From the NCBI GenBank assembly GCA_964437725.1, contig CAYTIB010000114.1, positions 2,695-66,694 of the forward strand: DNA of 64,000 bases. Reading direction: 5' to 3'. The position numbers and the translations under genes were made by a program. Every line of letters begins with the position of its first letter. The first letter of the stretch is position 1. The notes under the pieces are model-generated. The model was not told the DNA's origin. It saw nothing but the letters and a program-made list of their open reading frames with translations, and made no database searches. The DNA comes from an uncultured bacterium. Its GTDB lineage: Bacteria > UBA8248 > JACPRG01 > G963555815. This document shows, in pieces, positions 1 to 64,000 of the stretch.

Positions 1-1658
1 CCATACTGAACAACTTCTCAATAGAAACGATGCGAGAAGGGGATGTCTTCTTGCACAATGATTCATACCTTTCGGAAGGGGGGATAGGCCACCTTCCGGA
101 TATTTGTAGCACCGTACCCATATTCTATGCGGGCCAGTTAGTGGCTTTCGCAGTGGTTTTTGGCCACCACGATGACATCGGTGGAATGGTTCCGGGAAGT
201 ATGCCTACCAGCGCAACGGAGATTTTTCAGGAAGGGATCATGATTCCCCCTATAAGGCTCTATGACGCGGGAGTTCTTAACAAAGCTGCCTATAGCATCC
301 TGTTTCGGAATTCGCGTCTGGAGGAACATCTTCGAGCAGACATTGATGCGGAGATTGGTGCTTGCCGGGCCGGGGCCGAACGGGTTGTTGAGCTTTTTAA
401 CCGTTATGGGAAGGAGGCGGTATTTGGCTGTTTTAACGCCCTACTCGATCGATGTGAGAAGGTTGTCTCACGAGAGTTGCTTTCAAAAATCCCTGACGGA
501 TCCTATGCCTGGGAAGATTTCGTAGAAAACGATGGTGTTACACCGGACCACGTTCACAAAATTCGTCTAACGGTCACCAAGGCGAAGGGTAGGCTTTTGC
601 TAGATTTTTCCGGCACAGATCCTCAGGCAAAGGGACCCATTAACTGGCCCGGAAATTACGCAGGGGGAAAATTTTTAAAAAAGTGGATTGGCCCAATACT
701 CCGAAATCTTGCTGATACACCTGAACGGGCAAACGAAATCGACATTAATGAAGGAGTGTGTCGGCTTATAGATGTCAAATTTCCTCCAGAAGGGTCATTG
801 ATCACCCCAAAATTTCCAGCTCCAACGAATATGATAATGTTCACCACCCTGCGTCTACTAGGCATTTTTTGTGCATGTTTAGCTAAAGCAGTCAAAGGTA
901 AGGTGCCGGCTGACCAGGAAACCATTCGGATTTGGGGACTGCATGGGATGGATAGCAGTGGAGAGCTGTTTATCTTTCGTGAGGTTCTGGGGGGTGGCTC
1001 AGGGGGGCGGCACTATGCAGATGGAGAGGATGTCATCCATATTGTCCCGAATTCACGAAATTTACCCGCCGAATTTTCTGAAACCCGCTATGCTGTCCGG
1101 GTCGATAGTCTTGGCTTATGCACTGACTCTGGTGGACCCGGAAAACGGCGAGGTGGCCTTGGGTACTTGAAAGAATTTATGGTTCTATGTGATGCGAGAG
1201 TTTTTTCCTTGGCAGATCGATCCAAGTTGGCGTGCTGGGGTGTGAACGGTGGAGAGGCAGGGGGAAATTACCAGATCATTCTTAACCCGGACACGAAAAA
1301 AGAATGCGTACTTCCCGCCTTATGTGACAATATTCGTGTTAAAAAAGGAGATCGAATTCGCGTTGTTACAACAGGTGGAGGAGGGTGGGGTGATCCCCTG
1401 GACCGGGAAATTGATAGGGTTCGGATGGATGTGGTCCAAGGAAAGGTGTCCCGAGAAGGAGCGGAGCGGGATTACGGTGTCGTAATTGGAAAGGGCGAGA
1501 GACACAGGGTTGATGTTGAGGCGACGGTCACTCTTCGTAAAAAGCTTAGGAAAAACCGAAAAAAGAAGTTAATAAATCGAGGTGAGTACTATGAAAAAGT
1601 TTTGGGGAAGAGGACGAACAATAATGTGTCTAAGAAAAAAGCTCTGATTGGACGTTAA
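1..1658 (+). CDS. Hydantoinase B/oxoprolinase family protein (HyuB-like), N-terminus cut by the window edge
   Basis: The frame is open from the window edge, with no stop in the codons upstream of the first Met at 30. Family hallmarks are EGDVFLHNDSY...GGIGHLPD near the start and TTGGGGWGDPLDR near the C-terminus. It ends in an unusual Lys/Arg-rich tail. Confidence 0.85.
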   Translation, partial: ILNNFSIETMREGDVFLHNDSYLSEGGIGHLPDICSTVPIFYAGQLVAFAVVFGHHDDIGGMVPGSMPTSATEIFQEGIMIPPIRLYDAGVLNKAAYSILFRNSRLEEHLRADIDAEIGACRAGAERVVELFNRYGKEAVFGCFNALLDRCEKVVSRELLSKIPDGSYAWEDFVENDGVTPDHVHKIRLTVTKAKGRLLLDFSGTDPQAKGPINWPGNYAGGKFLKKWIGPILRNLADTPERANEIDINEGVCRLIDVKFPPEGSLITPKFPAPTNMIMFTTLRLLGIFCACLAKAVKGKVPADQETIRIWGLHGMDSSGELFIFREVLGGGSGGRHYADGEDVIHIVPNSRNLPAEFSETRYAVRVDSLGLCTDSGGPGKRRGGLGYLKEFMVLCDARVFSLADRSKLACWGVNGGEAGGNYQIILNPDTKKECVLPALCDNIRVKKGDRIRVVTTGGGGWGDPLDREIDRVRMDVVQGKVSREGAERDYGVVIGKGERHRVDVEATVTLRKKLRKNRKKKLINRGEYYEKVLGKRTNNNVSKKKALIGR

Positions 1659-1828
1659 TTCCATTATGTGACTGTCGAAGTGTTTCCCTAAATGAACTTT
1701 TTCATTAGTTTCGTGTTTTCCTCTTTGAATTTTCAGGGCTAGATATTTACCTAGTCGTTACTCCCAATAGTCTCTGGAGTGGGTCAAACGAAATCGACCT
1801 GAATGTTCAGACAGAGTGGTGAACTGAA

Positions 1829-3157
1829 ATGGGTACAAAAGAGTTCCTTTCACTGATTTCGGAAGAGGCAGATAAGCGAAAGGATGAGGCCGTTCGGATG
1901 CGTCGAGATTTTCACCGCCATGCTGAACGCGGATGGCTAGAGTTTCGAACAAGTTCAATCCTTGCGTCTCGCTTGGAGTCCCTTGGGTATCAAGTTCAAA
2001 TTGGGTCACAAGTTATCGATAGTTGTTCGCAAATGGGTTTGCCTCCCAAGGAGGAAAGAGAAGAAGCGTTTCTCTGGGCTTTGGAACGGGGAGCAGAGGA
2101 AGAGTGGCTTTCGAAAATGCGAGGTGGGATTACCGGTGTAGTAGGAGTTTTAGAGAGTGACGAAGATGGTCCTACGGTTGCGATGAGATTTGATATCGAT
2201 GCCAATTCGAGTGAGGAGGCTCAGGACGAAAAACATTTACCCTTCCGAGATGGGTTTGCTTCTATCAATCCGGGTGTGATGCATAATTGTGGCCATGATG
2301 GACACGCTACAATCGGGATTTCTGTTGCTTCCCTCCTGGCAAGTAACAGAAATCTGTGGAGGGGTCGATTGAAGATTGTTTTCCAACCTGCTGAAGAGGG
2401 TGGACGTGGGGCTTTGCCTATGGTCGAAGCGGGCGTAGTCGATAACGTGGATTATTTTTTGGCTCCACATTTGGGAGTCCGTGCTAATCGGACAGGCAAA
2501 ATTGTGTGTGGCGCCAAAGGGTTTCAGGCAACAACAAAAATGGATGCCACGTTTCTCGGTCAAAGTGCCCACGCAGGACTCGAACCTGAATTAGGACGGA
2601 ATGCCTTGTCAGCGGCTGCAACGGCCCTGCTCCAACTTCAGGCTATACCGCGCAATAGTCAAGGTAATACGCGGGTTAATGTCGGGATGATGGAGGGGGG
2701 CTCCGGTCGGAACATTATTCCAGACAGGGCTTTGTTGAAGCTTGAGACTAGGGGTGAGACAGTATCACTTGATTCCTATATGGAAGGGCGTGCTCGTGAG
2801 ATTCTCGAGGCCAGTGCCGCTATGCATGGAGTAAGAGTGAATATCGAAAAAATGGGGCAGACTATCTCGGGAAGAAGTGATCCCGAGATGCAAAACCTTA
2901 TAGCCGAGGTAGCATCTGATATACCGGATTTTGACGATATCGTTCTGGAGGAAAACTTTGGAGCTGGGGATGATGCGGCTATCATGATGAATCGTGTTCA
3001 ACAGGATGGAGGGAAAGCTTCCTACATTGTTCTTGGGACGGAGTTACCTAGTGGTCACCATACCCCGTTTTTCGATTTCAACGAGGAGGTCTTAGTTTCC
3101 GGAACAAAACTTTTCTCTGCCGTAGTTTGCCGATTAACTCATGGTTTTGGCGAGTAG
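1829..3157 (+). CDS. M20D-family amidohydrolase (aminoacylase / hippurate-hydrolase-like)
   Basis: 442-aa ORF with M20 metal-binding motifs HNCGHDGH and FQPAEEGGRGA. It lies immediately downstream of the hyuB-like gene on the same strand. Confidence 0.8.
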   Translation: MGTKEFLSLISEEADKRKDEAVRMRRDFHRHAERGWLEFRTSSILASRLESLGYQVQIGSQVIDSCSQMGLPPKEEREEAFLWALERGAEEEWLSKMRGGITGVVGVLESDEDGPTVAMRFDIDANSSEEAQDEKHLPFRDGFASINPGVMHNCGHDGHATIGISVASLLASNRNLWRGRLKIVFQPAEEGGRGALPMVEAGVVDNVDYFLAPHLGVRANRTGKIVCGAKGFQATTKMDATFLGQSAHAGLEPELGRNALSAAATALLQLQAIPRNSQGNTRVNVGMMEGGSGRNIIPDRALLKLETRGETVSLDSYMEGRAREILEASAAMHGVRVNIEKMGQTISGRSDPEMQNLIAEVASDIPDFDDIVLEENFGAGDDAAIMMNRVQQDGGKASYIVLGTELPSGHHTPFFDFNEEVLVSGTKLFSAVVCRLTHGFGE

Positions 3158-3239
3158 TGCGCCATGAAACGTAGAAGGGATAACTCCTGTTTTAGGATTT
3201 CTCCCTCTCATTGGCCGGGGGCCTTCGTTTTGTGACTCC

Positions 3240-3277
3240 AAAAAAAGAAGGGGCTAGGCTCTTGTTGGCCTAACCCC
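3240..3277 (-). terminator. Rho-independent terminator downstream of tRNA-Asn
   Basis: On the minus strand a 10-bp stem (3268-3277 pairing with 3250-3259, one mismatch) and an 8-nt loop are followed by TTC plus a T7 run (complement of the A-run at 3240-3246). Confidence 0.7.
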
Positions 3278-3289
3278 CTCCCTGAAATT

Positions 3290-3365
3290 TGGCTCCCCGG
3301 GCCGGACTCGAACCAGCGACATGGTGGTTAACAGCCACCCGCTCTGCCAACTGAGCTACCGGGGA
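3290..3365 (-). tRNA. tRNA-Asn: tRNA-Asn (anticodon GTT), CCA encoded
   Basis: The reverse complement folds as a canonical 76-nt cloverleaf. Acceptor TCCCCGG/CCGGGGA, D-arm GCTC-AGTTGGCA-GAGC, anticodon arm GGTGG-CTGTTAA-CCACC (anticodon GTT), T-arm GCTGG-TTCGAGT-CCGGC, discriminator G, terminal CCA. Confidence 0.95.
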
Positions 3366-3503
3366 AAAATATTTCACAGATTCATTTTGATTCACGGCAA
3401 AAAAAGTGCCACCGAACGGGTTCTGGAGAATATGGCGTCTTCCCCAATCAAAGTCAAGGTAGCGAGCATCTCAAGCATACTGCTTCCCATGGCGAATATT
3501 AGG

Positions 3504-4532
3504 TTAGCTGCTATTCGATGGTAGATTGTTTCCTGTCGATTCTCGAATAATTTTCTGGACTGGATCCAAAACACGCGGAATGGCTTCCTCTAGTGGTCCA
3601 GGCACTCGGATGCCTGCAGCAAAGGGGTGTCCACCTCCACCAAGACCCATGGCGACTTCATTCACTCGTACCAGCCCCTTTGACCGCATGCTGACCCGGA
3701 TGATGTCGGAATCTAGTTCGATGAATAATATGCTCACCTGGACTCCATTAAGCATTCGCGGAAAATCTACGAAATCTTCTGTGTCCTGAGGTTTGGCACC
3801 TGCCTTCTTAAGTAATTCCTGAGTTACGACAATCCAACCAACCAGTCCATCCGAGGAAACTTTTAATTCGCTCAGGGTAAGTCCGAGTAGGTGTAGTCGA
3901 GCCGGATGTGTTGATTCGTAGATATTCGAGTACATGACATTTGGCTGAACGCCCACGCTTAATAGTTCTCCCGCGATTTGATGAGTCCTGACATTCGTGT
4001 TATTAAATCGAAATGAACCTGTGTCGGTCATTATCGCAGAGTAGATGGATTCGGCTACAGGCAAGGAAAGTGTGTGGCCGCAGGATTTGACAAGATCGAA
4101 GATAATCTCACCGGTTGCACAAGCACTATCGTTGATGATCTGTGGGTGGCCGAAGGGACCCTCGCTCGGATGATGATCGATGCAAAGGACGGGGAGCCCT
4201 GATTTTCGGGCTGCCTCGGTCATGGGTCCCATTCGTTCCCACTTGCCAAAGTCCAAAGCAATGATCAAGTCTACGTCCTGAGGGAAGGGATGATCAGGCC
4301 GAAACTCCTGGATGATTTCCTCGGTATCCAAGAACTTACAAAAAAAGGGCGTAGGTGAGCAGTTCATCACGGACGCTCTTCGCCCTTGCTCCCTGAGAAA
4401 CCCGTAAAGAGCCATTTCTGACCCAATCCCGTCGCAATCAGGGTTTACATGGGTTGTGATCAAGGGGTGCCTGTATTGGGCCAGTGTATCGCGAATAAGT
4501 ATGAGCTCGTCTTCGGACGTTCCTGAATTCAC
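3504..4532 (-). CDS. nrnA: DHH-family phosphoesterase, NrnA-like (oligoribonuclease / pAp phosphatase)
   Basis: 342 aa with DHH-family motifs HVNPDCDGIGS, IALDFG, CIDHH and the C-terminal DHHA1 motif GGGGHPFAAG. Confidence 0.8.
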   Translation of the reverse strand: MNSGTSEDELILIRDTLAQYRHPLITTHVNPDCDGIGSEMALYGFLREQGRRASVMNCSPTPFFCKFLDTEEIIQEFRPDHPFPQDVDLIIALDFGKWERMGPMTEAARKSGLPVLCIDHHPSEGPFGHPQIINDSACATGEIIFDLVKSCGHTLSLPVAESIYSAIMTDTGSFRFNNTNVRTHQIAGELLSVGVQPNVMYSNIYESTHPARLHLLGLTLSELKVSSDGLVGWIVVTQELLKKAGAKPQDTEDFVDFPRMLNGVQVSILFIELDSDIIRVSMRSKGLVRVNEVAMGLGGGGHPFAAGIRVPGPLEEAIPRVLDPVQKIIRESTGNNLPSNSS

Positions 4533-4533
4533 T

Positions 4534-5727
4534 TTATTGGCCAGGCTCTATTTCGGGTAGGTGATCTAATTGGGTCAGGACTCTTTCACGAATTTCCGCG
4601 GCTGAAAACAATTGACGTACAACTCGACCGTTCTCAATCAACTGGGTCAGAAGATCTACACGGCTTTCTCCCATTTTCTCGTGAGCTTCTTTTAAGGAAA
4701 TAATTTCATCCTTGAGTGTTTCTGGGTTTCGGAGAACCGTTTTCGCTCCTGAGCATTTGCCGCGTTTGGCGATCGGTTTATCATCGATTTCAACAATATC
4801 CATGGAAAAATCTACAACTGCCGCGCTACTAATACTTGTTCCCACACCGAAACCGTCAACGTAAGGGCGAAGATCGGATATCGCTGCTTCGTCAAGTCCA
4901 CCACTTACAAAAATTTGGATATCCTGGTGACCGCGAAGATCAAGCTCCCAACGGACTTCTTGAAGAATTTGGATGAAGTCGCCTCGGCGAGAGGACGGGG
5001 TATCCAGGCGAACAGCGGCTAAACGGTCTCCCAAAGCTTCTGCAACCCGAACAGCTTCAAATTTTTCATCGGCAAAGGTGTCAATAAGTGCGACGCGCTT
5101 TGCTTCAGGTTCAATGATCTCGTCGAATGCGTTCATAGCAGTGACCGTATCCCCCATTAGTAGCGTGAGAGTATGAGGGATAGTTCCGGAAGCTTGTAAG
5201 CCAATAATCTCACTACTCTTGACTGCTGCAACCCCGTCGCATCCGCCTATGTAGGCATTTCTCTCAACCATCGGAGAGATTGTTGGGTGAATTCGACGGG
5301 CACCAAACATGATCAAGGGAACTTGTATTGCGAGAATCCGACAACGTGCTCCCTTCGTAGCAATACCAGTTGCCTGACAAAGGTATCCTAAAATAGCTGT
5401 TTCGTAGATTCCAAAATCGGCATAGTCCCCTTCTATTTCCAACACGGGTTGAAATGGCCGGAAAATAGTTCCTTCTTCCATGCAGCGGACATTCACGGGA
5501 AGATTCCGGAACAAATCAACAGTTTCTTCCACTCCAGCCAAAACTGCCCATGGCCATCCGTTGGGGAAGGACTTTACAGCAAATTCGGCGCGGACCCGCT
5601 TTTCAATACCTTTGGCTTGTAGAATTTCAAGGGTTCGCTGGAAATAGATATCGGAAACTTGCCCTTCTTTGATTTCTTCATGGGTGGCCGTTTGGCGGAC
5701 GAGTTTGTCTGGATCAATGGGTGACAT
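4534..5727 (-). CDS. pncB: Nicotinate phosphoribosyltransferase (archaeal/short type)
   Basis: 397 aa alignable by eye to the type II phosphoribosyltransferase (NAPRTase/QPRTase) family (…YFQRT..IL…, RLDTPSSRRG, FVSGGLDE). Its stop is 1 nt before the nrnA-like start, which suggests an operon. Confidence 0.7.
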   Translation of the reverse strand: MSPIDPDKLVRQTATHEEIKEGQVSDIYFQRTLEILQAKGIEKRVRAEFAVKSFPNGWPWAVLAGVEETVDLFRNLPVNVRCMEEGTIFRPFQPVLEIEGDYADFGIYETAILGYLCQATGIATKGARCRILAIQVPLIMFGARRIHPTISPMVERNAYIGGCDGVAAVKSSEIIGLQASGTIPHTLTLLMGDTVTAMNAFDEIIEPEAKRVALIDTFADEKFEAVRVAEALGDRLAAVRLDTPSSRRGDFIQILQEVRWELDLRGHQDIQIFVSGGLDEAAISDLRPYVDGFGVGTSISSAAVVDFSMDIVEIDDKPIAKRGKCSGAKTVLRNPETLKDEIISLKEAHEKMGESRVDLLTQLIENGRVVRQLFSAAEIRERVLTQLDHLPEIEPGQ

Positions 5728-5767
5728 GATTTAAGGCTCGAATGGAGTCAAAGAAGTGGCAAGGAAA

Positions 5768-6226
5768 TCAGTTTTTATACTCTACGGGTTGCCACTCCAG
5801 GACCTCAAGAAGCTGCTCCATGTTCAGAGTCTGCTCCCGTCGGTTGTCGGTTGCCATCTCATAATGAGGAGAGTGGATTATGGACTTTGGGTCCGTAGGG
5901 CAGGCCTCTACGCAAAGCCCGCACCACATGCAACGAGTGAAATCGATAAGAAACTCCTTGGCACGTCGTTCTTTTCCCTGGCCGATTGGCTGAATGGTGA
6001 TACAGTCTGTGGGGCAAGCAATTTCGCACAATAGACAACCAATGCAATAAGCCTCTCCCTCGTCGTCCTTGGTGAGGGCGAGAACCCCGCGGGAGCGTTC
6101 AGGAAGCACGGGTCGCTCCACGGGATATTGAAGTGTGATGGGTTTTTTGAACAGATGTTTTAATGTGGTAGCTAGTCCTTTTCTGATGTCTCCCAGAAAC
6201 AGACTACTCAGGACTTTACTCAGCAT
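5768..6226 (-). CDS. NuoI-like 2x[4Fe-4S] ferredoxin (NADH-quinone oxidoreductase subunit I family)
   Basis: 152 aa with two CxxCxxCxxxCP motifs (CIGCLLCEIACP, CMWCGLCVEACP) and the NuoI-type N-terminus (…KKPITLQYPVERP…PERSRG). No other nuo genes are adjacent. Confidence 0.7.
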   Translation of the reverse strand: MLSKVLSSLFLGDIRKGLATTLKHLFKKPITLQYPVERPVLPERSRGVLALTKDDEGEAYCIGCLLCEIACPTDCITIQPIGQGKERRAKEFLIDFTRCMWCGLCVEACPTDPKSIIHSPHYEMATDNRREQTLNMEQLLEVLEWQPVEYKN

Positions 6227-6307
6227 GGAGTTTCTTCTCCCTCACCCAATCGGTCAAAATCTTGATCTTAAACTGTTCCTTCAAAGTATCCTAATTTCTC
6301 TGAGCTA

Positions 6308-7255
6308 TTAGGAGCTTATTGCGACGGTCTTTGCGTCGTGAAGAGATTCAATGTATTTCTCAGCTGCAACGGCAGCTGTGGTTGCATCCCCTACGGCTGT
6401 GGTTAACTGGCGGGCCACTTGAGTCCGAACGTCCCCAATGGCAAAGATCCCCGAAATATTAGTCATCATTGTCTCATCGGTTAGGTAGTAGCCGTTTTCA
6501 TCTTTTTCCAGATGGTCACGAACCAACCCGCTGTTAGGAGTAAACCCAATGAACACGAAAACACCACCTAGCTCCAACTCGCTCGATTCTCCAGTTTTGA
6601 CATTTTTGAGGCGAATGGACTTTACTTCCTTGTCGTCGCCAACGATTTCCTCAGCGACTGTATCCCATATAAATTCAATCTTTTCTTCTTTAAAGGCCCG
6701 TTCTTGAATGATTTTCTGGGCACGGAGTCGGTCTCGCCGGTGTACAATCAACACCTTGCTTCCGTACTTTGTAAGGAAAAGACCCTCCTCGACAGCGGCA
6801 TCGCCGCCGCCTACGACAGCAATAACCTGATCCTGGAAGAAAGCGCCATCGCAAATCGCGCAATAAGAAACCCCTTTTCCCCAGTATTCTTTTTCCCCGG
6901 GGATCTCCAGGTAAACGGGACTCCCACCGGCGGAAAGGATAACGACCTTCGATCTGTATTCATTCTCGTTTGTGCGTGTTACCCGATCCTCTCCATCGCA
7001 GTATACTTCTTCGACCTCCTCCATGCGAATTTCGGCGCCAAACTTCTTGCAATGATCTTCCATTTTTTGGGCCAGCTCTGGCCCCATGATATGTTCAAAC
7101 CCAGGATAATCTTCTACATCGCCTGTGTTAACAATTTGTCCTCCCGGGATTCCTTTCTCCAGGACAACAGTTTTCAGCTTGGCCCTGCCAGAATAAAGAC
7201 CCGCGCAACGCCCTGCCGGCCCTCCACCGACAACGACAATATCGACATTCTCCAT
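6308..7255 (-). CDS. trxB: Thioredoxin-disulfide reductase
   Basis: Motifs are GGGPAG (FAD), redox CAICDG, GGGDAAVEE plus HRRDRLRA (NADPH) and GDV near the C-terminus. ATG 7255 fits the family N-terminus. The ORF stays open to a GTG at 7312 that is preceded by AAGGGGGGG, so the start is ambiguous. Confidence 0.9.
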   Translation of the reverse strand: MENVDIVVVGGGPAGRCAGLYSGRAKLKTVVLEKGIPGGQIVNTGDVEDYPGFEHIMGPELAQKMEDHCKKFGAEIRMEEVEEVYCDGEDRVTRTNENEYRSKVVILSAGGSPVYLEIPGEKEYWGKGVSYCAICDGAFFQDQVIAVVGGGDAAVEEGLFLTKYGSKVLIVHRRDRLRAQKIIQERAFKEEKIEFIWDTVAEEIVGDDKEVKSIRLKNVKTGESSELELGGVFVFIGFTPNSGLVRDHLEKDENGYYLTDETMMTNISGIFAIGDVRTQVARQLTTAVGDATTAAVAAEKYIESLHDAKTVAISS

Positions 7256-7488
7256 CTTAGTTCCTAATGTGAGTCCTAAGGATATTAAACCTAGGAGCGG
7301 TCTGGAGGGCACCTTGTCCCCCCTTAGATACTACCAAATTCGAATATCGGAGCGGATAGCAGGATCTTCGTCTCTATGTTGAACGTTGAAGTAGAACTGA
7401 ATCCTGGAACTCCGAATTTCGTTAAATGATATGGGGGCTCAGAAGGTCTGTCAACGGGCGGTCCGGATGTCACCCTGACCTCCTGAGA

Positions 7489-8322
7489 TCAAAGCTTCCG
7501 GTATGTCTTTTGTAAGATGAGAGCATCTTCCTCGAGAATTGGACTTTCGCAAATCAGTAATCCGCCGGCTCCGAAATCACTTAAGGCTTTTAGGACCCCA
7601 TTGTAATTGAAGTTCGTTTCTTTAAGAATAACGTGATTTTTCTCACCTTTTGGACCATATTCGATACCTGAAATATGGATATGAAGATCCTTTAGGGCTG
7701 CTTTCCCAAGCGTAGCGTGAACCGATTCTAAAATATTGCAAAATTCATCGTAAGAATTTAATTCACCGGTGCCCCGGGCGTAGATATGAGAAAAATCGAT
7801 GCAGGGTTTTACACCTTTAACATCTTTTGCAAGTTTTAGGGTTTCTTCCAACGAACCAAACTGCGAACCTTTTCCTGTTGTTTCGGGGTCGAGGGAGACA
7901 CTAACCTTTTCTTTTCTCAGTTGGGCAGTTAGATCCTTTAAGTGTTTTCGAACCTTTGGGTAAACCTCTTTAGACGTTGCCCCCATGTAGAAAGCAGGGT
8001 GGAAGGCGACTCCCGTTGCCTGGAAACAATTTCCTATCCGAGCGGAGTTTAATATTCGTTCACGGCTAGCTTCAATTTTTTCGGGCTCCTTGGAATTCAA
8101 GTTGATCCAGTAGGGGCCATGAACGGAAAGAGCGACGTCGTTTTCCTTTGCAACCTTTCCAATCTCGAGAGCCGTAGCTTCTTTCATTCGAACACCCTGA
8201 ACAAATTCTACTTCCATACAATCCAGGCCCAACTCACGAATGCGTCGGACTCCATCGATTGTTCCCTTTCTCCCTCCAGAGCTTGATGGAACGCCGGCAG
8301 TACCGAATCGAAGTTCGCTCAT
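7489..8322 (-). CDS. nfo: Endonuclease IV family AP endonuclease (TIM-barrel, archaeal/Thermotoga-like type)
   Basis: 277 aa. The metal-ligand pattern parallels E. coli Nfo: HGPY, FHPA, LDPETTG (like IENTAG), CIDFSH (like CIDTCH), HIHISG, ICESP. Confidence 0.75.
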   Translation of the reverse strand: MSELRFGTAGVPSSSGGRKGTIDGVRRIRELGLDCMEVEFVQGVRMKEATALEIGKVAKENDVALSVHGPYWINLNSKEPEKIEASRERILNSARIGNCFQATGVAFHPAFYMGATSKEVYPKVRKHLKDLTAQLRKEKVSVSLDPETTGKGSQFGSLEETLKLAKDVKGVKPCIDFSHIYARGTGELNSYDEFCNILESVHATLGKAALKDLHIHISGIEYGPKGEKNHVILKETNFNYNGVLKALSDFGAGGLLICESPILEEDALILQKTYRKL

Positions 8323-8466
8323 AACGCCCTTTCATCATCATGTGCTGGGATAGTGTTGGTATTACAAAGGAAAATATACTCACGAAATTTTTCTTTTGCC
8401 AATCGTTTTGTGTCAGGTGTTAGATGTTTGTCTGGATTTGACGGAACCCTCCGAACCTTTGCTAAT

Positions 8467-9066
8467 TTAGCCTCCGGAGCGAATCCAGAGATTAAGGCGT
8501 TGCCAAAGAACACCTTTGCCTGACCCTTTGTCTGAGGAAAACAAAATTGGTTCATCCACCCTAAGTAATAATTCTTTCCTTACCTGCACCGCAGCGGTGG
8601 CCTGTTTTGATTTTGACAACTTGTCGGCTTTGGTTAAAACAACCAAGGTATCGATTCGTTTTGAGGTTAGCCAATTGAGCAAGCCTAGGTCCATTTCCAT
8701 CACACCTCGCCGAATATCCATAATTACGACAACACCTCGCAATTCTCGACGCTGTTCCAGGTATGTGTCGATCATGTTTTTCCAAGACACCCGAACTTGA
8801 TGGGGTACCTTAGCGTACCCGTAACCTGGCAAGTCAACGAACCGAAACTCTGAATTTCCTGACTGAATCCGAAAAAAGTTTAAGGTTCTTGTTTTACCTG
8901 GTGTGCCACTTGTTTTGACCAAGCCTTTCCTTCCCAGAAGGGTATTCATCATCGAGGATTTACCGACATTGGAACGACCTGCGAAGGCAACCTCTGGAAG
9001 TGAACCTCTGGGATAGTCTTTGAAATGGACTACTGATTTCTCGAACTCTGCTCTAGATATTTTCAA
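8467..9066 (-). CDS. engB: Ribosome-biogenesis GTPase EngB/YsxC/YihA
   Basis: 199 aa with G1 GRSNVGKSS, G3 DLPGYG and G4 TKADK. The layout is typical of EngB. Confidence 0.9.
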   Translation of the reverse strand: MKISRAEFEKSVVHFKDYPRGSLPEVAFAGRSNVGKSSMMNTLLGRKGLVKTSGTPGKTRTLNFFRIQSGNSEFRFVDLPGYGYAKVPHQVRVSWKNMIDTYLEQRRELRGVVVIMDIRRGVMEMDLGLLNWLTSKRIDTLVVLTKADKLSKSKQATAAVQVRKELLLRVDEPILFSSDKGSGKGVLWQRLNLWIRSGG

Positions 9067-9075
9067 TAGTGTTCC

Positions 9076-9858
9076 CTAAATCGACGCCTGCCGCTCGGAA
9101 AGAACAGCTTTGGCCAGTTGCGGTAAGATTTCCCCTGCTCGTCCTTTCAGAATAACATCAGCTTGTGCATCTAATGGGGTTTCTTCCTGGTTTAAAATGA
9201 TCAGGCGTGACCCACGAGATTTTGCCCTAGATGGTAAATTTGCAACGGGTTGGACAACGAGAGATGTCCCTACCACGAGGAAGACATCGGCGTTGTTCGC
9301 CCACTGGGTAGCCGGCTTCATAAGATTTGGCGGGATTCCTTCGCCGAAAAAAACAACATCCGTTTTTTGAATCCCACCACAATTCTGACAATAGGGGGGT
9401 AGCTCACCCCTAGCCACTCGTTCATTGACCGAATCTCTGCTTTCTCTATTGATACAATCAAGACATTTTACCCAGTGCGAGTTTCCGTGGATTTCAATAA
9501 GATCGCATTTTGGATAGCCTGCTTTTTGGTGCATGCCGTCAGTGTTCTGCGTAATGAGTTGGCGAATGGCTCCGCCTCTATGCAATTCCGCAAAAGCCTG
9601 CTGCCCTGCGTGAGGAAGCGCTTCCTTGTAACGTTTGTACATTTGAGGAGTTGTTTTCCAGTAGCGAATGCGCGACTCGATGTCATTCACATAGTATCGA
9701 TATGTAAAATCCTTTTGGTCCATGTGCGCCCAAATTCCTCCGGGCGATCGAAAATCGGGGATTCCGGATTCCGTGCTCAGGCCCGCACCAGTCATGGCTA
9801 CAGCGGATCGGCTTTCCGCCAATATCTTTGTAGCTTTTTGTAGTAACTTTGTTTTCAT
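9076..9858 (-). CDS. cobB: NAD-dependent protein deacylase, Sir2 family
   Basis: 260 aa with GAGLSTESGIPDFR, TQNTDGMH, catalytic HG, and Zn-ribbon cysteines (CLDC…CQNCGG). Confidence 0.9.
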   Translation of the reverse strand: MKTKLLQKATKILAESRSAVAMTGAGLSTESGIPDFRSPGGIWAHMDQKDFTYRYYVNDIESRIRYWKTTPQMYKRYKEALPHAGQQAFAELHRGGAIRQLITQNTDGMHQKAGYPKCDLIEIHGNSHWVKCLDCINRESRDSVNERVARGELPPYCQNCGGIQKTDVVFFGEGIPPNLMKPATQWANNADVFLVVGTSLVVQPVANLPSRAKSRGSRLIILNQEETPLDAQADVILKGRAGEILPQLAKAVLSERQASI

Positions 9859-9920
9859 GTCTCAGCTTGATTTGATAAGTTTAATCAAATGAGCGTGATT
9901 GTCCGTCATGCATACCCATG

Positions 9921-10940
9921 TTACAAAAAGAATATCCCTATCAGAATTAGGTACAACAAGTACGTGCCTACGAGAGCACTCCCTTGGGCTTTGCTGAGGT
10001 GGTTTCCCCGCAACCCGAATACCAGAAGTAATGAAACTATTAAAATAGAGAATGGGACATCAAGCACCCTTGTCTGAGTGACTATGGGTAATGGATTGGC
10101 CAGAGCGCTTACACCAATGACCCAAAAAATATCCAGTACGTTGGCGCCAAGAATATTTCCCAGACTTAAGTCGACGTTCCCCCGGATTATGGATGTGATT
10201 GCGAGTACAATCTCTGGAAGGGACGTACCAACGGCTACGATGGTCAAACCAATTATGAGCTCTGAGACTCCAGTGTACCGAGCTATTTGAGCTCCATTTT
10301 CCACCAAGAGGATGCATCCCACACTGACACAGCCGGCTCCAGCAATAAACCACAATATCGGAGAGAGCCAATCTTTTGGGGAAATCTTAGGAGGGGATTT
10401 GTCGAATTCCTTTTTTGTTGAGGACTGTTTCCAACTAAGGAAAAGAAATGCACATAGAGCGAGCGTAAAGATTATTCCAATAGTTTTTCCAATCTCCTGG
10501 CCAAGGGTTGCAATCGCCATTGCGATTGCTGCAGCAAGAGCACAAAGTCCTTGGAACTGAAAATTCTCTTTGGGAATGGGATATGACTTAATCATCGCGG
10601 CCAAACCCACAATTAATCCGATGTTGAAAAGGTAGGAACCCAACGCGTTTCCAACAGACATCAAGGTTTTTCCGGAGGAAGCCGCAATGAAGGAGGTTAA
10701 GAACTCTGGAAAGGTAGTAGCAAGACTTACAATGGTGGCACCTACTACCACTTTGGGGATATTTGCTGCTTTGGCAATAAAAATAGCTCCGGATTCAAAT
10801 TTTGTTGCCCCCCATACTACCAACATTGTCCCCAGGGAAAACAAAGTTAAGTTTGCAAAAAAACTTAGATCCAGAAAATAGGATTCCAACAGATAATCCT
10901 CAGGTTCGGTTCGTCCCTTTTTCGTGCGGGGACTCCTCAT
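9921..10940 (-). CDS. Ca2+/Na+ antiporter, CaCA (YrbG-like) family
   Basis: 339-aa polytopic membrane protein with the two alpha-repeat signatures (GTSLPE… GNILGAN and …GNALGS). Confidence 0.8.
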   Translation of the reverse strand: MRSPRTKKGRTEPEDYLLESYFLDLSFFANLTLFSLGTMLVVWGATKFESGAIFIAKAANIPKVVVGATIVSLATTFPEFLTSFIAASSGKTLMSVGNALGSYLFNIGLIVGLAAMIKSYPIPKENFQFQGLCALAAAIAMAIATLGQEIGKTIGIIFTLALCAFLFLSWKQSSTKKEFDKSPPKISPKDWLSPILWFIAGAGCVSVGCILLVENGAQIARYTGVSELIIGLTIVAVGTSLPEIVLAITSIIRGNVDLSLGNILGANVLDIFWVIGVSALANPLPIVTQTRVLDVPFSILIVSLLLVFGLRGNHLSKAQGSALVGTYLLYLILIGIFFL

Positions 10941-11348
10941 TTACGTAGCGAGAGTACCTAGGTTTTTTTCAGCGGGATAGCATGTAAGTCATTGAAATCA
11001 AAAGAATATTAAAATGTAACCACCGTATCACCAACTACGCCATTTTCTTACCATCGAACTAGGCAGATACATATCCTTAGGAATCATATTCTTTATCCTC
11101 AAATCCAACAACCCCCAATTATATGTATATGTTGGGTGCAGGCTGTGTGTATTGTATGGCTACCCTAAAATATTGGCTAGGCCCAAAACAAGAAGGCAGG
11201 GCGTACATTTAATTATTGCCAGTATCAATTTTTGAAACGAACCAACACCAACTGTCACCAATCGGGACCAGGGGGTTTAGGGCGAGAGCCCTGTGAACAT
11301 TGGGTGTGGAAAACCACCGGTATTTGGGTTGGATGATTTAGGATTAGT

Positions 11349-12062
11349 TTAGGATTGCGATTTGATATTTTGAGGCGCAATTAGGACGACAAACTCACCT
11401 TTAGGTTTTTTCTTAGTGATCTCTTTGGCGACTTCTTCTGCCGTACCGTGAAATTTTTCTTCATAAATTTTTGTCATCTCGCGGATAACGACGATCTGTC
11501 GCTCTCCTACCGTTTCTTGAAGTTCCTGGAGAAGCTTCTTAATCCGGTGGGGAGATTCGTAGAGGACAACCGTGCGAGACTCCATTCTAAGGTTTTCAAG
11601 CTGGCGGAGTCGTCGACCCGACTTGACAGGCAGAAATCCCTCGAAGGCGAATCGGTCGGTCGGTAGGCCACCGCACGACAAAGCAGCGATGACAGCCGAT
11701 GGGCCCGGAATTGGAACGACTGTCACCCCAGCCTCCACAGCACGTTTCACCAAATAATACCCCGGGTCGGAAATGCCAGGGGTTCCAGAATCCGTTACCA
11801 GTGCCACAGTGATTCCTTCATGCAGCTGCTGAAGCAAAGAAGGGGTCCGCGCTTCTTTATTATGATCGTGATAGCTTTCGAGCTTTTTCCCCGTAATTCC
11901 GTGTCTAGAGAGTAACTTTCGAGTGTGTCTGGTGTCCTCGGCTGCAATGAGATCTGCGGCTTCAAGGGTTTTTAGGGCCCTCAGGGTAATGTCTTCCAAG
12001 TTTCCTATGGGGGTGGCAACGACAAATAGTGTGCCAGTACCACCTTCTCCTCGAGCAATCAT
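11349..12062 (-). CDS. rsmI: 16S rRNA (cytidine1402-2'-O)-methyltransferase RsmI
   Basis: 237 aa with the tetrapyrrole-methylase fold signature (LFVVATPIGNLEDIT.RAL… AEDTR.T..LL… SDSGTPGISDPG). Confidence 0.9.
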   Translation of the reverse strand: MIARGEGGTGTLFVVATPIGNLEDITLRALKTLEAADLIAAEDTRHTRKLLSRHGITGKKLESYHDHNKEARTPSLLQQLHEGITVALVTDSGTPGISDPGYYLVKRAVEAGVTVVPIPGPSAVIAALSCGGLPTDRFAFEGFLPVKSGRRLRQLENLRMESRTVVLYESPHRIKKLLQELQETVGERQIVVIREMTKIYEEKFHGTAEEVAKEITKKKPKGEFVVLIAPQNIKSQS

Positions 12063-12242
12063 TTTGTCATTCTAAGCGACTAAAGGGTCTCTCGACGAGG
12101 GCTTCCAAGAATTTTAATCAATTCGCCCTTGTCTCCCATCTTAAATAGGATACTATGATGACGGAATATGATTTGTGCTTACAAGTCTCGTTCACAAAGC
12201 CTGATTAGCAAATGGTAACCTCTTTTGGGGAAGATGCGAGCT

Positions 12243-13307
12243 ATGAAGTTTTATGAACATCTGATTCGGCCTGCGTTGTTCACACTTTCTGCGGAGCGAG
12301 CACATGAAGTTGCAAAGCGAGTCCTTGGATTTGAAACTCCTTGGCGACAGCTTGCAGGTCGGTTTGAATTTTGTGATCGTCGACTGGAAACACGGGTGGG
12401 AGGTCTTCACCAGTCTAGTCCCATCGGTCTAACAGCAGGGTTAGATAAGGATGCTGAAGCCTTACCAGGTCTTTTCCACCTAGGCTTTGGTAGCCTCACT
12501 ATCGGAACTATTATGCCATCGGTCAGGAAGGGAAACCCCAAGCCTCGCATGGTGCGTCTTCCTGATCGGATGGCCGTTATCGATCATATGGGTCTGCCGT
12601 CAAAGGGCATAGAATATGGAGTGTCAAGGCTGAAATTGTTTCGTGATTGCCACCCAATAGGTCAGGGTCCTCCTGTTATCGTCAGTTTGGGTGGGCTTAC
12701 CATTGACGAACTTTTGACATCCCACCGATCTGTTGAGCCGCTATCGGATGCCATCGAATTTGATTTGACTTGTCCAAACGTTACTGAAAGAGGAGATTTC
12801 GAAACCGTTGACGGTATTGAACAATTTGTAAGGAGACTTGTTGATGTGCGGAGTAAGCCGTGCTTTTTTCGATTACCCCTTCGTCTTTCAGACGAGAATT
12901 GGCGCAAGTCTCTTGCCATCAGTGAGATTGTCATAAAGTATGGTATGGATGGAGTAACGCCAGCCGGTGGTGTTGCCATTGATGATGACCGTTTAGCTTT
13001 GAAAAAAGGTGCATTAGCGGGCAAGCCTCTCTTGGAGAATTCAATTCAGATTCTCCGGGATTTGAGGAGCGCATTTGGCGAGGAAATCGTGATACGTATT
13101 GCAGGGGGAGCGACGAGTGGTGAAGATGTTTTCAGAATGCTGGAAGCGGGTGCAGATGCCGTCAATGTTCTAACGGCTTTTATTTTTAGAGGTCCCGGTG
13201 CGGTGGCAGCCATGAACAGGGAGTTGATTGAAAAAATGGATTTAGAGGGAGTGGGATCCATCGGGGAAATCCGATCCCGGGCAACTTCTAAAGTACCCAG
13301 TTCTTGA
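12243..13307 (+). CDS. Dihydroorotate-dehydrogenase-like flavoenzyme, divergent paralog A
   Basis: DHOD-fold motifs are ERAHE N-terminal helix, GLTAGLDKD, GNPKPR, DLTCPNV and GGATSGEDV. The ORF opens at TTG 12225. ATG 12243 has GGGGAAG upstream, and ATG 12234 is also possible. Confidence 0.75.
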   Translation: MKFYEHLIRPALFTLSAERAHEVAKRVLGFETPWRQLAGRFEFCDRRLETRVGGLHQSSPIGLTAGLDKDAEALPGLFHLGFGSLTIGTIMPSVRKGNPKPRMVRLPDRMAVIDHMGLPSKGIEYGVSRLKLFRDCHPIGQGPPVIVSLGGLTIDELLTSHRSVEPLSDAIEFDLTCPNVTERGDFETVDGIEQFVRRLVDVRSKPCFFRLPLRLSDENWRKSLAISEIVIKYGMDGVTPAGGVAIDDDRLALKKGALAGKPLLENSIQILRDLRSAFGEEIVIRIAGGATSGEDVFRMLEAGADAVNVLTAFIFRGPGAVAAMNRELIEKMDLEGVGSIGEIRSRATSKVPSS

Positions 13308-13355
13308 CGCTAGTTTTTCTTGGTTTCCATAGTTTTAAGGCGAGAGAACTTTAGT

Positions 13356-14399
13356 ATGGGTTTTTACACTCGGACAGTTCGTCCTGTTCTTTTCGCACTA
13401 CCCGCTGAAAGTGCACATAACTTAGCCAAACGAGCTTTATCTTTCGAATTTCCTTGGCGTATTTTTGGGGAACAGCTGAAGGTTTTTAGCCCACGGTTGG
13501 AATGTGAGGTTGCAGGACTTTTCCAGCTTAGCCCGTTTGGTCTTACGGCAGGTTTCGATAAAGACGCCTTGGCCCTTCCAGGTCTTTCGCACCTCGGATT
13601 CGGAAGTGTTACTGTTGGGGCCATTTTGCCGAAGTATAGGGCGGGAAATCCGAAACCTCGTTTAGCTAGATGCCCAGCGGAAGCGGCGTTGGTCAACTGT
13701 ATGGGGCTCCCTTCTAAAGGTCTCGACTACGCTGTTAATAATCTTCAACGTTATCATGCAGTTCGTCCTGTTGATGGCCCGCCGATTATTGCGAATGTCG
13801 GAGGATTTTCCATCGATGAGATTCTGGCTACATTCAGAGCTACGGAACCATATGTGGACGCTGTTGAGTTGGATCTAACCTGTCCAAACGTGATGATGGA
13901 AGGAGAACTGTCAAAGCTTGAAGGTATCCGGTCCGCCATGGAGCAAGTAGTGGTGGAGAGGACCAAGCCGGTATTTACGAAGCTTCCATTACGAACGTCT
14001 GAAAAAGATTGGGGGAAAGCGATCGAAATGTCCATCGCTGCAGCCGAAGCAGGGTTGGATGGGATCACGGCTGCGGGGAATCTTCGTGTCCAGGACCAGC
14101 GGCTTTCAAAATCCGAAGCATCTTTGACTGGTCGACCGTGCTTCGAAAATACTTTGAAGGTCGTCCGCGAGTTGCGGGGGGCCATCGGTAGGCGTTTGGC
14201 AGTTCGAGTGTCCGGTGGGGTATCGTCCGGAGAGGATGTCTATCGTCTGCTGCAGGCTGGAGCAGATGCTGCAAATGCCTACACGTCATTTGTTTACCAT
14301 GGACCCTCAATTGCAGCCCGAATCAACCAGGAGTTACTTTTAAAGATGGATGAAGAAGGCGTGGGGTCTGTAAATGAGTTGAAAGAGTGGCGGTTTTGA
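13356..14399 (+). CDS. Dihydroorotate-dehydrogenase-like flavoenzyme, divergent paralog B
   Basis: Alignable end to end with paralog A (AESAHN, GLTAGFDKD, GNPKPR, DLTCPNV, GGVSSGEDV). ATG 13356 is preceded by AAGGCGAGAG. The ORF opens at 13320. Confidence 0.75.
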   Translation: MGFYTRTVRPVLFALPAESAHNLAKRALSFEFPWRIFGEQLKVFSPRLECEVAGLFQLSPFGLTAGFDKDALALPGLSHLGFGSVTVGAILPKYRAGNPKPRLARCPAEAALVNCMGLPSKGLDYAVNNLQRYHAVRPVDGPPIIANVGGFSIDEILATFRATEPYVDAVELDLTCPNVMMEGELSKLEGIRSAMEQVVVERTKPVFTKLPLRTSEKDWGKAIEMSIAAAEAGLDGITAAGNLRVQDQRLSKSEASLTGRPCFENTLKVVRELRGAIGRRLAVRVSGGVSSGEDVYRLLQAGADAANAYTSFVYHGPSIAARINQELLLKMDEEGVGSVNELKEWRF

Positions 14400-14525
14400 T
14401 CCAGCAAAGAGCCCTCATTCGGGTGCTAACCTGGTCTCTACCAGATCCCACATTTGTTGGATCTGGGCAGTGCCAACTTATCTGTGCGATAGAGATCCTT
14501 CATCCATTCTCGCGGGCTTTGTCCG

Positions 14526-15260
14526 ATGAATAGAAATATCCTTCGAATTTCACTTCCAATCTTACGCAAGTTGTTTTCGCTAGTTTATTCCAGCTCTCAC
14601 CCGAAAGGATTAAAGAAAGAGGATGCGGAATTTTTGAAAAAGCTTGATCTCGAGGGACGTACTGTCTATGACGTTGGTGCCTACAAGGGTTACTATAGTC
14701 TGTTTTTTGCCCGGGCGGTTGGGTCTCAGGGTCGGGTTATATCATTTGAACCACACCCCTTGAATTTTCAAAAATTGACGAAACGGATCAAGAGAAACCT
14801 GCTTGAAAATGTTGAAGTGCGCCAGATTGCCATAGGAAAAGAAAGTGGGCGGAGGGTATTAGCGTTTCGGATGTCTGGAACAGGAACGGCGAGTCTTCAA
14901 GAAGGTTTAAAGGGAAATATTTCCCGAGAAGGTGGGAGCCAAACTATTAATGTTGACGTGGACTCGTTAGATCATTTGATATCCGTCCAAAAATTGCCAC
15001 AACCGGATTTCATGAAGGTCGATGTCGAGGGTCTCGAGATGGAAGTTCTTTCGGGGATGAAGGGCACGTTAAAGCAGTACAAGCCAGAGCTACTCATTGA
15101 AATTCACGGGGCAGAACGAGAGAGCAAATTGAAAAATGCAGGGAAAATTGTCGATTTTCTAATAGATCAGAGATATTCCCTTCGACATGTTGAATCCAAT
15201 TTGGAAATTACCGCCAATAATTTTGAAATTGCTAGGGAAGGACATTTGTATTGTTTCTAG
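14526..15260 (+). CDS. FkbM-family SAM-dependent methyltransferase
   Basis: 244 aa with the SAM motif VYDVGAYKGYYS and FkbM-like downstream blocks (FEP.P.N…, DF.K.DVEG.E..VL.G). Confidence 0.7.
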   Translation: MNRNILRISLPILRKLFSLVYSSSHPKGLKKEDAEFLKKLDLEGRTVYDVGAYKGYYSLFFARAVGSQGRVISFEPHPLNFQKLTKRIKRNLLENVEVRQIAIGKESGRRVLAFRMSGTGTASLQEGLKGNISREGGSQTINVDVDSLDHLISVQKLPQPDFMKVDVEGLEMEVLSGMKGTLKQYKPELLIEIHGAERESKLKNAGKIVDFLIDQRYSLRHVESNLEITANNFEIAREGHLYCF

Positions 15261-15273
15261 CCTTTTTCTTAGG

Positions 15274-15303
15274 AAGATGGAGAGGGTTGTCCGCATCTTT
15301 TTT
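15274..15303 (+). terminator. Possible intrinsic terminator after the FkbM-like gene
   Basis: Stem AAGATG (15274-15279) pairs with CATCTT (15294-15299) and is followed by a T-run through 15303. The loop is long (14 nt), so this is a weak call. Confidence 0.35.
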
Positions 15304-15383
15304 GATAAATCCGGGCAACTCGAAATGCTCTGAAAGGGTTAGTCCAAATTTTAAATCATAGTTTGTTGCGTGAGATACCTTGA

Positions 15384-15875
15384 TCAATTTGGTGCGACAG
15401 ATGATGCGGCAATGTTCCAATCCTTCCACTCTTTGAATACTTTTTCTGCCTGCTCTTCGAGGACACCCCGAATGACCTGAATGGTTAGACCGCTCAATTC
15501 CACCACCCGCTCTATGGTGTAATCCTTTAAATCGTATCGTCCGCTAGAAAGCCGGCGAAGAACTTCTGGGCCGGCGCCAATGACAACCGTACTTACACCA
15601 GAATAAATTGCTGCTCCGGCACACATAGGGCAAGGATCACAGTTAGCGTACATTGTACAACCACGCATGTCGCCGGTGCCCAAAAATTGAGCGGCCTGGC
15701 GAATTGCATTCATCTCGGCGTGTGCTGTTGGGTCTTTTGTGGCTACTCCTGTACTTTTTCCCTTACCGATGACTTGATCATTTTTTACGATAATGCCGCC
15801 GTATGGTAAGAATCCATTTTGGACGCCGTCTTCAGCTTCCTGAATGGCCATGGCCATATATTTTGCATGGTCCAT
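15384..15875 (-). CDS. CDA-fold (cytidine/deoxycytidylate deaminase family) nucleobase deaminase, guanine-deaminase-like, copy 1 (most divergent)
   Basis: Zn motifs HAE and PCPMC are intact (…DPTAHAEMNAIR… TMYANCDPCPMCAGA…). ATG 15875 (MDHAKYMAMAI) is preceded by CGGAGAAA. The longer ORF to 15959 would overlap copy 2. Confidence 0.8.
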   Translation of the reverse strand: MDHAKYMAMAIQEAEDGVQNGFLPYGGIIVKNDQVIGKGKSTGVATKDPTAHAEMNAIRQAAQFLGTGDMRGCTMYANCDPCPMCAGAAIYSGVSTVVIGAGPEVLRRLSSGRYDLKDYTIERVVELSGLTIQVIRGVLEEQAEKVFKEWKDWNIAASSVAPN

Positions 15876-15903
15876 CAAGATTTTTCTCCGTATTTTGTAG
15901 TTT

Positions 15904-16407
15904 CTATTGACCGGACCGTAATACATTTGGAGAGACGATCGATAAATCACCAAATTCACGAAAAGCGACCTTAACCTCTTCTTCCAGTATTCCTGTCCGG
16001 ACCTCCATTTCGAAACCGGTTAACTTTAATAAATGGTCGATGTTGTACTTATTCAGATCGTAATACCCTCTGGACTCATTTAGTAACGTTTCCATACTGG
16101 CCCCGATGACGATGGCTTTAACCCCTGAGGCGACAGTTGCCCACGCGCACATAGGACAGGGGTGGCATGAAGTATAAAGTGTGCAATTGGTGAGTTTCGA
16201 GGTTTTAAGGTTTTTTGCAGCATTTCGAACTGCCTCGATCTCCGCGTGTGCAGTCGGATCCCCAGTCGAATTGACGACATTACGTCCTTGTCCCACTACA
16301 TTTCCGTCACGCACGACGATGGACCCAAATGGCCGATCACCAGATTGAACCGCAGCACGCATTTCCCCAATGGCCATAGCCATAAATTTTTCGTGGTCCG
16401 CTTCCAT
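15904..16407 (-). CDS. CDA-fold nucleobase deaminase, guanine-deaminase-like, copy 2
   Basis: MEADHEKFMAMAI… DPTAHAEIEAVR… TLYTSCHPCPMC. The sequence closely parallels the B. subtilis GuaD pattern (GPFGAVIV…DPTAHAE…LYTSCEPCPMC). Confidence 0.85.
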   Translation of the reverse strand: MEADHEKFMAMAIGEMRAAVQSGDRPFGSIVVRDGNVVGQGRNVVNSTGDPTAHAEIEAVRNAAKNLKTSKLTNCTLYTSCHPCPMCAWATVASGVKAIVIGASMETLLNESRGYYDLNKYNIDHLLKLTGFEMEVRTGILEEEVKVAFREFGDLSIVSPNVLRSGQ

Positions 16408-16456
16408 CCAAAATCTCCCGATTCGGACTCATTGTTTTTTCAAACGGAAATTCTGG

Positions 16457-16924
16457 TTAAGAAATCGACCAGTCGTATTCGGTGAGAGCCTGTTCAGCAT
16501 CGTCCTGAAGCACTCCCCGGGTGATTTCAAGGGATGCGTGCATCTGTTCGGCGAGGTTTTCTGCCGTATATGTTCTACCCGGCACATTTTGAACCTCCGC
16601 TAGTTTTGCGGATCGGGCCCCTATGAACAATCGCTCAATCTGAGCCATCATTATTGCTCCGGCACACATAGGACAGGGGTCGCAGGACGTATAAAGGGTA
16701 CAACCTGCCAAACTTGCAGTCTTCATGTTGACCGAAGCGTCACGAACTGCATTAACCTCCGCGTGTGTGGTTGGATCTCCAGAGGAGTTAACCACATTGA
16801 AGGCTCGTCCAACGATATTCCCATCGCGCACTACGACTGATCCAAAGGGTTGCTCACCATTTCGGAGCCCTTTACGAGCTTCTGCAATAGCCACAGCCAT
16901 AAACTTCTCATGTTCGGTGCTCAT
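16457..16924 (-). CDS. CDA-fold nucleobase deaminase, guanine-deaminase-like, copy 3
   Basis: MSTEHEKFMAVAI… DPTTHAEVNAVR… TLYTSCDPCPMC. Start ATG 16924 is chosen by alignment with copies 2 and 4 and the upstream GGGAAGGGAAGG. The ORF is open to 16939. Confidence 0.85.
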   Translation of the reverse strand: MSTEHEKFMAVAIAEARKGLRNGEQPFGSVVVRDGNIVGRAFNVVNSSGDPTTHAEVNAVRDASVNMKTASLAGCTLYTSCDPCPMCAGAIMMAQIERLFIGARSAKLAEVQNVPGRTYTAENLAEQMHASLEITRGVLQDDAEQALTEYDWSIS

Positions 16925-16954
16925 TCCTTCCCTTCCCATGTTTGAGGTAAAGCA

Positions 16955-17443
16955 TCAGGTTTGCCGAATTTTCGAATCTAGTATCCATTGGTATTTTGCT
17001 AGTACGAGTTCTGCTTCCTCCTGCAGGACACCCCAGATAACTTGGAGGTCCATTTTGTACATTTCAGCAAGCCGGTCGGGATTGTATGTTCGCTCGCCTG
17101 TCTGGCCTCTCAGTTTAACTAGTGTGCTGCCCCGGCCGGCAATAACTAATGTTCCTATCCTGGCGTTAAGGATAGCTCCGCAACACATCGGACAAGGTTC
17201 ACAAGAAGTATATAGAGTGCTGCCTTCGAGGTTCGGAGTTTTCAATCGTACGGAAGTCTCCCTAACTACTTTGGTTTCCGCGTGTGCAGTGGGGTCGAAC
17301 GAAGAATTGACGGTGTTGTAGGCACTTCCGATCACCTCGTCGTCCCGAACGATAGCACTTCCGAATGGGGCCTCCCCACCACTCAGACCCTTGCGGGATT
17401 CCTCGATGGCCATGGCCATAAACTTCTCATGGTTTTCACTCAT
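16955..17443 (-). CDS. CDA-fold nucleobase deaminase, guanine-deaminase-like, copy 4
   Basis: MSENHEKFMAMAI… DPTAHAETKVVR… TLYTSCEPCPMC. ATG 17443-17441 overlaps the TGA stop (17442-17440) of the upstream LLM gene as an ATGA coupling. Confidence 0.85.
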   Translation of the reverse strand: MSENHEKFMAMAIEESRKGLSGGEAPFGSAIVRDDEVIGSAYNTVNSSFDPTAHAETKVVRETSVRLKTPNLEGSTLYTSCEPCPMCCGAILNARIGTLVIAGRGSTLVKLRGQTGERTYNPDRLAEMYKMDLQVIWGVLQEEAELVLAKYQWILDSKIRQT

Positions 17444-18453
17444 GTTGGAGCTCCTTTTTCGCGATTCCATTGTTCTGCCACAAGTCTAAGAGCATGTTTT
17501 CGGCTCTCCGGGGACCCGCGAAGAGCCAGGATGGGAATTTCAAGTCCCGTCTTGAGGTATTCTGATATACGATCGGTTGCCATCTTCGGCGTACCTGTTA
17601 CCGTAAAGGCATGAACGATTTTCTCTGGCAAAAGACGGCGCATGGTTATCCAGTCTTCCTTGACAAGTGCATTATTAACCGCATCGATATCAAGATTCAC
17701 TCCAGTTAGTTCAAGATTTGTCCGTAATCCAGGATTTCGGAGCAAATAGCCGAGCCCCTTTTGCGCTTCAAGGAGAGCGTCTTCGTAATTTTCTGAAATA
17801 GAGGTCATTATTAGACTGGCATATGTGAAGTTCCCCCCATCATTCCCGCTTCTCTTTCGGCCAATCTCGGTTTGTTCCATGGCCCATTCGATGTACTGGG
17901 GTGATACGGATGCGGAGAAAACGACCCCGTCGGATACTTCTCCGGCAAGTTGGCACATCTTCTCGCCGATGGCCGCAAGATAAATAGGAATTGAGGGTCC
18001 TGGAATTTCGAAGTCAATGTGGGCTCCCTTGAGGCTCAAGGTCTCACCGGTGAACTCTACTCGGTTCCTTTTGGCATCCCAAATTTGTCGTATAGAGCAA
18101 ATCATATCCCGCATATGGGCTAGTGGTTTCTTTAAAGGGATCCCCATCTCACGTATCACCTGTGCATTGGCTGTTCCAGCACAGAGAGCTGTGCGGCCTG
18201 GAGCGTACTCCGCTAATGTTGCTACCCCCATCGCCCAAAAAAGGGGATGAGCAACGTAGGGACTAAGTGCGGTAGGTATGACGAGTGTGTTTTTTGTTTC
18301 TGCTAGAAAGGCGATCGATGAAGAAACGGCATCTCGATATCCTAGGTGTTGATCAGCCCAGATGGAATGAAAACCCGCCTCGTCGGCAATTCGGCACATA
18401 TCAACCATGTCGGAGAGCGAAATGCGTCCATCCAAATCGATACCAAGCTTCAT
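17440..18453 (-). CDS. LLM-class (luciferase-like) flavin/F420-dependent oxidoreductase, Mer-like
   Basis: 337 aa from ATG 18453, which has GGAGG 6 nt upstream. It has the typical LLM N-terminus (MKLGIDLDG…AGFHSIWADQHL…) and a TIM-barrel pattern resembling methylene-H4MPT reductase-type F420 enzymes. Confidence 0.75.
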   Translation of the reverse strand: MKLGIDLDGRISLSDMVDMCRIADEAGFHSIWADQHLGYRDAVSSSIAFLAETKNTLVIPTALSPYVAHPLFWAMGVATLAEYAPGRTALCAGTANAQVIREMGIPLKKPLAHMRDMICSIRQIWDAKRNRVEFTGETLSLKGAHIDFEIPGPSIPIYLAAIGEKMCQLAGEVSDGVVFSASVSPQYIEWAMEQTEIGRKRSGNDGGNFTYASLIMTSISENYEDALLEAQKGLGYLLRNPGLRTNLELTGVNLDIDAVNNALVKEDWITMRRLLPEKIVHAFTVTGTPKMATDRISEYLKTGLEIPILALRGSPESRKHALRLVAEQWNREKGAPT

Positions 18454-18600
18454 TGAAACCTCCAACCAAAAACAAAACTTGTCACCACTTAGTCCGGATA
18501 CCCTCAGACGGTATATGTGCAGCAAAATCCGATGAAAGCGCACCACAGATGACTCGAAAAGAGGAAATCCCTCTCTTCTGAATTCGGGTGGGCATTCCTT

Positions 18601-20907
18601 TTAGCCCCCGTTAGAGGTGATTCCCTTTGCCCGGATGGCTTGGAGCAGGTCCTGGGGTCGGATTGGAACCTTATGACAACGGATGCCTACTGCGTCGTGA
18701 ATTGCATTTGCAATTGCCGCAGCAACAGGATTTACAGGCCCTTCGGAGCAGCCTTTGGCCCCGAGCGGGCCGAGGGGGTCATCCGATTCAATGAAATCGT
18801 GGCGGATAGGTGGCATAGCTTCAGCCTTGGGGACGGCATAGTCGGCCAGGTTTCCGTTTACCGGTTGACCGTTCTCAAACACCATTTCCTCAAAATACGC
18901 CCATCCTAATCCTTGAGAAATGGCACCCTCCGTTTGGCTTTCAGCTCCGAGTGCGGATATGACTCTCCCTACATCGTCCACCGTGACGAATTCCAGAATA
19001 TCCACTTGACCGGTTTCTACATCCACTTCAACCTCGGCAATCTGCGCCACGAATTCATAGCCGGGGGCCACGTTACCATCCAGAAGCGGTGGCCGGATGG
19101 TTTCATTTTCAGCCTCGTAATGGCCGACGGCCATGACTGGGCCCTCATTATTTTGTTCCTTCTTGACAGCTTCTCCGATACTCATTCCCCGGTCAGGGGA
19201 TCCCTTAACGAAAATCCGGCCTTGTTCAAAAACAAGATCATCCGAGTCCACCTCGTACTCTTTGGACACGACGGCTGCAAGTTTCTTTTTCAGCTCCACT
19301 GCTGCCCGATGAACGGCGTTACCACCAATCATAGTGATTCGGCTTGCAAAGGACCCAAGAGTGTAAGGGGCGACATCGGTGTCTGGCTCGCACATGTCAA
19401 TATCTTTGACATCCACGCCGAGCTCTTCCGCAGCGAACATACTAAGAACTGTGGGTGCGCCTTGTCCGTTATCCCCTTCCCCAATGAGCAAACCGATTCG
19501 CCCGTCGTCGTGGGCGTGGAGAATCGCTGTGGAGCCTTCCCACCCTGCAATCACACGGTTTCCGCTTACGTGATTGGCGCATGCTAATCCAATACCTCGT
19601 CGGCGGGTTCCGGAGTCCGACTGACGGGTTTCCTCGCGTTTGCGTTTCCAATCAGTCATTTCTACAGCACGCTCGACGCATTCGGGAAGAGCATTTGTAA
19701 TTGCGTTCCACTTGTGAATCGAGAGCTCACCAGGGTTGAGCACATTTTGAAGACGTAGATCCGGAGGGTCGATATTCAACTGTTCAGCAAGCATGTCCAT
19801 CATGATTTCACCGGGAACCGTTGTTTGCGGTGTCCCAAATCCCCTAAATGCGCCCTTCGGAGGATTGTTGGTGTACATTAATTTTGCCTTCACGCCGCAG
19901 GCTTTCCATCGATAAAGTGATGGCCAACGGGTTACCATCGTATTGACGATACCCGGAGAGGCCCCAGCGTGCGCTCCACATTCTGCGACAATGTTCAGGG
20001 AATGCGCAGTGAGGGTTCCATTTTTCATGGCCCCGATTTTGAGTTGGACCTTTGCGGGCACCCGCATTCGTGTTGCCCCCCGAAAGGATTCAGTTCGGAG
20101 GTTTTCAAGCTTAACTGGACGACCAGACTTCAGGGCCAGTAGTCCGTTGATAAGAGCATTGGGATCATCAATTGATTTTCCACCGAAGGAGCCACCAACA
20201 TAAGGCTGAACCAGTCGAACCTTGGAAGTTTCCAGCCCCAACCCCATTGCGATCCTGTCTCTGCCAAGAAAAACTTTTAGGCAGGGGACATACATGACCA
20301 GCTTGTTTCCATCGGTTGGATCGGCAACGGTACAGTTTGGTTCGGTAAAGGCGTGATACTGTGTTTTTACTATAAATTCTTCTTCTAGAACGATATCGGA
20401 AGCTGCAAAGGTGGTTTCCAGGTTCTCACCTTTCTGAAAATCTAATTCGTGACAGATGTTATTTGGGGCCTCGTCGTGAATGAGAAGGGCGTTATCCGCC
20501 ATCGCGTCTTCGGGAGTGAGGTAGGCAGGAAGCGTTTCATACTCTACTTTTATGCGATCAATGGCTTCCTCGGCGATCTCCCGAGACACTGCGGCAACCG
20601 CCGCAACCTCGTGACCGATGAACCATACTTTGTTTATAGCGAGGGCGGTTTGATCTTTCCGTAATGTTCCAAATCCTGCACCCGGAGGGATGTCCTGACC
20701 AGTCACAATTGTCTTGACACCGGGAACCTTCAAGGCTTCAGAGGTGTCAATTTTCAGAATTCGCGCGTGAGAATGCACACTTCGCAATACCTTGCCATGC
20801 AGCAGACCCGGAAAATTCATATCTGTAGCAAACTTGGCTTGCCCCGATACCTTCACCGGGGACCCAACCATCGGGGTACGCGAACCTATCACTCTAAATG
20901 AACTCAT
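18601..20907 (-). CDS. Xanthine dehydrogenase/aldehyde oxidase family molybdopterin-binding large subunit
   Basis: 768 aa with the N-terminal a/b hammerhead (…RTPMVGSPVKVSGQAKFATDM…HGKVLRS.H.HA.I…), GGSFGGK, and the C-terminal GAKGCSEGP block containing the catalytic Glu position. No fused or adjacent 2Fe-2S or FAD subunit is present. Confidence 0.85.
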   Translation of the reverse strand: MSSFRVIGSRTPMVGSPVKVSGQAKFATDMNFPGLLHGKVLRSVHSHARILKIDTSEALKVPGVKTIVTGQDIPPGAGFGTLRKDQTALAINKVWFIGHEVAAVAAVSREIAEEAIDRIKVEYETLPAYLTPEDAMADNALLIHDEAPNNICHELDFQKGENLETTFAASDIVLEEEFIVKTQYHAFTEPNCTVADPTDGNKLVMYVPCLKVFLGRDRIAMGLGLETSKVRLVQPYVGGSFGGKSIDDPNALINGLLALKSGRPVKLENLRTESFRGATRMRVPAKVQLKIGAMKNGTLTAHSLNIVAECGAHAGASPGIVNTMVTRWPSLYRWKACGVKAKLMYTNNPPKGAFRGFGTPQTTVPGEIMMDMLAEQLNIDPPDLRLQNVLNPGELSIHKWNAITNALPECVERAVEMTDWKRKREETRQSDSGTRRRGIGLACANHVSGNRVIAGWEGSTAILHAHDDGRIGLLIGEGDNGQGAPTVLSMFAAEELGVDVKDIDMCEPDTDVAPYTLGSFASRITMIGGNAVHRAAVELKKKLAAVVSKEYEVDSDDLVFEQGRIFVKGSPDRGMSIGEAVKKEQNNEGPVMAVGHYEAENETIRPPLLDGNVAPGYEFVAQIAEVEVDVETGQVDILEFVTVDDVGRVISALGAESQTEGAISQGLGWAYFEEMVFENGQPVNGNLADYAVPKAEAMPPIRHDFIESDDPLGPLGAKGCSEGPVNPVAAAIANAIHDAVGIRCHKVPIRPQDLLQAIRAKGITSNGG

Positions 20908-21050
20908 GATTAACTCCTGTTAAACAAGGGGCCTCTTGGCGATTCCCGAATTCAAATGGACACCGCCCCCTATACATTGAAGGTTTGGGTACTACCCCAG
21001 CGTTTCCTCTGGTTTATTCAACAGACCTTATCATTGAAACAGGCGGTTGC

Positions 21051-21929
21051 TCAACTCCTTAGAAGCATGATCAGGACGACGCCGAGGACGATAGATGCGG
21101 TCCCGGCGTATGTCCTTCTCGTTATATTTTCTAAGTCTCCCAAAAAGAACGCCGCCATGGAGATAGATAAAAGCGGGGTAGCGCCGAGAATTGCCATGAC
21201 TCGCGAGACCTCTCCCAAAGAGATGGCAGAAAACAGAAAAAACAAGGTGACGGCAAGAGTGATTCCTGCGAGAAGGAAAAACCCCAATGCTCTGGTAGAA
21301 CAGACCAGCCGCATATTTTTTGGGAACATTTTATAGGTCATTCCAAGGACTATTAGGGCAGAAAATGTGGAAATCAAAATGGCTATGTGAGGGAGCGGGA
21401 TGACCGATAATCCGACCTTTCGGATAACAGCGGCTAGACCCCAGAAGAATCCTGCGGCCAGGGGAAGGATCGCTTCTCTCAACTTTAGTGGTGTTTCCCC
21501 TTTTGGGTGCATAATCACCCAAATTCCTCCAACGATCAGAACGGTGCCGACATACAAAGTCCAGTGGGGTCGTTCGCCCAAGAGCAGAACGCTGAGTATA
21601 ACTGAGAAGAGAGGATTTGAGCCCATCCCTATGGGGGCTGCTCGCCCAACTCCCAAGCGACTTAGAGCGATGTAGTACATCGTCATGGACAAGGCAGGGG
21701 AACTGATACCTCCCAGCAAAAACCAGAGCACACCCTTTTGTGACAAATCCGTCCATTGGACCCCAAGGGAGGCGCATACTCCAGTATAGGCAATTAAAAC
21801 GGTTAGGTTAATGACCACAGCGGCGACGTAGGGAGAGCCGGTTTGTAGCCCTTGACGGGTCAGAGTGCTCATAAACGACATGGCAAAGACAGCGATGAGA
21901 GCCAGGAAATCAGCGGGTATGGCTTGCAA
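21051..21929 (-). CDS. EamA/DMT-superfamily transporter, paralog 1
   Basis: 292 aa with about 10 predicted TM segments and duplicated EamA-type halves. It aligns over its full length with the next gene. Confidence 0.75.
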   Translation of the reverse strand: MQAIPADFLALIAVFAMSFMSTLTRQGLQTGSPYVAAVVINLTVLIAYTGVCASLGVQWTDLSQKGVLWFLLGGISSPALSMTMYYIALSRLGVGRAAPIGMGSNPLFSVILSVLLLGERPHWTLYVGTVLIVGGIWVIMHPKGETPLKLREAILPLAAGFFWGLAAVIRKVGLSVIPLPHIAILISTFSALIVLGMTYKMFPKNMRLVCSTRALGFFLLAGITLAVTLFFLFSAISLGEVSRVMAILGATPLLSISMAAFFLGDLENITRRTYAGTASIVLGVVLIMLLRS

Positions 21930-21980
21930 TTTGTATTTCCATTTAAAGGGAAAAGTATTCTAGTTGAAAAGAAAAGTGTG

Positions 21981-22868
21981 CTAGGTCCTGAGCAATGTAA
22001 TGATGATAATGCCTACTACAATGGCTACTGTACCTCCATAGGTTCTGGCGGTTATCCTTTCTAAATTTCCGAGGAATATGGCAGCCATGGCGATGGTTAA
22101 AAGCGGAATAATTCCCATTATAGACATCACCTTGGAAACCTGCCCCAAAGCGAGAGCGGAGTAAAGAAAATAAAGGGATGTGGCAAAGGCAATTCCCGCG
22201 CAAAGGAAGAACTTCGCGGCCTTCCGGGAGCACACAAGTCGTTTTCCTTTTGGGACAAACCAATATGTCAGGATTAAAAATGTTAAGGCTGTTGCCGCGG
22301 AGATGGCAATACCAACGTGAGGTAGTGAGATATAAGACAAGCCGATCTTCCGAAAAACAGAAGCCAATCCCCAGAAAAAGCCAGCGCTCAAAGGAATCAG
22401 GGATTCCTTCCACGTTAACGGTGGCAGACCTTTCGGTCTAGTAATCACCCAAATCCCACTGATGACTAAGATTGTTCCCAAGTATAAAGACCAATTTGGT
22501 CTCTCGCCCAAAAGTATGATCGCCAAAGTTACCGAGGCTAGAGGATTTGCACCCATAGCAATGGGAGCGGCTTGTGCGACGCCAAAACGACTTAGTCCAT
22601 AGTAGTAAATAGTCATCGAAAGGGCAGGGGAACTGATACCGGCTATCAGAAACCACATGACTCCGGTTAGCGGAAGTTTTGTCCATTGGACTCCTAGAAC
22701 AGTACAAACTACAAAATAAATAATTAGAACCGTTGTGTTCATTATGATTGCCGCCATGTAGGGGGATCCTGTTTGGAGACCCTGACGGTTCAAGACACTA
22801 AGGAAAGACATTGCAAAGGCAGCAAGAAGCGCAATGAAGGGTACTGGGATGGTTTGAATGAAGGACAA
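21981..22868 (-). CDS. EamA/DMT-superfamily transporter, paralog 2
   Basis: 295 aa. It shares blocks with paralog 1 (…RQGLQTGSPY.AA…, GISSPALSMT.YY..LSR.GV..AAPI.MG.NPL.SV…LLGERP.W.LY.GT.L…). Confidence 0.75.
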   Translation of the reverse strand: MSFIQTIPVPFIALLAAFAMSFLSVLNRQGLQTGSPYMAAIIMNTTVLIIYFVVCTVLGVQWTKLPLTGVMWFLIAGISSPALSMTIYYYGLSRFGVAQAAPIAMGANPLASVTLAIILLGERPNWSLYLGTILVISGIWVITRPKGLPPLTWKESLIPLSAGFFWGLASVFRKIGLSYISLPHVGIAISAATALTFLILTYWFVPKGKRLVCSRKAAKFFLCAGIAFATSLYFLYSALALGQVSKVMSIMGIIPLLTIAMAAIFLGNLERITARTYGGTVAIVVGIIIITLLRT

Positions 22869-22927
22869 GAGAAACCTTCCAGTCAGACGTAAGTGAAGTG
22901 GCGTTGCTTCTTTCGAGATGGCTATTA

Positions 22928-22944
22928 GCCGATTGCGAATCGGC
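22928..22944. promoter_or_regulatory. Perfect 7-3-7 palindrome upstream of the transporter/deaminase operon (candidate operator or hairpin)
   Basis: GCCGATT-GCG-AATCGGC lies about 60 nt upstream of the first EamA start (22868) in the 205-bp intergenic region. Confidence 0.25.
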
Positions 22945-23072
22945 AGTTAAGCTTCCAGGGGGTAGAAAGTCAATCCTGGTGTAAAGAAAGTATTATCGTA
23001 CGAAGGTCATTTTTTATTTGTACGTTGTCACTCAAACGGGCTAGTCAAAGCAAGTTTGAAACTTCGAAGTTT

Positions 23073-23543
23073 TTAAAAGGGCAAAGCTTCTGGATCTGTT
23101 GCCCAGGCGATTTTCCACCCATGATAGAAGTCCCCCTCTAAGCAAACGGTTGTAGCCTCCCGGAATGTAATGATGTCCCAGGCCTCGCTGCCCATCACCA
23201 ACTGAGACACCAGTTTGGATAGGAAGGGCAGGTGGCTAACAATCATCAGGGATTTTCCCAATTGAGCTACTTCGTCGGCAATGGGGGCGACTGGGTCCAT
23301 GGGGTTGAGTCCTTCACGTTCGCGCATGCAGGATACAGATTGAACCGAAGAACTCAGCCCCTTCGCTGTCTGAGCTGCTCTCAGTTTTTTACTGTGCCAG
23401 ATGGCGTAGACTGAGATCTCCTTTGCCTTTAAAAAGCGTGACATCACCTCGGCTTGTTCCCAACCCTTTGTTGCGAGAGGACGGTTGGAGTCTCGTTCTT
23501 CTGGTACGGCCTCGCCGTGTCTAACAAGGTAAAGATACATCAA
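23073..23543 (-). CDS. sixA: Phosphohistidine phosphatase SixA
   Basis: 156 aa with the histidine-phosphatase RHG motif at the N-terminus (YLVRHGEA), a later SHLP block, and overall colinearity with E. coli SixA. Confidence 0.8.
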   Translation of the reverse strand: MMYLYLVRHGEAVPEERDSNRPLATKGWEQAEVMSRFLKAKEISVYAIWHSKKLRAAQTAKGLSSSVQSVSCMREREGLNPMDPVAPIADEVAQLGKSLMIVSHLPFLSKLVSQLVMGSEAWDIITFREATTVCLEGDFYHGWKIAWATDPEALPF

Positions 23544-23725
23544 TGAATTCCTTATGCAGTGTTAGGTAACTCTAGTCATTTTGGAAACTCCGAGGTATTG
23601 TAACGAGAATTCCAATGAAAATCTGAAGTTTGTTAAACAGTCAGAGTGCCGGAGGGGTTTTCGATACCCTAGAACTTTTTTGAGTATAACCATTAGCCAT
23701 CGAACCATGAAAGGAGAATAAGCTA

Positions 23726-24799
23726 TTGAGTGGAAAAAACGATGCGCTTGCCGAGGTGATGGAAAGTAGCAAGGGGCGGATGATAGGGGATGGATTAGAA
23801 GCAGCTGATATTGATGAGATTCTAGATCGGTGTTCAGGCTGGGCGAACTGGTATGAGGTGGTAACCGGGATAGGAGATCGATATGAACAGCTAGCAGAAG
23901 AGCGTCTTGCCAACAGCTGCGGTATCTCCGCGGGCGTTTATTTTTGGCGAGCTTGTATGTACTACCACTACGCACAATTTTATATGTTTGAACGCCCAGA
24001 TTTGAGGGAAGCTGGCCAGAAAAAGAAGGTTGAGCTTTACGAACGAGCAGCACCTTTATTTTTCCCGCCTGCCGAACGTGTCGATATCCCATTCGAGGGA
24101 TTCACCATTCCCGGTTATTTTCGAAAACCCCGCGGTGTTGAAAAACCAAGGTGTGCTGTGTTGATTGGAGGTTTGGAGAGCACCAAAGAGGAAAGCTATT
24201 TTTTCGAGCACATGTGCCATGACCGAGGAATGGCAACATTTGCATTTGACGGTCCCGGTCAGGGCGAGATGTTTTTTCAGACGAAGATTCGGCCCGATTT
24301 TGAACGATTCACATCTGCGGTTTTGGATTATTTAGAGACTAGGGAGGATATCGATACATCAAGATTTGGTGTTTTAGGAAGAAGCTTTGGAGGTTATTAC
24401 GCACCGAGAAGTGCAGCCCATGACGGACGAATAGCTGTCTGCGTTTGCTGGGGTGTTTTGTATGAGCTTGAAACATACTGGTGGAATATGCACGATATCA
24501 CACGAAACGGATTTACTTATTGCGCTGGTGAAACAGATCCTGAGAAGGGAATGGAGACATTGAAGTGCATTAACCTCTCCGATTGTTCTGACAAGATTAC
24601 CTGCGCACTGTATCTTCAGCATGGCATGAAGGATGATTTAATTCCTTTTAATCAAGCCACCCGATTAGAGAAGGAAGCTGTGAACGCTAGGGAAATTGTT
24701 ACCCAGTATGAACCAGATGGTATTCATTGTTGCCACAACCTTTATCATTTAACTCGTTTGCCCATGGCCGATTACTTAGCTAAATACTTGGTTGACTAA
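23726..24799 (+). CDS. Alpha/beta hydrolase (FrsA / 2,6-dihydropseudooxynicotine-hydrolase-like architecture)
   Basis: 357 aa with an N-terminal helical region followed by an alpha/beta fold and the nucleophile elbow GRSFGG. The TTG start at 23726 is preceded by AAGGAG at 9-nt spacing. Confidence 0.55.
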   Translation: MSGKNDALAEVMESSKGRMIGDGLEAADIDEILDRCSGWANWYEVVTGIGDRYEQLAEERLANSCGISAGVYFWRACMYYHYAQFYMFERPDLREAGQKKKVELYERAAPLFFPPAERVDIPFEGFTIPGYFRKPRGVEKPRCAVLIGGLESTKEESYFFEHMCHDRGMATFAFDGPGQGEMFFQTKIRPDFERFTSAVLDYLETREDIDTSRFGVLGRSFGGYYAPRSAAHDGRIAVCVCWGVLYELETYWWNMHDITRNGFTYCAGETDPEKGMETLKCINLSDCSDKITCALYLQHGMKDDLIPFNQATRLEKEAVNAREIVTQYEPDGIHCCHNLYHLTRLPMADYLAKYLVD

Positions 24800-24893
24800 C
24801 GGAAGTTCAAGGAAAATTGGAAATAGCACGACGGTAGGGTCCGGTTATAGATGCGCCATTAAAGTGCAGCGATATGTTTGAGGGGAGCAGGAT

Positions 24894-26231
24894 TTGAGTG
24901 AAGTCCGTTTGATTTGTGAAAAAGCGCGCGAAGCATTCCTGAGTTTTTCTTCATTGGGTCTAGACGTGCGTAATGTGGCTCTGGAAGCAATGGCAGAGGC
25001 TTTGGATCGAGGAGCTAAAGAACTCTTAGCTGCCAATCAGGAGGATTGTCGTGACGCAGAGGAAGCAGTAAGCTCAGGTAACATGTCTCATGCTGTCTTC
25101 AAGCGTCTTTCTCTTGATATAAACAAACTTCAATCTATGGTGGATAATCTACACGCTGTTCGAGAACTAGATAATCCACTCGGTTCTTGCGATTACGCTT
25201 GTCGCTTGGACGATGGACTGGTGCTTCGCCGTGTAACCTGCCCTTTGGGAGTCGTTGCTGCAATTTTTGAAGCACGTCCTGATGCGATTTCCCAAATAGC
25301 TTCCCTTTGTATCAAGTCTGGTAATGCTGTCATCCTCAAAGGAGGAAAGGAGGCGCTACGGACGAATCGTACGACCGCCCGTATCCTGAAAGAAGCGGTT
25401 GCGTTGGCAGGTGTTCCATCTGATGCTCTGCAACTTTTGGAAGCCCGCGAAGAAGTTAGAGATTTGCTAGATATGGACGATCTCGTGGATTTGATTGTTC
25501 CACGAGGAGGCAATGCGTTTGTGCGATACATTCGAGAGAATACGCGCACGCCTGTGCTCGGACATGCAGACGGGATTTGCCACCTTTATGTGGATCGCGC
25601 TGTAGACCGATTTGAATCTTTTCAAACCGCGATTGCCATCGTTTTAGATGCCAAGACGAATTACCCAGCGGCATGCAATTCTGTTGAAACTATTTTGGTA
25701 CATGAAGAGGTGGCGATGGATTTCTTGCCTCTTATGATTTCAGCACTGGGGAAAGCAGGCGTCGAGGTCAGGGGATGTTCAAAGACCTGCCAAATCGTTT
25801 CCGACTTGGTTCCTGCAACAGATGATGATTGGGATACAGAGTTTCTGGATTTAATCGTTTCGGTTCGGATCGTAACGGATTTAACGGATGCTGTGGGGCA
25901 CATTAATCAACATGGTTCAAAACATACGGATGGGATCATAACGGAAGACAAAATAACAGCCGAGAGATTTTTGAATGGTGTAGACGCTTCGAGTGTTTTG
26001 TGGAACGCTTCAACCCGCTTTGCGGACGGATATCGTTACGGGTTGGGAGCTGAGGTTGGAATCAGCACCGAAAAGCTCCATGCACGTGGTCCAGTCGGAC
26101 TCGAGGGGTTGGTGACATATAAGTATCAAGTTGTCGGATCAGGTCATTGTGTTAATGATTACATGGGAGAGAATGCACGGGCTTTCCAACATGCTCCCCT
26201 ATCAAAAGATACCGATATTTTCTCACAATAA
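24894..26231 (+). CDS. proA: Glutamate-5-semialdehyde dehydrogenase (gamma-glutamyl phosphate reductase)
   Basis: 445 aa with ProA blocks (…PLGVV..IFEARP.…, ILKGGKEA, catalytic-Cys region …YPAACNS.ETILVH…, GSKHTD.I.TE). TTG start with GAGGGGAG upstream. Confidence 0.9.
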   Translation: MSEVRLICEKAREAFLSFSSLGLDVRNVALEAMAEALDRGAKELLAANQEDCRDAEEAVSSGNMSHAVFKRLSLDINKLQSMVDNLHAVRELDNPLGSCDYACRLDDGLVLRRVTCPLGVVAAIFEARPDAISQIASLCIKSGNAVILKGGKEALRTNRTTARILKEAVALAGVPSDALQLLEAREEVRDLLDMDDLVDLIVPRGGNAFVRYIRENTRTPVLGHADGICHLYVDRAVDRFESFQTAIAIVLDAKTNYPAACNSVETILVHEEVAMDFLPLMISALGKAGVEVRGCSKTCQIVSDLVPATDDDWDTEFLDLIVSVRIVTDLTDAVGHINQHGSKHTDGIITEDKITAERFLNGVDASSVLWNASTRFADGYRYGLGAEVGISTEKLHARGPVGLEGLVTYKYQVVGSGHCVNDYMGENARAFQHAPLSKDTDIFSQ

Positions 26232-26420
26232 AAGACCGTTGCCCGTTGAATGCACCTATTTGTCCAGGCGAGATTTTTGGGTTGGATTTCCCACGGTAAA
26301 GATATCGAGACCCCCCGTGTACCAAATACACCCTGGCCATGCCGCATCCTGAACAGACAAGAAAGTATGTGGGGGTTGACCTTTGGGAGTTTTGTTATTT
26401 AGTTCATCAATATATGGTGA

Positions 26421-26666
26421 TCAGCCGTCCTGCCCTTGCAGTCTTTCCTTTTTCCATTTTTTTTTCAGGTAATTTGTAATCAAAATTTCCATCATTTCTT
26501 CTGCGTCTTCTCGATCTTCTCCAATGCCGTAAAAATCCCGTTCGACGGCATTCTCGTCATTGTCCGCTTTCGCCGCTTCCTCGTATAGGTCAGCCCATAC
26601 TTCCCATTTTCCATCCCCTTCGGAAAACCTTATTTTAACGCGGCGTCCTAAGATATCTTTTTCCAC
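26421..26666 (-). CDS. Small acidic hypothetical protein (81 aa)
   Basis: The ORF has AAAGGA upstream. No family is recognised. It has an acidic core and a Lys-rich C-terminus. Confidence 0.4.
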   Translation of the reverse strand: MEKDILGRRVKIRFSEGDGKWEVWADLYEEAAKADNDENAVERDFYGIGEDREDAEEMMEILITNYLKKKWKKERLQGQDG

Positions 26667-26693
26667 GACCGTGTCCTTTCAGGGATTGAGAAC

Positions 26694-27227
26694 TCAAATT
26701 CCTGATGGAGTTTCACTTTTGGGTGCAAAGATATCCCCCGAGACCGCACGACAGGAGTCCGCGTTAGCTTTGACTACATGATCCACGGCAATGGCTAAGG
26801 TGTTCCTGTCGATGCCCATTTCCCGGGCGATATCTAATTGGTTGCGAGTACTAGATTCTGTTCCTCGGGTTATGCTGACGGCTAGTTGGATGAACAGCTC
26901 TTCACGGTTTGTCAACGGGCTGAGCTCTTCTGGATCTGAATATTGATTGCTCGATTCTTCGTCCCATCCAGTTGGAACATTGACATAAGCCCCCCTGCCA
27001 TTTTCCTCCATGTCTTGTCCGAAATCAGCTAAACGAACGTTGACGGCTTGTAGCCCTTGGGTGAATTGTGTCACCTCAAATTCGACGAGCTGATTTTCTT
27101 GTAAGCTAGCAAACTCAGTATCGTGTAGTTTCGAGCAATGGAAAAAAAGATCTTTTCCGCTGGATGTCTCAATAAATCCAAAGCCTCGACTTGTAACCAT
27201 TCGCTTGATTCGACCCGTTGGCATCAA
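26694..27227 (-). CDS. Cold-shock-domain protein with C-terminal extension (possible HTH)
   Basis: The N-terminal CSD carries RNP motifs (GRIKRMVTSRGFGFIE…DLFFH). The roughly 110-aa C-terminal extension contains an HTH-like stretch (TRNQLDIAREMGIDRNTLAIAVD). Confidence 0.7.
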   Translation of the reverse strand: MMPTGRIKRMVTSRGFGFIETSSGKDLFFHCSKLHDTEFASLQENQLVEFEVTQFTQGLQAVNVRLADFGQDMEENGRGAYVNVPTGWDEESSNQYSDPEELSPLTNREELFIQLAVSITRGTESSTRNQLDIAREMGIDRNTLAIAVDHVVKANADSCRAVSGDIFAPKSETPSGI

Positions 27228-27448
27228 GTACGTATCCTTTTACCTGGCCCTGGATGTAAAATGAATCAGGCGTTCCGTCCGCCAGTTGGACAGCCGTCTA
27301 TGAATCGTTCGACTTTCTGTCCGATCGGTGATTGAGATCCATTTCAGAAATTGATCGAAATTAAATGATTGAAAATGAAGCATCTATAAAATGTTACCTG
27401 ATCATTTTATTGGCAATCGACAGCCTGGCGGTTTCTATATGTTTTTTA

Positions 27449-27634
27449 CTATATTTCGAGGAGAGCTTTCTTTACGTTGAATAGTTTTCCATCTTCGTTC
27501 TGGATCAAGATGAGATCTCCCTCCCAATCTTGAATGACGGTAACTTCTTCTCCCTCACTAAATTCAACGGGCTCCGGATCACCATCCTTTCCCATTCTAA
27601 TATAAGCTGTGAAGTCCTCTTTGACCTTAGCCAT
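27449..27634 (-). CDS. Small hypothetical protein (61 aa)
   Basis: ATG 27634 is preceded by AGGAG at about 11 nt. The ORF is open to 27682. No family is recognised. Confidence 0.4.
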   Translation of the reverse strand: MAKVKEDFTAYIRMGKDGDPEPVEFSEGEEVTVIQDWEGDLILIQNEDGKLFNVKKALLEI

Positions 27635-27903
27635 TGTGGCGAATCTCCTGGTCAGCCGCCCGCATTTACGAACGTCCGACACTCCCTTGTGGTAGTGTGA
27701 AATAACTCAAATAATAGGTTGCCGAATCAAGATCCGAACGATAACCCCTTGGTTCCCTTTGCATTATATCCGACACAGCAAAATCGTCAATAATCTCTTC
27801 GAAATTTTTCCAGGCTCACAGCAGTTCATAGCACCTTGAGGACATGTTCCCAAACCAGTGGCCCTTCGGTCTTCAGGATTTTCGCCCATAACTTCAGACC
27901 TGT

Positions 27904-28767
27904 TTATTCCCTGTCGTTTTCATTGGAGTTCTTAGTTAAATTGGGATACTTGCGTTTTTCTGCAGGCCGATGCTTCCGTAGCGTCTCGATGAATTCAACC
28001 CCGTTTCCAATGATGGCCTGCCACAATTTTTCGCCCTTTTCCACATTGGCGACAGTTGGATCGCCGATGTGTGCTGGGGGAGTATAAAAGCTCTGATCGT
28101 CTGCAGTTATCGTTATTGGAATTTTGTCGCCGGATGCAAAATTGTCGTGGGAAAAAAACCGACTTTCAAAGTAAAGGTTTCCCCGGTGTTCGAAGGCCTT
28201 ATCCATTTGGACCATCTCGGGACGTTTGAATAGCATATGGGACGTTTCAAACTCACCGCCATGCTGCCCCGCGCCCGGATTCTCACAGACCTCTTTATGG
28301 GTTGAGGAAGCAATGATTAAAGGATCGTACAAAGCAAAAAAGGTTTCTGGATTTTCTTGTTTAATGGTTTTGCTTGCAATCCCAATTGCAGCGACGTTGG
28401 CTAGCCGGTGGCCATTGAAGGTGATAATGTTTTTAAATCCATGTTTTATGAGGCTGCGATAAATATCCTTAAGTAGATCGACTACTGTTTCTGGCCTAAG
28501 CGAAATCCCAGGTTTGTGCATGTGGTGCTGGGCGTCTCCAAACCAGCTTGGTGGTGTGCACAAGACATTCGCGGCCTTTGCTATCCCTTCCGAATAATCA
28601 ATAGCTTCGAACCCATCGACCCCAATGGGAAGATGTGGACCGTGTGGTTCGGTACTTCCAATAGGTACGATTACGATGTCTTCCTGTTCCAGGTATTCGG
28701 CAATCTCTTCCCAAGTAAGATCCTGCATCCAAATTGATTTGAGTTTCTTTTTCCGCGCGGTAGCCAT
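27904..28767 (-). CDS. Creatininase-family amidohydrolase
   Basis: Hallmark motif VPIGSTEPHGPHLP (family pattern GS.EQHGPHLP) plus a later GGEFETS block. ATG 28767 is preceded by AAAGGAG. The track start (TTG 28791) is less likely. Confidence 0.8.
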   Translation of the reverse strand: MATARKKKLKSIWMQDLTWEEIAEYLEQEDIVIVPIGSTEPHGPHLPIGVDGFEAIDYSEGIAKAANVLCTPPSWFGDAQHHMHKPGISLRPETVVDLLKDIYRSLIKHGFKNIITFNGHRLANVAAIGIASKTIKQENPETFFALYDPLIIASSTHKEVCENPGAGQHGGEFETSHMLFKRPEMVQMDKAFEHRGNLYFESRFFSHDNFASGDKIPITITADDQSFYTPPAHIGDPTVANVEKGEKLWQAIIGNGVEFIETLRKHRPAEKRKYPNLTKNSNENDRE

Positions 28768-29103
28768 GCGTTCTTTTCTCCTTTGCGACAAACGGTGTTT
28801 TGTCGTTGCGTTAGTAGAATATAGGCTAACTTTGTTCCTCAGAGATTATGCTGTAGTCTCGGTTGCTCGGATAGGTTCATTGCGAAATCGAGTCGTATGG
28901 GAATGAACCGGAGCGACAGCTTTTCTGCTTTTGTCGAATTTTCTCCGGGTGGGTATGGCAACTCACGGTTTGTACTTGAAGGTGTGTCGACATCGGTACC
29001 GCCACCTTCGCGGTTCCTGGGGGTTCAACGAGAATGTTCTCCCAGGTAGGTGATTTTCCCACCCTCTCACGGAGCAGAGATACCTCTTGCTGGTGAGAAG
29101 TGC

Positions 29104-29469
29104 TCAGTTCGTGAATTCGTTTTTAGCGTATTCCGAGCTTTCCATTTTTTCACCGAACTCCACTACCAGGTCTCGTATAAGGCGGTAGCGAGGTACGGGT
29201 TCCACGACCATCCCTTCCTCAAGCGGAATCTGACAGGAAAGGACAGATTTCCCATTAACTCGCATTTGACAAGTACGGCAATCTTCAATCCGGCACGACC
29301 ACCGGACGGCGAGCGAATGGTCAATCTCTTCTTGAATGTAGCGCAATGCATCGAGGACTTTAATGCCCTCCCACTTCGGGACGACAAACTCCTCTAAACG
29401 ACCTTCCGTCTCTCCTGCATCTGGATCCCGACGATATACCTTAAACCGCAATTTGGGGTCGCTCATCAA
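29104..29469 (-). CDS. SdhB/FrdB N-terminal-domain-only [2Fe-2S] protein
   Basis: 121 aa. The sequence …FKVYRRDPD…VLDALRYIQEE.DHSLA.RWSCRIEDCRTCQMRVNGKSVLSC…IRDLVVE matches the 2Fe-2S domain of SdhB (C-x4-C-x2-C-x11-C). It stops where the 4Fe-4S/3Fe-4S domain would begin, and it overlaps the 3' end of the flavoprotein gene. Confidence 0.7.
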   Translation of the reverse strand: MMSDPKLRFKVYRRDPDAGETEGRLEEFVVPKWEGIKVLDALRYIQEEIDHSLAVRWSCRIEDCRTCQMRVNGKSVLSCQIPLEEGMVVEPVPRYRLIRDLVVEFGEKMESSEYAKNEFTN

Positions 29470-31234
29470 TGACCTCCTTTGGATCGACCGTTGTGACCTT
29501 AAGCGGTTCCGTCCGGAGTTCTACGTCTCCCCCGTTGCCCCGCCGCAGATAGGTGTTTTTTAGCCAATTACTATTATCCATGGCTAGATAGTCATCTCGG
29601 TGATGATTCCCACGACTTTCCTTCCGCTCCAACGCAGCATGGGCAACCAGCATACAGGTGTCGAGCTGGCGGGGAAGGGTTATGGCCGTTGCCCATTCCC
29701 AATTGAAGGGTAACGCTTTGGACTTCATTTTAGCTTGTGGCAGTAACTCATTTTTCGCCTCAGCAAACCAATCTATAGCGGACTTCAGATCGGTCTCGTT
29801 TCGGATTACCCCTACCTTTTCCCACATGGTCTCTTGCATCTTCTGGCGGATTTTAATGGGACTCTCACCCTTCCCGTTCCCATCCGTCCAGCCAAAAACC
29901 CTCTCATGTTCCAGATCAATCTTGGCATCGGTAACCTTCGGTGCAGATGTATTGGCAGCGTAAGCTGCCGCTTCCCGTCCTGCCACGCGGCCAAAGGCAG
30001 CCACATGGGTGAGTGCGTTACCACCCAAACGGTTTGCACCATGAACACCGCCCTGGGTTTCGCCCGCCGCGTATAGTCCTTCGACATTTGTCATCATGTC
30101 CAAACCTGTTCGAACACCTCCGCCGGTGAAGTGAGATTTAGCACCCACCTCCATCGGCTCCTCGGAAAGATCAAATCCAACGCGCTCACAGCGAACGCGA
30201 TAGCTCTTTGGAACCGATTTTCCACCTTGGAACTTATCGAATTCATAAATGAGGATATCTTTTGGTACAGAGGTCAGATCCATATAACAGCCACCGTGAG
30301 GGGAGCCTCTGCCAGCCCGAACCTCACTGTAAATACCAAATGAGCGAACGTCCCGGGTTGTGTTCCATGCCCGTACGCCATCATATTTTGCGAGAAAGTT
30401 CTCGCCCTCTGAGTTTATGAATCGCCCGTGCTCTCGTATTTGGGGACGCCAACCTGGAAAATTGGTTATGGTGACATTGATGTGTGTGATCCTTGGATCC
30501 ACCTGAGAGGGGAGAAATTGAATAAATTCCATGTCGACCATGTCCGCGCCTACCTCATAGGCCATTCCATGGACATCTCCCCCGCACTCAACGGCGGTAG
30601 TAGTAAACCGCATAGGCCAGAGTGTGGCATATCCCCCTGCCGCCAGGATGACTGCTTTGGCTTTGAAAATTAGGAACTCACCGGTTTTCCAGTCTATGCC
30701 TGTTACGCCTCCGACCTTCCCATCTTCGACAAGGATGCTGGTAACCAGGATACTCTCCATCCATGGCACGTCTATCCGGTCGATCTCTCTTCGGAGTGCC
30801 CACATCATTCGCGGGCCCGTCATAAATCCATAGTGAACCGATCTTTTGCGAGAGTGGCCTCCAGGAGGCCAGACCAGGTCGAATTTTCCGTCTTTGTCTT
30901 TCCGAAACGTTTTGCCGCCGCCCCACTCATCCAATTCATGTAATGTTTCGGGAGATTCCTTGGCGTAGAGCTCAACAAGCGGCTGATCCGGCATGCAATA
31001 CCCACCAATAACAGTATCGCGAAAGTGCAGCTCCGGTGTATCATCGTCCCCGACTGCCCCTGTGCAAGTGTGGCCGGCTGTTATGGTTGCTCCACTGCGA
31101 CCAAAATTTCCTCGGTCCAGAATCAGAACCTTTGCCCCTCCCTTTTGAGCATGGATAGCTGCTTCAGCACCGGCGCCACCGGACCCTACAACAAGGACGT
31201 CCACATCGATAGTGCGCTGAGACTTTGAGTTCAA
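29441..31234 (-). CDS. Succinate dehydrogenase/fumarate reductase-family FAD flavoprotein (divergent)
   Basis: 597 aa with VVGSGGAGAEAA (FAD), SHFTGGG, GANRLGGNAL and ESRGNHHRDDY, all matching SdhA/FrdA blocks. RSGAT replaces RSHT (the covalent-FAD His) and QFLPS replaces QFHPT. Confidence 0.75.
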   Translation of the reverse strand: MNSKSQRTIDVDVLVVGSGGAGAEAAIHAQKGGAKVLILDRGNFGRSGATITAGHTCTGAVGDDDTPELHFRDTVIGGYCMPDQPLVELYAKESPETLHELDEWGGGKTFRKDKDGKFDLVWPPGGHSRKRSVHYGFMTGPRMMWALRREIDRIDVPWMESILVTSILVEDGKVGGVTGIDWKTGEFLIFKAKAVILAAGGYATLWPMRFTTTAVECGGDVHGMAYEVGADMVDMEFIQFLPSQVDPRITHINVTITNFPGWRPQIREHGRFINSEGENFLAKYDGVRAWNTTRDVRSFGIYSEVRAGRGSPHGGCYMDLTSVPKDILIYEFDKFQGGKSVPKSYRVRCERVGFDLSEEPMEVGAKSHFTGGGVRTGLDMMTNVEGLYAAGETQGGVHGANRLGGNALTHVAAFGRVAGREAAAYAANTSAPKVTDAKIDLEHERVFGWTDGNGKGESPIKIRQKMQETMWEKVGVIRNETDLKSAIDWFAEAKNELLPQAKMKSKALPFNWEWATAITLPRQLDTCMLVAHAALERKESRGNHHRDDYLAMDNSNWLKNTYLRRGNGGDVELRTEPLKVTTVDPKEVIDERPQIAV

Positions 31235-31394
31235 GTTATAGCCTCCACTTGAATGTAAGTTAAAAAAATTGCTTTGCCGATACGAAGAGATGCCTGTTGA
31301 GATCCCAGGGCTACTACCTCAGTTTTGACTATAATCGACTTGGAAGATTTTCACCGCAAGTTGATTATCCGGTTTTCACTTCCGGTCGTCTTGC

Positions 31395-31424
31395 TTGACG
31401 CCTTTTAAACGGCTCCGCTACTAT
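31395..31424 (+). promoter_or_regulatory. Candidate sigma70-type promoter upstream of kbl
   Basis: TTGACG (31395-31400), an 18-nt spacer, then TACTAT (31419-31424), about 130 nt upstream of the kbl ATG. This is a motif match only. Confidence 0.25.
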
Positions 31425-31553
31425 GGCCGTGTTTCCCTGTAAGACGACACGGAAAGTTATCATTCATGAACCCTTTGAGAGTGTCAAGAGGGATTCGTTG
31501 AATGGTAGCGGGTGGAATTAACGGACCTCTATACCTAGGGCGGATTTACTCCT

Positions 31554-32738
31554 ATGCTGAGTAGTTTATCTCAAAGGCTTCAAGCCAACCTGGAACAACT
31601 CGAAAAAGAGAAAAGGTATCGGACAGTTCCTATTTTGGAAACAGCCCAGAGCGCTCATGTTCGGATGAATGGGCGGGATGTCATCATGCTTTCCTCAAAC
31701 AACTATTTGGGGTTGGCAAATCATCCCAAATTAGTTGAAGCTGCGCAGGAAGGGCTTCGTCGCTATGGCTGTGGAACGGCTTCTGTACGATTTATCTGCG
31801 GAACTTTGGACATACACCGTGAGTTAGAGGCAAAAATTGCAGAATTCGTTGGCACGGAAGATGCGCTTCTTTATTCTTCCTGTGCGACTGCTAATGAGGG
31901 TTTAATTCCGGCATTGATGGGGGAGGGGGATCTGATTTGTAGCGATGTCCTTAACCACGCCAGTATTATAGATGGGATTCGTCTGAGTCGCGCCAATCGG
32001 CACATCTTCCCGCACCGAGATTTGCATTCACTGGAAGAAGGTTTGAAGGGAAATAAGGATGCCAATCTCAAAATGGTTGTAACAGATGGGGTTTTTAGCA
32101 TGGAGGGGAATTTGTCTCCTCTACCGGAGATGGCAGACTTAGCAGACCGTTATGGCGCATTCCTGGTGGTGGACGAATCCCACGCCCTCGGAGTTTTGGG
32201 TGATAGTGGAAGAGGGACGGCCGAACATCTTGGTGTTGAAGAGCGGGTCCAAATCCAGACGGGGACATTGGGTAAGTCTTTAGGTGGAGCGATGGGGGGA
32301 TATGTGGCAGGGAGCCGAGATCTTATCAATTTTTTAACCCAGAGCTCACGCCCTTACATTTTCTCAAATGCTTTGCCGCCTGCTGTTATATTTGTAGGTA
32401 TGGCCGCGCTTGAATTGATTCAAAAGGATCCGGGACCCCGGATTCGTCTCATGGAAAATACTGATTATTTTCGTAAAGAAATTGTTAGTTCCGGTTTTGA
32501 CATTATCAAGGGGTTTCACCCAATTGTTCCTGTCATGATCGGAGAAACCCCGAAAGCATTGGAGATGAGCGCAGCGCTCCTCGAGGATGGGATCTTCGTC
32601 ACTGGGTTTGGTTTTCCAGTTGTTCCAAAGGGTGAGGCACGTCTTCGGGTTCAGCTTTCTGCTGCCCATAACAGAGACGATCTTGACCGTTGTCTTGAGG
32701 TGTTCCGAAAGGTAGGGAAACAGCTTGGAATTGTCTGA
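31554..32738 (+). CDS. kbl: Glycine C-acetyltransferase (2-amino-3-ketobutyrate CoA ligase)
   Basis: 394 aa, nearly colinear with E. coli Kbl (NNYLGLANHP, SVRFICGT, ALNHASIIDG.RL, DGVFSM.G, GTLGKSLGGA, SRPY.FSN.L.P, YPVVPKG.AR.R.Q.SAAH). Confidence 0.9.
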   Translation: MLSSLSQRLQANLEQLEKEKRYRTVPILETAQSAHVRMNGRDVIMLSSNNYLGLANHPKLVEAAQEGLRRYGCGTASVRFICGTLDIHRELEAKIAEFVGTEDALLYSSCATANEGLIPALMGEGDLICSDVLNHASIIDGIRLSRANRHIFPHRDLHSLEEGLKGNKDANLKMVVTDGVFSMEGNLSPLPEMADLADRYGAFLVVDESHALGVLGDSGRGTAEHLGVEERVQIQTGTLGKSLGGAMGGYVAGSRDLINFLTQSSRPYIFSNALPPAVIFVGMAALELIQKDPGPRIRLMENTDYFRKEIVSSGFDIIKGFHPIVPVMIGETPKALEMSAALLEDGIFVTGFGFPVVPKGEARLRVQLSAAHNRDDLDRCLEVFRKVGKQLGIV

Positions 32739-32838
32739 GAAGGTATGTGGTCAGGAAATTTCTTAGTACGATGAAACTTTGGTAGCTTATAACGAATGAA
32801 TTGAAGGATTGGTTTTTCTGAAAGGGGGTATTGGATTG

Positions 32839-33735
32839 ATGGCCGATAAGCGCCGCGAACGGCAAGTTTACATTAACGGTAAGTTTTCTCCGGAGAGCAA
32901 GGCATCCATTTCGGTGTTCGATCATGGTCTCCTTTATGGGGATGGCATCTATGACACGATGTGCTCTTGGAACTACTCAATTTTCCGGCTCCAAGAGCAT
33001 ATTGATCGCCTCTATCGCTCTGCACATGCCATCAAGATAAAGATCCCATTGTCGAAAAAAAAATTCTCAGAGGCCGTCATTAATACAGTTCGTAAGTCGA
33101 AGTTGCGAAACGCTTATATCAAGTGTGTGGTAACGCGGGGTGTTGGACCTCAGCCTTTACTGGATCCCCGTGGGTGTACCCCCAACGTAATCATATTTTG
33201 TCGCCCATATATGTGGCTAGCAGGTTCAAGTAAAGGGAAAGGAATTCGATGCAAAATCACGCAAACGCGTCAGATTCCCAACGATGCTCTCAGTCGCCAG
33301 GTTAAGAACCTGAATTATATGAATTTTGTTCTAGCAAAGATTGAGGCCATCGAAACGGGATTTGACAATGCATTAATGCCAAACTTGTCAGGAGAAGTGC
33401 TTGAGGGGCCAGGGCTGAATTTTTTTATAGTTGAAAAGGGTGCTTTAGTTACTCCCCCAAAGGGAGAAATTCTGGAAGGCATCACGCGGACAGCCATTAT
33501 GGATATGGCAGTGGAGCTAGATATCTCTGTCGAAGAGAGGAGCCTGTCCCCGTATGATTGTTACACAGCTGACGAGGCGTTTTTTTGTAGCACGGCTGGG
33601 GGTGTGGTTCCCATAATAGACATCGATGGCAGAAAGATTGGCAATGGGGGAATGGGCCGTATTTCCTCTAAACTGGAGCGAACCTACTTTGAATGGTTGG
33701 ACGATGGACGAGATGGAACCAATGTCACAGGGTGA
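32839..33735 (+). CDS. Class IV (fold type IV) aminotransferase (BCAT / D-amino-acid aminotransferase-like)
   Basis: The N-terminal pattern …YINGKF.P….A.ISV.DHGLLYGDG.YDT… and later …EGITR… are typical of fold-type IV PLP enzymes. ATG 32839 has AAGGGGG upstream. The ORF is open from 32809. Confidence 0.75.
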   Translation: MADKRRERQVYINGKFSPESKASISVFDHGLLYGDGIYDTMCSWNYSIFRLQEHIDRLYRSAHAIKIKIPLSKKKFSEAVINTVRKSKLRNAYIKCVVTRGVGPQPLLDPRGCTPNVIIFCRPYMWLAGSSKGKGIRCKITQTRQIPNDALSRQVKNLNYMNFVLAKIEAIETGFDNALMPNLSGEVLEGPGLNFFIVEKGALVTPPKGEILEGITRTAIMDMAVELDISVEERSLSPYDCYTADEAFFCSTAGGVVPIIDIDGRKIGNGGMGRISSKLERTYFEWLDDGRDGTNVTG

Positions 33736-33903
33736 TTTTTGGGGGCAATTTTTTCCGATTAAGGCGCGAGTTAATGTAAGAGGCGGTTTTGATGGTCTAA
33801 CGGTTTTGTACTTTAGGTGTATTAGGCGATTCTCCGATGTAGAAGTTTCGAAGTGGGTTGTCCCATAACACACTAGGCTCAGGACTAAGAAAGGGAGGGG
33901 CTT

Positions 33904-34692
33904 ATGCCGGAGGCGTCGGTTAACGGTATTCAGCTTCATTATGAAATTCATGGTGAAGGGGATCCGGTTATGTTGATCACAGGTCTAGGTGGGTCTGGTA
34001 CGGGGTGGGGGCCGCAGGCGCAACTTTTTGGAAAAGATTACTTAACAGTTGTTCCAGATCACAGGGGAGCCGGCCAGTCGACTTTTGCCGAAGACGGCTA
34101 CACAATTGAACAACATGCTTCCGACATGGCTGAAACGCTTCGCAAAATAAATTGTGGCCCTGCTCACATCATAGGTTCATCCACAGGTGGAGCTATCGCC
34201 ACGGTGATGGCACTTGATGAGCCTGATGTTGTGCGCTCCATTGTTGTTTGTTCGTCGTGGGCAAAAACGGATAGCTATTTTCGCCATCAGTTCGAGACAC
34301 GCAAGTTGACGCTAGTTGACTCAGGTATTAGAGCAGCTCAGGAAGCGAATGCACTTTTCCTCTTTGCTCCGACCTATTTGCGTGATCATTACGACAAGGT
34401 TGAAGAATGGATCGAGATGATTTCTTCCATTCCAGCGGATGTCGACATAATGGTGAAGAGGATCGATATGATTATTGCTCACGATCAGCTAAATCGTCTT
34501 CCAGATATACAAATACCCTGTTTAGTTATAGTTGGAGAAGAGGACTTTTGTACTCCTCCCTACCTTTCGAGAGAATTGGCGAGCGTAATCCCCGGAGCGG
34601 AACTTGCTATCATGGAAGGAGGGCACTTCTTTTACAAAGAACGTCCAATGGAGTTCTACGGTCGTGTCCGAGAATTCCTTGAAAGCCAATAA
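33904..34692 (+). CDS. Alpha/beta hydrolase (RutD / 3-oxoadipate enol-lactonase-like)
   Basis: 262 aa. ITGLGGSGTGWGPQ resembles the RutD ISGLGGSGSYWLPQ block. Nucleophile elbow GSSTGG, C-terminal GGH. Confidence 0.65.
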   Translation: MPEASVNGIQLHYEIHGEGDPVMLITGLGGSGTGWGPQAQLFGKDYLTVVPDHRGAGQSTFAEDGYTIEQHASDMAETLRKINCGPAHIIGSSTGGAIATVMALDEPDVVRSIVVCSSWAKTDSYFRHQFETRKLTLVDSGIRAAQEANALFLFAPTYLRDHYDKVEEWIEMISSIPADVDIMVKRIDMIIAHDQLNRLPDIQIPCLVIVGEEDFCTPPYLSRELASVIPGAELAIMEGGHFFYKERPMEFYGRVREFLESQ

Positions 34693-34949
34693 AGACCCTG
34701 GATTTGAAGTGGGGTGGTAGTGGCAGATATTGGGACGGAAGCGCTGTGTCTAACAGACTTCTTACTGATGTCCGACTAGGTGGTTTTGGTCAGTAGGATA
34801 CTAAAGTAACAGATCGACCACGATTCCATTGAAGAAAGATGAAATTGCATAAATCAACACACTCTTAACTCTGTTTGAACGAGAAAATAAGGCTCTCTTC
34901 TTTTCTTCTGTCTTTGAGGTCGCGACTTGCAGGAAAGGGGGGTAACCAT

Positions 34950-36050
34950 GTGAGAACTTTTTTGTTGGGTACCGCCAACGGCGTTTGGCTTGCAGATGCC
35001 ACCCAGTGCGATCGAGTTGGTTTAGAGGGTGAGCGGGTTACGGTCATTGCCTCCTCCCCCGAGTCAAATGTCCTATATGCTGCAACGGCAAGCAGCCGTG
35101 TCTACAAGAGTGAAAACCAAGGACAAAGTTGGAATTTGCAATTTTACTCGGGAGACCCCCACAATCGATTTATGAGCCTTGCTGTCTCGCCTCATTTTCC
35201 GCATCCAGTCTTTGCAGGTACTTGGCCGGCGAAGATTTTTCGCTCTCTAGACGGACAGACATGGAATGAGGCGAAACGTTTTCTTGAAACGGAGGGATCC
35301 AAGTATTGGTGTTTTCCCCCACCTCCTCATGAACCTCGTCTAGTTTCTATCCTCTTTCATCACGGGAATCCGAATATTGTTTATGCAACTGTGGAGATGG
35401 GGGGTCTTATGAAAAGCCTGGATGGCGGAGAGACCTGGAAGTCGATGACCCATGAAGTCAACCGGGATACCCACGTGGTGGTTATACACCCCAAAGACCC
35501 GGAGACGCTTTATCTTACGACTGGGTTCGCGTCCGCTTTTCGTCCTGGTGTCTACTGGTCGCGAGATGGTGGAGGGTCATGGGAGTATCGATATCGAGAT
35601 ATGCACCCTATGTACACTTGGCGAATTTGCATAGACCCTGTTCGGCCGGAAGTGCTTCACTTGGTCGCCTATCCTTATGCGCCGAGCGATTGGCACATGC
35701 CGACTGGCACGGGCGGTACTGTGCTCCGGACCGAAGATGGGGGTGAGACTTGGACAAAGCCACATGACGGGACTCATCTGCCCTCTGTTAACTATTTTCC
35801 GAAGATCATGCCAGACTATGACTGTCCGGGGGCAGTCCTTTTTGGCTTATCACCTTATCTAAGGCCCTCCACCAATCCTAAGGATGATTTGCCATTGAAA
35901 TATTTTAATGTCGATGGTTTTGTTTCACCCAGTGTTGACTCGCCGACGGAGAAGGGACGTATTGTCCGCTCCGGTGAGGATGGAAAGAGTTGGGAAGTGG
36001 TTCTAGAAAATCTTCCTCCATTTCTCGATTTTTTGCCGCTTGATTCGTAA
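34950..36050 (+). CDS. BNR/Asp-box repeat beta-propeller protein
   Basis: Five Asp-box (S/T-x-D-G-G-x-T/S-W) repeats are present: SLDGQTW, SLDGGETW, SRDGGGSW, TEDGGETW, GEDGKSW. In-frame GTG 34950 is preceded by AGGAAAGGGGGG. The ORF is open from TTG 34875. Confidence 0.7.
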   Translation: MRTFLLGTANGVWLADATQCDRVGLEGERVTVIASSPESNVLYAATASSRVYKSENQGQSWNLQFYSGDPHNRFMSLAVSPHFPHPVFAGTWPAKIFRSLDGQTWNEAKRFLETEGSKYWCFPPPPHEPRLVSILFHHGNPNIVYATVEMGGLMKSLDGGETWKSMTHEVNRDTHVVVIHPKDPETLYLTTGFASAFRPGVYWSRDGGGSWEYRYRDMHPMYTWRICIDPVRPEVLHLVAYPYAPSDWHMPTGTGGTVLRTEDGGETWTKPHDGTHLPSVNYFPKIMPDYDCPGAVLFGLSPYLRPSTNPKDDLPLKYFNVDGFVSPSVDSPTEKGRIVRSGEDGKSWEVVLENLPPFLDFLPLDS

Positions 36051-36122
36051 GTGTTCTGCAATGCGAGAGATACCTACTAAAGGAAAAGTGCTGCGATTCT
36101 GAGTCCTAAGTTGGAGATAGAA

Positions 36123-37106
36123 ATGAGTCAGAGCGAAGAGTTGTTGAAGAAGTTCAAAGATGTGCCGCCCCCACATAAACCGGACTGGGAGACAAAGGGA
36201 GTCGATTTCCGTGTTCAGGAACCATGGGCAATTAATGAGAAATTTTTTATCAGTGCTGCTGTGGTTGGTAGCTTTGTAGGCAAGGATCAAAACCCAAAGC
36301 AGCCCACATTTCCCGAAGAGGTACAAGAAGCTTTTTTTGCTGCTATAGAGGCTGGTGCCTCGGGGATCCACGTACACGTTCGGGATTACGATGAAAAGCC
36401 CACAGCAAAGGCAGAAATCTACCATAAAGTTTTAGATCCAATCATTTCCAAATACGGAGACGATATCATTATCGATGGCGGGACAATGACCGGGCGCACC
36501 TTTGAGGAATGCATGATTCCGGTTACGGAGGGCCTGTTTGATCTTTGTATCGTTAATCCTACCTCGGGTTTGCTGGGAGATCGGTTGCGGGCGATGCGCC
36601 CTGTGACCATGCAGGCCCAAGCCGATTATTACAATGCGATGGGAGTTCGAAATATTATTGACGTCCATGAGGCATCGAGTATTTGGAATGCTAAGCGTCA
36701 CCTAATTGAGACGGGAGTTTTGAAGCCCCCATTTGTCTGGCATCTTTTACCGGGATTGCCAGGAACTCTTTATATGCCTAACGTGCGGGCGACATGGGAT
36801 GGGGTGACCTTTCTGGTGGATCGAATTCGAGAAATAGATCCTGATTCCATCATTATTGCTAGCGATGCAGGTCGAGCGTCGATTTATGGAACGGCCATCA
36901 ACCACCTTCTCGGTTTGCACCTTCGTGTTGGTATGGAAGACGTGCTCTACAAGTATCCGCACAGGAACGATTTGATTGAATCCACCGCGGAGGCAGTCCA
37001 CGAAGCCATTGAATTAGGAAATATGTTGGGTCGGGAACCCATGTCAGCTAAAGAATTTCGCGCTCTCGCCAATCTGGGAAGCCGCAGCGAGAGTGATGCC
37101 ACATAG
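36123..37106 (+). CDS. Beta-keto acid cleavage enzyme family (BKACE / DUF849, 3-keto-5-aminohexanoate cleavage enzyme-like)
   Basis: TIM-barrel pattern with the Zn-ligand block GASGIHVHVRD and a later …RVGMED… block characteristic of BKACE. ATG 36123 is preceded by GGAGA. Confidence 0.7.
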   Translation: MSQSEELLKKFKDVPPPHKPDWETKGVDFRVQEPWAINEKFFISAAVVGSFVGKDQNPKQPTFPEEVQEAFFAAIEAGASGIHVHVRDYDEKPTAKAEIYHKVLDPIISKYGDDIIIDGGTMTGRTFEECMIPVTEGLFDLCIVNPTSGLLGDRLRAMRPVTMQAQADYYNAMGVRNIIDVHEASSIWNAKRHLIETGVLKPPFVWHLLPGLPGTLYMPNVRATWDGVTFLVDRIREIDPDSIIIASDAGRASIYGTAINHLLGLHLRVGMEDVLYKYPHRNDLIESTAEAVHEAIELGNMLGREPMSAKEFRALANLGSRSESDAT

Positions 37107-37193
37107 TTGGCGGGTTGAAGTGGATCCTCTCGGGACGTGGTTTAGAGCGTGTAGGGGCCCAATTTCATAGAATAGACACTACCGATTTCAGGT

Positions 37194-37928
37194 TTGTCTG
37201 GGCGCTTTGCGTTTATCAAAAAACAAAAAATTACTAGGGGAGGGGTGAGGTTGGATACATCAGCTATGGGGATGCTTTTATCTCAAATGGAGTGTCCGGC
37301 TTCGTTGGAGGCCGATTTTCACAAATGGTATAACGATGAGCATATCCCGGAGCGGATGGCCGTTCCCGGATTTCTGAGTGCCGCGCGCTATGAAGTGGTC
37401 GGAAGGGGTCCGAGATTTCTCGCCCGCTACAATTTGAAGGATCTGAGTGCTCTGGATCACCCCGATTATGTAAAAGTAAAAAAGCATCAGTCTGAGGAAA
37501 CCGAAAAGATTCTCTCCTCAGTTTCTGTTTTCACCCGTTACCTTGCAACTGTCTGTTCGGTTCGTCGGCGGGAGGATGTTCCAGAACAACCTGGGGATTC
37601 TCCCTATATTGTGATTGATGCACTTAGCGTCCCCGAGGAAGCTCGGGAGGACCTGGTAAGTTGGTATGAGCAAGAGCTTGTGGACAACTTACTCAGTGTG
37701 GAGGGATGGTGGAGATGCTTACGACTCAGTGTTGTCTCTGGGGAACCTGAATCCTGGACTGATATTTTCATCCACGAGGTGGCTAGTCTTGAGGCGCTAG
37801 AGGCTCCTGAGAGGCAAGACTCGTGGGAGACGTCTTGGGCTCAACGTCTCCGCAGTCAGTCTTGTTTCGAAGCAAGGCAGACGATCCTCTATGAAAAATT
37901 TTTGGATTGGCAAACTCAAATTATGTAG
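37194..37928 (+). CDS. Hypothetical protein with two internally repeated ferredoxin-like (EthD/DABB-like) halves
   Basis: Two related segments are present: LEADFHKWYNDEHIPERMAVPGFLSAARYEVV and AREDLVSWYEQELVDNLLSVEGWWRCLRLSVV. The family is not firmly recognised and the start is uncertain (internal Met codons near 37260). Confidence 0.4.
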   Translation: MSGRFAFIKKQKITRGGVRLDTSAMGMLLSQMECPASLEADFHKWYNDEHIPERMAVPGFLSAARYEVVGRGPRFLARYNLKDLSALDHPDYVKVKKHQSEETEKILSSVSVFTRYLATVCSVRRREDVPEQPGDSPYIVIDALSVPEEAREDLVSWYEQELVDNLLSVEGWWRCLRLSVVSGEPESWTDIFIHEVASLEALEAPERQDSWETSWAQRLRSQSCFEARQTILYEKFLDWQTQIM

Positions 37929-37961
37929 AACCCCAATCTGGGGTCTCAGGGAGAAAAGCTG

Positions 37962-39164
37962 ATGACTTCGCTTGCCCTCACGAACATCGAATCCGTCATT
38001 TCCGGTTCACTCGAAACTGGGCTGATTGATGCAGACACCATTTTGGTTGAGGACGGTAGGATCAAGGAACTGGGACAGGGGTTGGATACTTCCGCTTGTG
38101 ACAGGATTTTAAATTGTGTCGGTACTACTGTTGCACCCGGCCTAATTGATGGACACCTCCACGTGGTTATTGGGGATTATACACCCCGACAAAAGACCGT
38201 CGGTTTTTTAGAAAGTTGGGTGCATGGGGGAGTTACCAGTGGTGTTTCTCCTAGCGAAGTCCATGCGCCGGGACGCCCTAAAGACCCTGTGGGTGTTAAG
38301 GCCTTGGCTATTGCTGCACACAAATGCTTCAGTCAATTTCGCCCGGGCGGGTTCAAGATGCATGCAGGTTCAGTAATTATTGAACCAGGGTTGGAGGAAA
38401 AAGACTTTAAAGAGATGGCGGCCGCGGGTGTCTGGCTTGCTAAAGTTGGTTTTGGAGATTTTGAAAACCAGGCGGATTGTGCGCCAATCGTTCGTATTGC
38501 TCAGCAATATGGTTTCAAAGTCCTTTGCCACACGGGTGGGGCTTCTATCCCTGGTAGTTCCCCGGTGATGGCCGAGGATCTTTTGGAGATCCGGCCAGAT
38601 ATAGCCGCTCACATCAACGGAGGCACGAAGGCCTTATCTGATGAAGGATTAGAACGGGTCATTCATGAAACGGATATCGATTTGCAAATATGCCAGTGCG
38701 GTAACTTGCGTAGCGCACTGCTCACCGTCGAGCGTTGCAAAGGGCTGGGCCAATTAGATCGAATCGATATTGCTAGCGACTCACCGTCTGGAACAGGAAT
38801 TTTACCGATGGGGGTAATCAAATCCATTGTCGAGCTTGCGTCTCTTGCCGACCTCAAAGCTCAAGAAGTTTGGGCACTGGGAAGCGGGACTCCAGCTAAG
38901 CATTGGGGGCTGAAGGATCAAGGTACGATTCAGGTGGGTGCCGCAGCGGATTTGGTTATCATGGACGCTCCATTGGGTTCTGTGGCAACAAATGCTTTGG
39001 AGGCAATCGAATTAGGAGACATTCCCGGGATTACAGGTGTTTTGATCGATGGCCGAGTTTGGGCTATGAAGAGTCGGAATACACCCGCTGCTACTCGATT
39101 TTGTGAATGGGAACGCGTGGGGTCTGGGGATTCTCCTAATGTGGCTGATCACCTGGGTTGGTAG
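37962..39164 (+). CDS. Metal-dependent amidohydrolase-superfamily protein (enamidase-like)
   Basis: 400 aa. The N-terminal beta-sandwich is followed by PGLIDGHLHVVIGDYTPRQ (HxH metal motif), with later H…H and D ligand positions typical of the amidohydrolase fold. Confidence 0.6.
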   Translation: MTSLALTNIESVISGSLETGLIDADTILVEDGRIKELGQGLDTSACDRILNCVGTTVAPGLIDGHLHVVIGDYTPRQKTVGFLESWVHGGVTSGVSPSEVHAPGRPKDPVGVKALAIAAHKCFSQFRPGGFKMHAGSVIIEPGLEEKDFKEMAAAGVWLAKVGFGDFENQADCAPIVRIAQQYGFKVLCHTGGASIPGSSPVMAEDLLEIRPDIAAHINGGTKALSDEGLERVIHETDIDLQICQCGNLRSALLTVERCKGLGQLDRIDIASDSPSGTGILPMGVIKSIVELASLADLKAQEVWALGSGTPAKHWGLKDQGTIQVGAAADLVIMDAPLGSVATNALEAIELGDIPGITGVLIDGRVWAMKSRNTPAATRFCEWERVGSGDSPNVADHLGW

Positions 39165-39409
39165 GGAGTATGATCAAGCAGTCAAGACTGAATTGACTAG
39201 GTTTTAATTTTCGCCCTACTTCCTTTTGCCAAACCCCCGGTTAGCCTTGTGGTACGGATGTTGCGAGGTTCCTTGCAACGTGGAAAGTGCCAGTTCTATT
39301 GATAATCATGGATCGTAAGCCAGGTAAATCAGCAAAATTGTAATTCAAGGGTGTTGTGGATACCCTTTTAGCTCAGTTTCACCGATACCCAAGGGAAAGG
39401 GGATGATAC

Positions 39410-40003
39410 ATGGCCTGGATTTGTACCGTTGATGAATCAAAGGCTGAGGGGCTTCTCAAGGAAAACTATGAAATTCTCAAGAAATCACGAGGGGATATTC
39501 CGAACGTCCACAAAGTCCATAGCATTAAGCCGGAGCTTATGGCGGCCTATCGTGAATTCGGATCTGCCGTAACCTTCGGTGCAACAAGTTTGGGAAGAGA
39601 ACGAGAGGAAATACTCGCCGTGGTTATCTCCGCGTTATTAGGGTGTAAGTACTGAACTGTTTCTCACGGAGAGTTTCTCTGTGATGTTACCTCAGGAGAT
39701 GCAAAATCTAAGGCTATTGCCCTGAAGGAAGATTATCGGAAAGCTGGTCTTACCCCAGCTGATCAAGCAATGGTGGAGTTCGCGGAGAAAATCACTCTCA
39801 AGCCTAGTACCATCGTCTGTTCGGATGTCGAAAATCTACGGACGCATGGATTCGACGATCGGGCCATTCTGGAAATTGTGACAGTTTCGGCCTATCGAAA
39901 TTACATTGCTCGTATAGCCAGTGCCTTGGGAGTAGAGGTTGACGAAAGTATATTTCGCAATGATCCGGAAGTGCGGGCCAGATTGGAAGAGGGACTAGCT
40001 TAG
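39410..40003 (+). CDS. AhpD/carboxymuconolactone-decarboxylase-like peroxidase-related selenoprotein (in-frame UGA = Sec at 39653-39655)
   Basis: Track ORFs 39410-39655 and 39770-40003 share a frame, and TGA 39653 is the only stop between them. Read-through gives 197 codons of continuous CMD/AhpD-like sequence with the TGA at the second Cys of the CxxC motif (GC-K-Y-U-TVSHG). A SECIS-like hairpin follows, and selA/selB are in the window. Confidence 0.8.
39664..39684 (+). promoter_or_regulatory. SECIS-like hairpin for the AhpD-like selenoprotein
   Basis: 8-bp stem (39664-39671 pairing with 39677-39684, one G.U) with apical loop AGUUU (39672-39676). The stem begins 9 nt after the UGA. Confidence 0.6.
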
Positions 40004-40089
40004 TGAGGATCGTCTGTTGTAGGTAAATCCCAAAAAATGAGCCCGTGGGCTTTTCGACGTAATTTGGAGGCTGACCTAAGGTTTGTTGC

Positions 40090-40401
40090 TCAGGGTCTTT
40101 TTTCCTTCTTGAGAGGGTGCTTAGCTCGGGCTTCTCCTTCCGCATGAAGTTTTGTGTCGTGTTCCCAAAGGATTTTTTCCATTGTTTTTCGAACTTCTTC
40201 TGCCTCTTCGGATATTTCTAGTGCTACGAGACACTTCAAGGATATTGAGAGTGCTTTGTAGTTGTAAGGGTATAAATTTGGGAGGGTAAGGTAGGCTTCG
40301 CGGGCCAATGCCAAGGCTTTTTCTGCATCACTGTTTTTGAGAGCAGAGTTTGAGGATTCTAAAAGCTCATGATGATGCTCCAGGTTTGGGTCAGTGTCCA
40401 T
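40090..40401 (-). CDS. Small helical (TPR-like) hypothetical protein
   Basis: 103-aa ORF. It is helical, carries an Ala/Leu repeat and has a basic tail. No family is recognised. Confidence 0.35.
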   Translation of the reverse strand: MDTDPNLEHHHELLESSNSALKNSDAEKALALAREAYLTLPNLYPYNYKALSISLKCLVALEISEEAEEVRKTMEKILWEHDTKLHAEGEARAKHPLKKEKRP

Positions 40402-40554
40402 TGTTTTTCCTCAATCTTTGGAAGTCCGTTCCCCTCTTTTTCGATTCGATAAAAATTGTGTAGCTAATCAAAAAAGATCATTCAAATGCAATTTGTAAAA
40501 GAGAATTCAATTACGCTAAACAGTTTCCTATGAATTAGGGTTTCCAGGTTTCCT

Positions 40555-41427
40555 TTATAGTGGGGCGGACTGGATGACTTCCTGCCATGCTAATAGGCGG
40601 TCCCTTTTTTGCTCGGCCCCGTTGGCATCATAATTTGCAATCAGATTTTGACACATGCGTGTGAGAATCGCCCTACTACCCGCCGGTTTTTCTAATTCAT
40701 TTTGGACGGAATGACCCATAGCACGGAGGAAAGCTAAGCATTCTTGGTGATTCATATTTCGTCCGCCATGGAAAGTGTCGATGTAGATGAATTCCATTTC
40801 TGTCCGCTCTCTTCGGAACCTGACTAAGAAATGGCCTGGGGCAGAGATTCCTTCAAGGGGCAATCCGATCCGTCGTGCAACCAAAAGATACAGCGAGGAC
40901 AAACTAATCGGAATTCCAAGTTTTCGGTCTAGCACGCAGTTTATATAGCTATTTTCAGGTTCTCGATACCCTTGGACATTTCCGCGAAATTCGGATTCGA
41001 AATGGAGATAGCGTTGGAAAACCTTGAGAGCTTCTATATCTTGGGCTCCCCGCAAAAGAGGGTCAATGTCAGCTGCCATCTCATCTAACTGCCTCCGGTA
41101 ATGGTCTTCATTAAAGTCTGGATATTCGAGCTGGGTAAGAAGAAACCAACCTTCCTCAAGGTCCGGTTCTGGCCCACCCGGGTCCACCCAACGGCGAAGA
41201 CGCCCCAGCATTGACTGCTCATGAATCTTCCCGAGTGTCTCTCGCGCTCGAAGTCGTACTATAGAATACTTACCCCCATCCGCTTCTCGCTGAAGCTGCC
41301 CAAGAATGTTTTCCCCTAGATTTAAAAGTTGTTTCTCAATTGATAACCAAACATGCGGATCTGGGTCACGCATCAATGAAATAAGCGCATCTATCGAGCT
41401 TCTGGATATTGTTTTTTTGTTTTTCAT
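40555..41427 (-). CDS. SirB1/UPF0162-type transglutaminase-like protein
   Basis: 290 aa. The core F.GN...Y.EPENSY.N.VLDRK.GIPISLS.LYLLVARR.GLPLEG...PGHFLVRF is the signature of the SirB1 N-terminal (transglutaminase-like) family. Confidence 0.7.
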   Translation of the reverse strand: MKNKKTISRSSIDALISLMRDPDPHVWLSIEKQLLNLGENILGQLQREADGGKYSIVRLRARETLGKIHEQSMLGRLRRWVDPGGPEPDLEEGWFLLTQLEYPDFNEDHYRRQLDEMAADIDPLLRGAQDIEALKVFQRYLHFESEFRGNVQGYREPENSYINCVLDRKLGIPISLSSLYLLVARRIGLPLEGISAPGHFLVRFRRERTEMEFIYIDTFHGGRNMNHQECLAFLRAMGHSVQNELEKPAGSRAILTRMCQNLIANYDANGAEQKRDRLLAWQEVIQSAPL

Positions 41428-41489
41428 TTTTTGATCCCCGATGGATCGTCAGGATACATTCTCCATCTTAACGTAATGTGTCCCTATAC

Positions 41490-41918
41490 TCACGGTTGGT
41501 GACCAATGGAAACAGGTCGGTTCAATTGTGGATTGCGCTCAGAATAGAGAATCTGGATCGTATCTCCTATTTTTGTATTCGTCCACTTTTCGTGTTTTGC
41601 AGAAGACTGGCCCTTTATAAACCTTCCTTTTTGTGTCTGGAAGCGGTAGATGATACGCGTTGCCATTGTCCCTGTAACATCTTGAAAAGGCTCTTTTGCA
41701 ATCACCCAACCTTCTGCCAAGACGGGGTACTCGTCAATTGGCTTTTGCCCGAAAAGTGGAAAGTACCAAAAATGGAGAGAAAGGGTGGCCGCTAGTATTA
41801 AGCCTGCTACAGAGCCGAATAGCAGCCGTCCACGACGGCTTAGTTTAGGGCTCGGTGCCCGTTTTTTTGTCACACGCCAATTCCGAATCGGATAATTGTT
41901 TTTGAAAGCGGCATACAA
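41490..41918 (-). CDS. DUF3592-like membrane protein
   Basis: 142 aa. One TM helix (LLFGSVAGLILAATLSLHFWYF) is followed by a beta-rich domain with a Y.F…G…G..I.ILYSERNP pattern. An antisense ORF (41478-41795) has no such features. Confidence 0.45.
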   Translation of the reverse strand: MYAAFKNNYPIRNWRVTKKRAPSPKLSRRGRLLFGSVAGLILAATLSLHFWYFPLFGQKPIDEYPVLAEGWVIAKEPFQDVTGTMATRIIYRFQTQKGRFIKGQSSAKHEKWTNTKIGDTIQILYSERNPQLNRPVSIGHQP

Positions 41919-42271
41919 GAGGAACTCAGCACTGGGCCCCGATTATAGCACGAGTAAATAAGGAAACGTGAGGAAGGGTATAAAGGTGACGCCCATGCGG
42001 TTTGCAGGGTTATTTCAGTTGGGGTGGGTGCCTCAGGCATGAATGTTCGCCTGTTTACAATAAGGTTTCCCTTTGGGGTGCAAGAGTTACCTAATATCTC
42101 AAAACGCTTTCTATGTATTTGAAGTGTAATCGGTTAAAGAACTTGCACTGTTGGAATTTCTTGACTTTTCGATGGTGCGGTGCTAAGTGACTAGTGGCTG
42201 CTCGGCAGTAGTAATCTTCCTTTGAACTGAAGATCACCTTTTTAAATTTTATCAACCGAGGTCCGAAATTA

Positions 42272-43021
42272 ATGTCCGGTCATTCAAAGTGGTCTAGCAT
42301 CAAGCACAAAAAGGCTGCGACCGACTCCAAAAGGGGCAAGATTTTTAGCAAGTTGATTAAGGAGATAACGGTCTCTGCTCGATTAGGCGGCAAGGATCCG
42401 GAAGGCAATCCGAGGCTTCGGACTGCCATTGCGACTGCTAAGAACGCCAATATGCCTCACGATAATATAGACCGAGCAATCCTCAAGGGTGCTGGTGAGC
42501 TTGAAGGCGTTACTTATGATGAGGTTACTTACGAAGGTTACGGTGCAGGGGGAGTTGCCGTATTGATACAGGTATTGACGGATAATCGAAACCGGACCGT
42601 TGCGGAGTTACGGCACATCTTTTCAAAATCTGGTGGAAATCTGGCTGAAGCCGGCTCGGTAGCTTGGATGTTCGAGAAAAAAGGAATTATCTTTGTGGCA
42701 TTGGAGAAGGTGATAGAGGATGAGTTGATGGAAATAGTTTTAGAGGCAGGTGCTGATGACCTTATTATGGAGGAGGATTATTTTGTCATCGCTACTTCGC
42801 CTGAGTTGCTCGAGGGTGTCCGTAATACTTTAATTGAACGAGGTATTGCAATTTATTCGGCGGAACAAACCATGGTTCCCCAGAGCCCACTCGCAATAAC
42901 AGGCGAAAAAGCTCGCAATGTTCTCACCCTGATGGATGTGCTCGATGACCATGATGATGTACAAAATGTCTATACGAACGCTGATATTCCCAACTCAATT
43001 GTAGAGGAAGTAGAAGCTTAG
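42272..43021 (+). CDS. yebC: YebC/PmpR-family transcriptional regulator
   Basis: 249 aa with the N-terminus MSGHSKWSSIKHKKAATDSKRGKIFSKLIKEI, the invariant YebC signature. Confidence 0.95.
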   Translation: MSGHSKWSSIKHKKAATDSKRGKIFSKLIKEITVSARLGGKDPEGNPRLRTAIATAKNANMPHDNIDRAILKGAGELEGVTYDEVTYEGYGAGGVAVLIQVLTDNRNRTVAELRHIFSKSGGNLAEAGSVAWMFEKKGIIFVALEKVIEDELMEIVLEAGADDLIMEEDYFVIATSPELLEGVRNTLIERGIAIYSAEQTMVPQSPLAITGEKARNVLTLMDVLDDHDDVQNVYTNADIPNSIVEEVEA

Positions 43022-43074
43022 CTTTCCACTTTCCCAATTACCTTTTGTTTCAATAAGAGCCAATTGGTTTTTTG

Positions 43075-44211
43075 TCACCCTGTAAATTCTAAAATTTCTA
43101 AGCCATCGAATCGATCCAATAAATAGATCAAACCGTCGGTGTCCATAAATACGTCGTTACTTTGGACCATTGTTTGGTCTTTGCCCGGTTCCGGGACAAA
43201 GTGCCCTACCTCCTGAGGTTTGTAGGGGTTGCTGATATCCAGTACTCGCATTCCGCCCGCAAACCAAGTTAGGGATAGGATGTTGTGTTCATACACTTGC
43301 TCTTGGGGCTGATGAGCACCGAACCATTCTCCACCGTCGAATTCGTGGTCTTGTTCACATGACCAGGTGGAAACTGGAATGGGATTGGTTTCATCTGTGA
43401 TGTCGACCATCCAAAACCAACCGTTGGGTTTGGAAGCAAGTCTGTCACCGATATCTTCGTCCGTGGCAGCCATAAATCGACGGCCCTTCAAGTCGTGAGG
43501 GATGGGAAGCGCTGTGTGGGTTGGACAGACATAAGGAGGGCTCCAGTCCAAGTGGCTGACCATTTTGGGTTGACTCATGTCTGCAATATCCAAAATCACA
43601 AATCCACCCAACCAATAACTGACGTAGAGTCGGTTACCAAGTTTGAGTGGGTGATGGCATTTGTGTTGGGTACCTTCCCATGTGGGAGTTTCTCCGCCGT
43701 CCACCCATTGCCCTGGCATCCACCAGCGTCCGACTTCTTCGGGGTTCTCCGGATTGTTTAAATCAGCAATCAGGACAATGTTTCCTAAGTACCCCTCCAT
43801 GAAGGGAGAGAAATAAGCGTAGCGGCCATCAAAGTCGAAACGGTGAACGCCCCCCTCCGCAGTTTGGAAAAGAGCGATCTCTTTGGGTTTAGTGGGATCA
43901 GAAACGTCATACACCTTGAGGCCGGCACCATTACCGGGTCCGTTTCCGTAGTTTTCAACGTTGGTAAGCATGATCCCATCATGCACACGCACTTTATGGG
44001 TGTGAACACCTTCAGGAATTTGTATATGTGAAAGTGTCCGTATGTTCTTTGGATCGGAGACGTCTAAGATTGTAGTTCCATGGGGTGCTTTCATGTGGCC
44101 AATATAGGCTCGCTTATCAACGACTGTAACTTGACCACCGCCTGGGATATCGATCCGTCCGATTCGTTGGACGTTTTTTGAGCTTCCATGAAATTGCTTA
44201 TATTTTGACAT
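43075..44211 (-). CDS. LVIVD-repeat beta-propeller protein
   Basis: Repeated blocks GLKVYDVSDPTKP, GFVILDIADMSQP, GMRVLDISNPYKP and GLEILEF match the LVIVD repeat pattern. Confidence 0.65.
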   Translation of the reverse strand: MSKYKQFHGSSKNVQRIGRIDIPGGGQVTVVDKRAYIGHMKAPHGTTILDVSDPKNIRTLSHIQIPEGVHTHKVRVHDGIMLTNVENYGNGPGNGAGLKVYDVSDPTKPKEIALFQTAEGGVHRFDFDGRYAYFSPFMEGYLGNIVLIADLNNPENPEEVGRWWMPGQWVDGGETPTWEGTQHKCHHPLKLGNRLYVSYWLGGFVILDIADMSQPKMVSHLDWSPPYVCPTHTALPIPHDLKGRRFMAATDEDIGDRLASKPNGWFWMVDITDETNPIPVSTWSCEQDHEFDGGEWFGAHQPQEQVYEHNILSLTWFAGGMRVLDISNPYKPQEVGHFVPEPGKDQTMVQSNDVFMDTDGLIYLLDRFDGLEILEFTG

Positions 44212-44398
44212 TACTTAAGTCCTCTCGAATTTTGTACTGTCCTGTATTTTAACATGCACAACGGAGTATGAAGGGAAATCGGGATCTTGAGCCTTTTATA
44301 CACCCGCAATTCATTGCGGGAAAGAACAGAAGGTAGCTGTCTAAACGAAGTGAAATTAAAAACCTTTCGTTAGGCTTTCGAGTTTTCAGCAATTCAAG

Positions 44399-45049
44399 CT
44401 AGTGTGGGCGGAGCTTAACAATTTTTTCCCAGGGGATAGCACCTTCCCTGATCAGAACAGGTTCCTTCTTTCGCACGTCGACCATTGTCGATGGTAAGCC
44501 ACCTGGTGTTTCCCCTGCCTCGAGAACCAGATCTAGGTGCTCCCCTATGTTGCGAATAACATCCTCTGGAGTTTTTGGAGGGTTTGTTCCCGAATAATTT
44601 GCACTCGTTGCAGTTAAGGGGACTTTTGCTTGACGCGTGACTTCAGCAGCTAGCCGACACCCTGGTACGCGAACGCTTACGCCGTTTCCTTCACCCAAAA
44701 CTCCCTTTGGCAGATTCTGCTTTGCGTCCAGAATTAGACTGAGGGGTCCTGGCCAAAATTCCTCTATGAGTGTCACGGCGAATGGAGGGATATTTGTCGT
44801 AACCATCTCGATCATGTTTCTGTCGGCCAATAGAAGGCCTAACGGTTTTCCATCGGGTCTTCCTTTCGCCGCGAGGACTCGATCCACTGCGTTCCGATTT
44901 AGGCCGTTGGCAGCAAGAGCGTAGAAGGTTTCTGTTGGCAGGCCAACGAGCCCCACCTTTTTTATGATCCTCGCTGCTTCTGTTACGGTGGAGGAATTTG
45001 GATTGTCCGGATCGACAGTAATCCTTTGTATTCCAGAGGGTTTTGGCAT
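44399..45049 (-). CDS. tsaC: L-threonylcarbamoyladenylate synthase (YrdC/TsaC domain)
   Basis: YrdC-domain blocks are VGLPTETFYALAAN, …K.RP..KPL…, and LTATSANYSG. ATG 45049 is preceded by GGAGA. The ORF is open to 45142. Confidence 0.8.
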   Translation of the reverse strand: MPKPSGIQRITVDPDNPNSSTVTEAARIIKKVGLVGLPTETFYALAANGLNRNAVDRVLAAKGRPDGKPLGLLLADRNMIEMVTTNIPPFAVTLIEEFWPGPLSLILDAKQNLPKGVLGEGNGVSVRVPGCRLAAEVTRQAKVPLTATSANYSGTNPPKTPEDVIRNIGEHLDLVLEAGETPGGLPSTMVDVRKKEPVLIREGAIPWEKIVKLRPH

Positions 45050-45265
45050 CAAGGAAGATCTCCGATGACTGCTAAAGATTAGCTGTCGATCTGAATTCTT
45101 GACAAAGAAATAATGGGCCCTAGTTAGCACGCAAGAGATCATGAGTCAATGGGAAGTAGAAGACACAATCGGATTTTCAACCGAATACAAGCTTGACTTC
45201 ATGAAAGGCTCCCTCCTATTCTCAGAAATTATGAAATCTGTGAATATTCAGACAATGAGCTGTGG

Positions 45266-46678
45266 ATGAAAAAATCTATGGATCTGTTTGAAGACGATGA
45301 CTCGGCAGAATTAGAGTTTCGATCCTCAGGGCATTCTTTTTTTGATGAGAGGGAAGGGGTTGCTGATAGTCAGGAGCCCTTCCGTCCCCTTGCAGATCGA
45401 ATGCGTGCGGATTGTCTGAAAGATTTCCTCGGGCAGGATCATGTTCTCGGCCCTGGGCAGGTTCTGCGCCGAATTGTGGAAGTAGATGAGCCGACCTCTA
45501 TCATTCTCTGGGGGCCTCCCGGGTCGGGTAAAACTACCCTTGCCCATATCATTGCGAAGAGGACAGATGCTAATTTCATCTCTTTCAGTGCAGTCCTGGG
45601 TGGGGTGAAAGAATTACGAGACATTGTCAAAGTTGCTCAGAAAGCGCAGAAGGTTCAGCGCCGGCGGACTGTTCTATTCGTTGACGAGATTCATCGGTTC
45701 AACAAAGCTCAGCAGGATGCTTTCCTTCCTCACGTTGAGTGTGGGTTGATCACTCTAATTGGAGCCACTACAGAAAATCCATCTTTCGAAGTCAATTCGT
45801 CGCTACTTTCGCGGTGCCAGGTATTTGTTTTGGAAGGATTGACAGTTGGTCAGATTCGGGAATTGCTTTGCCGTGCGTTAGTGGATCAAAAAGGACTTGC
45901 GTCGCTCCGGGTGAAAATTGAAGAAGATGCCTTGGAACATCTATCAAAGATGTCTAATGGTGATGCCCGAATTTCTCTTAATGCGCTGGAAATGGCCACC
46001 CTTGCTGCAAAACCGGACTCGGAGGGGTGGCGTCATGTTTCATTGTCCGACGCTGAAGATGCTCTTCAACGACGCGTCCCTCTTTATGATCGTGCGGGCG
46101 AAGAACACTTCAATATTATTTCAGCCTTTCACAAAAGTCTTCGGGGCAGCGATCCTGATGCTTCTCTTTACTGGCTAGCCCGAATGATCGAAGCGGGTGA
46201 GGATCCACTATACGTAGCCAGAAGGATGGTTCGTTTTGCCTCAGAGGATATAGGTGTGGCGGATCCAAATGCTCTGTCGCAAGCTGTTGCAGCCAAGGAG
46301 GCCTTTCACTTTATCGGTCCACCGGAGGGATACCTGGCTTTGGCCCAAGCGGCCGTATATCTTGCCGTTGCCCCAAAGAGCAACGCCGTCTATCGTGCAT
46401 ATACGAACGCCGTTCGGGATGTGAAGGAAACTATAAATGAGCCAGTCCCACATCATATCCGAAATGCACCCACTCGGTTGATGTCTAAACTAGGGTACGG
46501 GAAAGGGTATCAATATGCCCATGATAACGAAGATGGTTTTACTCCCGGTCAGACTTATCTTCCGAAGAACCTGGACGGTCGAATTTACTACCACCCGACT
46601 AATCGGGGTTTTGAGACGACCGTTGCCGAGCGCCTTGCTCATTGGAGGGATCTGGTGAAAAAAGATCAGAGTTCTTGA
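45266..46678 (+). CDS. rarA: Replication-associated recombination protein A (AAA+ ATPase)
   Basis: 470 aa with Walker A GPPGSGKTT, Walker B LFVDEIHRFNK, GATTENPSFEV, and the C-terminal MgsA domain (HFN.ISAFHKS.RGSDPDA.LYW.ARM…GYGKGYQYAHD). Confidence 0.95.
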   Translation: MKKSMDLFEDDDSAELEFRSSGHSFFDEREGVADSQEPFRPLADRMRADCLKDFLGQDHVLGPGQVLRRIVEVDEPTSIILWGPPGSGKTTLAHIIAKRTDANFISFSAVLGGVKELRDIVKVAQKAQKVQRRRTVLFVDEIHRFNKAQQDAFLPHVECGLITLIGATTENPSFEVNSSLLSRCQVFVLEGLTVGQIRELLCRALVDQKGLASLRVKIEEDALEHLSKMSNGDARISLNALEMATLAAKPDSEGWRHVSLSDAEDALQRRVPLYDRAGEEHFNIISAFHKSLRGSDPDASLYWLARMIEAGEDPLYVARRMVRFASEDIGVADPNALSQAVAAKEAFHFIGPPEGYLALAQAAVYLAVAPKSNAVYRAYTNAVRDVKETINEPVPHHIRNAPTRLMSKLGYGKGYQYAHDNEDGFTPGQTYLPKNLDGRIYYHPTNRGFETTVAERLAHWRDLVKKDQSS

Positions 46679-46805
46679 CGGAAAATCAATCACCTTAGTG
46701 CAACGCTCTGATCGATGGATCTATGCGGATCAGCTTATTTGGTATGCCTGAATCGTGGTAATATTCCAACTGAGCCAATGGTTTTCCGACTTGGAGATTG
46801 CTTAG

Positions 46806-47477
46806 ATGGCCGCAATGGATTCGCGAAGTTTTGTTCAGCATTTGCAAAATGTTTATACAGAGGCTGTATCCGATCGGCGTTTTATATATGCGGAGTGGTT
46901 CAAGCAAAAGGGTGATAGGCTTCGGGAAGCTTATCGGCAGTTGGCGTGTGCCTACTGGGCTAGCTCGGAAGTACATGCAAAGGCTCAGGCACGATTTGAA
47001 CAAGTTCTACGAATCGACACCAAAATCAAGTTGGCTCGTCAAGTTTGGGAGGAAGCCCGGCATTGCAAGGATGTTACTCGTCTGCTCAAAGAATCATTCA
47101 GGGAAAATTTTAAAGCTGATGACTACGAACCGGTACCTGAACTGACGAAATGTTTTTATGATTACTATGGGAACATTGATGACGTGGGTGGTTATTTTGC
47201 CGCGCATAACATGGCAGGAGAACGTACGGCTCTTCTTATGCTTGAAGAGGCCGCCGTATTTGCTAGGGCGGAGAGCATGGGGAGCCTGGCTCGGTTTGCG
47301 GAGAAAGTTATACCCGAGGAACGCCTTCATGTTCGTTTAGGTGAGGAAATTGTGGGAGAATTCGCCGTCGATGAAGATACACAAGAAAGGTTGGAGGAAC
47401 ACTTTAAAAAGGGACTAGAAGCTCATTGGAATTACACAGAGGGGGTTTATCAGAAAATTACCAGTCTAAATGGGTGA
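46806..47477 (+). CDS. Ferritin-like di-iron-carboxylate-type protein, paralog 1 (first ligand Glu substituted)
   Basis: 223 aa. Helix-bundle pattern with WEEARH and PEERLH (two ExxH) and AGERTAL. The position aligned to the first Glu of paralog 2 (LACAEY) is Tyr (LACAYW). Confidence 0.55.
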   Translation: MAAMDSRSFVQHLQNVYTEAVSDRRFIYAEWFKQKGDRLREAYRQLACAYWASSEVHAKAQARFEQVLRIDTKIKLARQVWEEARHCKDVTRLLKESFRENFKADDYEPVPELTKCFYDYYGNIDDVGGYFAAHNMAGERTALLMLEEAAVFARAESMGSLARFAEKVIPEERLHVRLGEEIVGEFAVDEDTQERLEEHFKKGLEAHWNYTEGVYQKITSLNG

Positions 47478-47579
47478 TACATGTTTCCTTTTGCAAAAGT
47501 CGCTATTAACATCTTATAGATGCGGGCCGAAGAGAGAACAAATAGGCTCAAAGATAGGCTATATGAGGAGAGGTGGTCG

Positions 47580-48257
47580 ATGACACCGAAAGAATTTGTC
47601 CAGCACCTTCGGAAAGTTTACGACGAAACGATCTCGGAGCGGACATTCGTCTATGCCGAATGGTTCAAGGAAACGGGGGAACCTCTTCGGGAAGCTTATC
47701 GCCAGCTTGCCTGTGCAGAGTATGCTAGTTCCTGGGTCCATTCGACATTGTTGGAACGCTTTCCTGAGCTTGAACTCGATCTTAAAATCAAGGTTGCGCG
47801 ACAAGTTTGGGAGGAGGCGCGTCATAGTAAGGATGTGAAATCTCTTCTCAAGGAGGCGTTTGACGAAGACTTCGCGATGCAGGATTTCACTCCTGTGAAG
47901 GAATTGACGGATTGCTTTTATGGCTATTACGCGGACATAGATGATCCCGGTGCTTATTTTGCTGCGCACAATGCAGCGGGTGAGCGAACTGCATTGCGGA
48001 TGTTAGAAAAAGTTAGTGCCTATGCCCGCGAGGTAGGGATGCATAGCCTAGCGCGGGTGGCTGAGAAGATTGTCCCGGAGGAGCGCTTTCACGTTCGATT
48101 GGGTGAGCAAGTGGTTGAAAAATTTGCGACAACTGAAGAACGCCAGAAGAAACTAGAGGAATACTTCCGGTCGGGTTTAGATGCGCACTGGAATTATACG
48201 GAAGGGGTGTATCGGAAAATCAACTCCATGAAGAGTACTGAGGACGTTACTGCCTGA
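47580..48257 (+). CDS. Ferritin-like di-iron-carboxylate-type protein, paralog 2 (full E…ExxH…E…ExxH set)
   Basis: LACAEYAS, WEEARH, AGERTAL and PEERFH give the classical di-iron ligand spacing. ATG 47580 is preceded by GAGGAGAGG. The ORF is open from 47520. Confidence 0.55.
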   Translation: MTPKEFVQHLRKVYDETISERTFVYAEWFKETGEPLREAYRQLACAEYASSWVHSTLLERFPELELDLKIKVARQVWEEARHSKDVKSLLKEAFDEDFAMQDFTPVKELTDCFYGYYADIDDPGAYFAAHNAAGERTALRMLEKVSAYAREVGMHSLARVAEKIVPEERFHVRLGEQVVEKFATTEERQKKLEEYFRSGLDAHWNYTEGVYRKINSMKSTEDVTA

Positions 48258-48286
48258 TTTTGGCAGATTTGGGAGGATCAAGAGGC

Positions 48287-48556
48287 ATGGCCCGAATTGT
48301 CGCAATTGAATCCATCCAGGCCTGGGTGTCGGATAAGCTGCACCTTGAAATTTACAAAAGAGAAGCAGCTGACCTTGGAAGACTCGGTCCAAATGAGGAT
48401 CCTCCACTGACTTGGAAGGAGATTTTCCAAAAGGCCGTAGAGGAAGGCAGCCTTACGCCCGAGGAAGTTCCCTATTGGCTAGGAATCGCGACCAAAGGCG
48501 AAGGTGAGGGCAATGTTGAAGATATTGAGCAAGACTATGAAGCTATCCATGTATAG
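48287..48556 (+). CDS. Small acidic hypothetical protein (89 aa)
   Basis: ATG 48287 is preceded by GGGAGGA and lies 30 nt after the stop of the di-iron paralog 2 gene. No family is recognised. Confidence 0.45.
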   Translation: MARIVAIESIQAWVSDKLHLEIYKREAADLGRLGPNEDPPLTWKEIFQKAVEEGSLTPEEVPYWLGIATKGEGEGNVEDIEQDYEAIHV

Positions 48557-48592
48557 CCCTCAGAGTTGCTTTCTTGATTAGGGGTTAGCGAA

Positions 48593-48898
48593 TTGGTGAA
48601 GACCACCAAAGAAATTTGCGAAAATTACTACAACCTTTTTCTCCAGATGGATGATGGTGAGTGGGAAAAAGTGGACCGTCAACTGGCTGGTGATTACACA
48701 CCCGATGAAGTTGAAGCTATTCAGAAAGATTTTGTCGCATTTACACAGTTTGTTTGGTCGAATTTCATCGGCCTCAAATTGGAGTTTGAGGATCCTATCA
48801 TCGAACGAATCATTGCAGCACATGGCTCTGGTGTTTTGGATCAGTTAGATGTTAGTCAGGAGAGCCTGGAAGCTTTGAGGCTCGATTCCACTGGTTAA
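48593..48898 (+). CDS. Small acidic hypothetical protein (101 aa)
   Basis: The ORF follows the previous gene by 37 nt on the same strand (TTG/GTG start at 48593/48596). No family is recognised. Confidence 0.4.
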   Translation: MVKTTKEICENYYNLFLQMDDGEWEKVDRQLAGDYTPDEVEAIQKDFVAFTQFVWSNFIGLKLEFEDPIIERIIAAHGSGVLDQLDVSQESLEALRLDSTG

Positions 48899-48952
48899 CC
48901 CGTTTTATTTATTGCAGATTTCGCAAGTTCCCCATAGACCGTGATATGTAAG

Positions 48953-49966
48953 TTATTGGCCCAGCACTTCTGCAACATCAACAGCACGGCCTTCTTCCGC
49001 TGAACGAGTAGCTGCCACTACTACCGCTAGTGCATTTAAGCCTTCTTCCCCTCCAGTCTCGGGTTTTGATTGAGTTCTGATGCAGTCCGCAAAATGCTCC
49101 AGTTCGTCCTTTACAATGTCCACACCGGGGTATGGTACAGCGACGCGGGCTTCGTCCGTTTCCTTATGGTAGAGACCTTCATACCGATCGTAAAAAAGGT
49201 TACCCATGGTGCTGTAAACGTTGACAAAGTAAGTCCAACGGGGACTAGCAAAGTTACTTCCCACATATCCTTGAACCCCAGACTCGAACTCTACAATGGT
49301 ACTTGTCACATCAGGAATTTCAGCTTTCGTCACCTTTTTTCCCATAAAGGAGGACACCCGAGAAATTGGTCCACCGAGATAATTTAAGGTATCCACGTGG
49401 TGGACACCTAGTTGTGTCAAGGCCCCAGCAGGACTTTCTCCTTTATACCAAAGCCAATCATCCTCCTTGACGGTTATTCCTAGTGGACTGGAGATGTTTG
49501 CATCAATCATCACGAGTTCGCCGAGTTTACCGTTTTCAATCCATTCCTTCTGGACGCGGTGTCCACCGAGGCGCCTTGAGCTGTGGCCGACCATCAGTAT
49601 AATTTCCGCCTTTTTACAGGCGGCAATTACCCGATGACTCTCTTTAATGTCATTTGTGATGGGTTTTTCAACAAACACGTGTTTCCCAGCTTCTGCGGCG
49701 AGAACGGATAGAATTGTGTGAGCGTTGTTCGGGGCGGAAATAATGACCCCTTCAATGTCCTCTCGTCTCAGAATCTCTTCATATGAAGATACCATGTCTA
49801 TTTTATGCTTTTTTGCGCACACCTCCCTTTTTTCTAAGGAACGACTAAAACCCGCAGCAATTTCGATTTTTTCGCTCTTTGCAGCGGCATTTATCAGAAG
49901 TTCACTCCACCTTCCCAGTCCAATCTGTGCAACACGTACTACCCCATTTGATTCTGCTGTTCCCAT
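48953..49966 (-). CDS. Gfo/Idh/MocA-family NAD(P)-dependent oxidoreductase
   Basis: 337 aa with an N-terminal Rossmann motif (VAQIGLGRWS…), the EKP block (VFVEKPI), and a C-terminal alpha/beta domain typical of the family. Confidence 0.8.
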   Translation of the reverse strand: MGTAESNGVVRVAQIGLGRWSELLINAAAKSEKIEIAAGFSRSLEKREVCAKKHKIDMVSSYEEILRREDIEGVIISAPNNAHTILSVLAAEAGKHVFVEKPITNDIKESHRVIAACKKAEIILMVGHSSRRLGGHRVQKEWIENGKLGELVMIDANISSPLGITVKEDDWLWYKGESPAGALTQLGVHHVDTLNYLGGPISRVSSFMGKKVTKAEIPDVTSTIVEFESGVQGYVGSNFASPRWTYFVNVYSTMGNLFYDRYEGLYHKETDEARVAVPYPGVDIVKDELEHFADCIRTQSKPETGGEEGLNALAVVVAATRSAEEGRAVDVAEVLGQ

Positions 49967-50012
49967 CCTCGCTCCTCAATCTGAACCTTCCTTGGGTTTT
50001 TGAAAATGAGAT

Positions 50013-51062
50013 TTATCCGGAAGAAGATGTCTCACCTCTCAGGTGATCATAGCTAACGACTGTAATGGGTTCTTCTCGTCCCTGGCGTAAAAGTTTTATG
50101 CCTTTATCAGGGGTCGTAATACACCCGATCGGCGTAAGGACTGTTCCGGTTTCCTGAAAAACGCGTGTAGCCAGGTTTTCCGACTCATCCGCTCTAGCGG
50201 TCAGAAGTAACTCGTAATCCTCTCCCCCTTGAAGGGCTAATGTGATTGGATCGCGATTCCATGATTTGGCAACGCTTCGTAGGGCATCTGAAATAGGAAA
50301 CTGCTCACAATGAAGAAGAACTCCGGTGTTGCTAGCCTGGCAAAGGTGTGAAACATCTCCGGAGATACCGTCACTTAAATCGATCATTGCTGTTGCCATC
50401 TTAGATCTTGAAATGGATTGTCCCTCAAGGACGCGGGGAGTTGGTAGGAGAAATGCGTCGACAAGGGGTTTGATGTTGCTAGAAAGGGCCTCGGTTTTCT
50501 CCAGTTTTTTCGGTTCACTATCGTATAAGAGCCGAAAACCTGCCGTTGCATCTCCAAGCGTACCCGTGACCATCAGAACATCACCGGGCTGTGCTCCCGA
50601 TCGGAGAAGGGTAAGGCTTGGATCCGACTCTCCCAACAAATGCACGTCTAAGACCATTGCATTGGCTGAGCGCGAAATATTTCCACCCACAATAGTCGTT
50701 TGGTGTTTCTCACCCTCCTCTCTGAGTCCATCGTAGATACTTTCCAGATATTCTGTTGGCGTTCCCTCGTGAATAGCGATGGAGATTAGCGCATACTTTG
50801 GGTAGCCGCCCATGGCAGCAATGTCGCTGATATTAATGGCCAACGCTTTTTGTCCGAGTTGCTTGGGGGTAGCGTGCTTTTGGAGGAAATGTTCGCCTTC
50901 AACCATCGCATCACTTGTTGCCAACACACAGCGACCCTGGGTGAAGGCTAGCCCCGCACAGTCATCCCCATTTGGGAATATAATCCCTTCGCTAGTCTGT
51001 GGCCCGAGGCGTTTTTTTAAACGGCTTATTAGGCCAAACTCTCCAATGTCTGATAAATGCAC
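50013..51062 (-). CDS. thiL: Thiamine-monophosphate kinase
   Basis: 349 aa. AIR-synthase-related fold with the ThiL N-terminus (IGEFGLISRLKKRL…GDDCA…, …DISD.AAMGG.P…GGN.S…). Confidence 0.8.
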   Translation of the reverse strand: MHLSDIGEFGLISRLKKRLGPQTSEGIIFPNGDDCAGLAFTQGRCVLATSDAMVEGEHFLQKHATPKQLGQKALAINISDIAAMGGYPKYALISIAIHEGTPTEYLESIYDGLREEGEKHQTTIVGGNISRSANAMVLDVHLLGESDPSLTLLRSGAQPGDVLMVTGTLGDATAGFRLLYDSEPKKLEKTEALSSNIKPLVDAFLLPTPRVLEGQSISRSKMATAMIDLSDGISGDVSHLCQASNTGVLLHCEQFPISDALRSVAKSWNRDPITLALQGGEDYELLLTARADESENLATRVFQETGTVLTPIGCITTPDKGIKLLRQGREEPITVVSYDHLRGETSSSG

Positions 51063-51205
51063 GTGCCGAATCTCCTATCGACGAAACAAAATCTTCAACA
51101 TAGGTAGCATAACGCTTGAACATCATCATTGTCTCGTCAACAATGTTCTTTTGAAGAAGGCGTGTATTGTGAAGTGCGAGTGAATTTAGTGAGGAAACTC
51201 GATCT

Positions 51206-52381
51206 TTGATTAGTAAAGACATGCTCCATTTTCAGCAAGAGGCACGAAAATTCCACCGGATCGGACGATGGATAGGCTTGTTGCGAATAGCCCTGGTATT
51301 TCTCTTTCTTGGATTTTTTTTAGTCTCAGGTTTTTCCATGAAATTGGAAGATTGGATACGCAGCATTGTTGTAAACCCTTGGGGGGTGCTAGCTATTTAT
51401 CTTTTTGTATTGCAGTTAGGGATCGAAATACTTAACTTCCCCATGGACTTTCTAAGTGGTTATCGGTTGGCGCATCGTTTCGGTGTTTCCCATCAGGCTT
51501 TTTCAGCCTGGCTAGGGGATCATATTAAGGCATCGACCATACAATTCGCGCTAGTTATTGCAGGTTTTGAAATTTTATATTGGCTGATGCGAGAATCGAG
51601 CCAAACTCTTTTTCCCTGGTGGGCGGGATTGGGGTTTCTTTTGTTTCTCTTGGTTAGCTGTTGGCTGACTCCCGTAATGTTGTTGCCAGCTTTTTTTAGA
51701 GTTCAGCCAGTTCTTGATGGTGGGCTTGAGAAAAAGCTAACGGAGTTGGCGTGTCAATCCGGGACAAAAATTCAGGGAATTTTTCAATATGATCTCAGTC
51801 GAAAAAGTCGAACTGCAAATGCAGCGCTAATCGGGTTAGGTAAAACACGGCGAATATTACTCAGCGATAATCTTTTGAGAGAGTTCACCCAAAGTGAAAT
51901 CTCCGTTGTTCTTGCTCATGAGATTGCTCACCACAAAAAACGTCACATCTTGAAACTTATTTTTATCCAGACGTTGTTGGGTGTAGGAACGTGCTACTTG
52001 GTCTATTTCTTGTTAAGAGTTCTCGGCTCTCCCCTAGGAATCTTACATCCGACGGATCCCTCTGGGTTGCCTCTTTTTCTTGTGATTTTAGTCGTTGGCG
52101 GATTTTTGATTTCCCCACTCGGACACTGGATATCCAGGCGGATGGAACGTGGATGTGATAGTTACGCACTAGAACTGACTCAGGATCCAATTTCATTTTT
52201 GTCTGCTATGCGTAAGCTCTCGCGTTTTAATTTAGCGGAAGAATCTCCATCTCGCTGGGTGGAACTGCTTTTTTATAGTCATCCGCCAATATCCCGGCGC
52301 CTCGAACATGGAGAGCGTTTCAGACGCGAACAACTTGGACTTTCTGTGGAAATGTCTATGCGAGATGACAATTCCAAGTAA
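51206..52381 (+). CDS. M48-family (Ste24/HtpX-like) membrane zinc metalloprotease
   Basis: 391 aa, polytopic, with HExxH (LAHEIAHHKK) and a downstream E in …SRRMERGCD…, plus the C-terminal HPP..RR motif. The start is ambiguous (TTG 51206 or ATG 51221). Confidence 0.8.
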   Translation: MISKDMLHFQQEARKFHRIGRWIGLLRIALVFLFLGFFLVSGFSMKLEDWIRSIVVNPWGVLAIYLFVLQLGIEILNFPMDFLSGYRLAHRFGVSHQAFSAWLGDHIKASTIQFALVIAGFEILYWLMRESSQTLFPWWAGLGFLLFLLVSCWLTPVMLLPAFFRVQPVLDGGLEKKLTELACQSGTKIQGIFQYDLSRKSRTANAALIGLGKTRRILLSDNLLREFTQSEISVVLAHEIAHHKKRHILKLIFIQTLLGVGTCYLVYFLLRVLGSPLGILHPTDPSGLPLFLVILVVGGFLISPLGHWISRRMERGCDSYALELTQDPISFLSAMRKLSRFNLAEESPSRWVELLFYSHPPISRRLEHGERFRREQLGLSVEMSMRDDNSK

Positions 52382-52528
52382 CATGAAAAAGCGCGATATT
52401 GCGCCTCCCGGAATGAACTATTCAACTAATAATTAAGTAAGATTGTTATGATTTCTTGGGTATGGTGAAAGATTATATGTAACTGCCTTCATACTCGTCC
52501 GGGAAATACTGTTTCGGGAGATTTGAAA

Positions 52529-53212
52529 ATGTTCGATAGAAACCATTTTTTGCCCAGACCTCCTGGTCCCCTTTTTGGTCTTTGGTCCTGGAGGTACTTA
52601 AATAAATTCAAGACCTTAAAGTTGGTAAGTAGTAAGAGGGTTAAATCGTTTTATGAAAAATTCAAAAATCTCTATCCACCTGGGTCGAAGTTCCCAACGG
52701 TTGAGCTGAAAACCTCAGATGGACATGTGGTCAAAACCTCAGATTTTCTTGGCAAAAAACATTTCGTTCTTTTTACAGGGGCGATCACTTGACCACCATT
52801 CCGGCGACAGTTGTTGCCTATGGAAGAATTGAAAACGAAATATATGGGAAGAGACGTAGAATTCTTTGCAATGTATGTTCGCGAACCGCATGCTGGCGAA
52901 AATTGGTTTAAACAATTTCGTAATCACGAAAGTTATGAGCATAAACGCGAGGTTGCTGAGGAGTTGGTCCAAATCAAAAATTTGACGATTGCTGTTCTCG
53001 TGGACAGAATTGACGAGAAATACCACGGGTTACTTGGAAATTTGCCGAATTTCTGCTATGTGGTGAACAAACAAGGGTTTGTGGAATACAAGGCGACCTG
53101 GTTACTTGCTGATGCGGTAGATGAGGTTTTAGCGGAGATGGTAACCAGGGACGACCCTACTCAGCCTATCAAAAAAACATTGGACACCTCAGGCGTTGGA
53201 ACGGAAATCTGA
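52529..53212 (+). CDS. Iodothyronine-deiodinase-like thioredoxin-fold selenoprotein (in-frame UGA = Sec at 52790-52792)
   Basis: Track ORFs 52523-52792 and 52811-53212 share a frame, and TGA 52790 is the only stop. Read-through gives …HFVLFTGAIT-U-PPFRRQL…VEFFAMYVREPHAGENW…. This matches the deiodinase active-site signature (FGS.T-U-PPF … F..IYI.EAH..DGW). A SECIS-like hairpin follows. ATG 52529 is preceded by GGGAGA. Confidence 0.85.
52796..52823 (+). promoter_or_regulatory. SECIS-like hairpin for the deiodinase-like selenoprotein
   Basis: Inner 6-bp stem 52803-52808 / 52813-52818 (one G.U) with apical loop AGUU (52809-52812). Outer stem CCAT/ATGG at 52796-52799 / 52820-52823. The loop lies about 17-20 nt after the UGA. 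Confidence 0.6.
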
Positions 53213-53251
53213 TTTATTTAGTAGTTTTTACTGTCTGATATACACGAATTT

Positions 53252-55177
53252 TTATTTTTTGCGGAGTACCCGATTGTCACCGACACGCATAGTGAAACGA
53301 GTCGAGTCAAGATGCTCAAGTAACGGAATCGCATGCTTTCTTGTAATACCGAGCAAGTCCCGGAACCCTGACGCGGAGATCTCATTTTTCTCTTTAAGAA
53401 ATGTTGTCAAAGAATCTTTTATGCTTTCCAGGGTTTCTTGGTGATAAAGCAAGTCGTCCTTTACCCGAATCAAAATTCCTTCGCTGACCAGAACCTGAAT
53501 AATTTCTCGGTCTTTCTTATTTGTAATTCCGAGTTTTTCACAGGCCTCGTCAAGCTTCGGGGGTTGATATCCGGACCCTCGGTATAATTGGTCAATTTCA
53601 TCACGTAGTTTGAGCTGATCAGCGACCAGGCTGACTTCATGGCTTGCAAGTCTCACGATTTCCCCGTCGACCACGACCCCCGTTTTCCCGACTTCTTTCA
53701 AAAGGGTTCCAAAAACCTTTTCTGGCACATTTGGAAGGCGGCTTCGAAGCTCTTCCTTTGGGAGCCCTGGGCGGAGGGGGTTCTCGCGGTGAAAATGGTC
53801 AAGGTAGTCATGGACCGTGGATTGTAATATCCCTAAGGCCTCCTGATGGACTGACCATCCTGACGGACTATCGACCCAGATGACTGTACCTTCCTTTTCG
53901 AAATTAGCCAATATCTCTATCAGGTCTTTACGCCCGGTTGCGGTTCGAGGAAGAAGGTCGCATTGAGGTATCCCACTAGACCCTGCCTCATGTAGGAAGA
54001 GACGCACTCGGGCGGCATCATCGGCTTTGTCCAATGCCTCAAACCGTTTCGAAACTTCCGGTCGCATTCGCCGGTGTTTGGGAGGATGACTATCAAGGAT
54101 TTTTCCTCCACTGATGGTGGTAACGGGTGAGTATGACCGAAGTACATAGCGATCTTCCGGACGAACCACGACCGGTCGCTCCAGGCGAAATTGTGCGTAT
54201 CCAGATTCCCCCGGTTGAAGGCGGTCCGTTCCGATTAATGCTACCCTTCCGATGGCCTCAACGGTCCCCTGATGAAAGCGTATTCGATCCCGATTTTTTA
54301 GAGGTCTCGGTGAATTAGGCAGGTGTTGCAGGGTCGCGTCGACCATATAGGAAGGTGCTAAGCTATCTGGGGCAGCCAGGACATCACCTCGCTCCACAGT
54401 CTCTTTGTCTTGTCCTTGGAGATTGATAGCTGTGCGCTGCCCGGCAGTTGCTTCTTTGACATTTTCCCCGTGTACCTGAAGACCTCGTACTCGGGCAGTG
54501 ATGTTCTTTGGATGGAGTATGACTCGCTCATCTAGGTGGACTCTACCGGAAAACAAAGTTCCTGTTACAACCATACCAAATCCTCGCATTGTAAATACAC
54601 GGTCGATAGGAAGGCGAAAGGGGCTGTCCTCATTCCTAACCCCAACATCAGCTGCCCGTATTGCAAGGGCGGATCTGATAGCATCCACGCCCTCACCCGT
54701 TTGTGAGGAGACCGGGATGATGGGCTTATTCTCTAGAAAAGAGTCACTAAGAAATTCATGTACATCTTCCGTTACCAGCTCCAGCCATTCCTCATCGACC
54801 AGATCCTTTTTCGTCAGCGCCACAATGCCATCTCGAATATCGAGTAGTTGGCAGATTGCAAGATGTTCACGCGTTTGTGGCATTACCCCCTCGTCGGCCG
54901 CTATCACAAACATAACTAGATCGATTCCCCCAGCTCCTGCCAACATATTCCGAACAAAACGTTCGTGACCGGGAACGTCGACTACTCCGGCCCGGACGTT
55001 GCCCGGTAGGTCTAGGGAAGCGAACCCCAGGTCGATCGTAATCCCTCTCTCCTTTTCTTCTTTGAGGCGGTCCGTGTTTACACCCGTCAAAGCTTGCACA
55101 AGTGCAGTTTTTCCATGATCGATGTGACCGGCAGTACCTAGAACGACCTGTTTCAAGGCAATCTCCGTTGGATGCAC
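53252..55177 (-). CDS. selB: Selenocysteine-specific translation elongation factor SelB
   Basis: 641 aa with an EF-Tu-like GTPase ([23 protein letters not shown]) followed by long C-terminal winged-helix domains typical of bacterial SelB. It lies immediately downstream of selA. Confidence 0.9.
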
Positions 55178-55201
55178 CGGCTGGAATGAAGGGGAGAAAT
55201 C

Positions 55202-56629
55202 CTAACGTGCCAGCTCTTCGCTTATAGATTCGAGGGCAGCCAGAATATCATGCTCTTCGTTTTGGAAGACAGTTCGCAAATCTAAGAGAAGCAGATCCTC
55301 TTGAATCCGACCAATAATAGGAGGATCAAAGGAGCGGAGTTGCGCTTCGGTTTTCTTGATATCTATTTTCGATATGGGATCTGGACTTATAGCGATGAGT
55401 GCCGTTGGGATTTCCTCTGTTGGCAGAGTTCCACCGCCTGCGCGAGAGCTCCCCGAGATGACACTAGGTCGGAGTTGCTTTGTGGCACGGGTAGAAAGCT
55501 TGGACAAGAGAGAGACCGCACGGTCCCGGACATCTGCTTCAGTTGTCGATAGAAAAGCGATGCTCGGTATTTTGTCAGTTACAGATTGTGGATCCAAATG
55601 TGCCAAAAGGGTTTCTTCGAGAATTGACAAGGACAGCTTATCAAGACGCAAAGCCCTCATTAGCGGGTGCTCTTTTGCTAGATCTGTACATTTGCGATCT
55701 CCTGCAAAAATACCTGCTTGGGGTCCACCGAGAAGTTTATCACCACTGAAAGTGACGAGGTTGGCTCCCTGCCCGAGAATGTCTGATGGGGTTTTCTCCT
55801 TTATGACTCCCAACTTTTTGAGATTCGTTATGTATCCACTTCCTAAGTTCACCATGAAAGGGATCTTATGCTTTCGGCCAAGCTGTGCAAGATCTCGAAT
55901 GCTGACCTCCTCTGTAAACCCCACGATACGGTAATTGCTAGTGTGAACTTTCAACAAAAGGGCAGTGTTTTCCCCTATGGCGTTTGCGTAGTCCATTAGG
56001 CGGGTTTTGTTGGTAGTACCCACTTCATGAAGAATGGCGCCACTTTGTCGCATTACTTCCGGAATGCGAAATCCTCCTCCAATTTCGACCAGTTCACCCC
56101 GAGAGACTATTACTTCTTTTCCTGTGGCTAAAGCCGCAAGGCAAAGTAGGACGGCTCCAGCATTATTATTTACAGCCCCAGCGGATTCTGCTCCGGTTAG
56201 TCGTTGCACTAGCTGCTCAATGGCGGAATCCCGTTGGCCTCTTTTGCCATTTTCTAGATCGAACTCCAGGTTGGAATAGCCTCCGGCGACTTCTGTAGCT
56301 CGCTTCAAGATATCGGTTCCTAAAGGGGCCCTCCCGAGATTTGTATGGAGGACTACACCGCTTGCGTTTACCACTTTCCGAAGTTTTGGCGTCAGAGTTT
56401 CCTGGAGCCGGACCAGTGCTTCGTTTGCGATCTTTTCCGGAGACATATCGATCTCTGATGTGTCTTGAGCTTCGAGAATTGTTTTTCGGTGGTGGGCTAG
56501 TGTTTCGCGCACGCAGTCAGTTGCAGTTTTTTCCGGAAGATCATGGATAGGTTTCTTACGTAGAACTTGAAGTACTTCATCAACAGAGGGTAGTTCCTGG
56601 AGCTCTTTTTGTGTTCCTTTTTTTTTCAT
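55202..56629 (-). CDS. selA: L-seryl-tRNA(Sec) selenium transferase SelA
   Basis: 475 aa with SelA blocks (…VVNASGVVLHTNLGRAPL…, NNNAGAVLL, the PLP-Lys region FSGDKLLGGPQAG). ATG is followed by an A9 run. Confidence 0.9.
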   Translation of the reverse strand: MKKKGTQKELQELPSVDEVLQVLRKKPIHDLPEKTATDCVRETLAHHRKTILEAQDTSEIDMSPEKIANEALVRLQETLTPKLRKVVNASGVVLHTNLGRAPLGTDILKRATEVAGGYSNLEFDLENGKRGQRDSAIEQLVQRLTGAESAGAVNNNAGAVLLCLAALATGKEVIVSRGELVEIGGGFRIPEVMRQSGAILHEVGTTNKTRLMDYANAIGENTALLLKVHTSNYRIVGFTEEVSIRDLAQLGRKHKIPFMVNLGSGYITNLKKLGVIKEKTPSDILGQGANLVTFSGDKLLGGPQAGIFAGDRKCTDLAKEHPLMRALRLDKLSLSILEETLLAHLDPQSVTDKIPSIAFLSTTEADVRDRAVSLLSKLSTRATKQLRPSVISGSSRAGGGTLPTEEIPTALIAISPDPISKIDIKKTEAQLRSFDPPIIGRIQEDLLLLDLRTVFQNEEHDILAALESISEELAR

Positions 56630-56789
56630 TCAGATCCGTCCAAAATAGATGTCTAAGCCGGGTGCGAATTCTCTTACCAAAAACCATGAAAATCAGAAGC
56701 CCTGTTTGATTTTCCTGTGGGGGTTCTAAACCTTATGAATTTATTTTCCGCGGTGCTCAAGGGAAATTGTTTGTTCTCGTTTGAGTTAG

Positions 56790-58304
56790 TCACCTTCTAG
56801 GCCGATCCGTCGCAGGTTCTCGGTTGTCTCGCCGACTTATCCAGATGGAAGCGCCTGCAAGAATAGCCAGCCAGACCCAGCCCAAAGTAACTACCGCTGA
56901 CCATGGATAACCTCCGTAGGGTTTTTTTAGATCCTCGGACAAATTGAGCCCGATAATTAAAGCTAGGATAACTGGTACCAGGACCATTACACCGAAATCC
57001 CAACGGCGAGTCAGTTGAATGTTTTTGTCTTGGTTTAGATGATCCCGCACATACCGCGGCTTAAGAATATAGCCGACGAGAACAGCTTCTAAAATGCCAA
57101 CTACAACAAGTCCGTAGTTTGTAATGAACCGATCTACAATGTCCAACCAGAACAGGCCGCCCCCCGTTGTAAAGACCAAACTCAGCAGAAATCCAATGCT
57201 GCAGAGCATTGACACGGCACGACGGCGATTCATGTGGAATTTGTCCAAGAGTGCTGCTACAAATGCCTCGGTCAGCGAAATAGCTGAGCTCAGCCCCGCA
57301 AGGGCCAAGGCCAGGAAGAAGATCGCTCCAAAAAGAGGACGCAAAGCGGGAAGTTTGTTGATTGCCTCAGGGTAAGCAACAAAAGCTAATCCTACACTTT
57401 GTTTTACAACTTCGCCTACAGGTTTCCCAACCACGGCGGACATGTAGCCTAAGGTGGCGAAGATAGCAAATCCTGCAAATATCGCAAATAAGCTGTCCCC
57501 CAATCCAATTGCAAAGGAAGAGCGTCCGACCGGCTTATTTTTTGGGAGATAACTTGCGAAAGCAATCATGATGCCAAATCCGAGACTCATGCTAAAGAAG
57601 ATTTGTGCGTAAGCATCAATCCAGACTTTTGGACGTTTTAAGGCAGCAAAATCGGGGGTTAGGTACGCCCGGATTCCGGAACCGGCTCCTTCCAAAGTCA
57701 GACTCCAGAATACAAGGATTGCGATAAGTATGATCAGGACAGGCATGAATATTTTGTTGGCCAACTCTACCCCTCGACGCACTTCGCGTGAGGTGATTGC
57801 CCAGGTTGCTCCCCAAACTACAACAGTTCCGATAAGAATAGGCCAACGGAAACCACCCAATTCAGATGGTCCTGATGTTTGTCCAAGAAACTCCTGGCTG
57901 AAGAATGTTCCTGGATTCGGTCCCCAGCCTAAACTGAAGGCATACACAAAGTAATCAACAGTCCAGCCGATAACAACGCAGTAGTAGGGATTCACACCGA
58001 ACATTCCAATGAACAGTGCCCACCATCCCACCCATTCCCAACCTTTACCTGCTTTAGCAAGGGCCAGGGGTGCGCTTTTTCGGGTTCGGTGCCCTAGACC
58101 AAATTCAAGAAGTAACAGGGGAATGCCAACAGTGATCAAGGCAACCGCATAGGGGATTAAAAATGCGCCCCCGCCGTTGTTGTACGCCGTATAAGGGAAG
58201 CGCCAAATGTTTCCCAAACCTACTGCGGATCCCATAGCAGCCAGTATGAAACCCGAGCGGCTTCCCCAAGTATCACGGTTTGGCGGCTCGCTGAACTCTG
58301 GCAC
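56790..58304 (-). CDS. Neurotransmitter:sodium symporter (NSS/SNF) family transporter
   Basis: 504 aa, about 12 TM, with the N-terminal signature W.SR.GFILAA.GSAVGLGNIWRFPY. Confidence 0.9.
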   Translation of the reverse strand: MPEFSEPPNRDTWGSRSGFILAAMGSAVGLGNIWRFPYTAYNNGGGAFLIPYAVALITVGIPLLLLEFGLGHRTRKSAPLALAKAGKGWEWVGWWALFIGMFGVNPYYCVVIGWTVDYFVYAFSLGWGPNPGTFFSQEFLGQTSGPSELGGFRWPILIGTVVVWGATWAITSREVRRGVELANKIFMPVLIILIAILVFWSLTLEGAGSGIRAYLTPDFAALKRPKVWIDAYAQIFFSMSLGFGIMIAFASYLPKNKPVGRSSFAIGLGDSLFAIFAGFAIFATLGYMSAVVGKPVGEVVKQSVGLAFVAYPEAINKLPALRPLFGAIFFLALALAGLSSAISLTEAFVAALLDKFHMNRRRAVSMLCSIGFLLSLVFTTGGGLFWLDIVDRFITNYGLVVVGILEAVLVGYILKPRYVRDHLNQDKNIQLTRRWDFGVMVLVPVILALIIGLNLSEDLKKPYGGYPWSAVVTLGWVWLAILAGASIWISRRDNREPATDRPRR

Positions 58305-58607
58305 GGAGTTTCTCCTTCCTGTGGAGGAAATGGTGGTAATTTTATCATGATTTGTGGGGCATCTCGGGAGGGTTTTAACCTTTCATGCCGACATCTTGTA
58401 ATTTCTGCTCGGAACCCGCCCTGGTTGCAAGTGATAATGTGCTTATGAAATTGAGATATTTTTAATATTGGTTCTTTTGCATCTTCACTTCTGCGCTAGC
58501 CAAGAATGGGTACACAGAGGGTTCCGGTAAAGTCGTGAAGAAATGATATCCTGAGAACTCACTCCTTGTCGTGTGTTTCACTGGTGATAGCTGTAATCTA
58601 TTAAAAT

Positions 58608-59846
58608 TTAATCAGTAAATGTTTTATATGCAAACATCGTCAGTATTTGAGTAGCCTTAAGTAGTTGGTCTACAGAAATGCGTTCATTAGCCGTATGCGC
58701 CTCCGAGAAGTCCCCTGGGCCGAATACGACGGCCGGGATCCCGGCAGGAGGGAAGAGACGTGCATCTGTTCCAGCAACGTATCCCTGAGGTTTCTGCTTT
58801 GACCCGAGAATCTCAGAGGCGGAATTGAGAAGACGTTGAACATGTGGATTCTGGGGGTCTGTTTCAAAGTGGGGCATGCTCATCAATATTTCGACTTGCG
58901 CGTTAATTTCTAGGTCTTCAATCCGTAATTCGTTAATTATGGAGACAATCTCGTCCCGGATGGCCTCCGGCGTTTCGTCGGGGAGCATTCTTCGGTCCAT
59001 GATCATTTCGCAGTGGTCTGGGACCATATTTGGCTTTACGCCACCTTGGATGATCGCTACGTTTGCAACAGGGGAAGGTAGATAGGGATGACTTCGACGT
59101 TTTAAAGCGGGAAGGTAGTGTTTGTGAATTGCATTGATTATTAGACTCATTTTGTGAATCGAGTTAATTCCAGCATGATCAGCGATGCTACTGTGGGCTG
59201 ACTCCCCTTGAACGGTGATTTTGAAATGTGCTCCTCCCCTGTGTGCAATTACAATTCCGCACTCTGTTTGTTCACCGACAACGGCAAAATCGACATCATC
59301 CAGTAAGCCGGAATCGATAGCATGCTGTGTGCCAGCGGGATCGGCAGTTTCCTCGCAGGATGCAAAACACAAAACCAGATTTCCCCGCCACTCGTTTTTT
59401 CTTGCGGCTAGAATCTCGGCTACGCTTAACATCACCGCGATATCATTTTTGACGTCACAAGCCCCACGACCGTACACATAACCATTTTCTAGTGAACCGC
59501 CGAAGGGATCCTTTGTCCAATTCGCTGGATCACCAGGAGGAACTGTGTCGATGTGAGCGTGAAAACAGAGTGTAATGCCTGGCCCCTTCTTTCCACTTAG
59601 TCTACCTATAAAGTTTGGGCTCTCCTGACGTTGAGTTACCTCCATCACCTCAAAGCCCATGGCACGCATTCGGCGTGCACAATACTCTCCCATTTTCCGC
59701 TCAGAACCCGTGGGGCTTGGAATCCGAATGGTTTCTCTAAGAGTATTAACGAGAGAATCGACTTTAACCTCGTTGAGCCACACTTGAGCAGTATTCATAA
59801 CTTCGCCAATAGGGTTTTGGTAGGTTCGGAATTTATTGTCTTCCAT
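58608..59846 (-). CDS. M20-family metallopeptidase (ArgE/DapE/ACY1-like deacylase)
   Basis: 412 aa with HIDTVP, GRGACDVK, CEETA and a C-terminal H ligand region. Its first 19 nt lie inside the left 21-bp direct repeat. Confidence 0.8.
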   Translation of the reverse strand: MEDNKFRTYQNPIGEVMNTAQVWLNEVKVDSLVNTLRETIRIPSPTGSERKMGEYCARRMRAMGFEVMEVTQRQESPNFIGRLSGKKGPGITLCFHAHIDTVPPGDPANWTKDPFGGSLENGYVYGRGACDVKNDIAVMLSVAEILAARKNEWRGNLVLCFASCEETADPAGTQHAIDSGLLDDVDFAVVGEQTECGIVIAHRGGAHFKITVQGESAHSSIADHAGINSIHKMSLIINAIHKHYLPALKRRSHPYLPSPVANVAIIQGGVKPNMVPDHCEMIMDRRMLPDETPEAIRDEIVSIINELRIEDLEINAQVEILMSMPHFETDPQNPHVQRLLNSASEILGSKQKPQGYVAGTDARLFPPAGIPAVVFGPGDFSEAHTANERISVDQLLKATQILTMFAYKTFTD

Positions 59847-59848
59847 TA
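59828..59848. repeat. 21-bp perfect direct repeat, left copy (GGAATTTATTGTCTTCCATTA)
   Basis: Identical 21-mer to 62887-62907. It covers the ATG and the first codons (MEDNKF) of the M20 peptidase gene on the minus strand. Confidence 0.95.
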
Positions 59849-60301
59849 AGATGCATACTTCCTTACCCCCTTATATTACAGGGATTGACAGAGAAGGTAC
59901 AGGATCTACCTACACATCCATCCACCCACACCACGGAAAGAACCCCCTTGCTTCGCACCTATTTTGCTAGCTTTCAAAGCGTTTCCTGCGCCGTAGTAAT
60001 CTGCATATCTGGTGAATGTGTTCTTTACCATGGGCTCCTCCCTCAAGACTTCCGGAATTATTCTCTCGAAGAAAGTGAAAGGGGCCTACCTTGACATTCG
60101 TGAGACCGAAGGCCATATACAGCGCGATGTTTCTCGCGATCGCACGACATGCTTCCGGGCAATCGTAAGCACCCTATCCCGAGATAATTCTGAAAATTCC
60201 CGTCTCATCCAGGTGCGTGTGGAAAGAGGCGAAACGCCATGACGCGTCCGCTCGCCCTACTGGGCGCGCGGACGTTGTGACCCACTGAGGACTTCCATTT
60301 C

Positions 60302-61546
60302 ATGACCCACCGCTCCTTCATCGATCTCGGCGTGGCCGCGCCCCTTCGGCGTGCCCTGAAAACCGAGAACTATATCAACCCCACGCCGATCCAGGTACGA
60401 GCGATCCCGCTGCTTCTCGCCGAGAAAGACTTGATCGGCATTGCCCAGACCGGTACCGGCAAGACCGCGGCCTTCGCACTGCCGATCCTGCAGCAGCTCT
60501 CCGAGAGGCGCGAACGTGCCGTCCCCTGTGTTGCCCGTGCCCTCATTCTGTCGCCGACGCGCGAACTGGCACTCCAGATTGGAGACAGCTTAAAAACCTA
60601 CGGGCGACATCTTGGGCTTCGTCAGGCCGTCATAATGGGCGGTGTCGGGCAACATTCTCAGGTTCGGGCGCTTGCCCGCAGGGTCGACATCCTAATCGCC
60701 ACCCCAGGACGTTTGCTCGACCTGCTTAGTCAGGGCCACGTCCGACTCAACAAGGTGTCCTTTCTCGTTTTGGATGAAGCCGATCGCATGTTGGACATGG
60801 GCTTCATCCCGGATGTGCGAAAGATCATCGGAGCCCTGCCGAAGCAGCGTCAGTCGATGCTGTTTTCGGCGACGATGCCCCCGGATGTTGTGCATCTGGC
60901 CCGCGAGATCCTCCGTGAACCCGTTCGCGTCGAGGTCTCGCCGAAAACCGTGACCGTGGAACGGATCGACCAGAGAGTCTTCTTCGTCGGGAAAGGCAAC
61001 AAGCGCGCCCTGTTGGCCAGGTTGTTGTTGGACCCAGCGTTGGCCCGAGTCCTCGTCTTTACGCGCACCAAGCGCGGCGCCAACCGGGTGGCTGAGCAGC
61101 TCAGCAGAGCAGGCGTTGCGACTGAGGCGCTCCACGGCAACAAGTCCCAGAACGCTCGCCAGCTTGCCCTGAAGAAGTTCCGAACGGGTCGCTCGCGGGT
61201 CCTCGTCGCCACGGATGTTGCTTCGCGGGGGATCGACGTGGAGGACGTGACCCACGTTATCAACTACGAAGTTCCGGACCTGCCGGAGAGCTACGTCCAC
61301 CGTGTCGGCCGGACAGCCCGAGCAGGCGCTGAGGGCATCGCGCTCTCCTTCTGCGATCCGACTGAGCGCGCCTACCTCCGCAATATCGAGAGGCTGACGA
61401 AGCGCCCCATCGCCGTTGTCGAGAGTCGGCCGATTGATAACGAGAGCGGGTCCCCCCCGCGAGCCACGCCCTCGAGGCCGGCTCTGTCCGCTGCACCTAG
61501 ACGCCGCCGGCGCTCCCGAGGCGTTCAAGCGCGCCGAGCGGTGTGA
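60302..61546 (+). CDS. rhlE: DEAD-box ATP-dependent RNA helicase (RhlE-like)
   Basis: 414 aa with a Q-motif region, AQTGTGKT, PTRELA, DEAD, SAT, HRVGRTARAG and an Arg-rich C-terminal tail. Conspicuously GC-rich. Confidence 0.9.
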   Translation: MTHRSFIDLGVAAPLRRALKTENYINPTPIQVRAIPLLLAEKDLIGIAQTGTGKTAAFALPILQQLSERRERAVPCVARALILSPTRELALQIGDSLKTYGRHLGLRQAVIMGGVGQHSQVRALARRVDILIATPGRLLDLLSQGHVRLNKVSFLVLDEADRMLDMGFIPDVRKIIGALPKQRQSMLFSATMPPDVVHLAREILREPVRVEVSPKTVTVERIDQRVFFVGKGNKRALLARLLLDPALARVLVFTRTKRGANRVAEQLSRAGVATEALHGNKSQNARQLALKKFRTGRSRVLVATDVASRGIDVEDVTHVINYEVPDLPESYVHRVGRTARAGAEGIALSFCDPTERAYLRNIERLTKRPIAVVESRPIDNESGSPPRATPSRPALSAAPRRRRRSRGVQARRAV

Positions 61547-61571
61547 CCTGCCGGATTAGAGAGAGGTTTTC

Positions 61572-62660
61572 TTGACGGAACGAAAGATCGGATTTCCTGC
61601 CCGGGGCGAGTTCAACAGAACCGTGAGAAAGCGCGTGGAGCAGTATTTCACAGAGCACGGTTTTGCCAAGACGGGAAATTGGCGCATGCCGTTAAAAACG
61701 GCAATCATTCTACCATTGCTGCCGGCCTTTTATGTCCTCTTGGTGTTCTTTTCCTCATCGCCTCTCATGGCCGCGATCATAGCTTTCTGTATTGCGCAGG
61801 GGCTCGTGCTCATCGCTTTCAACATCATGCACGACAGCAACCACGGAAGCTATTCGAAAAGCGGCAAAATCAATCGCGTGTTGAGCTTCTCGATGGAGAT
61901 GATCGGAGGCAGCCATCTTCTGTGGCGGCAGAAGCACAACGTCCTGCATCACACCTACACCAATATCAATGAGATGGACAGTGACCTCCACACAGGCGGC
62001 CTGCTCCGTTTAAGCCCGGAGCAGGATTGGAGACCCTGGCATCGCCTTCAACACCTGTATGCTTTCCCGATCTACACCCTGTTGTCGCTGTCGTGGGTCA
62101 CCTACTCCGATTTCAGTAAGCTCTTTTCCGGCCGCATCGGACAATATCGGTTGCGCAAGGCGTCTCCTTCGGAAATGACCACGTTCTTTCTGGGCAAGGC
62201 TTCTTACTTCGGCTACACTCTCGTTCTGCCGCTCCTGTTCCATCCGGTCTTACACGTACTAATCGCATTTGTGGGAATCCATCTGCTGATGGGGTTTACG
62301 CTTTCCATCACCTTTCAACTGGCGCATACCTTGGAAGGGGCGACTTTTCCTAGGCCGGACACGGACACCGGCAGCATCGAAAACGAATGGGCCATTCATC
62401 AGGTCGAAACCACCGCAAACTTCGCACCGAAGAACAAGGTGGCCGTTTGGTATCTGGGAGGGTTGAATTACCAAATCGAGCACCATCTCTTTTCAGAAAT
62501 ATGCCATATTCATTACCCGGCAATCAGCGGAATCGTGAAGCAGACCTGCCGGGATTATTCCATCGACTATGTTAGCTATCCGACGCTCCGCTCCGCCATC
62601 GGCGCCCACTACCGATTTCTCAAAACACTCGGAAAAAGCCCCGCCCTTGTGCATCCTTAG
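61572..62660 (+). CDS. Membrane fatty-acid desaturase, front-end (DesD/delta-6-like) type without cytochrome b5 domain
   Basis: 362 aa with three His boxes, HDSNHG, HNVLHH and QIEHHLF. The Q in box 3 is typical of front-end desaturases. TTG start 26 nt after the helicase stop. Confidence 0.85.
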   Translation: MTERKIGFPARGEFNRTVRKRVEQYFTEHGFAKTGNWRMPLKTAIILPLLPAFYVLLVFFSSSPLMAAIIAFCIAQGLVLIAFNIMHDSNHGSYSKSGKINRVLSFSMEMIGGSHLLWRQKHNVLHHTYTNINEMDSDLHTGGLLRLSPEQDWRPWHRLQHLYAFPIYTLLSLSWVTYSDFSKLFSGRIGQYRLRKASPSEMTTFFLGKASYFGYTLVLPLLFHPVLHVLIAFVGIHLLMGFTLSITFQLAHTLEGATFPRPDTDTGSIENEWAIHQVETTANFAPKNKVAVWYLGGLNYQIEHHLFSEICHIHYPAISGIVKQTCRDYSIDYVSYPTLRSAIGAHYRFLKTLGKSPALVHP

Positions 62661-62886
62661 GGTATGGAAAAATGTAAAGGGATTCGCACTCCTGAATCTC
62701 TTCCAAAGTTCCTCATGGAAGTCAGGTAGATAACCCACACATTTACCCACACCCACCAGATACAAAACCGTCATATGACGTTTCTGGACGCTTTGGGGCA
62801 AAACCTAGCTAACTGCTCGATTGGGTATGGGGATACGGGGGATAAAGCCAGTGTTAGCAGGGTCTGACAGATACTCCGCAAAAGGG

Positions 62887-62907
62887 GGAATTTATTGTCT
62901 TCCATTA
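62887..62907. repeat. 21-bp perfect direct repeat, right copy (GGAATTTATTGTCTTCCATTA)
   Basis: Identical to 59828-59848. Here it is intergenic. On the minus strand it would start only a 44-codon ORF (MEDNKFPLLRS…). Confidence 0.95.
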
Positions 62908-63116
62908 TGACCTAATGGCATCGCCCTGTCTTTTGAGGTTGTAAACTTCCTTACTGTTCTCAAAGTTCATGGGCTGTTGACAGTCGATTCTGCCTGCTTC
63001 AAAAGCATATGGCTTGACGGCTTTATTTCAGCATGGTGAGATTGCCTATTCTACCTTCCGGGTAGATTTTACTTGAGTTTGCTAGCATTGAACTCTCACA
63101 GGTTGTCGAAAAGAAT

Positions 63117-64000
63117 ATGACTCGACGTATAGTTGGAATTCTCGGAATTGTGCTGCCGCTGTTTCTGCTATTACTGAATCCCCCACTAAAACTTCCTCCG
63201 CATGGTCTTAAGATTCTTGCCATGGTCATATTTGCGATTTGTTTTTTTGTTTCAGAGATTATTCCGCTCAGTGTAACCGGATTGTTGCTTCTCCTCTTTT
63301 TTACTCTGTCCGGCGTAGTCTCGCCAAGTGTGGCGTTCTCCGGGTTTACAACGCCTGCCCTTTGGTTGGTGTTCGCTGCCTATCTATTAGGAGGGGGAAT
63401 GCTTCAAACTGGGCTTGCTCGAAGAATGGCTTTTGCCATCGTGCGTGTGTTTGGCAATCGGTTTGATCGAATTGTCCAAGGATTTTGTTTAATTGGATTT
63501 ATCTTGAACTTTCTCATTCCTTCTGGAAACGCCCGTGTCGCCTTGCTCATTCCCATAGCACTGGAAATCCAGGATGCTTTTGGTCTAAAGCTCAAGTCTA
63601 GAGGTTCTGCTGCTCTGATTCTTGCAACGACTCTCTCTGCTTTTTTCCCGGGGTTTGCCCTGCTTACTGCGAACGTGCCGAATTTAGTGCACATTGGAGT
63701 CATTGAGTCAGTTGGAGGCCTAAACATTTCTTACGGCCTGTGGGCTTATTTACATCTTCCGGTCCTTGGCATTGCGCGGTTGGTGTTGATTTATGGGGTA
63801 GTTCGAATTTTTATCTGGCCCAAATCGCTACCTACTCTTCAGAGTGATTTTCTGTCTGGTTATAGCACTGATCGGCTAACTCTAAATGAGAAAAAGATGA
63901 TTGTTTTTCTTGTTATTGCGGTTGGACTTTGGGCGACAGATTTCTTGCACGGCGTCAAACCGGCTTGGGTTGGTTTATCGATTGCTCTAGTTGCTATGCT
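63117..64000 (+). CDS. DASS/SLC13-type (ArsB/NhaD permease superfamily) anion transporter, C-terminus beyond the window
   Basis: The frame is open from ATG 63117 to the window end, so it is absent from the ORF track because there is no stop. Hand translation gives MTRRIVGILGIVLPLFLLLL…LKILAMVIFAICFFVSEIIPLSVTGLL…PSGNARVALLIPIA…, typical of DASS-family permeases. Confidence 0.65.
   Translation, partial: MTRRIVGILGIVLPLFLLLLNPPLKLPPHGLKILAMVIFAICFFVSEIIPLSVTGLLLLLFFTLSGVVSPSVAFSGFTTPALWLVFAAYLLGGGMLQTGLARRMAFAIVRVFGNRFDRIVQGFCLIGFILNFLIPSGNARVALLIPIALEIQDAFGLKLKSRGSAALILATTLSAFFPGFALLTANVPNLVHIGVIESVGGLNISYGLWAYLHLPVLGIARLVLIYGVVRIFIWPKSLPTLQSDFLSGYSTDRLTLNEKKMIVFLVIAVGLWATDFLHGVKPAWVGLSIALVAM

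What the first reader, a model, noticed from the sequence alone, without database searches (positions are those of the whole stretch)
39410..40003. AhpD/CMD-like selenoprotein with a C-x-x-U redox motif and its own SECIS-like hairpin
**Seen in the sequence**
- ORFs 39410-39655 and 39770-40003 share a frame (39770-39653 = 117 nt = 39 codons).
- The single intervening stop is TGA at 39653-39655, and the 38 intervening codons are open.
- Read-through gives 197 codons: …REEILAVVISALLGC-K-Y-[UGA]-TVSHGEFLCDV…AGLTPADQAMVEFAEKITLKP…RAILEIVTVSAYRNYIARIASALGVEVDE….
- Nine nt after the UGA an 8-bp stem (39664-39671/39677-39684) carries the loop AGUUU.

**Established knowledge**
- The carboxymuconolactone decarboxylase/AhpD-like peroxidase-related family has a conserved …S..N.C.YC…H… motif whose two Cys form the redox centre.
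- Sec commonly replaces one Cys of such motifs.

**Inference**
- The gene encodes a Sec-containing AhpD-like thiol-selenol oxidoreductase, and annotation as two fragments or a pseudogene would be wrong.
- Its apical loop (AGUUU) resembles that of the second selenoprotein gene in this window (AGUU), which is consistent with one SelB recognising both.
Basis: partly seen in the sequence, partly recalled or inferred. Interest (0 to 1): 0.75.

Follow-up and report, generated by a model that had tools for sequence, protein, structure and literature searches.

The report
AhpD-like selenoprotein gene with SECIS
This is one intact gene for a small redox enzyme whose in-frame TGA encodes selenocysteine rather than stop, but it belongs to a selenoprotein family described since 2005, so it is an annotation correction rather than a discovery.

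Summary
Window 39410-40003 (+) is a single 197-codon gene interrupted only by TGA 39653-39655.

- **Family:** with Cys in place of the TGA, the product matches NCBIfam TIGR01926 (peroxidase-related enzyme) end to end, at 113.9 bits against a cutoff of 81.8.
- **Redox motif:** the TGA aligns with the second Cys of the AhpD-type C-x-x-C-x-x-x-H motif.
- **Conservation of the TGA:** 17 of 20 independently retrieved metagenomic relatives that cover the site, down to about 35% identity, have TGA at exactly this codon. So do an 85%-identical genome and two independent assemblies of the same organism.
- **Hairpin:** all 16 distinct Sec-form sequences aligned (15 retrieved loci plus the window) carry a hairpin in the same register, with compensatory changes. 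Only 1 of 6 Cys forms has one. The window's hairpin meets all four published bacterial SECIS criteria.
- **Coding constraint:** the 38 codons between the TGA and the second ATG have dN/dS of about 0.045.
- **Genetic code:** TGA ends 13 of 46 long ORFs in the window, so it is an ordinary stop elsewhere.
- **Second Sec gene:** a deiodinase-like gene with an in-frame TGA lies at 52529-53212.

"AhpD-like protein, TIGR01926, CxxU" is already a catalogued prokaryotic selenoprotein family. This is a new member of a known kind and of low interest. Its practical value is fixing a split gene call. Sec insertion and enzyme activity are inferred, not shown.

The parts
39397..39403 (+). Shine-Dalgarno-like purine run (AAGGGGA), 6 nt before the ATG
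   Evidence: Read directly from the sequence. L001 has AAGGAGA at the equivalent place. No such element precedes the internal ATG at 39770.
39410..40003 (+). Complete coding sequence of an AhpD-like (TIGR01926, peroxidase-related) selenoprotein: 197 residues with Sec at position 82
   Evidence: TIGR01926 scores 113.9 bits (cutoff 81.8) over residues 3-178. Pfam CMD PF02627 scores 32.6 bits (cutoff 23). PDB 6K40 matches at E=4.9e-35.
39644..39646 (+). Cys79 codon (TGT), the first residue of the C-x-x-U redox motif and the inferred resolving Cys
   Evidence: This position is less conserved than the second one: it is Ser or Asn in some homologues.
39653..39655 (+). In-frame UGA, inferred selenocysteine codon (Sec82); aligns with the second Cys of C-x-x-C-x-x-x-H
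   Evidence: TGA occupies this same codon in the 85%-identical genome locus L001, in 17 of 20 metagenome loci, and in L002 and L003.
39665..39667 (+). His86 codon (CAC), the conserved His of the AhpD-type C-x-x-C-x-x-x-H signature; it lies inside the 5' arm of the hairpin
   Evidence: Invariant in A1. It is the dominant residue in that column across the family.
39664..39684 (+). SECIS-type hairpin: stem 39664-39671(72) / 39676(77)-39684, apical loop AGUUU (or a GUU triloop closed by A-U), with 16-17 nt between the UGA and the loop
   Evidence: It meets the four bSECIS criteria quoted in PMC13188914. It is conserved in register in all 16 distinct Sec-form sequences, with compensatory changes.
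39656..39769 (+). The 38 'linker' codons that a standard ORF caller leaves unannotated; they form part of the enzyme core (T-V-S-H-G... through ...A-D-Q-A)
   Evidence: dN/dS is 0.045 against L001, with synonymous sites saturated. The segment is covered by the TIGR01926 and 6K40 alignments.

Best explanation
Window 39410-40003 is one gene for a ~22 kDa AhpD-like thiol/selenol oxidoreductase. It belongs to NCBIfam TIGR01926 ('peroxidase-related enzyme') within the carboxymuconolactone decarboxylase/AhpD superfamily.

**Translation (inferred).** UGA 39653-39655 is decoded as selenocysteine. A hairpin starts 9 nt after the UGA, and its G-U-containing apical loop lies 16-17 nt downstream of the codon. 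The hairpin acts as a bacterial SECIS: it recruits SelB-GTP-Sec-tRNA(Sec) to the ribosome, so Sec82 is inserted instead of termination.

**Enzyme chemistry (inferred).** Sec82 takes the place of the second Cys in the C-x-x-C-x-x-x-H motif, giving C79-K-Y-U82-T-V-S-H86. By analogy with AhpD, Sec82 is the attacking nucleophile on a peroxide or on an oxidised peroxiredoxin-type partner. It then forms a selenenylsulfide with Cys79, which a dithiol donor (lipoyl- or thioredoxin-type) reduces.

**Shown here:** the single frame, family membership, the Cys/Sec alignment, conservation of the TGA and of the hairpin across divergent relatives, purifying selection across the supposed gap, and ordinary use of TGA as a stop elsewhere in the window.

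**Not shown:** actual Sec insertion, presence of the selABCD machinery in this genome, the substrate, and the electron donor.
For: 1. **Family membership.** TIGR01926 scores 113.9 bits (cutoff 81.8) over residues 3-178 and spans the TGA. Pfam CMD is above its cutoff. PDB 6K40 ('Alkyl hydroperoxide reductase AhpD') matches at E=4.9e-35, with CVYCAVSH aligned to CKY[U]TVSH.
2. **Cys/Sec pair.** P0001-P0004 (51-55% identity) have Cys at the TGA column. Cys is the majority residue there among the domains aligned from the best 150 hits of an exhaustive search that found 6224 relatives at E<=0.001.
3. **TGA conservation.** The TGA is at the same codon in L001, which is 85% identical at the protein level. 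It is also there in 17 of 20 metagenome loci covering the site, retrieved with peptide patterns that do not include the site, down to ~35% identity. L002 and L003 have it too.
4. **Hairpin.** It is present in the same register in 16 of 16 distinct Sec-form sequences but in only 1 of 6 Cys forms (Fisher p=2.3e-4, not corrected for phylogeny). GGA->GCA (Gly->Ala) is always accompanied by the synonymous change CUC->CUG (GC:10, CG:4 at pair 29-39). L008 changes four codons and re-forms a -13.5 kcal/mol stem. Synonymous sites in the hairpin codons are more conserved than in the rest of the gene (permutation p=0.006).
5. **bSECIS criteria.** The four published criteria (PMC13188914, Fig. 2 legend, read) are all met: a 9-bp stem, a GUU/AGUUU loop with G followed by U, 16-17 nt spacing, and -10.7 kcal/mol.
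6. **Coding constraint.** dN/dS is 0.045 in codons 83-120, against 0.067 and 0.111 in the flanking parts.
7. **Standard code.** 13 of 46 long ORFs in the window end in TGA.
8. **Second Sec candidate.** A deiodinase-like gene in the same window has an in-frame TGA and its own hairpin.
9. **Literature.** AhpD-like CxxU selenoproteins are an established family (PMC1088965, PMC2398784; PMC13188914 lists 'AhpD-like protein, TIGR01926, CxxU').
Against: - No tRNA-Sec, selA, selB or selD was found in the 64-kb window (only a subset of ORFs was scanned against protein families). The rest of the genome could not be searched, so Sec-decoding capacity is inferred only from the two Sec-type genes.
- The hairpin alone is not thermodynamically exceptional (z = -1.35).
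- Formal covariation is modest: 2 pairs change on both sides, and 21-22 of 500 shuffles reach the observed score.
- Part of the stem comes for free from the conserved His-Gly...Leu-Cys codons. One Cys-form relative (L025) has a hairpin in the same register at about -9 kcal/mol.
- Under a strict uninterrupted-helix evaluation, 5 of the 16 Sec-form hairpins fall just short of -7.5 kcal/mol (-6.2 to -6.7).
- No member of this selenoprotein family is known to me to have been shown experimentally to contain Se. The papers read here are computational.
Confidence: 0.9

Rival explanations
1. The gene is a pseudogene, or a genuinely split gene. On this reading the TGA is a nonsense mutation, and at most an 81-aa fragment and a 77-aa fragment are made.
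For: Standard ORF calling gives two fragments, and public gene calls on L002 list them that way. The hairpin alone is not statistically unusual.
Against: - The same TGA is kept in 17 of 20 metagenome relatives down to 35% identity, in the 85%-identical genome locus L001, and in three assemblies of this organism.
- There are no other stops or frameshifts.
- dN/dS is 0.045 in the 38 codons that neither fragment would cover, and those codons include the catalytic His.
- No Shine-Dalgarno element precedes ATG 39770.
Confidence: 0.02
2. The UGA is read through, but not as selenocysteine. It might be read as Cys via a tRNA(Sec)-like tRNA charged with Cys and delivered by SelB, or as Trp/Cys by near-cognate suppression, or under a reassigned genetic code.
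For: - Nothing here shows which amino acid is inserted.
- A few library proteins have Trp at this column (2 C-W-H, 2 N-W). That would be expected if gene callers applied code 4 or 25 to some contigs.
Against: - A general reassignment is excluded, because TGA terminates 13 of 46 long ORFs in the window.
- The position is the catalytic Cys of a redox motif. Together with a SelB-type hairpin at the canonical spacing, that is the classical signature of Sec.
- A second gene with the deiodinase T-U-P-P-F context is in the window.
Confidence: 0.05
3. The hairpin is only a by-product of conserved codons (His-Gly-Glu-Phe-Leu-Cys) and is not the element that directs recoding. The real signal would lie elsewhere, or read-through would be independent of context.
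For: CACGG (His-Gly) is naturally complementary to CUGUG (Leu-Cys). The Cys-form L025 forms a hairpin in the same register. Shuffle statistics for covariation are moderate.
Against: - The hairpin persists when the peptide changes to H-A-E-F-L-R or H-G-A-G-L-R, through compensatory and synonymous substitutions.
- Synonymous sites in it are unusually conserved (p=0.006), and L008 rebuilds it with four simultaneous changes.
- 5 of 6 Cys forms lack it.
- The L025 hairpin is equally well explained as a relic left after Sec-to-Cys replacement, since its clade is nested among Sec clades.
Confidence: 0.05

Closest known systems
AhpD-like selenoprotein family ('AhpD-like protein', TIGR01926/COG2128, CxxU): Zhang & Gladyshev 2005 (PMC1088965), GOS 2008 'AhpD-like 1' (PMC2398784), 2026 review table (PMC13188914)
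   Same: It matches the same curated model (TIGR01926) above its cutoff. It has the same CxxU motif, with Sec replacing the second Cys. A bSECIS-type hairpin with a loop G lies directly downstream. Cys-containing homologues are widespread.
   Different: Nothing essential differs. This copy comes from an uncultured bacterium and is split into two ORFs in public gene calls. Its subclade has a ~20-residue C-terminal extension (F-x-x-D-P-E-x-R-x-x-L-E-x-G-L) beyond the end of the TIGR01926 model.
The 6K40 protein, deposited as 'Alkyl hydroperoxide reductase AhpD'; probably the Deinococcus radiodurans AhpD-like protein DR1765 whose crystal structure PMC8945050 cites (Zhao et al. 2020). That identification is my inference: the PDB code was not seen in the paper.
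   Same: It is the closest solved structure by sequence (E=4.9e-35), with residues 8-178 of the profile aligned and CVYCAVSH aligned to CKY[U]TVSH. For DR1765, the knockout is H2O2-sensitive, and complementation is much weaker when the two CxxC cysteines are mutated (as reported in PMC8945050).
   Different: The 6K40 protein has Cys, not Sec, at the second motif position. No biochemical data exist for the window protein.
Mycobacterium tuberculosis AhpD (alkylhydroperoxidase D; reduces AhpC using a lipoamide-dependent system)
   Same: It shares the C-x-x-C-x-x-x-H signature and the CMD/AhpD superfamily fold. From memory, MtAhpD uses Cys133 (the second Cys) as the nucleophile, with His137 and Glu118. 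The spacing here is identical: Glu67, Cys79, Sec82, His86.
   Different: The sequence relationship is very remote. No M. tuberculosis AhpD chain reached E<=0.001 in the PDB search. The TIGR00778 ahpD core-domain model scores 19.3 bits, below its cutoff of 27.8. No ahpC neighbour is present. The partner and reductant are unknown.
Bacterial SECIS elements (bSECIS consensus model; E. coli fdhF type)
   Same: It is a stem-loop inside the coding sequence immediately 3' of the UGA, with a small apical loop holding G then U in its first positions, 16-17 nt spacing, and a stable upper stem.
   Different: It is a short single helix with no bulged U of the kind found in E. coli fdhF. The spacing is at the lower limit of the published range. 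It has no match to any Rfam family at gathering threshold.

Membership tests
NCBIfam TIGR01926 peroxidase-related enzyme (the model under which the 'AhpD-like protein' CxxU selenoprotein family is catalogued) | Whole-protein score above the curated cutoff (81.8 bits), with a near full-length match | tested here: met
   113.9 bits, E=6.9e-33, residues 3-178 against profile positions 2-176 of 178, with Cys substituted for the TGA.
AhpD-like selenoprotein family (CxxU) | In-frame TGA aligned with a conserved Cys of Cys-containing homologues (a Cys/Sec pair) within a C-x-x-C redox motif | tested here: met
   The TGA aligns with the invariant second Cys in A1. Cys is the majority residue in that column among 190 aligned domains. 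6K40 has C-V-Y-C there.
AhpD-like selenoprotein family (CxxU) | TGA-containing homologues in other organisms at the same position | tested here: met
   The 85%-identical genome locus L001 and 17 of 20 metagenome loci have the TGA at this codon, at 35-85% identity overall.
Bacterial SECIS (bSECIS consensus model as quoted in PMC13188914 Fig. 2) | 3-9 nt apical loop on a 4-16 bp upper stem | tested here: met
   8-bp stem with a 5-nt loop AGUUU, or 9-bp stem with a 3-nt loop GUU.
Bacterial SECIS (bSECIS consensus model) | At least one G in the first two loop positions, usually followed by G or U | tested here: met
   The loop A-G-U-U-U fits N1-G-U-N-N2 with N1/N2 = A/U able to pair (criteria read).
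Bacterial SECIS (bSECIS consensus model) | [quoted passage not shown] | tested here: met
   16 nt (39656-39671) to the AGUUU loop, or 17 nt to the GUU loop. This is at the lower limit of the range.
Bacterial SECIS (bSECIS consensus model) | Minimum free energy of -7.5 kcal/mol or lower | tested here: met
   -10.7 to -11.5 kcal/mol for the isolated hairpin.
Bacterial SECIS (functional definition) | Binds SelB and directs Sec insertion at the upstream UGA | not testable with these tools
   This needs a reporter assay, a SelB binding assay or 75Se labelling.
Selenoprotein (organism-level requirement) | The genome encodes selA, selB, selC (tRNA-Sec) and selD | tested here: inconclusive
   None was found in the 64-kb window. 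ARAGORN and Rfam find only tRNA-Asn, and only a subset of the window's ORFs was scanned against protein families. A second Sec-type gene in the window is indirect support.
NCBIfam NF041238 AhpD_rel_CFYUT alkylhydroperoxidase-related (seleno)protein | Score above the cutoff of 175 bits | tested here: not met
   54.8 bits, and it matches only the C-terminal half of a 357-position model. That is a different, related selenoprotein family.
NCBIfam NF053654 YciW-related (seleno)protein | Score above the cutoff of 310 bits | tested here: not met
   28.5 bits.
Bona fide AhpD (M. tuberculosis type; TIGR00778 ahpD core domain) | Score above the domain model's cutoff of 27.8 bits | tested here: not met
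   19.3 bits. No M. tuberculosis AhpD chain appears among the PDB hits at E<=0.001. It should therefore be called 'AhpD-like', not AhpD.
Pfam PF02627 Carboxymuconolactone decarboxylase (CMD) family | Score above the gathering threshold of 23 bits | tested here: met
   32.6 bits over residues 41-86, which include the C-x-x-U motif.

The most novel reading that the evidence does not exclude
In this TIGR01926 subfamily, Sec may be the ancestral and prevailing state. One homologous SECIS would then have been inherited across clades that are only ~35% identical, and the Cys forms (for example the P0001/L025 clade) would be secondary Sec-to-Cys revertants. One of them still carries a 'fossil' SECIS hairpin in the original register. 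That would give a datable series for studying how SECIS elements decay after Sec loss. Separately, the gene's constant placement after an amidohydrolase/DUF4286/BKACE cluster in this lineage could mean a metabolic rather than an antioxidant role.
Probability: 0.3. Interest if true: 0.35.

Novelty: new member of a known kind. Interest (0 to 1): 0.15.

Why it matters
The main value is in annotation. Standard gene callers, including the public calls on an identical contig (L002), split this gene into an 81-aa and a 77-aa hypothetical protein. They drop the 38 codons that hold the catalytic His. Reading it as one selenoprotein restores a complete redox enzyme.

Together with the deiodinase-like gene at 52529-53212, it marks this uncultured bacterium as a selenium user. 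The comparative data set assembled here (16 Sec forms and 6 Cys forms with DNA) is a small, clean illustration of SECIS conservation inside coding sequence.

It does not change what is known. The family, the CxxU motif and its SECIS were described in 2005-2008 and are catalogued in current reviews and databases.

Tried and rejected
- **Exhaustive search with the read-through protein (Cys at 82).** I used an alignment of P0001-P0004 plus the two window fragments instead.
- **Rfam at gathering thresholds.** Only the tRNA matched; no SECIS family did.
- **Covariance model R1 built from the 16 SECIS regions.** With filters off it finds only the element itself in the window (60.8 bits). The next hit (15462-15508, minus strand, 10.1 bits, E=0.33) lies inside a deaminase gene with no in-frame TGA and is chance. 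The model does not detect the deiodinase-like gene's hairpin.
- **Motif-based scans for other TGA read-through genes.** These were very noisy. The apparent 342-codon read-through at 16457-17470 (minus strand) is two adjacent complete cytidine-deaminase-family genes, not a Sec gene. A possible TGA-plus-hairpin at 29104 (minus strand) was not pursued.
- **Conserved gene neighbourhood as a clue to function.** The amidohydrolase, DUF4286, 103-aa and transglutaminase-like neighbours are shared only with L001 and L002, which are the same lineage. The amidohydrolase next to the Cys forms L025 and L029 is only a distant superfamily relative (E about 6e-4). No neighbour recurs across the other Sec loci.
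- **Promoter and terminator scan of 39100-40450.** Nothing was found beyond chance expectation.
- **Structure prediction.** Not run. Sequence matches to solved AhpD-like structures at E of 1e-24 to 1e-35 already settle the fold.
- **Organism identity.** Could not be determined. The L001 record is titled only 'MAG: bacterium'.
Full report
**1. The observation**

The + strand of window 39410-40003 is one reading frame of 198 codons. Its only internal stop is TGA at 39653-39655. A standard ORF list shows two pieces, 39410-39655 (81 aa) and 39770-40003 (77 aa). The 38 codons between the TGA and the second ATG are open.

RNAfold additionally closes the loop's A and last U, giving a 9-bp stem and a GUU triloop at about -10.7 to -11.5 kcal/mol.

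Taken alone, the fold is not significant. The z-score is -1.35, and 19 of 200 shuffles fold as well. The case therefore has to rest on comparison with other sequences.

The TGA is not an assembly artefact. Two independent assemblies from other samples carry the same TGA and hairpin: L002 is identical over all 594 nt and L003 is ~99% identical.

**2. What the protein is**

With Cys written in place of the TGA, the 197-residue product matches NCBIfam TIGR01926, 'peroxidase-related enzyme'. The score is 113.9 bits against a curated cutoff of 81.8, covering residues 3-178 of a 178-position model. The match runs straight through the TGA and the 'linker'. Pfam CMD (PF02627) is also above threshold.

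Related selenoprotein models are far below their cutoffs: NF041238 AhpD_rel_CFYUT and NF053654 YciW-related. So is the AhpD core-domain model TIGR00778. The right name is therefore 'AhpD-like', not AhpD.

A profile of the protein and its relatives finds five solved full-length AhpD-like structures at E values from 5e-35 to 3e-24, plus one shorter AhpD-core chain at 7e-06. The best hit is 6K40, deposited as 'Alkyl hydroperoxide reductase AhpD', in which C-V-Y-C-A-V-S-H aligns with C-K-Y-[TGA]-T-V-S-H. This is probably the Deinococcus radiodurans DR1765 protein. A review reports that the DR1765 knockout is H2O2-sensitive and that complementation is much weaker when the two CxxC cysteines are mutated (PMC8945050).

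**3. The Cys/Sec pair**

Four full-length homologues (51-55% identity) have Cys at the TGA column. The first Cys of the motif is Ser in one of them.

An exhaustive profile search found 6224 relatives at E<=0.001. Among 190 aligned domains from the best 150 hits, the commonest pattern is C..C...H (79 domains), followed by N..C...H (19) and S..C...H (16). The position occupied by the TGA is thus the better-conserved Cys of the two.

From my own knowledge of M. tuberculosis AhpD (Glu118, Cys130, Cys133, His137), the second Cys is the nucleophile. The spacing here (Glu67, Cys79, Sec82, His86) is identical. That equivalence is recalled, not tested.

**4. Conservation of the TGA**

The one close relative in the genome collection (L001) is 85% identical at the protein level and has TGA at the same codon.

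A metagenome scan used two peptide patterns that lie away from the site, so it was not biased toward TGA. It returned 21 loci, of which 20 cover the site. Seventeen of these have an in-frame TGA at exactly this codon, at identities from 62% down to about 35%. The other three have Cys.

Between the window and L001, synonymous sites are saturated (dS about 1-1.7), yet dN/dS is 0.067 for codons 1-81, 0.045 for the 'linker' codons 83-120, and 0.111 for codons 121-197. The segment that a two-ORF annotation would discard is the most constrained part of the gene.

In the window as a whole, TGA ends 13 of 46 long ORFs, so the organism uses the standard code. A Shine-Dalgarno-like AAGGGGA precedes ATG 39410, and nothing comparable precedes ATG 39770.

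**5. The hairpin as a SECIS**

All 16 distinct Sec-form sequences aligned (15 retrieved loci plus the window) have a hairpin in the same register, starting 11-13 nt after the U of UGA. The peptide encoded across it varies (H-G-E-F-L-C, H-A-E-F-L-R, H-G-A-G-L-R), but the helix is kept.

- Wherever the Gly codon GGA becomes the Ala codon GCA, the Leu codon opposite changes synonymously from CUC to CUG. At that pair the counts are GC in 10 sequences and CG in 4.
- Among the seven closest Sec forms, synonymous sites in the hairpin codons are more conserved than those in the rest of the gene (permutation p=0.006).
- The single deviant, L008, changes four codons at once and re-forms a -13.5 kcal/mol stem.

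Only one of six Cys-form loci has a hairpin in this register (Fisher p=2.3e-4, not corrected for relatedness).

The formal shuffle test on the 8-bp helix is only moderate: 83.6% of cells are paired, and 21-22 of 500 shuffles reach the observed values. Part of the stem also follows from the conserved His-Gly and Leu-Cys codons. I state both as weaknesses.

A 2026 review quotes four criteria for the bacterial SECIS model: a 3-9 nt loop on a 4-16 bp stem, G in the first two loop positions, 16-37 nt from the UGA to the loop, and MFE of -7.5 kcal/mol or lower (PMC13188914). The window element passes all four. With a strict perfect-helix evaluation, 11 of 16 Sec forms pass and the other five miss narrowly (-6.2 to -6.7 kcal/mol). 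One of six Cys forms passes.

**6. Does this organism use Sec?**

No tRNA-Sec or sel gene was found in the window (only a subset of ORFs was scanned against protein families), and I could not search the rest of the genome.

This is an ORF from ATG 52529 to 53212 with an in-frame TGA at 52790-52792, in the context F-T-G-A-I-T-[TGA]-P-P-F. It matches Pfam T4_deiodinase at 46.6 bits (cutoff 27) and the thioredoxin-fold families Redoxin and AhpC-TSA. A hairpin GGCGAC-AGUU-GUUGCC sits with its loop 16 nt after the UGA. Deiodinase-like proteins are another catalogued prokaryotic selenoprotein family (PMC1088965, PMC13188914). Two Sec-type genes within 13 kb are good indirect evidence for the trait.

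**7. Evolution and context**

In a neighbour-joining tree without support values, the Cys clade L025/L028/L029 is sister to the window's Sec clade. Further Sec clades (L010-13, L014, L016-20, L019) lie outside them, and a second Cys pair (L021/L022) is nested near L016-20. Because the hairpin is positionally and partly sequence-homologous across all Sec clades, an ancestral Sec with later Sec-to-Cys replacements is a reasonable reading. The same-register hairpin in the Cys-form L025 could then be a relic. This is inference only.

Gene order is shared only with L001 and L002: DUF4286 protein, amidohydrolase, a 245-nt gap, the AhpD-like gene, then a 103-aa ORF and a transglutaminase-like gene on the opposite strand. 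The 100 nt upstream of the start are not alignable between the window and L001 (30% identity without gaps, about chance level). No neighbour recurs across the more distant loci. The context therefore gives no functional lead.

**8. Mechanism proposed**

*Shown:* one gene, its family, the Cys/Sec pair, the conserved TGA and hairpin, and purifying selection across the gap.

*Inferred:* SelB carrying Sec-tRNA(Sec) binds the apical part of the hairpin as the ribosome reaches the UGA, and Sec82 is inserted. In the enzyme, Sec82 attacks a peroxide or an oxidised peroxiredoxin-type partner, helped by His86 and probably Glu67. It then forms a selenenylsulfide with Cys79, which a dithiol donor reduces.

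I put the probability that this is a genuine Sec-encoding AhpD-like gene at about 0.9. The identity of the substrate and reductant is open.

**9. Comparison with what is known, and verdict**

AhpD-like proteins with a CxxU motif were reported as a new selenoprotein family from the Sargasso Sea in 2005: 27 sequences, assigned to COG2128, with a predicted SECIS figured (PMC1088965). In the GOS data set, 'AhpD-like 1' was among the most abundant families, with 299 selenoproteins and 902 Cys homologues (PMC2398784). The 2026 review lists 'AhpD-like protein, TIGR01926, CxxU' (PMC13188914), and a 2026 database uses the family as its worked example (PMC13326102).

The window gene meets the defining features of that family that can be tested by computation. 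It is a new member of a known kind. Its practical consequence is correcting a split gene call. Interest: 0.15.

Noticed in passing
window 52529-53212 (+); TGA 52790-52792; hairpin 52803-52818: This is a second candidate selenoprotein gene. It has an in-frame TGA in the context F-T-G-A-I-T-U-P-P-F and matches Pfam T4_deiodinase (46.6 bits, cutoff 27) plus Redoxin and AhpC-TSA. It also hits NCBIfam NF038285 'deiodinase family protein', but below cutoff (73.8 vs 250). A GGCGAC-AGUU-GUUGCC hairpin places its loop 16 nt after the UGA. The ORF list shows only the C-terminal piece, 52811-53212.
   Followed up: partly
L025 4001-4594 (Cys-form homologue P0001), just after the TGC codon that aligns with the window's TGA: This Cys-form relative keeps a hairpin (GCACGGC-GCGAU-GCUGUGU, about -9 kcal/mol) in the same register as the SECIS of the Sec forms. 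Five other Cys forms lack one. It may be a relic SECIS left after Sec-to-Cys replacement, or a by-product of the His-Gly...Leu-Cys codons.
   Followed up: partly
L010 709 onward, L011 798 onward, L012 770 onward: In these Sec-form relatives the frame continues for about 330 codons after the TGA and matches the AhpD-like domain twice. They therefore look like tandem two-domain proteins with Sec only in the first domain. Many library hits of 300-600 aa also show two matched stretches.
   Followed up: no
window 15384-15959, 16457-16939 and 16955-17470 (all on the minus strand): Three cytidine/deoxycytidylate-deaminase-family ORFs lie close together. For the latter two, each matches the full Pfam domain. 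They are in the same frame, separated by a single TGA, and so mimic a read-through gene. The family of the first rests only on reading its H-A-E...C-x-x-C zinc-binding signature in the translation. A luciferase-like monooxygenase and a xanthine-dehydrogenase-family molybdoprotein follow at 17440-20907.
   Followed up: partly
window 29104-29106 (minus strand), with a hairpin about 9 nt downstream (around 29063-29094): ORF 29104-29469 (minus strand, 121 aa) ends in TGA. A stable imperfect hairpin follows (-12 to -13 kcal/mol), and the frame stays open for another 46 codons. There is no redox motif at the TGA, so it could simply be a terminator-like structure.
   Followed up: no
Library proteins, column aligned with the window's TGA: A few predicted proteins have Trp at the Sec/Cys column (2 with C-W-H and 2 with N-W). 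This is what one would see if gene callers translated a Sec-TGA with genetic code 4 or 25.
   Followed up: no
window 36111-39164 (+): A BKACE (beta-keto acid cleavage enzyme) gene, a DUF4286 gene and an amidohydrolase-superfamily gene lie directly upstream on the same strand. The DUF4286 and amidohydrolase genes are syntenic in L001. An unrelated amidohydrolase also precedes the Cys-form homologues in L025-L027 and L029. That recurrence is only at superfamily level and may be coincidence.
   Followed up: partly

What the first reader, a model, noticed from the sequence alone, without database searches (positions are those of the whole stretch)
46806..48898. Four-gene cassette: two paralogous ferritin-like di-iron proteins plus two small acidic proteins
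**Seen in the sequence**
- Genes 46806-47477 and 47580-48257 encode paralogs of about 225 aa. More than half of the positions are identical by eye, for example FVQHL..VY…AEWFK..G..LREAYRQLACA…KIK.ARQVWEEARH.KDV..LLKE.F…AAHN.AGERTAL.MLE…A.E.GM.SLAR.AEK.IPEER.HVRLGE…HWNYTEGVY.KI.S.
- Paralog 2 has the full E…ExxH…E…ExxH pattern (CAEY, EEARH, AGER, EERFH).
- Paralog 1 has Tyr at the first Glu position (CAYW).
- Two short acidic ORFs (89 and 101 aa) follow at 30-37-nt spacing on the same strand, and then a convergent Gfo/Idh/MocA oxidoreductase.

**Established knowledge**
- This ligand pattern defines di-iron carboxylate four-helix-bundle proteins such as ferritin-like proteins, PaaA/PaaC, MiaE and AurF-like oxygenases.
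- Paired catalytic and degenerate paralogs plus small accessory subunits are the design of multicomponent oxygenases such as PaaABC.

**Inference**
- This is a candidate heteromeric di-iron oxygenase or oxidase of unknown substrate with two novel small subunits.
- I cannot assign any of the four to a named family from the sequence alone.
Basis: partly seen in the sequence, partly recalled or inferred. Interest (0 to 1): 0.65.

Follow-up and report, generated by a model that had tools for sequence, protein, structure and literature searches.

The report
Orphan four-gene di-iron protein cassette
Four adjacent genes found only in a few uncultured bacteria encode two sister metal-binding proteins of the ferritin-like di-iron enzyme class plus two small acidic proteins with no known relatives, most likely forming a new multi-subunit oxidising enzyme whose substrate is unknown.

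Summary

**The four genes**
- A: 46806-47477, 223 aa.
- B: 47580-48257, 225 aa.
- C: 48287-48556, 89 aa.
- D: 48593-48898, 101 aa.
- All four are real genes under strong purifying selection.
- They occur in the same order in every one of 14 related loci, while the flanking genes differ.

**A and B**
- They are 62% identical.
- B carries a complete E...ExxH...E...ExxH ligand set.
- A always has Tyr in place of the first Glu (11/11 sequences) and keeps the other five ligands.
- Neither reaches any Pfam or NCBIfam threshold.
- A broadened profile hits only ferritin-like di-iron enzymes in the PDB: aldehyde-deformylating oxygenase, a VlmB homolog, PaaA and R2lox.

**C and D**
- They have no relatives outside the cassette.
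- A confident model of D has no structural match.

**Rarity**
- About 20 clusters among 5.8 billion.
- 4 of 185,579 species genomes.

**Verdict**
- Best reading: a heteromeric ferritin-like di-iron oxidase or oxygenase with two orphan accessory subunits.
- Metal binding, subunit assembly and chemistry are inferred, not shown.
- It is a new family-level variant of a known kind.
- Interest is moderate.

The parts
46756..46764 (+). Candidate extended -10 promoter element (TGgTAATAT) upstream of gene A. Low confidence.
   Evidence: Read from the sequence. The same TGGTAATATTCC word occurs upstream of A in the close relative L005. Other lineages have their own sigma70-like boxes, and no sigma54 motif or shared word was found. 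The consensus scan did not call it because there is no -35 match.
46806..47477 (+). Gene A: 223-aa ferritin-like paralog with Tyr50 in place of the first Glu ligand. It retains E82xxH85, E138 and the second ExxH. GGAG Shine-Dalgarno at 46793-46796.
   Evidence: ORF. 62% identical to B. Tyr in 11/11 A-clade sequences, with the other five ligands invariant. pN 0.08-0.25 against pS 0.76-0.94.
47580..48257 (+). Gene B: 225-aa ferritin-like paralog with the full 4-carboxylate/2-histidine set (E47, E79xxH82, E135, E168xxH171). It is the most conserved of the four and the presumed catalytic subunit.
   Evidence: AF2 model pLDDT 95.4 with seven long helices; the ligands lie on helices 33-55, 66-94, 123-152 and 155-182. 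The ligand columns are the invariant ones in relatives at 21-27% identity. The profile hits ADO, a VlmB homolog, PaaA and R2lox in the PDB.
48287..48556 (+). Gene C: 89-aa acidic (pI 4.4) protein with no Cys and no known relatives. Presumed accessory subunit.
   Evidence: Conserved GGGAGG Shine-Dalgarno and ATG. 70-89% identity across loci, mean column identity 85%. Only 9 clusters among 5.8 billion; every locus long enough to test places C directly downstream of B. No Pfam, NCBIfam, PADLOC, PHROG or PDB match. dN/dS about 0.03 against L005.
48593..48898 (+). Gene D: 101-aa acidic (pI 4.1) all-helical protein with a TTG start and no known relatives. Presumed accessory subunit.
   Evidence: 43-73% identity across loci. 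19 clusters only. AF2 pLDDT 88 with helices 6-18, 21-34, 37-60, 69-77, 79-84 and 89-93. No PDB structural match, best E 2.5 and TM 0.30 or less. No family or PDB sequence match.

Best explanation
The four genes form one self-contained operon. It encodes a cytoplasmic, multi-subunit metalloenzyme of the ferritin-like di-iron-carboxylate class (FDO).

- B provides the canonical four-helix site, with four carboxylates and two histidines. It most likely binds two Fe ions, or Mn plus Fe, that react with O2 or peroxide to oxidise a small substrate that is still unknown.
- A is an ancient paralog. It most likely pairs with B as a heterodimer. Its site is deliberately altered rather than dead: Tyr replaces the first Glu and the other five ligands are kept. 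That points to a tyrosinate-ligated or single-metal site with a structural, redox-relay or regulatory role.
- C and D are small acidic helical proteins unique to this cassette. They most likely act as stoichiometric accessory subunits for assembly, for gating, or for docking a general cellular electron donor, because the operon encodes no reductase or ferredoxin.

Shown: coding status, conservation, strict co-occurrence, ligand conservation and superfamily affinity.
Inferred: metal binding, the A-B-C-D complex, and O2 activation.
Unknown: the substrate.
For: Ligand site
- The ligand set E47/E79xxH82/E135/E168xxH171 is invariant in the family.
- Four of these columns (E79, H82, E135, H171) are invariant and E168 nearly so in relatives at 21-27% identity; E47 is Glu in every sequence except the A clade, which has Tyr.
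- The ligands map onto four long helices of a model with pLDDT 95.

Superfamily
- A broadened profile hits only ferritin-like di-iron proteins in the PDB: ADO at 8e-6, the VlmB homolog 6D9F at 9.5e-6 with all four motifs aligned, PaaA at 1.3e-4, R2lox, Dps-like proteins and bacterioferritin.
- Sub-threshold Pfam hits point the same way: PaaA_PaaC, DUF455 and Ferritin.
- Remote relatives hit DUF455, PaaA_PaaC and MiaE_2. One is fused to rubredoxin, an electron-transfer domain.

Enzymatic rather than storage role
- Remote relatives sit in catabolic contexts or in type II PKS-like biosynthetic clusters.

A-B pairing
- Both paralogs are present in every locus, so the duplication predates all sampled lineages.
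- Only six positions are fixed differently between the clades. These include ligand 1 and a residue inside the second ExxH motif.
- B is more conserved than A: 81% against 74% mean identity.
- A second, independent tandem pair exists in a remote branch, L017.

C and D
- They are always present, sit at short spacings from B and from each other with their own Shine-Dalgarno sequences, and are under purifying selection.
Against: - No experiment or complex model supports the heteromer. Complex prediction could not be run.
- Whole-chain Foldseek matches are weak (E above 1e-3). They rank heme-oxygenase-like proteins (UndA, TenA, CADD, PqqC; TM 0.67-0.75) above ferritin-like ones, so the fold class is not settled by structure.
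- There is no reductase, ferredoxin or substrate-pathway gene in the operon, and no conserved neighbour.
- C and D resemble no known oxygenase accessory protein.
Confidence: 0.55

Rival explanations
1. A and B are two independent homo-oligomeric isozymes of a ferritin-like di-iron protein. C and D are functionally separate small proteins, for example regulators or chaperones, that merely share the operon.
For: No direct evidence for an A-B complex. Many FDOs such as ADO and AurF work as monomers or homodimers. Both A and B keep most or all ligands.
Against: A and B never occur singly in any of the 14 loci. C and D are found nowhere else among 5.8 billion clusters. The clade-fixed differences concentrate at the metal site, as expected for complementary roles.
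Confidence: 0.13
2. It is a non-catalytic or protective ferritin-type system: a heteropolymeric iron-storage or detoxification protein like two-subunit bacterioferritins, or a rubrerythrin-like peroxide scavenger. It would not be a substrate-oxidising oxygenase.
For: The ligand spacing (32-33 residues between the Glu and the ExxH of each helix pair) resembles bacterioferritin and rubrerythrin (my own knowledge). There are weak profile hits to Dps-like proteins, bacterioferritin and ferritin. No substrate-pathway genes are nearby.
Against: The PF00210 score is 14 against a cut-off of 24.5. The proteins are 225 aa with seven helices, not the roughly 160-aa cage subunit. The best profile hits are enzymes: ADO, VlmB homolog and PaaA. 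Remote relatives lie in biosynthetic or catabolic clusters. No rubredoxin domain is present.
Confidence: 0.1
3. A and B belong to the heme-oxygenase-like superfamily (HDO, TenA or PqqC type) rather than the ferritin-like one. They would work like UndA, CADD or BesC, or be metal-free like TenA.
For: The top Foldseek hits are UndA, TenA, CADD, PqqC, AetD and BesC with TM 0.67-0.75. The seven-helix count matches the alpha-7 HO fold. There is a weak full-length PF14518 hit (E 0.041).
Against: HDOs use a 3-His/3-carboxylate set on three core helices (PMC13108848). Here the set is 4 carboxylates/2 His in two ExxH motifs on four helices. No HO-like protein is hit by sequence profile, while many ferritin-like ones are. 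All Foldseek E-values exceed 1e-3.
Confidence: 0.08
4. It is a protein-directed or self-sacrificing system. The di-metal site would generate a Tyr radical or modify a protein residue, with A's Tyr50 or the small proteins C/D as the radical carrier or substrate.
For: There is a strictly conserved Tyr at a ligand position in A. Many invariant Tyr, Trp and His residues occur in both paralogs, for example AHWNYTEGVY. The small proteins are conserved along their full length and found only here. CtCADD is a precedent for self-sacrificial chemistry (PMC13108848).
Against: Purely circumstantial. No modification-site signature was found. C and D are conserved along their whole length like folded subunits, not like substrates with a variable core.
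Confidence: 0.07

Closest known systems
PaaA/PaaC/PaaB core of phenylacetyl-CoA epoxidase (Pfam PF05138)
   Same: Two paralogous ferritin-like subunits encoded side by side, one carrying the full di-iron ligand set, plus a small accessory protein of about 90-100 aa. It is the best, though sub-threshold, Pfam hit, and PaaA is hit by the broadened profile.
   Different: PaaA and PaaC are about 310 and 250 aa, and PaaC lacks the ligands (my own knowledge). Here both are about 225 aa and A keeps 5 of 6 ligands. C and D show no PaaB similarity. No PaaD, PaaE reductase or paa pathway genes are present. The score is below the family cut-off (23.4 against 28.5).
DUF455 (PF04305), an uncharacterised ferritin-like family
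   Same: Nearest named family for the remote relatives of A and B. Similar length and the same E/ExxH/E/ExxH pattern.
   Different: A and B score 16 bits or less against a cut-off of 34.3. DUF455 has no assigned function in the searched literature. No paired-paralog or C/D association is known for it.
Soluble ferritin-like di-iron oxygenases with solved structures: aldehyde-deformylating oxygenase, VlmB homolog 6D9F (AurF-like), R2lox
   Same: All four ligand motifs align in profile matches at E of about 1e-5 to 1e-4. They are of the same size class as ADO, roughly 212-265 aa (chain lengths).
   Different: Identity is too low for family membership. Those enzymes are single-gene products without an altered-ligand paralog or dedicated small subunits.
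Heme-oxygenase-like di-metal oxidases (UndA, CADD, BesC, AetD) and TenA/PqqC
   Same: Best whole-chain structural superpositions (TM 0.67-0.75) and the same seven-helix size class.
   Different: HDOs have a 3His/3carboxylate set on three helices. Here it is 2His/4carboxylate on four helices. There are no sequence-profile hits to them.
Bacterial multicomponent monooxygenases (sMMO, toluene and phenol hydroxylases)
   Same: The design principle of a catalytic subunit, a paralogous non-catalytic subunit and small accessory proteins. There are weak Foldseek hits to T4moH and sMMO chains.
   Different: Their subunits are much larger, and the beta subunit has no ligands (my own knowledge). Effector, Rieske ferredoxin and reductase genes are absent here. 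D has no structural match in the PDB, best TM 0.30, so it does not look like an MmoB/T4moD-type effector.

Membership tests
Ferritin-like di-iron carboxylate superfamily (FDO) | Ligand motif E...ExxH...E...ExxH (4 carboxylates / 2 histidines) | tested here: met
   B: E47, E79xxH82, E135, E168xxH171, invariant in 7/7 B-clade sequences. A: Y50 plus the other five ligands, in 11/11. The same columns are conserved in relatives at 21-27% identity.
Ferritin-like di-iron carboxylate superfamily (FDO) | Ligands supplied by four separate core helices | tested here: met
   The AF2 model (pLDDT 95.4) places the ligands on helices 33-55, 66-94, 123-152 and 155-182.
Ferritin-like di-iron carboxylate superfamily (FDO) | Detectable sequence relationship to established members | tested here: met
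   The broadened profile A6 hits ADO (8e-6), VlmB homolog 6D9F (9.5e-6), PaaA (1.3e-4), R2lox, Dps-like proteins and bacterioferritin, and hits no other fold class. The narrow family profile alone finds nothing.
Ferritin-like di-iron carboxylate superfamily (FDO) | Binds two Fe (or Mn/Fe) ions and reacts with O2 or peroxide | not testable with these tools
   Requires metal analysis and spectroscopy.
PaaABC(D)E phenylacetyl-CoA epoxidase | PF05138 (PaaA_PaaC) at or above the gathering score | tested here: not met
   B scores 23.4 bits and A 17.3 bits against a cut-off of 28.5, and only a stretch of about 55 residues matches. TIGR02158 scores 18.2 against 133.
PaaABC(D)E phenylacetyl-CoA epoxidase | Partner genes PaaB, PaaD, the PaaE reductase and paa pathway genes adjacent | tested here: not met
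   C and D match no family. The neighbours are RarA and Gfo/Idh/MocA in the window. Elsewhere they are glnA/amt/CutA1 or Rieske/GMC genes.
DUF455 (PF04305) | Score at or above the gathering threshold | tested here: not met
   B scores 16.3 bits against 34.3, and A has no hit. One remote relative, P0027, does pass at 134 bits.
Heme-oxygenase-like di-metal oxidases (HDO) | 3 His / 3 carboxylate ligand set on three core helices of the alpha-7 fold | tested here: not met
   Only two conserved His ligands, in two ExxH motifs on four helices. The definition is taken from PMC13108848. PF14518 scores 14.1 against 28.9.
Heme-oxygenase-like di-metal oxidases (HDO) | Alpha-7 heme-oxygenase fold | tested here: inconclusive
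   The top Foldseek hits are HO-like (TM 0.67-0.75), but all have E above 1e-3 and rmsd of 3.7-4.5 A. Ferritins align with TM 0.64 normalised on their own length.
Ferritin / bacterioferritin / Dps (PF00210) | Family score above the cut-off and a cage-forming four-helix subunit of about 160 aa | tested here: not met
   14.0 bits against 24.5. The protein is 225 aa with seven helices.
Bacterial multicomponent monooxygenases | MmoB/T4moD-type effector, Rieske ferredoxin or reductase components | tested here: not met
   The D model has no structural match in the PDB. C and D have no family or PDB sequence hit. C has no Cys and D has one non-conserved Cys, so they are not Fe-S or rubredoxin proteins. 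The structure of C was not modelled.

The most novel reading that the evidence does not exclude
The cassette encodes a previously unseen type of heterodimeric di-metal enzyme. In it, the strictly conserved Tyr-for-Glu ligand swap in subunit A creates a tyrosinate-ligated, Tyr-radical or cross-linked cofactor that works together with the canonical site in B. The two orphan small proteins C and D would be dedicated partners or even protein substrates. That would make it a new protein-radical or protein-modifying di-iron system, not a routine small-molecule oxygenase.
Probability: 0.12. Interest if true: 0.75.

Novelty: new variant of a known kind. Interest (0 to 1): 0.45.

Why it matters
Ferritin-like di-iron enzymes carry out some of biology's hardest oxidations, including alkane formation, N-oxygenation, epoxidation and radical generation. 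New families have repeatedly brought new chemistry.

This cassette stands out for four reasons:
- It is an unannotated family that is extremely rare.
- It has a conserved pair of sister subunits.
- One subunit carries a conserved change of a metal ligand (Glu to Tyr).
- It comes with two small partner proteins that have no relatives anywhere.

It is compact at about 2.1 kb and self-contained, so it can be synthesised and co-expressed directly. If active, it would add a new subunit architecture, and possibly a new reaction, to the di-iron enzyme repertoire of uncultured marine and soil bacteria.

Tried and rejected
1. **C and D as distant paralogs.** MAFFT repeatedly cross-aligned C's tail (NVEDIExDY) with D's middle (EVEAIQKDF). 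hhalign gave a probability of only 1.4% over 10 columns, so I rejected the idea.
2. **Modelling C and D together.** Linker fusions gave misaligned MSAs. I abandoned this and modelled D alone; C was not modelled.
3. **A conserved RNA element in the long A-B spacer (83-229 nt).** There is no sequence conservation and the fold z-score is -0.33. Rejected.
4. **Nitrogen control, suggested by the glnA/amt adjacency in L001-L004 and L008.** There is no sigma54 motif and no shared upstream word. Each lineage has its own sigma70-like boxes, and the adjacency is absent in the window, L005 and L007. Left as a weak lead only.
5. **Natural A-B or other fusions as Rosetta-stone evidence.** P0008, P0018, P0020, P0077 and P0080 look like frameshifted or chimeric assemblies. 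Rejected.
6. **Defence system, phage or mobile origin.** No PADLOC or PHROG hit, none in viral contigs, and only 25-27% relatives on plasmids. Rejected.
7. **D as an acyl-carrier protein.** A GADSL-like motif occurs in some lineages, but the Ser is not conserved and the model has no structural match in the PDB, where acyl-carrier proteins are well represented. Rejected.
8. **Host taxonomy.** All records are labelled only 'bacterium'. The source is unresolved beyond marine and other metagenomes.
9. **The narrow family profile against PDB sequences.** It found nothing. Only the profile including remote relatives reached solved structures.
Full report
**1. Observation**

The region holds four same-strand ORFs:
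- A, 46806-47477 (223 aa)
- B, 47580-48257 (225 aa)
- C, 48287-48556 (89 aa)
- D, 48593-48898 (101 aa)

A convergent Gfo/Idh/MocA gene follows at 48953-49966. A and B are 62% identical (E = 4e-104). B has the CAE47Y, E79ARH82, AGE135R and E168RFH171 motifs, and A has Y50 at the first position.

Start sites were checked against homologs:
- B starts at 47580, not at the upstream in-frame ATG at 47520.
- C starts at the ATG at 48287, behind a conserved GGGAGG Shine-Dalgarno sequence.
- D starts at the TTG at 48593, because residues before its first internal Met are conserved.

The gaps are 29 nt and 36 nt. C has pI 4.4 and D has pI 4.1.

**2. Are they real genes, and do they belong together?**

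Against five other lineages, synonymous sites are saturated (pS 0.70-0.97). Non-synonymous differences stay at 0.04-0.37 for all four genes. For C against its closest relative, dN/dS is about 0.03.

The A-B-C-D order is found in every related locus. These are L001-L008 from contig look-ups and genome scans and L009-L011, L013 and L014 from metagenomes. Wherever a contig extends past one gene, the next cassette gene follows.

The flanks are not conserved:
- RarA upstream and Gfo/Idh/MocA downstream in the window and L005.
- A Trans_reg_C regulator, amt and glnA upstream and CutA1 downstream in L001-L004 and L008.
- A divergent Rieske/VanA_C oxygenase and a GMC oxidoreductase in L007.

Each lineage has its own sigma70-like boxes upstream of A. 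There is no sigma54 site and no shared word. The four genes are therefore the conserved unit.

**3. Rarity**

| Search | Result |
|---|---|
| B against 5.77 billion protein clusters | 20 clusters |
| Exhaustive profile search of 1.84 billion representatives | 4 family representatives, then about 31 faint relatives |
| Species genomes | 4 of 185,579, all unclassified MAGs |
| JGI metagenome records (241 million) | 3 contigs |
| Viral contigs | none |
| C profile against the same clusters | 9 clusters; none shown to lie outside the cassette |
| D profile against the same clusters | 19 clusters; none shown to lie outside the cassette |

Contig names indicate marine metagenomes among the sources. 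Host taxonomy could not be resolved.

**4. What A and B are**

No Pfam or NCBIfam model reaches its threshold. The best scores are PaaA_PaaC at 23.4 bits against 28.5, DUF455 at 16.3 against 34.3, Haem_oxygenas_2 at 14.1 against 28.9 and Ferritin at 14.0 against 24.5.

The remote relatives are 21-27% identical and mostly of similar length (212-247 aa). They hit DUF455, PaaA_PaaC and MiaE_2, and one carries a C-terminal rubredoxin. In an alignment with them, the invariant columns are essentially the ligands: E79, H82, E135 and H171, with E168 nearly invariant. The first Glu is present in every sequence except the A clade.

The AF2 model of B is very confident (pLDDT 95.4, pTM 0.90). It has seven long helices, and the ligands lie on four of them: 33-55, 66-94, 123-152 and 155-182.

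A profile that includes the remote relatives hits only ferritin-like di-iron proteins among PDB sequences:
- Aldehyde-deformylating oxygenase, E = 8e-6.
- The VlmB homolog 6D9F, E = 9.5e-6, with all four motifs aligned.
- PaaA, E = 1.3e-4.
- R2lox, Dps-like proteins and bacterioferritin.

VlmB is a di-iron oxygenase of azoxy biosynthesis (PMC11705231). It is classed as an AurF-like ferritin oxidase (PMC2922099).

By contrast, whole-chain Foldseek ranks heme-oxygenase-like proteins first: UndA, TenA, CADD and PqqC at TM 0.67-0.75. Every hit has E above 1e-3. The defining ligand set of that superfamily is 3 His and 3 carboxylates on three core helices (PMC13108848), and it is not present here.

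I therefore place A and B in the ferritin-like di-iron (FDO) superfamily, as a new family nearest to DUF455. The exact fold class is not settled structurally, because I could not inspect coordinates. DUF455 itself has no assigned function in the searched literature.

**5. The paralog pair**

A-clade and B-clade sequences separate cleanly. Mean identity is 74% within A, 81% within B and 65% between them. The duplication therefore predates all sampled lineages, and B is the more constrained copy.

Only six positions are fixed differently between the clades. The first is ligand 1: Glu in 7/7 B sequences and Tyr in 11/11 A sequences. Another lies inside the second ExxH motif: Phe170 in B and Leu174 in A. 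The other five ligands are invariant in both clades.

So A is not a ligand-less scaffold like PaaC or the beta subunits of the multicomponent monooxygenases. It has a specifically altered site that has been maintained.

A second, independent tandem pair was found in a remote branch (L017). Its two copies are 26% identical to each other and both have full ligand sets. They sit next to an XDH/CODH-type molybdo-enzyme, and no C- or D-like genes accompany them. Pairing of paralogs thus recurs in this clade, whereas C and D are specific to the cassette.

**6. The small proteins**

- C is highly conserved (mean column identity 85%) and has no Cys.
- D is less conserved (67-69%).
- D folds confidently (pLDDT 88) as a small helical protein. 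It has no structural match in the PDB, with best E of 2.5 and TM of 0.30 or less.
- Neither matches Pfam, NCBIfam, PADLOC, PHROGs or PDB sequences.
- On this evidence they are not PaaB-like, not MmoB/T4moD-like, not carrier proteins and not Fe-S or rubredoxin electron carriers.
- C and D are not detectably homologous to each other (hhalign probability 1.4%). They do share a short acidic motif, [VI]E.I[EQ].D[FY].

**7. Functional context of the wider clade**

- Remote relatives lie beside amidohydrolases, an aldehyde dehydrogenase and a Cys-rich 69-aa protein (L016).
- Others lie beside a molybdo-hydroxylase (L017), an SDR and ABC transporter (L015), or a TPP enzyme (L012).
- On plasmids of Priestia megaterium and Staphylococcus saccharolyticus they sit inside a conserved type II PKS-like biosynthetic cluster. 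That cluster has KS and KS-like (beta-ketoacyl synthase N-terminal-like) genes, methyltransferases, a cyclase, cupins and an SRPBCC protein; the Staphylococcus copy also encodes a phosphopantetheine-binding carrier protein.

These contexts favour an enzymatic, oxidative tailoring or catabolic role for the clade over iron storage.

**8. Most likely mechanism**

B binds a di-metal cofactor at the 4-carboxylate/2-histidine site and activates O2 or peroxide. A pairs with B and contributes a Tyr-modified site with a structural, redox-relay or regulatory role. C and D are dedicated accessory subunits. Electrons would come from a general cellular donor, because no reductase is encoded. I put this at about 0.55.

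Rivals:

| Rival | Confidence |
|---|---|
| Independent A and B isozymes with unrelated small proteins | 0.13 |
| Non-catalytic storage or peroxide-protection role | 0.10 |
| Heme-oxygenase-like enzyme | 0.08 |
| Protein-radical or protein-modifying system | 0.07 |

Metal binding, complex formation and chemistry are all inferred.

**9. Novelty and score**

The superfamily and the design principle are known: a catalytic subunit, a paralogous partner and small subunits. Three things are new:
- The family itself.
- The conserved Glu-to-Tyr ligand swap in the partner subunit.
- Two orphan small subunits.

The cassette is also extremely narrowly distributed. I class it as a new variant of a known kind, with moderate interest (0.45). 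It is attractive and easy to test, but it is not in itself very surprising to a specialist, and there is no substrate clue.

Noticed in passing
window 52523-53212 (+): A single gene split by an in-frame TGA at 52790-52792 ('FVLFTGAIT-U-PPF'). With U replaced by C, the 229-aa product hits T4_deiodinase (PF00837, 46.6 bits against a cut-off of 27), Redoxin and AhpC-TSA. A GGCGAC-AGTT-GTTGCC hairpin starts 15 nt after the TGA and is a candidate SECIS element. The gene lies directly beside selB (53252-55177) and selA (55202-56629). It is a likely deiodinase-like selenoprotein.
   Followed up: yes
window 60302-61546 (+): A DEAD-box helicase gene sits in a patch of 59% GC against about 47% for the rest of the window. 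This may be compositional or may reflect horizontal acquisition. A membrane fatty-acid desaturase follows at 61572-62660.
   Followed up: no
window 48512-48538 (C) and 48707-48733 (D): C's tail (NVEDIEQDY) and D's middle (EVEAIQKDF) share a short acidic motif, [VI]E.I[EQ].D[FY]. It repeatedly misled MAFFT. It is not significant by hhalign and might be a common docking motif.
   Followed up: partly
L017 4137-5663: A remote branch of the same clade also has a tandem pair of paralogs (218 and 220 aa, 26% identical to each other, both with full ligand sets). It lies directly downstream of an XDH/CODH-type molybdo-enzyme, and no C- or D-like genes accompany it.
   Followed up: partly
L018 6845-7486 and L019 6043-6693 (Priestia megaterium and Staphylococcus saccharolyticus plasmids): Relatives at 26-28% identity, annotated as 'ferritin-like domain-containing protein', sit inside a conserved type II PKS-like cluster. 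That cluster holds KS and KS-like (beta-ketoacyl synthase N-terminal-like) genes, methyltransferases, an AMP-binding enzyme, cupin, cyclase and SRPBCC genes (plus a carrier protein in the Staphylococcus copy), with a TrmH-type methyltransferase gene upstream on the opposite strand.
   Followed up: partly
L001-L004, L008 (upstream of the cassette): In one lineage group the cassette lies directly downstream of an OmpR-type regulator, an ammonium transporter (in L003 and L004) and glutamine synthetase. CutA1 is downstream, and CoxS/CoxE/MoxR-like genes lie further upstream. No shared promoter motif was found, and the window lineage lacks this arrangement.
   Followed up: partly
P0008, P0018, P0020, P0077, P0080: Several database 'homologs' are chimeric or frameshifted gene calls from low-coverage contigs. 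One example is half of A joined through out-of-frame sequence to half of B. They are not natural fusions.
   Followed up: yes
L016 5818-6027: A remote single-copy relative (P0025) is followed by a Cys-rich 69-aa protein (CxC..C..C.C..C..C) that matches no Pfam family. Another relative (P0024) carries a rubredoxin fusion. These may be electron-transfer partners, and the cassette studied here lacks any such partner.
   Followed up: partly

What the first reader, a model, noticed from the sequence alone, without database searches (positions are those of the whole stretch)
52523..53212. Deiodinase-like selenoprotein hidden behind an in-frame TGA, next to selA-selB
**Seen in the sequence**
- The two track ORFs 52523-52792 and 52811-53212 are in the same frame (52811-52790 = 21).
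- The only stop between them is TGA at 52790-52792.
- Read-through yields one 227-aa thioredoxin-fold protein with …KKHFVLFTGAIT-[UGA]-PPFRRQLLPMEELKTKYMGRDVEFFAMYVREPHAGENWF….
- A stem-loop follows: inner stem 52803-52808/52813-52818, apical loop AGUU, outer stem 52796-52799/52820-52823.
- The gene is convergent with selB, and their ends are only 40 nt apart.

**Established knowledge**
- Vertebrate iodothyronine deiodinases carry the active site FGS(C/A)T-U-P(P/S)F, followed about 25 residues later by (D/E)F-x-x-IYI-x-EAH-x-x-DGW. Both blocks are recognisable here, with Sec at the same place.
- Bacterial SECIS elements are hairpins just 3' of the UGA with G/U in the apical loop.

**Inference**
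- This is a genuine Sec-containing deiodinase-family reductive enzyme in a bacterium, and standard gene callers would split or truncate it.
- From memory, deiodinase-like Sec proteins were listed in marine metagenome selenoproteome surveys, but no bacterial member has an established substrate. Reductive dehalogenation of organohalogens or a peroxiredoxin-like role are both possible.
Basis: partly seen in the sequence, partly recalled or inferred. Interest (0 to 1): 0.8.

Follow-up and report, generated by a model that had tools for sequence, protein, structure and literature searches.

The report
Bacterial deiodinase-like selenoprotein gene
A 227-codon bacterial gene that looks broken by a TGA stop codon almost certainly reads that codon as selenocysteine; it is a correctly spotted but mis-annotated member of the "deiodinase-like" selenoprotein family, known from metagenomes since 2005, whose substrate is still unknown.

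Summary
ORFs 52523-52792 and 52811-53212 share a frame, are separated only by TGA 52790-52792, and are followed by the hairpin described.

Comparative evidence shows that the TGA encodes selenocysteine:
- 79 of 80 related loci, from about 9 phylum-level labels, have TGA (never TAA or TAG) at the same aligned codon, with conserved protein on both sides. The 80th is truncated by a transposase insertion.
- Full-length homologues carry Cys in that column.
- The hairpin meets all four published bacterial SECIS criteria. It stays paired in 98.6-99.6% of cells, shows compensatory changes, and lies over the strongest synonymous-site conservation in the gene.
- selB and selA lie next door.

Family assignment: the read-through protein passes Pfam T4_deiodinase. 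Its family profile hits mouse Dio3 at E=4.5e-26. It keeps the T-U-P-P-F active site and five of the six proposed proton-relay residues. It lacks the membrane anchor and the resolving Cys, and probably the thyronine clamp.

The family was described in 2005 and is still listed as uncharacterised in 2026. The substrate remains open (dehalogenation or peroxide/thiol redox). A second hidden selenoprotein, AhpD-like with a CxxU motif, sits at 39653.

The parts
52516..52521 (+). Shine-Dalgarno-like GGGAGA, 7 nt upstream of the ATG start
   Evidence: Read directly from the sequence. Function is inferred.
52529..53212 (+). Complete deiodinase-like selenoprotein gene: 227 codons including Sec88, with the true stop TGA at 53210-53212
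   Evidence: Single in-frame TGA. The N-terminus and Sec position 88 are conserved in relatives. Pfam PF00837 scores 46.6 bits against a GA of 27, covering residues 20-183. The family profile hits Dio3 at E=4.5e-26.
52790..52792 (+). UGA codon read as selenocysteine (Sec88), in the motif G-A-I-T-U-P-P-F
   Evidence: TGA is at the aligned codon in the window and in 79 of 80 related loci, and is never TAA or TAG. Cys occupies this column in full-length homologues. It aligns with the active-site Sec (crystallised as Cys) of Dio3 and Dio2.
52796..52823 (+). Bacterial SECIS hairpin: outer stem 52796-52799/52820-52823, inner 6-bp stem 52803-52808/52813-52818, apical loop AGUU 52809-52812
   Evidence: MFE structure, -12.1 kcal/mol. 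It meets all four bSECIS criteria quoted in PMC13188914. The stem is paired in 99.6% of cells in the window's clade and 98.6% in a second clade, where compensatory changes occur at 3 of 6 pairs. Loop positions G21 and U23 are invariant in 65 sequences. The lowest synonymous-site diversity of the gene falls at codons 85-101.
53252..55177 (-). selB, the selenocysteine-specific elongation factor that binds the SECIS; convergent with the selenoprotein gene
   Evidence: TIGR00475 scores 374 bits (cutoff 242). Pfam finds the GTP_EFTU, SelB-wing_2 and SelB-wing_3 domains.
55202..56629 (-). selA, the L-seryl-tRNA(Sec) selenium transferase, upstream of selB on the same strand
   Evidence: TIGR00474 scores 560.7 bits (cutoff 268). 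Pfam SelA hits at E=4e-140.

Best explanation
52529-53212 is one gene for a cytoplasmic, 227-residue selenoprotein of the deiodinase-like branch (Pfam PF00837) of the thioredoxin/peroxiredoxin-fold superfamily.

Decoding. During translation, the UGA at 52790 is read as selenocysteine. The hairpin that starts 10 nt downstream (6-bp stem, AGUU loop, 16 nt from UGA to loop) acts as a bacterial SECIS. It recruits SelB-GTP-Sec-tRNA(Sec); SelB and SelA are encoded immediately next door. This part is shown by comparative sequence evidence.

Chemistry. This part is inferred. Sec88 lies in T-U-P-P-F at the N-terminus of helix alpha1, the same position as the catalytic Sec of animal deiodinases. It is backed by the same hydrogen-bond/proton-relay residues: T87, Y116, E119, H121 and H133, equivalent to Dio3 T169, Y197, E200, H202 and H219.

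The selenolate would attack an electrophilic atom of the substrate, and the relay would supply the proton. The resulting Se-X or Se-OH intermediate must be reduced by an external thiol (thioredoxin or a low-molecular-weight thiol). The clade has no conserved second Cys, so this is a '1-Sec' enzyme.

Substrate. The substrate is not thyroid hormone. The thyronine clamp and the membrane anchor are missing. My estimates, conditional on the gene being a working selenoprotein, are:
- about 0.3 for reductive dehalogenation of a halogenated aromatic compound;
- about 0.45 for a peroxide, sulfenate or disulfide type substrate;
- the rest for something else.

The confidence given (0.88) is for the core claim: a genuine Sec-decoded gene of the deiodinase-like family that works as a single-Sec redox enzyme. 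It does not cover the choice of substrate.
For: - Single in-frame TGA, with a coherent thioredoxin-fold protein on both sides.
- In the window and in 79 of 80 related loci, whose record titles carry about 9 phylum-level labels, the aligned codon is TGA and the flanking protein is conserved. The one exception, L004, is cut by a transposase-like insertion.
- An exhaustive HMMER search found 323 relatives. Most of the 30 full-length ones I retrieved and read have Cys in the Sec column; a few have Ser or Gly.
- SECIS: all four consensus criteria are met. The hairpin persists although the encoded peptide differs between clades (RRQLL, RRQVP, VGEVSP, RRSVEP, LGQVAP).
- Stem pairing is 99.6% and 98.6% in the two clades. 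In the second clade, pair 15:30 occurs as G-C, C-G and A-U through paired synonymous third-position changes, and 0 of 500 shuffles reach the covariation score.
- The window itself carries a compensated A18-U25.
- Synonymous entropy is 0.35 in the SECIS codons against 0.67 elsewhere (p=0.007), the lowest region of the gene.
- Across the family, hairpins are more stable than synonymous recodings: mean z=-1.6, and 27 of 64 fall at or below the 5% tail.
- selB, with its SECIS-binding winged-helix domains, and selA are adjacent.
- Family: PF00837 is the best and longest Pfam hit. Dio3 and Dio2 are the top PDB sequence hits: single sequence 2e-8 and 9e-6; profile 4.5e-26 and 6e-19, against 4e-14 for the best non-Dio protein, which aligns only to the first ~70 positions.
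- The relay residues are invariant or nearly invariant in the family alignment. Their roles are taken from PMC11592359.
- There is no TM segment, and the only Cys (C176) is not conserved.
Against: - There is no direct evidence of selenium incorporation.
- tRNA(Sec) and selD are not in the 64-kb window.
- For the window sequence alone the hairpin energy is unremarkable. In its own clade most stem variation is G-C to G-U, which does not exceed shuffles.
- The single-sequence Pfam margin over Redoxin and AhpC-TSA is small (46.6 against 40.6 and 36.1 bits).
- The score for the NCBIfam 'deiodinase_rel' model is far below its cutoff.
- A structure model could be made only for a Cys-form relative that is 32% identical. 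Its Foldseek ranking puts ResA/TlpA slightly ahead of Dio3 and Dio2.
- Ser167 of the relay is Ala in the window's clade.
- Loop-D is shorter than in Dio3: 11 against 16 residues between the two His.
- The near-invariant R118 has no counterpart in animal Dio. The active-site chemistry may therefore differ.
- The gene neighbourhood gives no consistent functional clue.
Confidence: 0.88

Rival explanations
1. It is a genuine selenoprotein, but functionally a peroxiredoxin/TlpA-like thiol-dependent peroxidase or thiol-disulfide oxidoreductase. It has no dehalogenase activity, and the deiodinase resemblance reflects shared ancestry only. This rivals only the substrate-level part of the best explanation.
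For: - Redoxin (40.6 bits) and AhpC-TSA (36.1 bits) also pass their Pfam cutoffs.
- Foldseek of the family model ranks ResA/TlpA first, with 1-Cys Prx, Bcp and GPx structures also matching.
- Dio itself is described as peroxiredoxin-like (PMC11592359).
- The 2005 authors proposed a generic redox role (PMC1088965).
- R118 is nearly invariant next to the active site.
- The protein is cytoplasmic and has no thyronine clamp.
Against: - The Prx signature PxxxTxxC is absent. Thr directly precedes Sec, as in Dio.
- There is no CxxC or UxxC in this clade.
- The non-Dio PDB hits align only to the first ~70 profile positions, at an E-value 12 orders of magnitude weaker than Dio3.
- The Dio-specific Tyr-Glu-His...His relay is conserved.
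Confidence: 0.45
2. The TGA is an ordinary stop. The locus holds two small independent genes, or a truncated N-terminal product plus an internally initiated C-terminal product, as current annotations imply.
For: Gene callers annotate the halves separately. The hairpin energy of the window sequence alone is not significant. No tRNA(Sec) is in the window.
Against: - The stop is TGA in the window and in 79 of 80 related loci, with no drift to TAA or TAG, at one exact codon inside a conserved active-site motif.
- Neither half is a complete thioredoxin fold on its own, and the Pfam and PDB alignments run across the stop.
- Cys forms are single polypeptides.
- The hairpin covaries, and synonymous sites are constrained there.
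- The Sec machinery is adjacent.
Confidence: 0.03
3. It is a pseudogene or an assembly error: a former Cys codon (TGC/TGT) mutated or mis-called to TGA in this contig.
For: Metagenome assemblies contain errors. One relative (L004) is indeed disrupted.
Against: The same TGA appears in 79 independent assemblies from many phyla and studies. The rest of the gene is intact and conserved. The L004 disruption is a transposase insertion elsewhere in the gene, not at the TGA.
Confidence: 0.01

Closest known systems
Prokaryotic 'deiodinase-like' selenoproteins (Pfam PF00837). Zhang, Fomenko and Gladyshev 2005, Sargasso Sea (PMC1088965); GOS survey 2008 (PMC2398784); reviews in 2022 and 2026 (PMC9312934, PMC13188914).
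   Same: - Bacterial, with Sec encoded by an in-frame UGA and a bacterial SECIS directly downstream.
- Cys-containing homologues exist.
- Assigned to PF00837.
- Function unknown.

This is the family the gene belongs to.
   Different: - The review tables give the redox motif as UxxC. This clade reads U-P-P-F/Y and has no conserved second Cys. A CPPC form does exist among the Cys homologues (P0078).
- This clade has its own conserved N-terminus (PPGPLxGxWSWRYLN) and a fixed length of 227-230 residues.
- I could not retrieve the published example sequences, so I could not test whether they fall in the same subclade.
Vertebrate iodothyronine deiodinases Dio1-3 (structures 4TR3/4TR4 for Dio3 and 9H48 for Dio2)
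   Same: - Active-site T-U-P-P-F in a beta1-alpha1 position.
- The Y-x-x-E-x-H block about 28 residues later, and the second relay His.
- Best sequence match among all solved structures.
- 28% identity over 144 residues.
- Pfam gathering score passed.
   Different: - No N-terminal transmembrane anchor.
- No equivalent of the resolving Cys: Dio3 C239 aligns with I154.
- The Arg275/Lys241 carboxylate clamp is probably replaced by the near-invariant W191. This rests on ungapped extrapolation only.
- Ser167 is Ala85.
- Loop-D is 5 residues shorter.
- The SECIS lies inside the coding region and is of the bacterial type, not in the 3'UTR.
- The window's clade is not closer to animal Dio than other bacterial clades are.
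TlpA/ResA-type thiol-disulfide oxidoreductases and 1-Cys/atypical peroxiredoxins (Pfam Redoxin, AhpC-TSA)
   Same: Same thioredoxin-fold architecture. Both Pfam models pass their cutoffs. These are the top Foldseek matches for the family model.
   Different: There is no CxxC and no PxxxTxxC motif. The sequence similarity is confined to the N-terminal half of the domain.
E. coli fdhF SECIS (the textbook bacterial SECIS; recalled from my own knowledge)
   Same: A hairpin shortly after the UGA, with a small apical loop carrying G followed by U. Several clades of this family have the same GGUC loop closed by A-U. The spacing is about 10-11 nt from the UGA to the minimal stem.
   Different: The stem sequence is unrelated. 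No bulged U is evident. SelB binding has not been tested.

Membership tests
Bacterial SelB/SECIS-dependent selenoprotein gene | An in-frame UGA inside a conserved coding region, conserved as UGA in orthologues | tested here: met
   TGA is at the aligned codon in the window and in 79 of 80 related loci, with conserved protein on both sides.
Bacterial SelB/SECIS-dependent selenoprotein gene | Cys-containing homologues aligning at the UGA position | tested here: met
   Cys occupies the Sec column in most of the 22 full-length homologues aligned; 3 have Ser and 2 have Gly.
Bacterial SelB/SECIS-dependent selenoprotein gene | bSECIS consensus: 3-9 nt loop, 4-16 bp stem, G in the first two loop positions, 16-37 nt from UGA to loop, MFE <= -7.5 kcal/mol (PMC13188914) | tested here: met
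   The loop is AGUU (4 nt, with G second and followed by U), the stem is 6 bp, the spacing is 16 nt, and the MFE is -12.1 kcal/mol. The bSECISearch program itself was not available.
Bacterial SelB/SECIS-dependent selenoprotein gene | Evolutionary conservation or covariation of the hairpin beyond what coding constraints explain | tested here: met
   98.6-99.6% of cells are paired. Compensatory changes occur at 3 of 6 pairs in the Binatia-type clade, and 0 of 500 shuffles reach the score. In the window's clade covariation is weak, but synonymous-site diversity is lowest there.
Bacterial SelB/SECIS-dependent selenoprotein gene | Sec-insertion machinery in the genome (selA, selB, selC, selD) | tested here: inconclusive
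   selA and selB are adjacent. No tRNA(Sec) or selD is in the 64-kb window: ARAGORN and Rfam are negative, and the AIRS-domain ORF is ThiL. The rest of the genome is not available.
Bacterial SelB/SECIS-dependent selenoprotein gene | Selenium actually incorporated into the full-length protein | not testable with these tools
   This needs 75Se labelling or mass spectrometry.
Iodothyronine deiodinase family (Pfam PF00837 T4_deiodinase) | Score above the Pfam gathering threshold | tested here: met
   46.6 bits against a cutoff of 27, covering residues 20-183 and profile positions 48-212 of 237. It is the best and longest of three clan hits.
Iodothyronine deiodinase family (Pfam PF00837 T4_deiodinase) | Catalytic Sec in the motif (S/A)-x-T-U-P-P-F, at the homologous position | tested here: met
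   GAIT-U-PPF aligns with GSCT-(U/C)-PPF of Dio3 and GSAT-(U/C)-PPF of Dio2.
Iodothyronine deiodinase family (Pfam PF00837 T4_deiodinase) | Proposed proton-relay residues (Dio3 Ser167, Thr169, Tyr197, Glu200, His202, His219; PMC11592359) | tested here: met
   T87, Y116, E119, H121 and H133 align and are invariant or nearly invariant in the family. Ser167 is Ala85 in this clade and Ser in the Binatia-type clade. Five of six are met.
Iodothyronine deiodinase family (Pfam PF00837 T4_deiodinase) | Dio-specific insertion (loop-D) between the two relay His residues | tested here: inconclusive
   The region is present and alignable but shorter: 11 residues between H121 and H133, against 16 in Dio3 and 7 in the Binatia-type clade. 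The Foldseek comparison of a relative's model does not separate Dio from ResA/TlpA.
Iodothyronine deiodinase family (Pfam PF00837 T4_deiodinase) | N-terminal transmembrane anchor | tested here: not met
   The maximum Kyte-Doolittle 19-residue mean is 0.81, and there is no hydrophobic N-terminal segment. Some Cys-form homologues do have one.
Iodothyronine deiodinase family (Pfam PF00837 T4_deiodinase) | Resolving or distal Cys (Dio3 Cys239) and the thyronine carboxylate clamp (Dio3 Arg275 / Dio2 Lys241) | tested here: not met
   C239 aligns with I154. The only Cys, C176, is not conserved. R275 lies just beyond the aligned block, and ungapped extension places the near-invariant W191 there. That step is an inference.
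Iodothyronine deiodinase family (Pfam PF00837 T4_deiodinase) | Reductive deiodination or dehalogenation activity | not testable with these tools
   No bacterial member has been assayed, according to the 2026 review.
NCBIfam NF038285 'deiodinase_rel' (347-aa deiodinase family protein) | Score above the curated cutoff | tested here: not met
   73.8 bits against a cutoff of 250. The match covers only profile positions 181-324. This is a related family, not the same one.
Peroxiredoxin (AhpC-TSA / Redoxin) | Pfam threshold, and the PxxxT/SxxC peroxidatic motif | tested here: not met
   The Pfam cutoffs are passed (40.6 and 36.1 bits), but the hits cover only part of the domain. The motif is absent: Thr is adjacent to Sec, and there is no Pro four residues before it.

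The most novel reading that the evidence does not exclude
This single-Sec, Cys-free, cytoplasmic clade is a true bacterial reductive dehalogenase that uses the deiodinase mechanism. The selenolate abstracts the halogen as X+, and the conserved Thr-Tyr-Glu-His-His relay protonates the ring. The substrates would be natural iodo- or bromo-aromatics. That would be a third, cofactor-free class of bacterial reductive dehalogenase, beside the corrinoid RdhA enzymes and the flavin-dependent iodotyrosine deiodinases. It would also give a prokaryotic model for deiodinase chemistry.
Probability: 0.2. Interest if true: 0.75.

Novelty: new member of a known kind. Interest (0 to 1): 0.35.

Why it matters
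- Annotation: the window's product and its relatives sit in public databases only as ~130-aa fragments that are unnamed or labelled 'hypothetical'. The Sec forms of this family are therefore missed by routine annotation and by any analysis built on it.
- Scale of the family: the comparative set assembled here (79 intact Sec loci across many phyla, plus Cys forms) shows a widespread, strongly conserved enzyme. It retains the deiodinase proton-relay network but none of the thyroid-hormone-specific features.
- Open question: the function of the family has been unknown for twenty years. This clade is small, soluble and single-Sec, has no other conserved Cys, and carries a compact SECIS. That makes it a convenient candidate for the first biochemical test.
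- Limit: nothing here changes what is already known in principle.

Tried and rejected
I used the exact C-terminal ORF for HMMER and folded a Cys-form relative instead.
- The resulting Foldseek search did not discriminate Dio from ResA/TlpA. I do not use it as support for family membership.
- The single-sequence hairpin energy is not significant (z=-1.09). The synonymous-recoding control is also not significant for the window alone (0.15).
- One column-based structure for all clades fails, because the hairpin register shifts by 1 nt between clades, and by about 4 nt in L052 and L070. I therefore counted pairs per clade.
- Rfam found nothing in the region at gathering or permissive thresholds. 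ARAGORN found no tRNA(Sec).
- I considered that the AIRS-domain ORF at 50013-51062 might be selD and rejected it. It is ThiL (TIGR01379, 267.6 bits, against selD at 62 bits with a cutoff of 125).
- The source organism could not be named. The nearest relatives are Nitrospinota and Nitrospiraceae MAGs.
- Neighbourhood analysis found mostly lineage-specific synteny and no family-wide operon partner.
- The idea that the window's clade is the closest bacterial relative of animal deiodinases is rejected. It ranks 63rd of 150 against Dio3.
- A scan for further TGA-bridged ORFs returned 61 candidates. All but one are noise or ordinary gene boundaries.
Full report
**1. Observation**

Translating 52523-53212 in one frame gives one internal stop, TGA at 52790-52792, inside ...KKHFVLFTGAIT*PPFRRQLLPMEELKTKYMGRDVEFFAMYVREPHAGENWF....

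The most likely start is ATG 52529, seven nucleotides after a GGGAGA. This gives 227 residues with the recoded position at residue 88. That N-terminus (M...PPGPLxGxWSWRYLN...) and position 88 recur in relatives.

- inner stem 52803-52808/52813-52818;
- loop AGUU;
- outer stem 52796-52799/52820-52823;
- energy -12.1 kcal/mol.

Downstream, on the other strand, lie selB (53252-55177; TIGR00475, 374 bits) and selA (55202-56629; TIGR00474, 561 bits). The gap to selB is 39 nt.

The hairpin's energy alone is not better than chance. Its z-score is -1.09 against dinucleotide shuffles, and 15% of synonymous recodings of the same peptide fold as well. The case therefore rests on comparative data.

**2. 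The TGA is a sense codon**

The 5.8-billion-protein database holds the window's own product and all close relatives only as ~130-residue C-terminal fragments. In one Nitrospiraceae MAG the two halves are annotated as separate hypothetical proteins.

Using an alignment of those fragments, I retrieved 80 genomic loci from one-genome-per-species contigs. Their record titles name Nitrospinota, Acidimicrobiia, Verrucomicrobiota orders, Tectomicrobia, Methylomirabilota, Acidobacteria, Binatia, deltaproteobacterial groups, Chloroflexota and Planctomycetota.

Extending each match upstream in frame shows the following:
- 79 of 80 loci have a stop at exactly the aligned codon, inside G-[AS]-[ILVFY]-T-*-[PA]-P-[FY].
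- The protein is conserved on both sides.
- The codon is TGA every time (80 of 80 counting the window).

Real terminators would drift among the three stop codons and would not sit inside an active-site motif.

The single exception, L004, is a copy whose N-terminal half has been replaced by a transposase-like ORF.

An exhaustive HMMER search with the exact C-terminal ORF found 323 relatives. Many are full-length proteins of 220-300 residues. In the ones I retrieved and aligned, most have Cys in the Sec column (for example AAMTCPPARAQ, GCSTCPPFVNS, GSITCPPCV), and a few have Ser or Gly. This is the classical Sec/Cys pair criterion.

**3. The hairpin is a SECIS**

A 2026 review states the bacterial SECIS consensus (PMC13188914): a 3-9 nt apical loop on a 4-16 bp stem, G in one of the first two loop positions (usually followed by G or U), 16-37 nt between UGA and loop, and MFE <= -7.5 kcal/mol. 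The window hairpin has a 4-nt AGUU loop, a 6-bp stem, 16 nt of spacing and an MFE of -12.1 kcal/mol. All four criteria are met.

A 6-bp stem with a 4-nt loop (AGUU, AGGU or GGUC) lies in nearly the same place in almost every locus. It is shifted by 1 nt between clades and by about 4 nt in two loci. It persists although the encoded peptide changes: RRQLL, RRQLS, RRQVP, VGEVSP, RRSVEP, LGQVAP. Loop nucleotides G21 and U23, counted from the U of UGA, are invariant in 65 distinct sequences.

Pair counts per clade:
- Binatia-type clade: 98.6% of cells are paired, and 3 of 6 pairs carry changes on both sides. Pair 15:30 occurs as G-C, C-G and A-U through paired synonymous third-position changes. None of 500 shuffles reaches the covariation score.
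- Window's clade: 99.6% of cells are paired, but most variation is G-C to G-U and does not exceed shuffles. The window itself carries one of the two compensated A18-U25 pairs.

As an independent test in the window's clade, I measured synonymous-codon diversity at conserved residues. Codons 89-97 average 0.35 against 0.67 for the rest of the gene (Mann-Whitney p=0.007). The six lowest 9-codon windows of the whole gene all fall between codons 85 and 101. Arg93 is CGG in 42 of 44 sequences, Gln94 is CAG in 44 of 44, and Pro96 is CCG in 32 of 32.

Across the family, the hairpins are more stable than synonymous recodings (mean z=-1.6; 27 of 64 at or below the 5% tail).

Together with an adjacent selB that has its SECIS-binding winged-helix domains, I regard Sec decoding as established as far as sequence analysis can take it.

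Not shown: tRNA(Sec) and selD are absent from the window. The AIRS-domain ORF at 50013-51062 is ThiL, not SelD.

**4. What kind of protein it is**

With U replaced by C, the protein hits three Pfam families, all above their cutoffs:
- T4_deiodinase: 46.6 bits (cutoff 27), residues 20-183. This is the best and by far the longest hit.
- Redoxin: 40.6 bits.
- AhpC-TSA: 36.1 bits.

Against all PDB sequences, the top two hits are mouse Dio3 (4TR3, E=2e-8) and mouse Dio2 (9H48, E=9e-6).

A profile of 13 Sec and 22 Cys/Ser/Gly family members hits Dio3 at 4.5e-26 over about 140 positions and Dio2 at 6e-19. The best non-deiodinase proteins (ResA/TlpA-type) reach only about 4e-14 and align only to the first ~70 positions. 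BLASTP gives 28% identity over 144 residues with Dio3.

Residue mapping onto the published proton-relay model (PMC11592359):

| Dio3 residue | Window residue | Note |
|---|---|---|
| Thr169 | T87 | |
| Sec170 | U88 | |
| Tyr197 | Y116 | invariant in the family alignment |
| Glu200 | E119 | invariant in the family alignment |
| His202 | H121 | invariant in the family alignment |
| His219 | H133 | |
| Ser167 | A85 | Ala in this clade, Ser in the Binatia-type clade |

Features specific to the vertebrate enzymes are missing:
- There is no hydrophobic N-terminal anchor.
- Dio3 Cys239 aligns with Ile154, and the only Cys (C176) is not conserved.
- By ungapped extension, the position of the Arg275 carboxylate clamp is occupied by the near-invariant Trp191. 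This step is an inference.
- The loop between the two relay histidines is 11 residues rather than 16.
- A near-invariant Arg118, in Y-V-R-E-P-H, has no counterpart in Dio.

The protein is far below the cutoff of the NCBIfam 'deiodinase_rel' model (73.8 against 250 bits), so it belongs to a sister family.

The structure tool would not accept the read-through sequence. I therefore modelled a Cys-form relative, P0078 (32% identical; core pLDDT about 83-95). Foldseek ranks ResA/TlpA structures marginally ahead (E about 6e-12, query TM 0.46) of Dio3 (rank 18, 9e-11, TM 0.50, the longest alignment) and Dio2 (rank 29, TM 0.52). The fold confirms a Prx/TlpA/Dio-type thioredoxin fold but does not discriminate within it. 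P0078 also has a CPPC motif, unlike the window protein.

**5. Mechanism**

Shown: this is one gene, UGA is decoded as Sec through a coding-region SECIS, and the product is a deiodinase-family thioredoxin-fold protein with Sec at the catalytic position.

Inferred: a selenolate at the helix alpha1 N-terminus attacks an electrophilic atom of the substrate while the Thr-Tyr-Glu-His-His network handles the proton. Because the clade has no second conserved Cys, the oxidised Se-X or Se-OH form must be recycled by an external thiol system.

The substrate cannot be determined here.
- For dehalogenation: the Dio-specific relay is retained, and the Prx and CxxC motifs are absent.
- For a generic peroxide or thiol redox role: the Prx-like architecture, the extra Arg118, the cytoplasmic location, the lack of a substrate clamp, and the original authors' own suggestion (PMC1088965).
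- My estimates are roughly 0.3 for dehalogenation, 0.45 for a peroxide or thiol role, and the remainder for something else.

The gene context does not help. The selA-selB adjacency and the upstream M48 peptidase/ThiL synteny are confined to the closest relatives (L001, L002, L004). The only cross-lineage recurrence is a GFO/IDH/MocA oxidoreductase near the gene, sometimes with an SDR immediately downstream.

**6. Comparison with what is known, and novelty**

Bacterial Sec- and Cys-containing 'deiodinase-like' proteins (Pfam00837) were reported from the Sargasso Sea in 2005: 4 Sec and 6 Cys sequences, with bacterial SECIS elements and a proposed redox role (PMC1088965). They were found again in the GOS data, with 22 Sec sequences (PMC2398784). 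The 2022 and 2026 reviews list them among selenoproteins whose functions 'remain largely' unknown.

The gene is therefore a new member of a known kind. Modest additions from this work:
- The review tables give the motif as UxxC, whereas this clade is U-P-P-F/Y with no partner Cys, as in animal deiodinases.
- The family is much more widespread than the early marine surveys could show.
- The Sec forms are still split in deposited annotations.

The window's clade is not specially close to animal deiodinases. It ranks 63rd of 150 family members by score against Dio3.

**7. Verdict**

- Observation: confirmed.
- Novelty: new member of a known kind.
- Interest: 0.35. This is a clean, correct call of a known but uncharacterised selenoprotein family, not a surprise to specialists.
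- Most novel reading not excluded: this clade is a cofactor-free, Sec-dependent bacterial reductive dehalogenase (probability about 0.2).

In passing, I found a second hidden selenoprotein gene in the same window. It is an AhpD-like protein with a C-K-Y-U motif and TGA at 39653-39655. It scores 113.9 bits on TIGR01926 (cutoff 81.8) with the match spanning the TGA, and a 10-bp hairpin with a GUU loop follows.

Noticed in passing
window 39410-40003 (+), TGA at 39653-39655: A second TGA-interrupted gene. Read-through gives ...ILAVVISALLG-C-K-Y-U-TVSHGEF (CxxU...H). With U replaced by C it scores 113.9 bits on NCBIfam TIGR01926 'peroxidase-related enzyme' (cutoff 81.8), with the match spanning the TGA, and 32.6 bits on Pfam CMD. 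A 10-bp hairpin with a GUU loop starts about 8 nt after the UGA (MFE -13.2 kcal/mol). This matches the known AhpD-like CxxU selenoprotein family.
   Followed up: partly
window 48953-49966 (-); also, for example, L008:4612-5607, L010:4590-5606, L019:3424-4581: A GFO/IDH/MocA-family NAD(P) oxidoreductase lies within 6 kb of the deiodinase-like gene in 29 of 80 loci, in three lineages and in different arrangements. In Acidimicrobiia it is divergent and about 100 nt away. In Nitrospinaceae it is about 1.1 kb upstream. In the window it is about 2.5 kb upstream. In L010, L013 and L016 an SDR-family gene follows the selenoprotein gene with 0-8 nt spacing. This may be a functional link or just synteny; I made no background statistics.
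   Followed up: partly
L004:5500-6010: In this close relative (same M48/ThiL/selB/selA synteny) the N-terminal half of the selenoprotein gene is replaced by a transposase/integrase-like ORF. The gene has been disrupted by a mobile element.
   Followed up: partly
window 16460-17485 (-): Two tandem paralogous CMP/dCMP-deaminase-like genes lie in the same frame, separated by a single TGA. Both start MS(E/T)(N/E)HEKFMA(M/V)AI... This is an ordinary gene boundary and not a selenoprotein.
   Followed up: partly
window 53210-53212: The true terminator of the selenoprotein gene is also TGA. The same codon is therefore read as Sec at 52790 and as stop at 53210. The difference is the presence of the SECIS hairpin after the first one.
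   Followed up: no
Cys-form homologues P0031, P0046, P0063, P0077, P0090, P0106: One subgroup of Cys/Ser-form homologues (motif AAMT[CS]PPAR) has an N-terminal hydrophobic segment or signal-like sequence and a long N-terminal extension. P0063 has several predicted membrane helices. The family thus has both soluble Sec forms and membrane-anchored or exported Cys forms.
   Followed up: no
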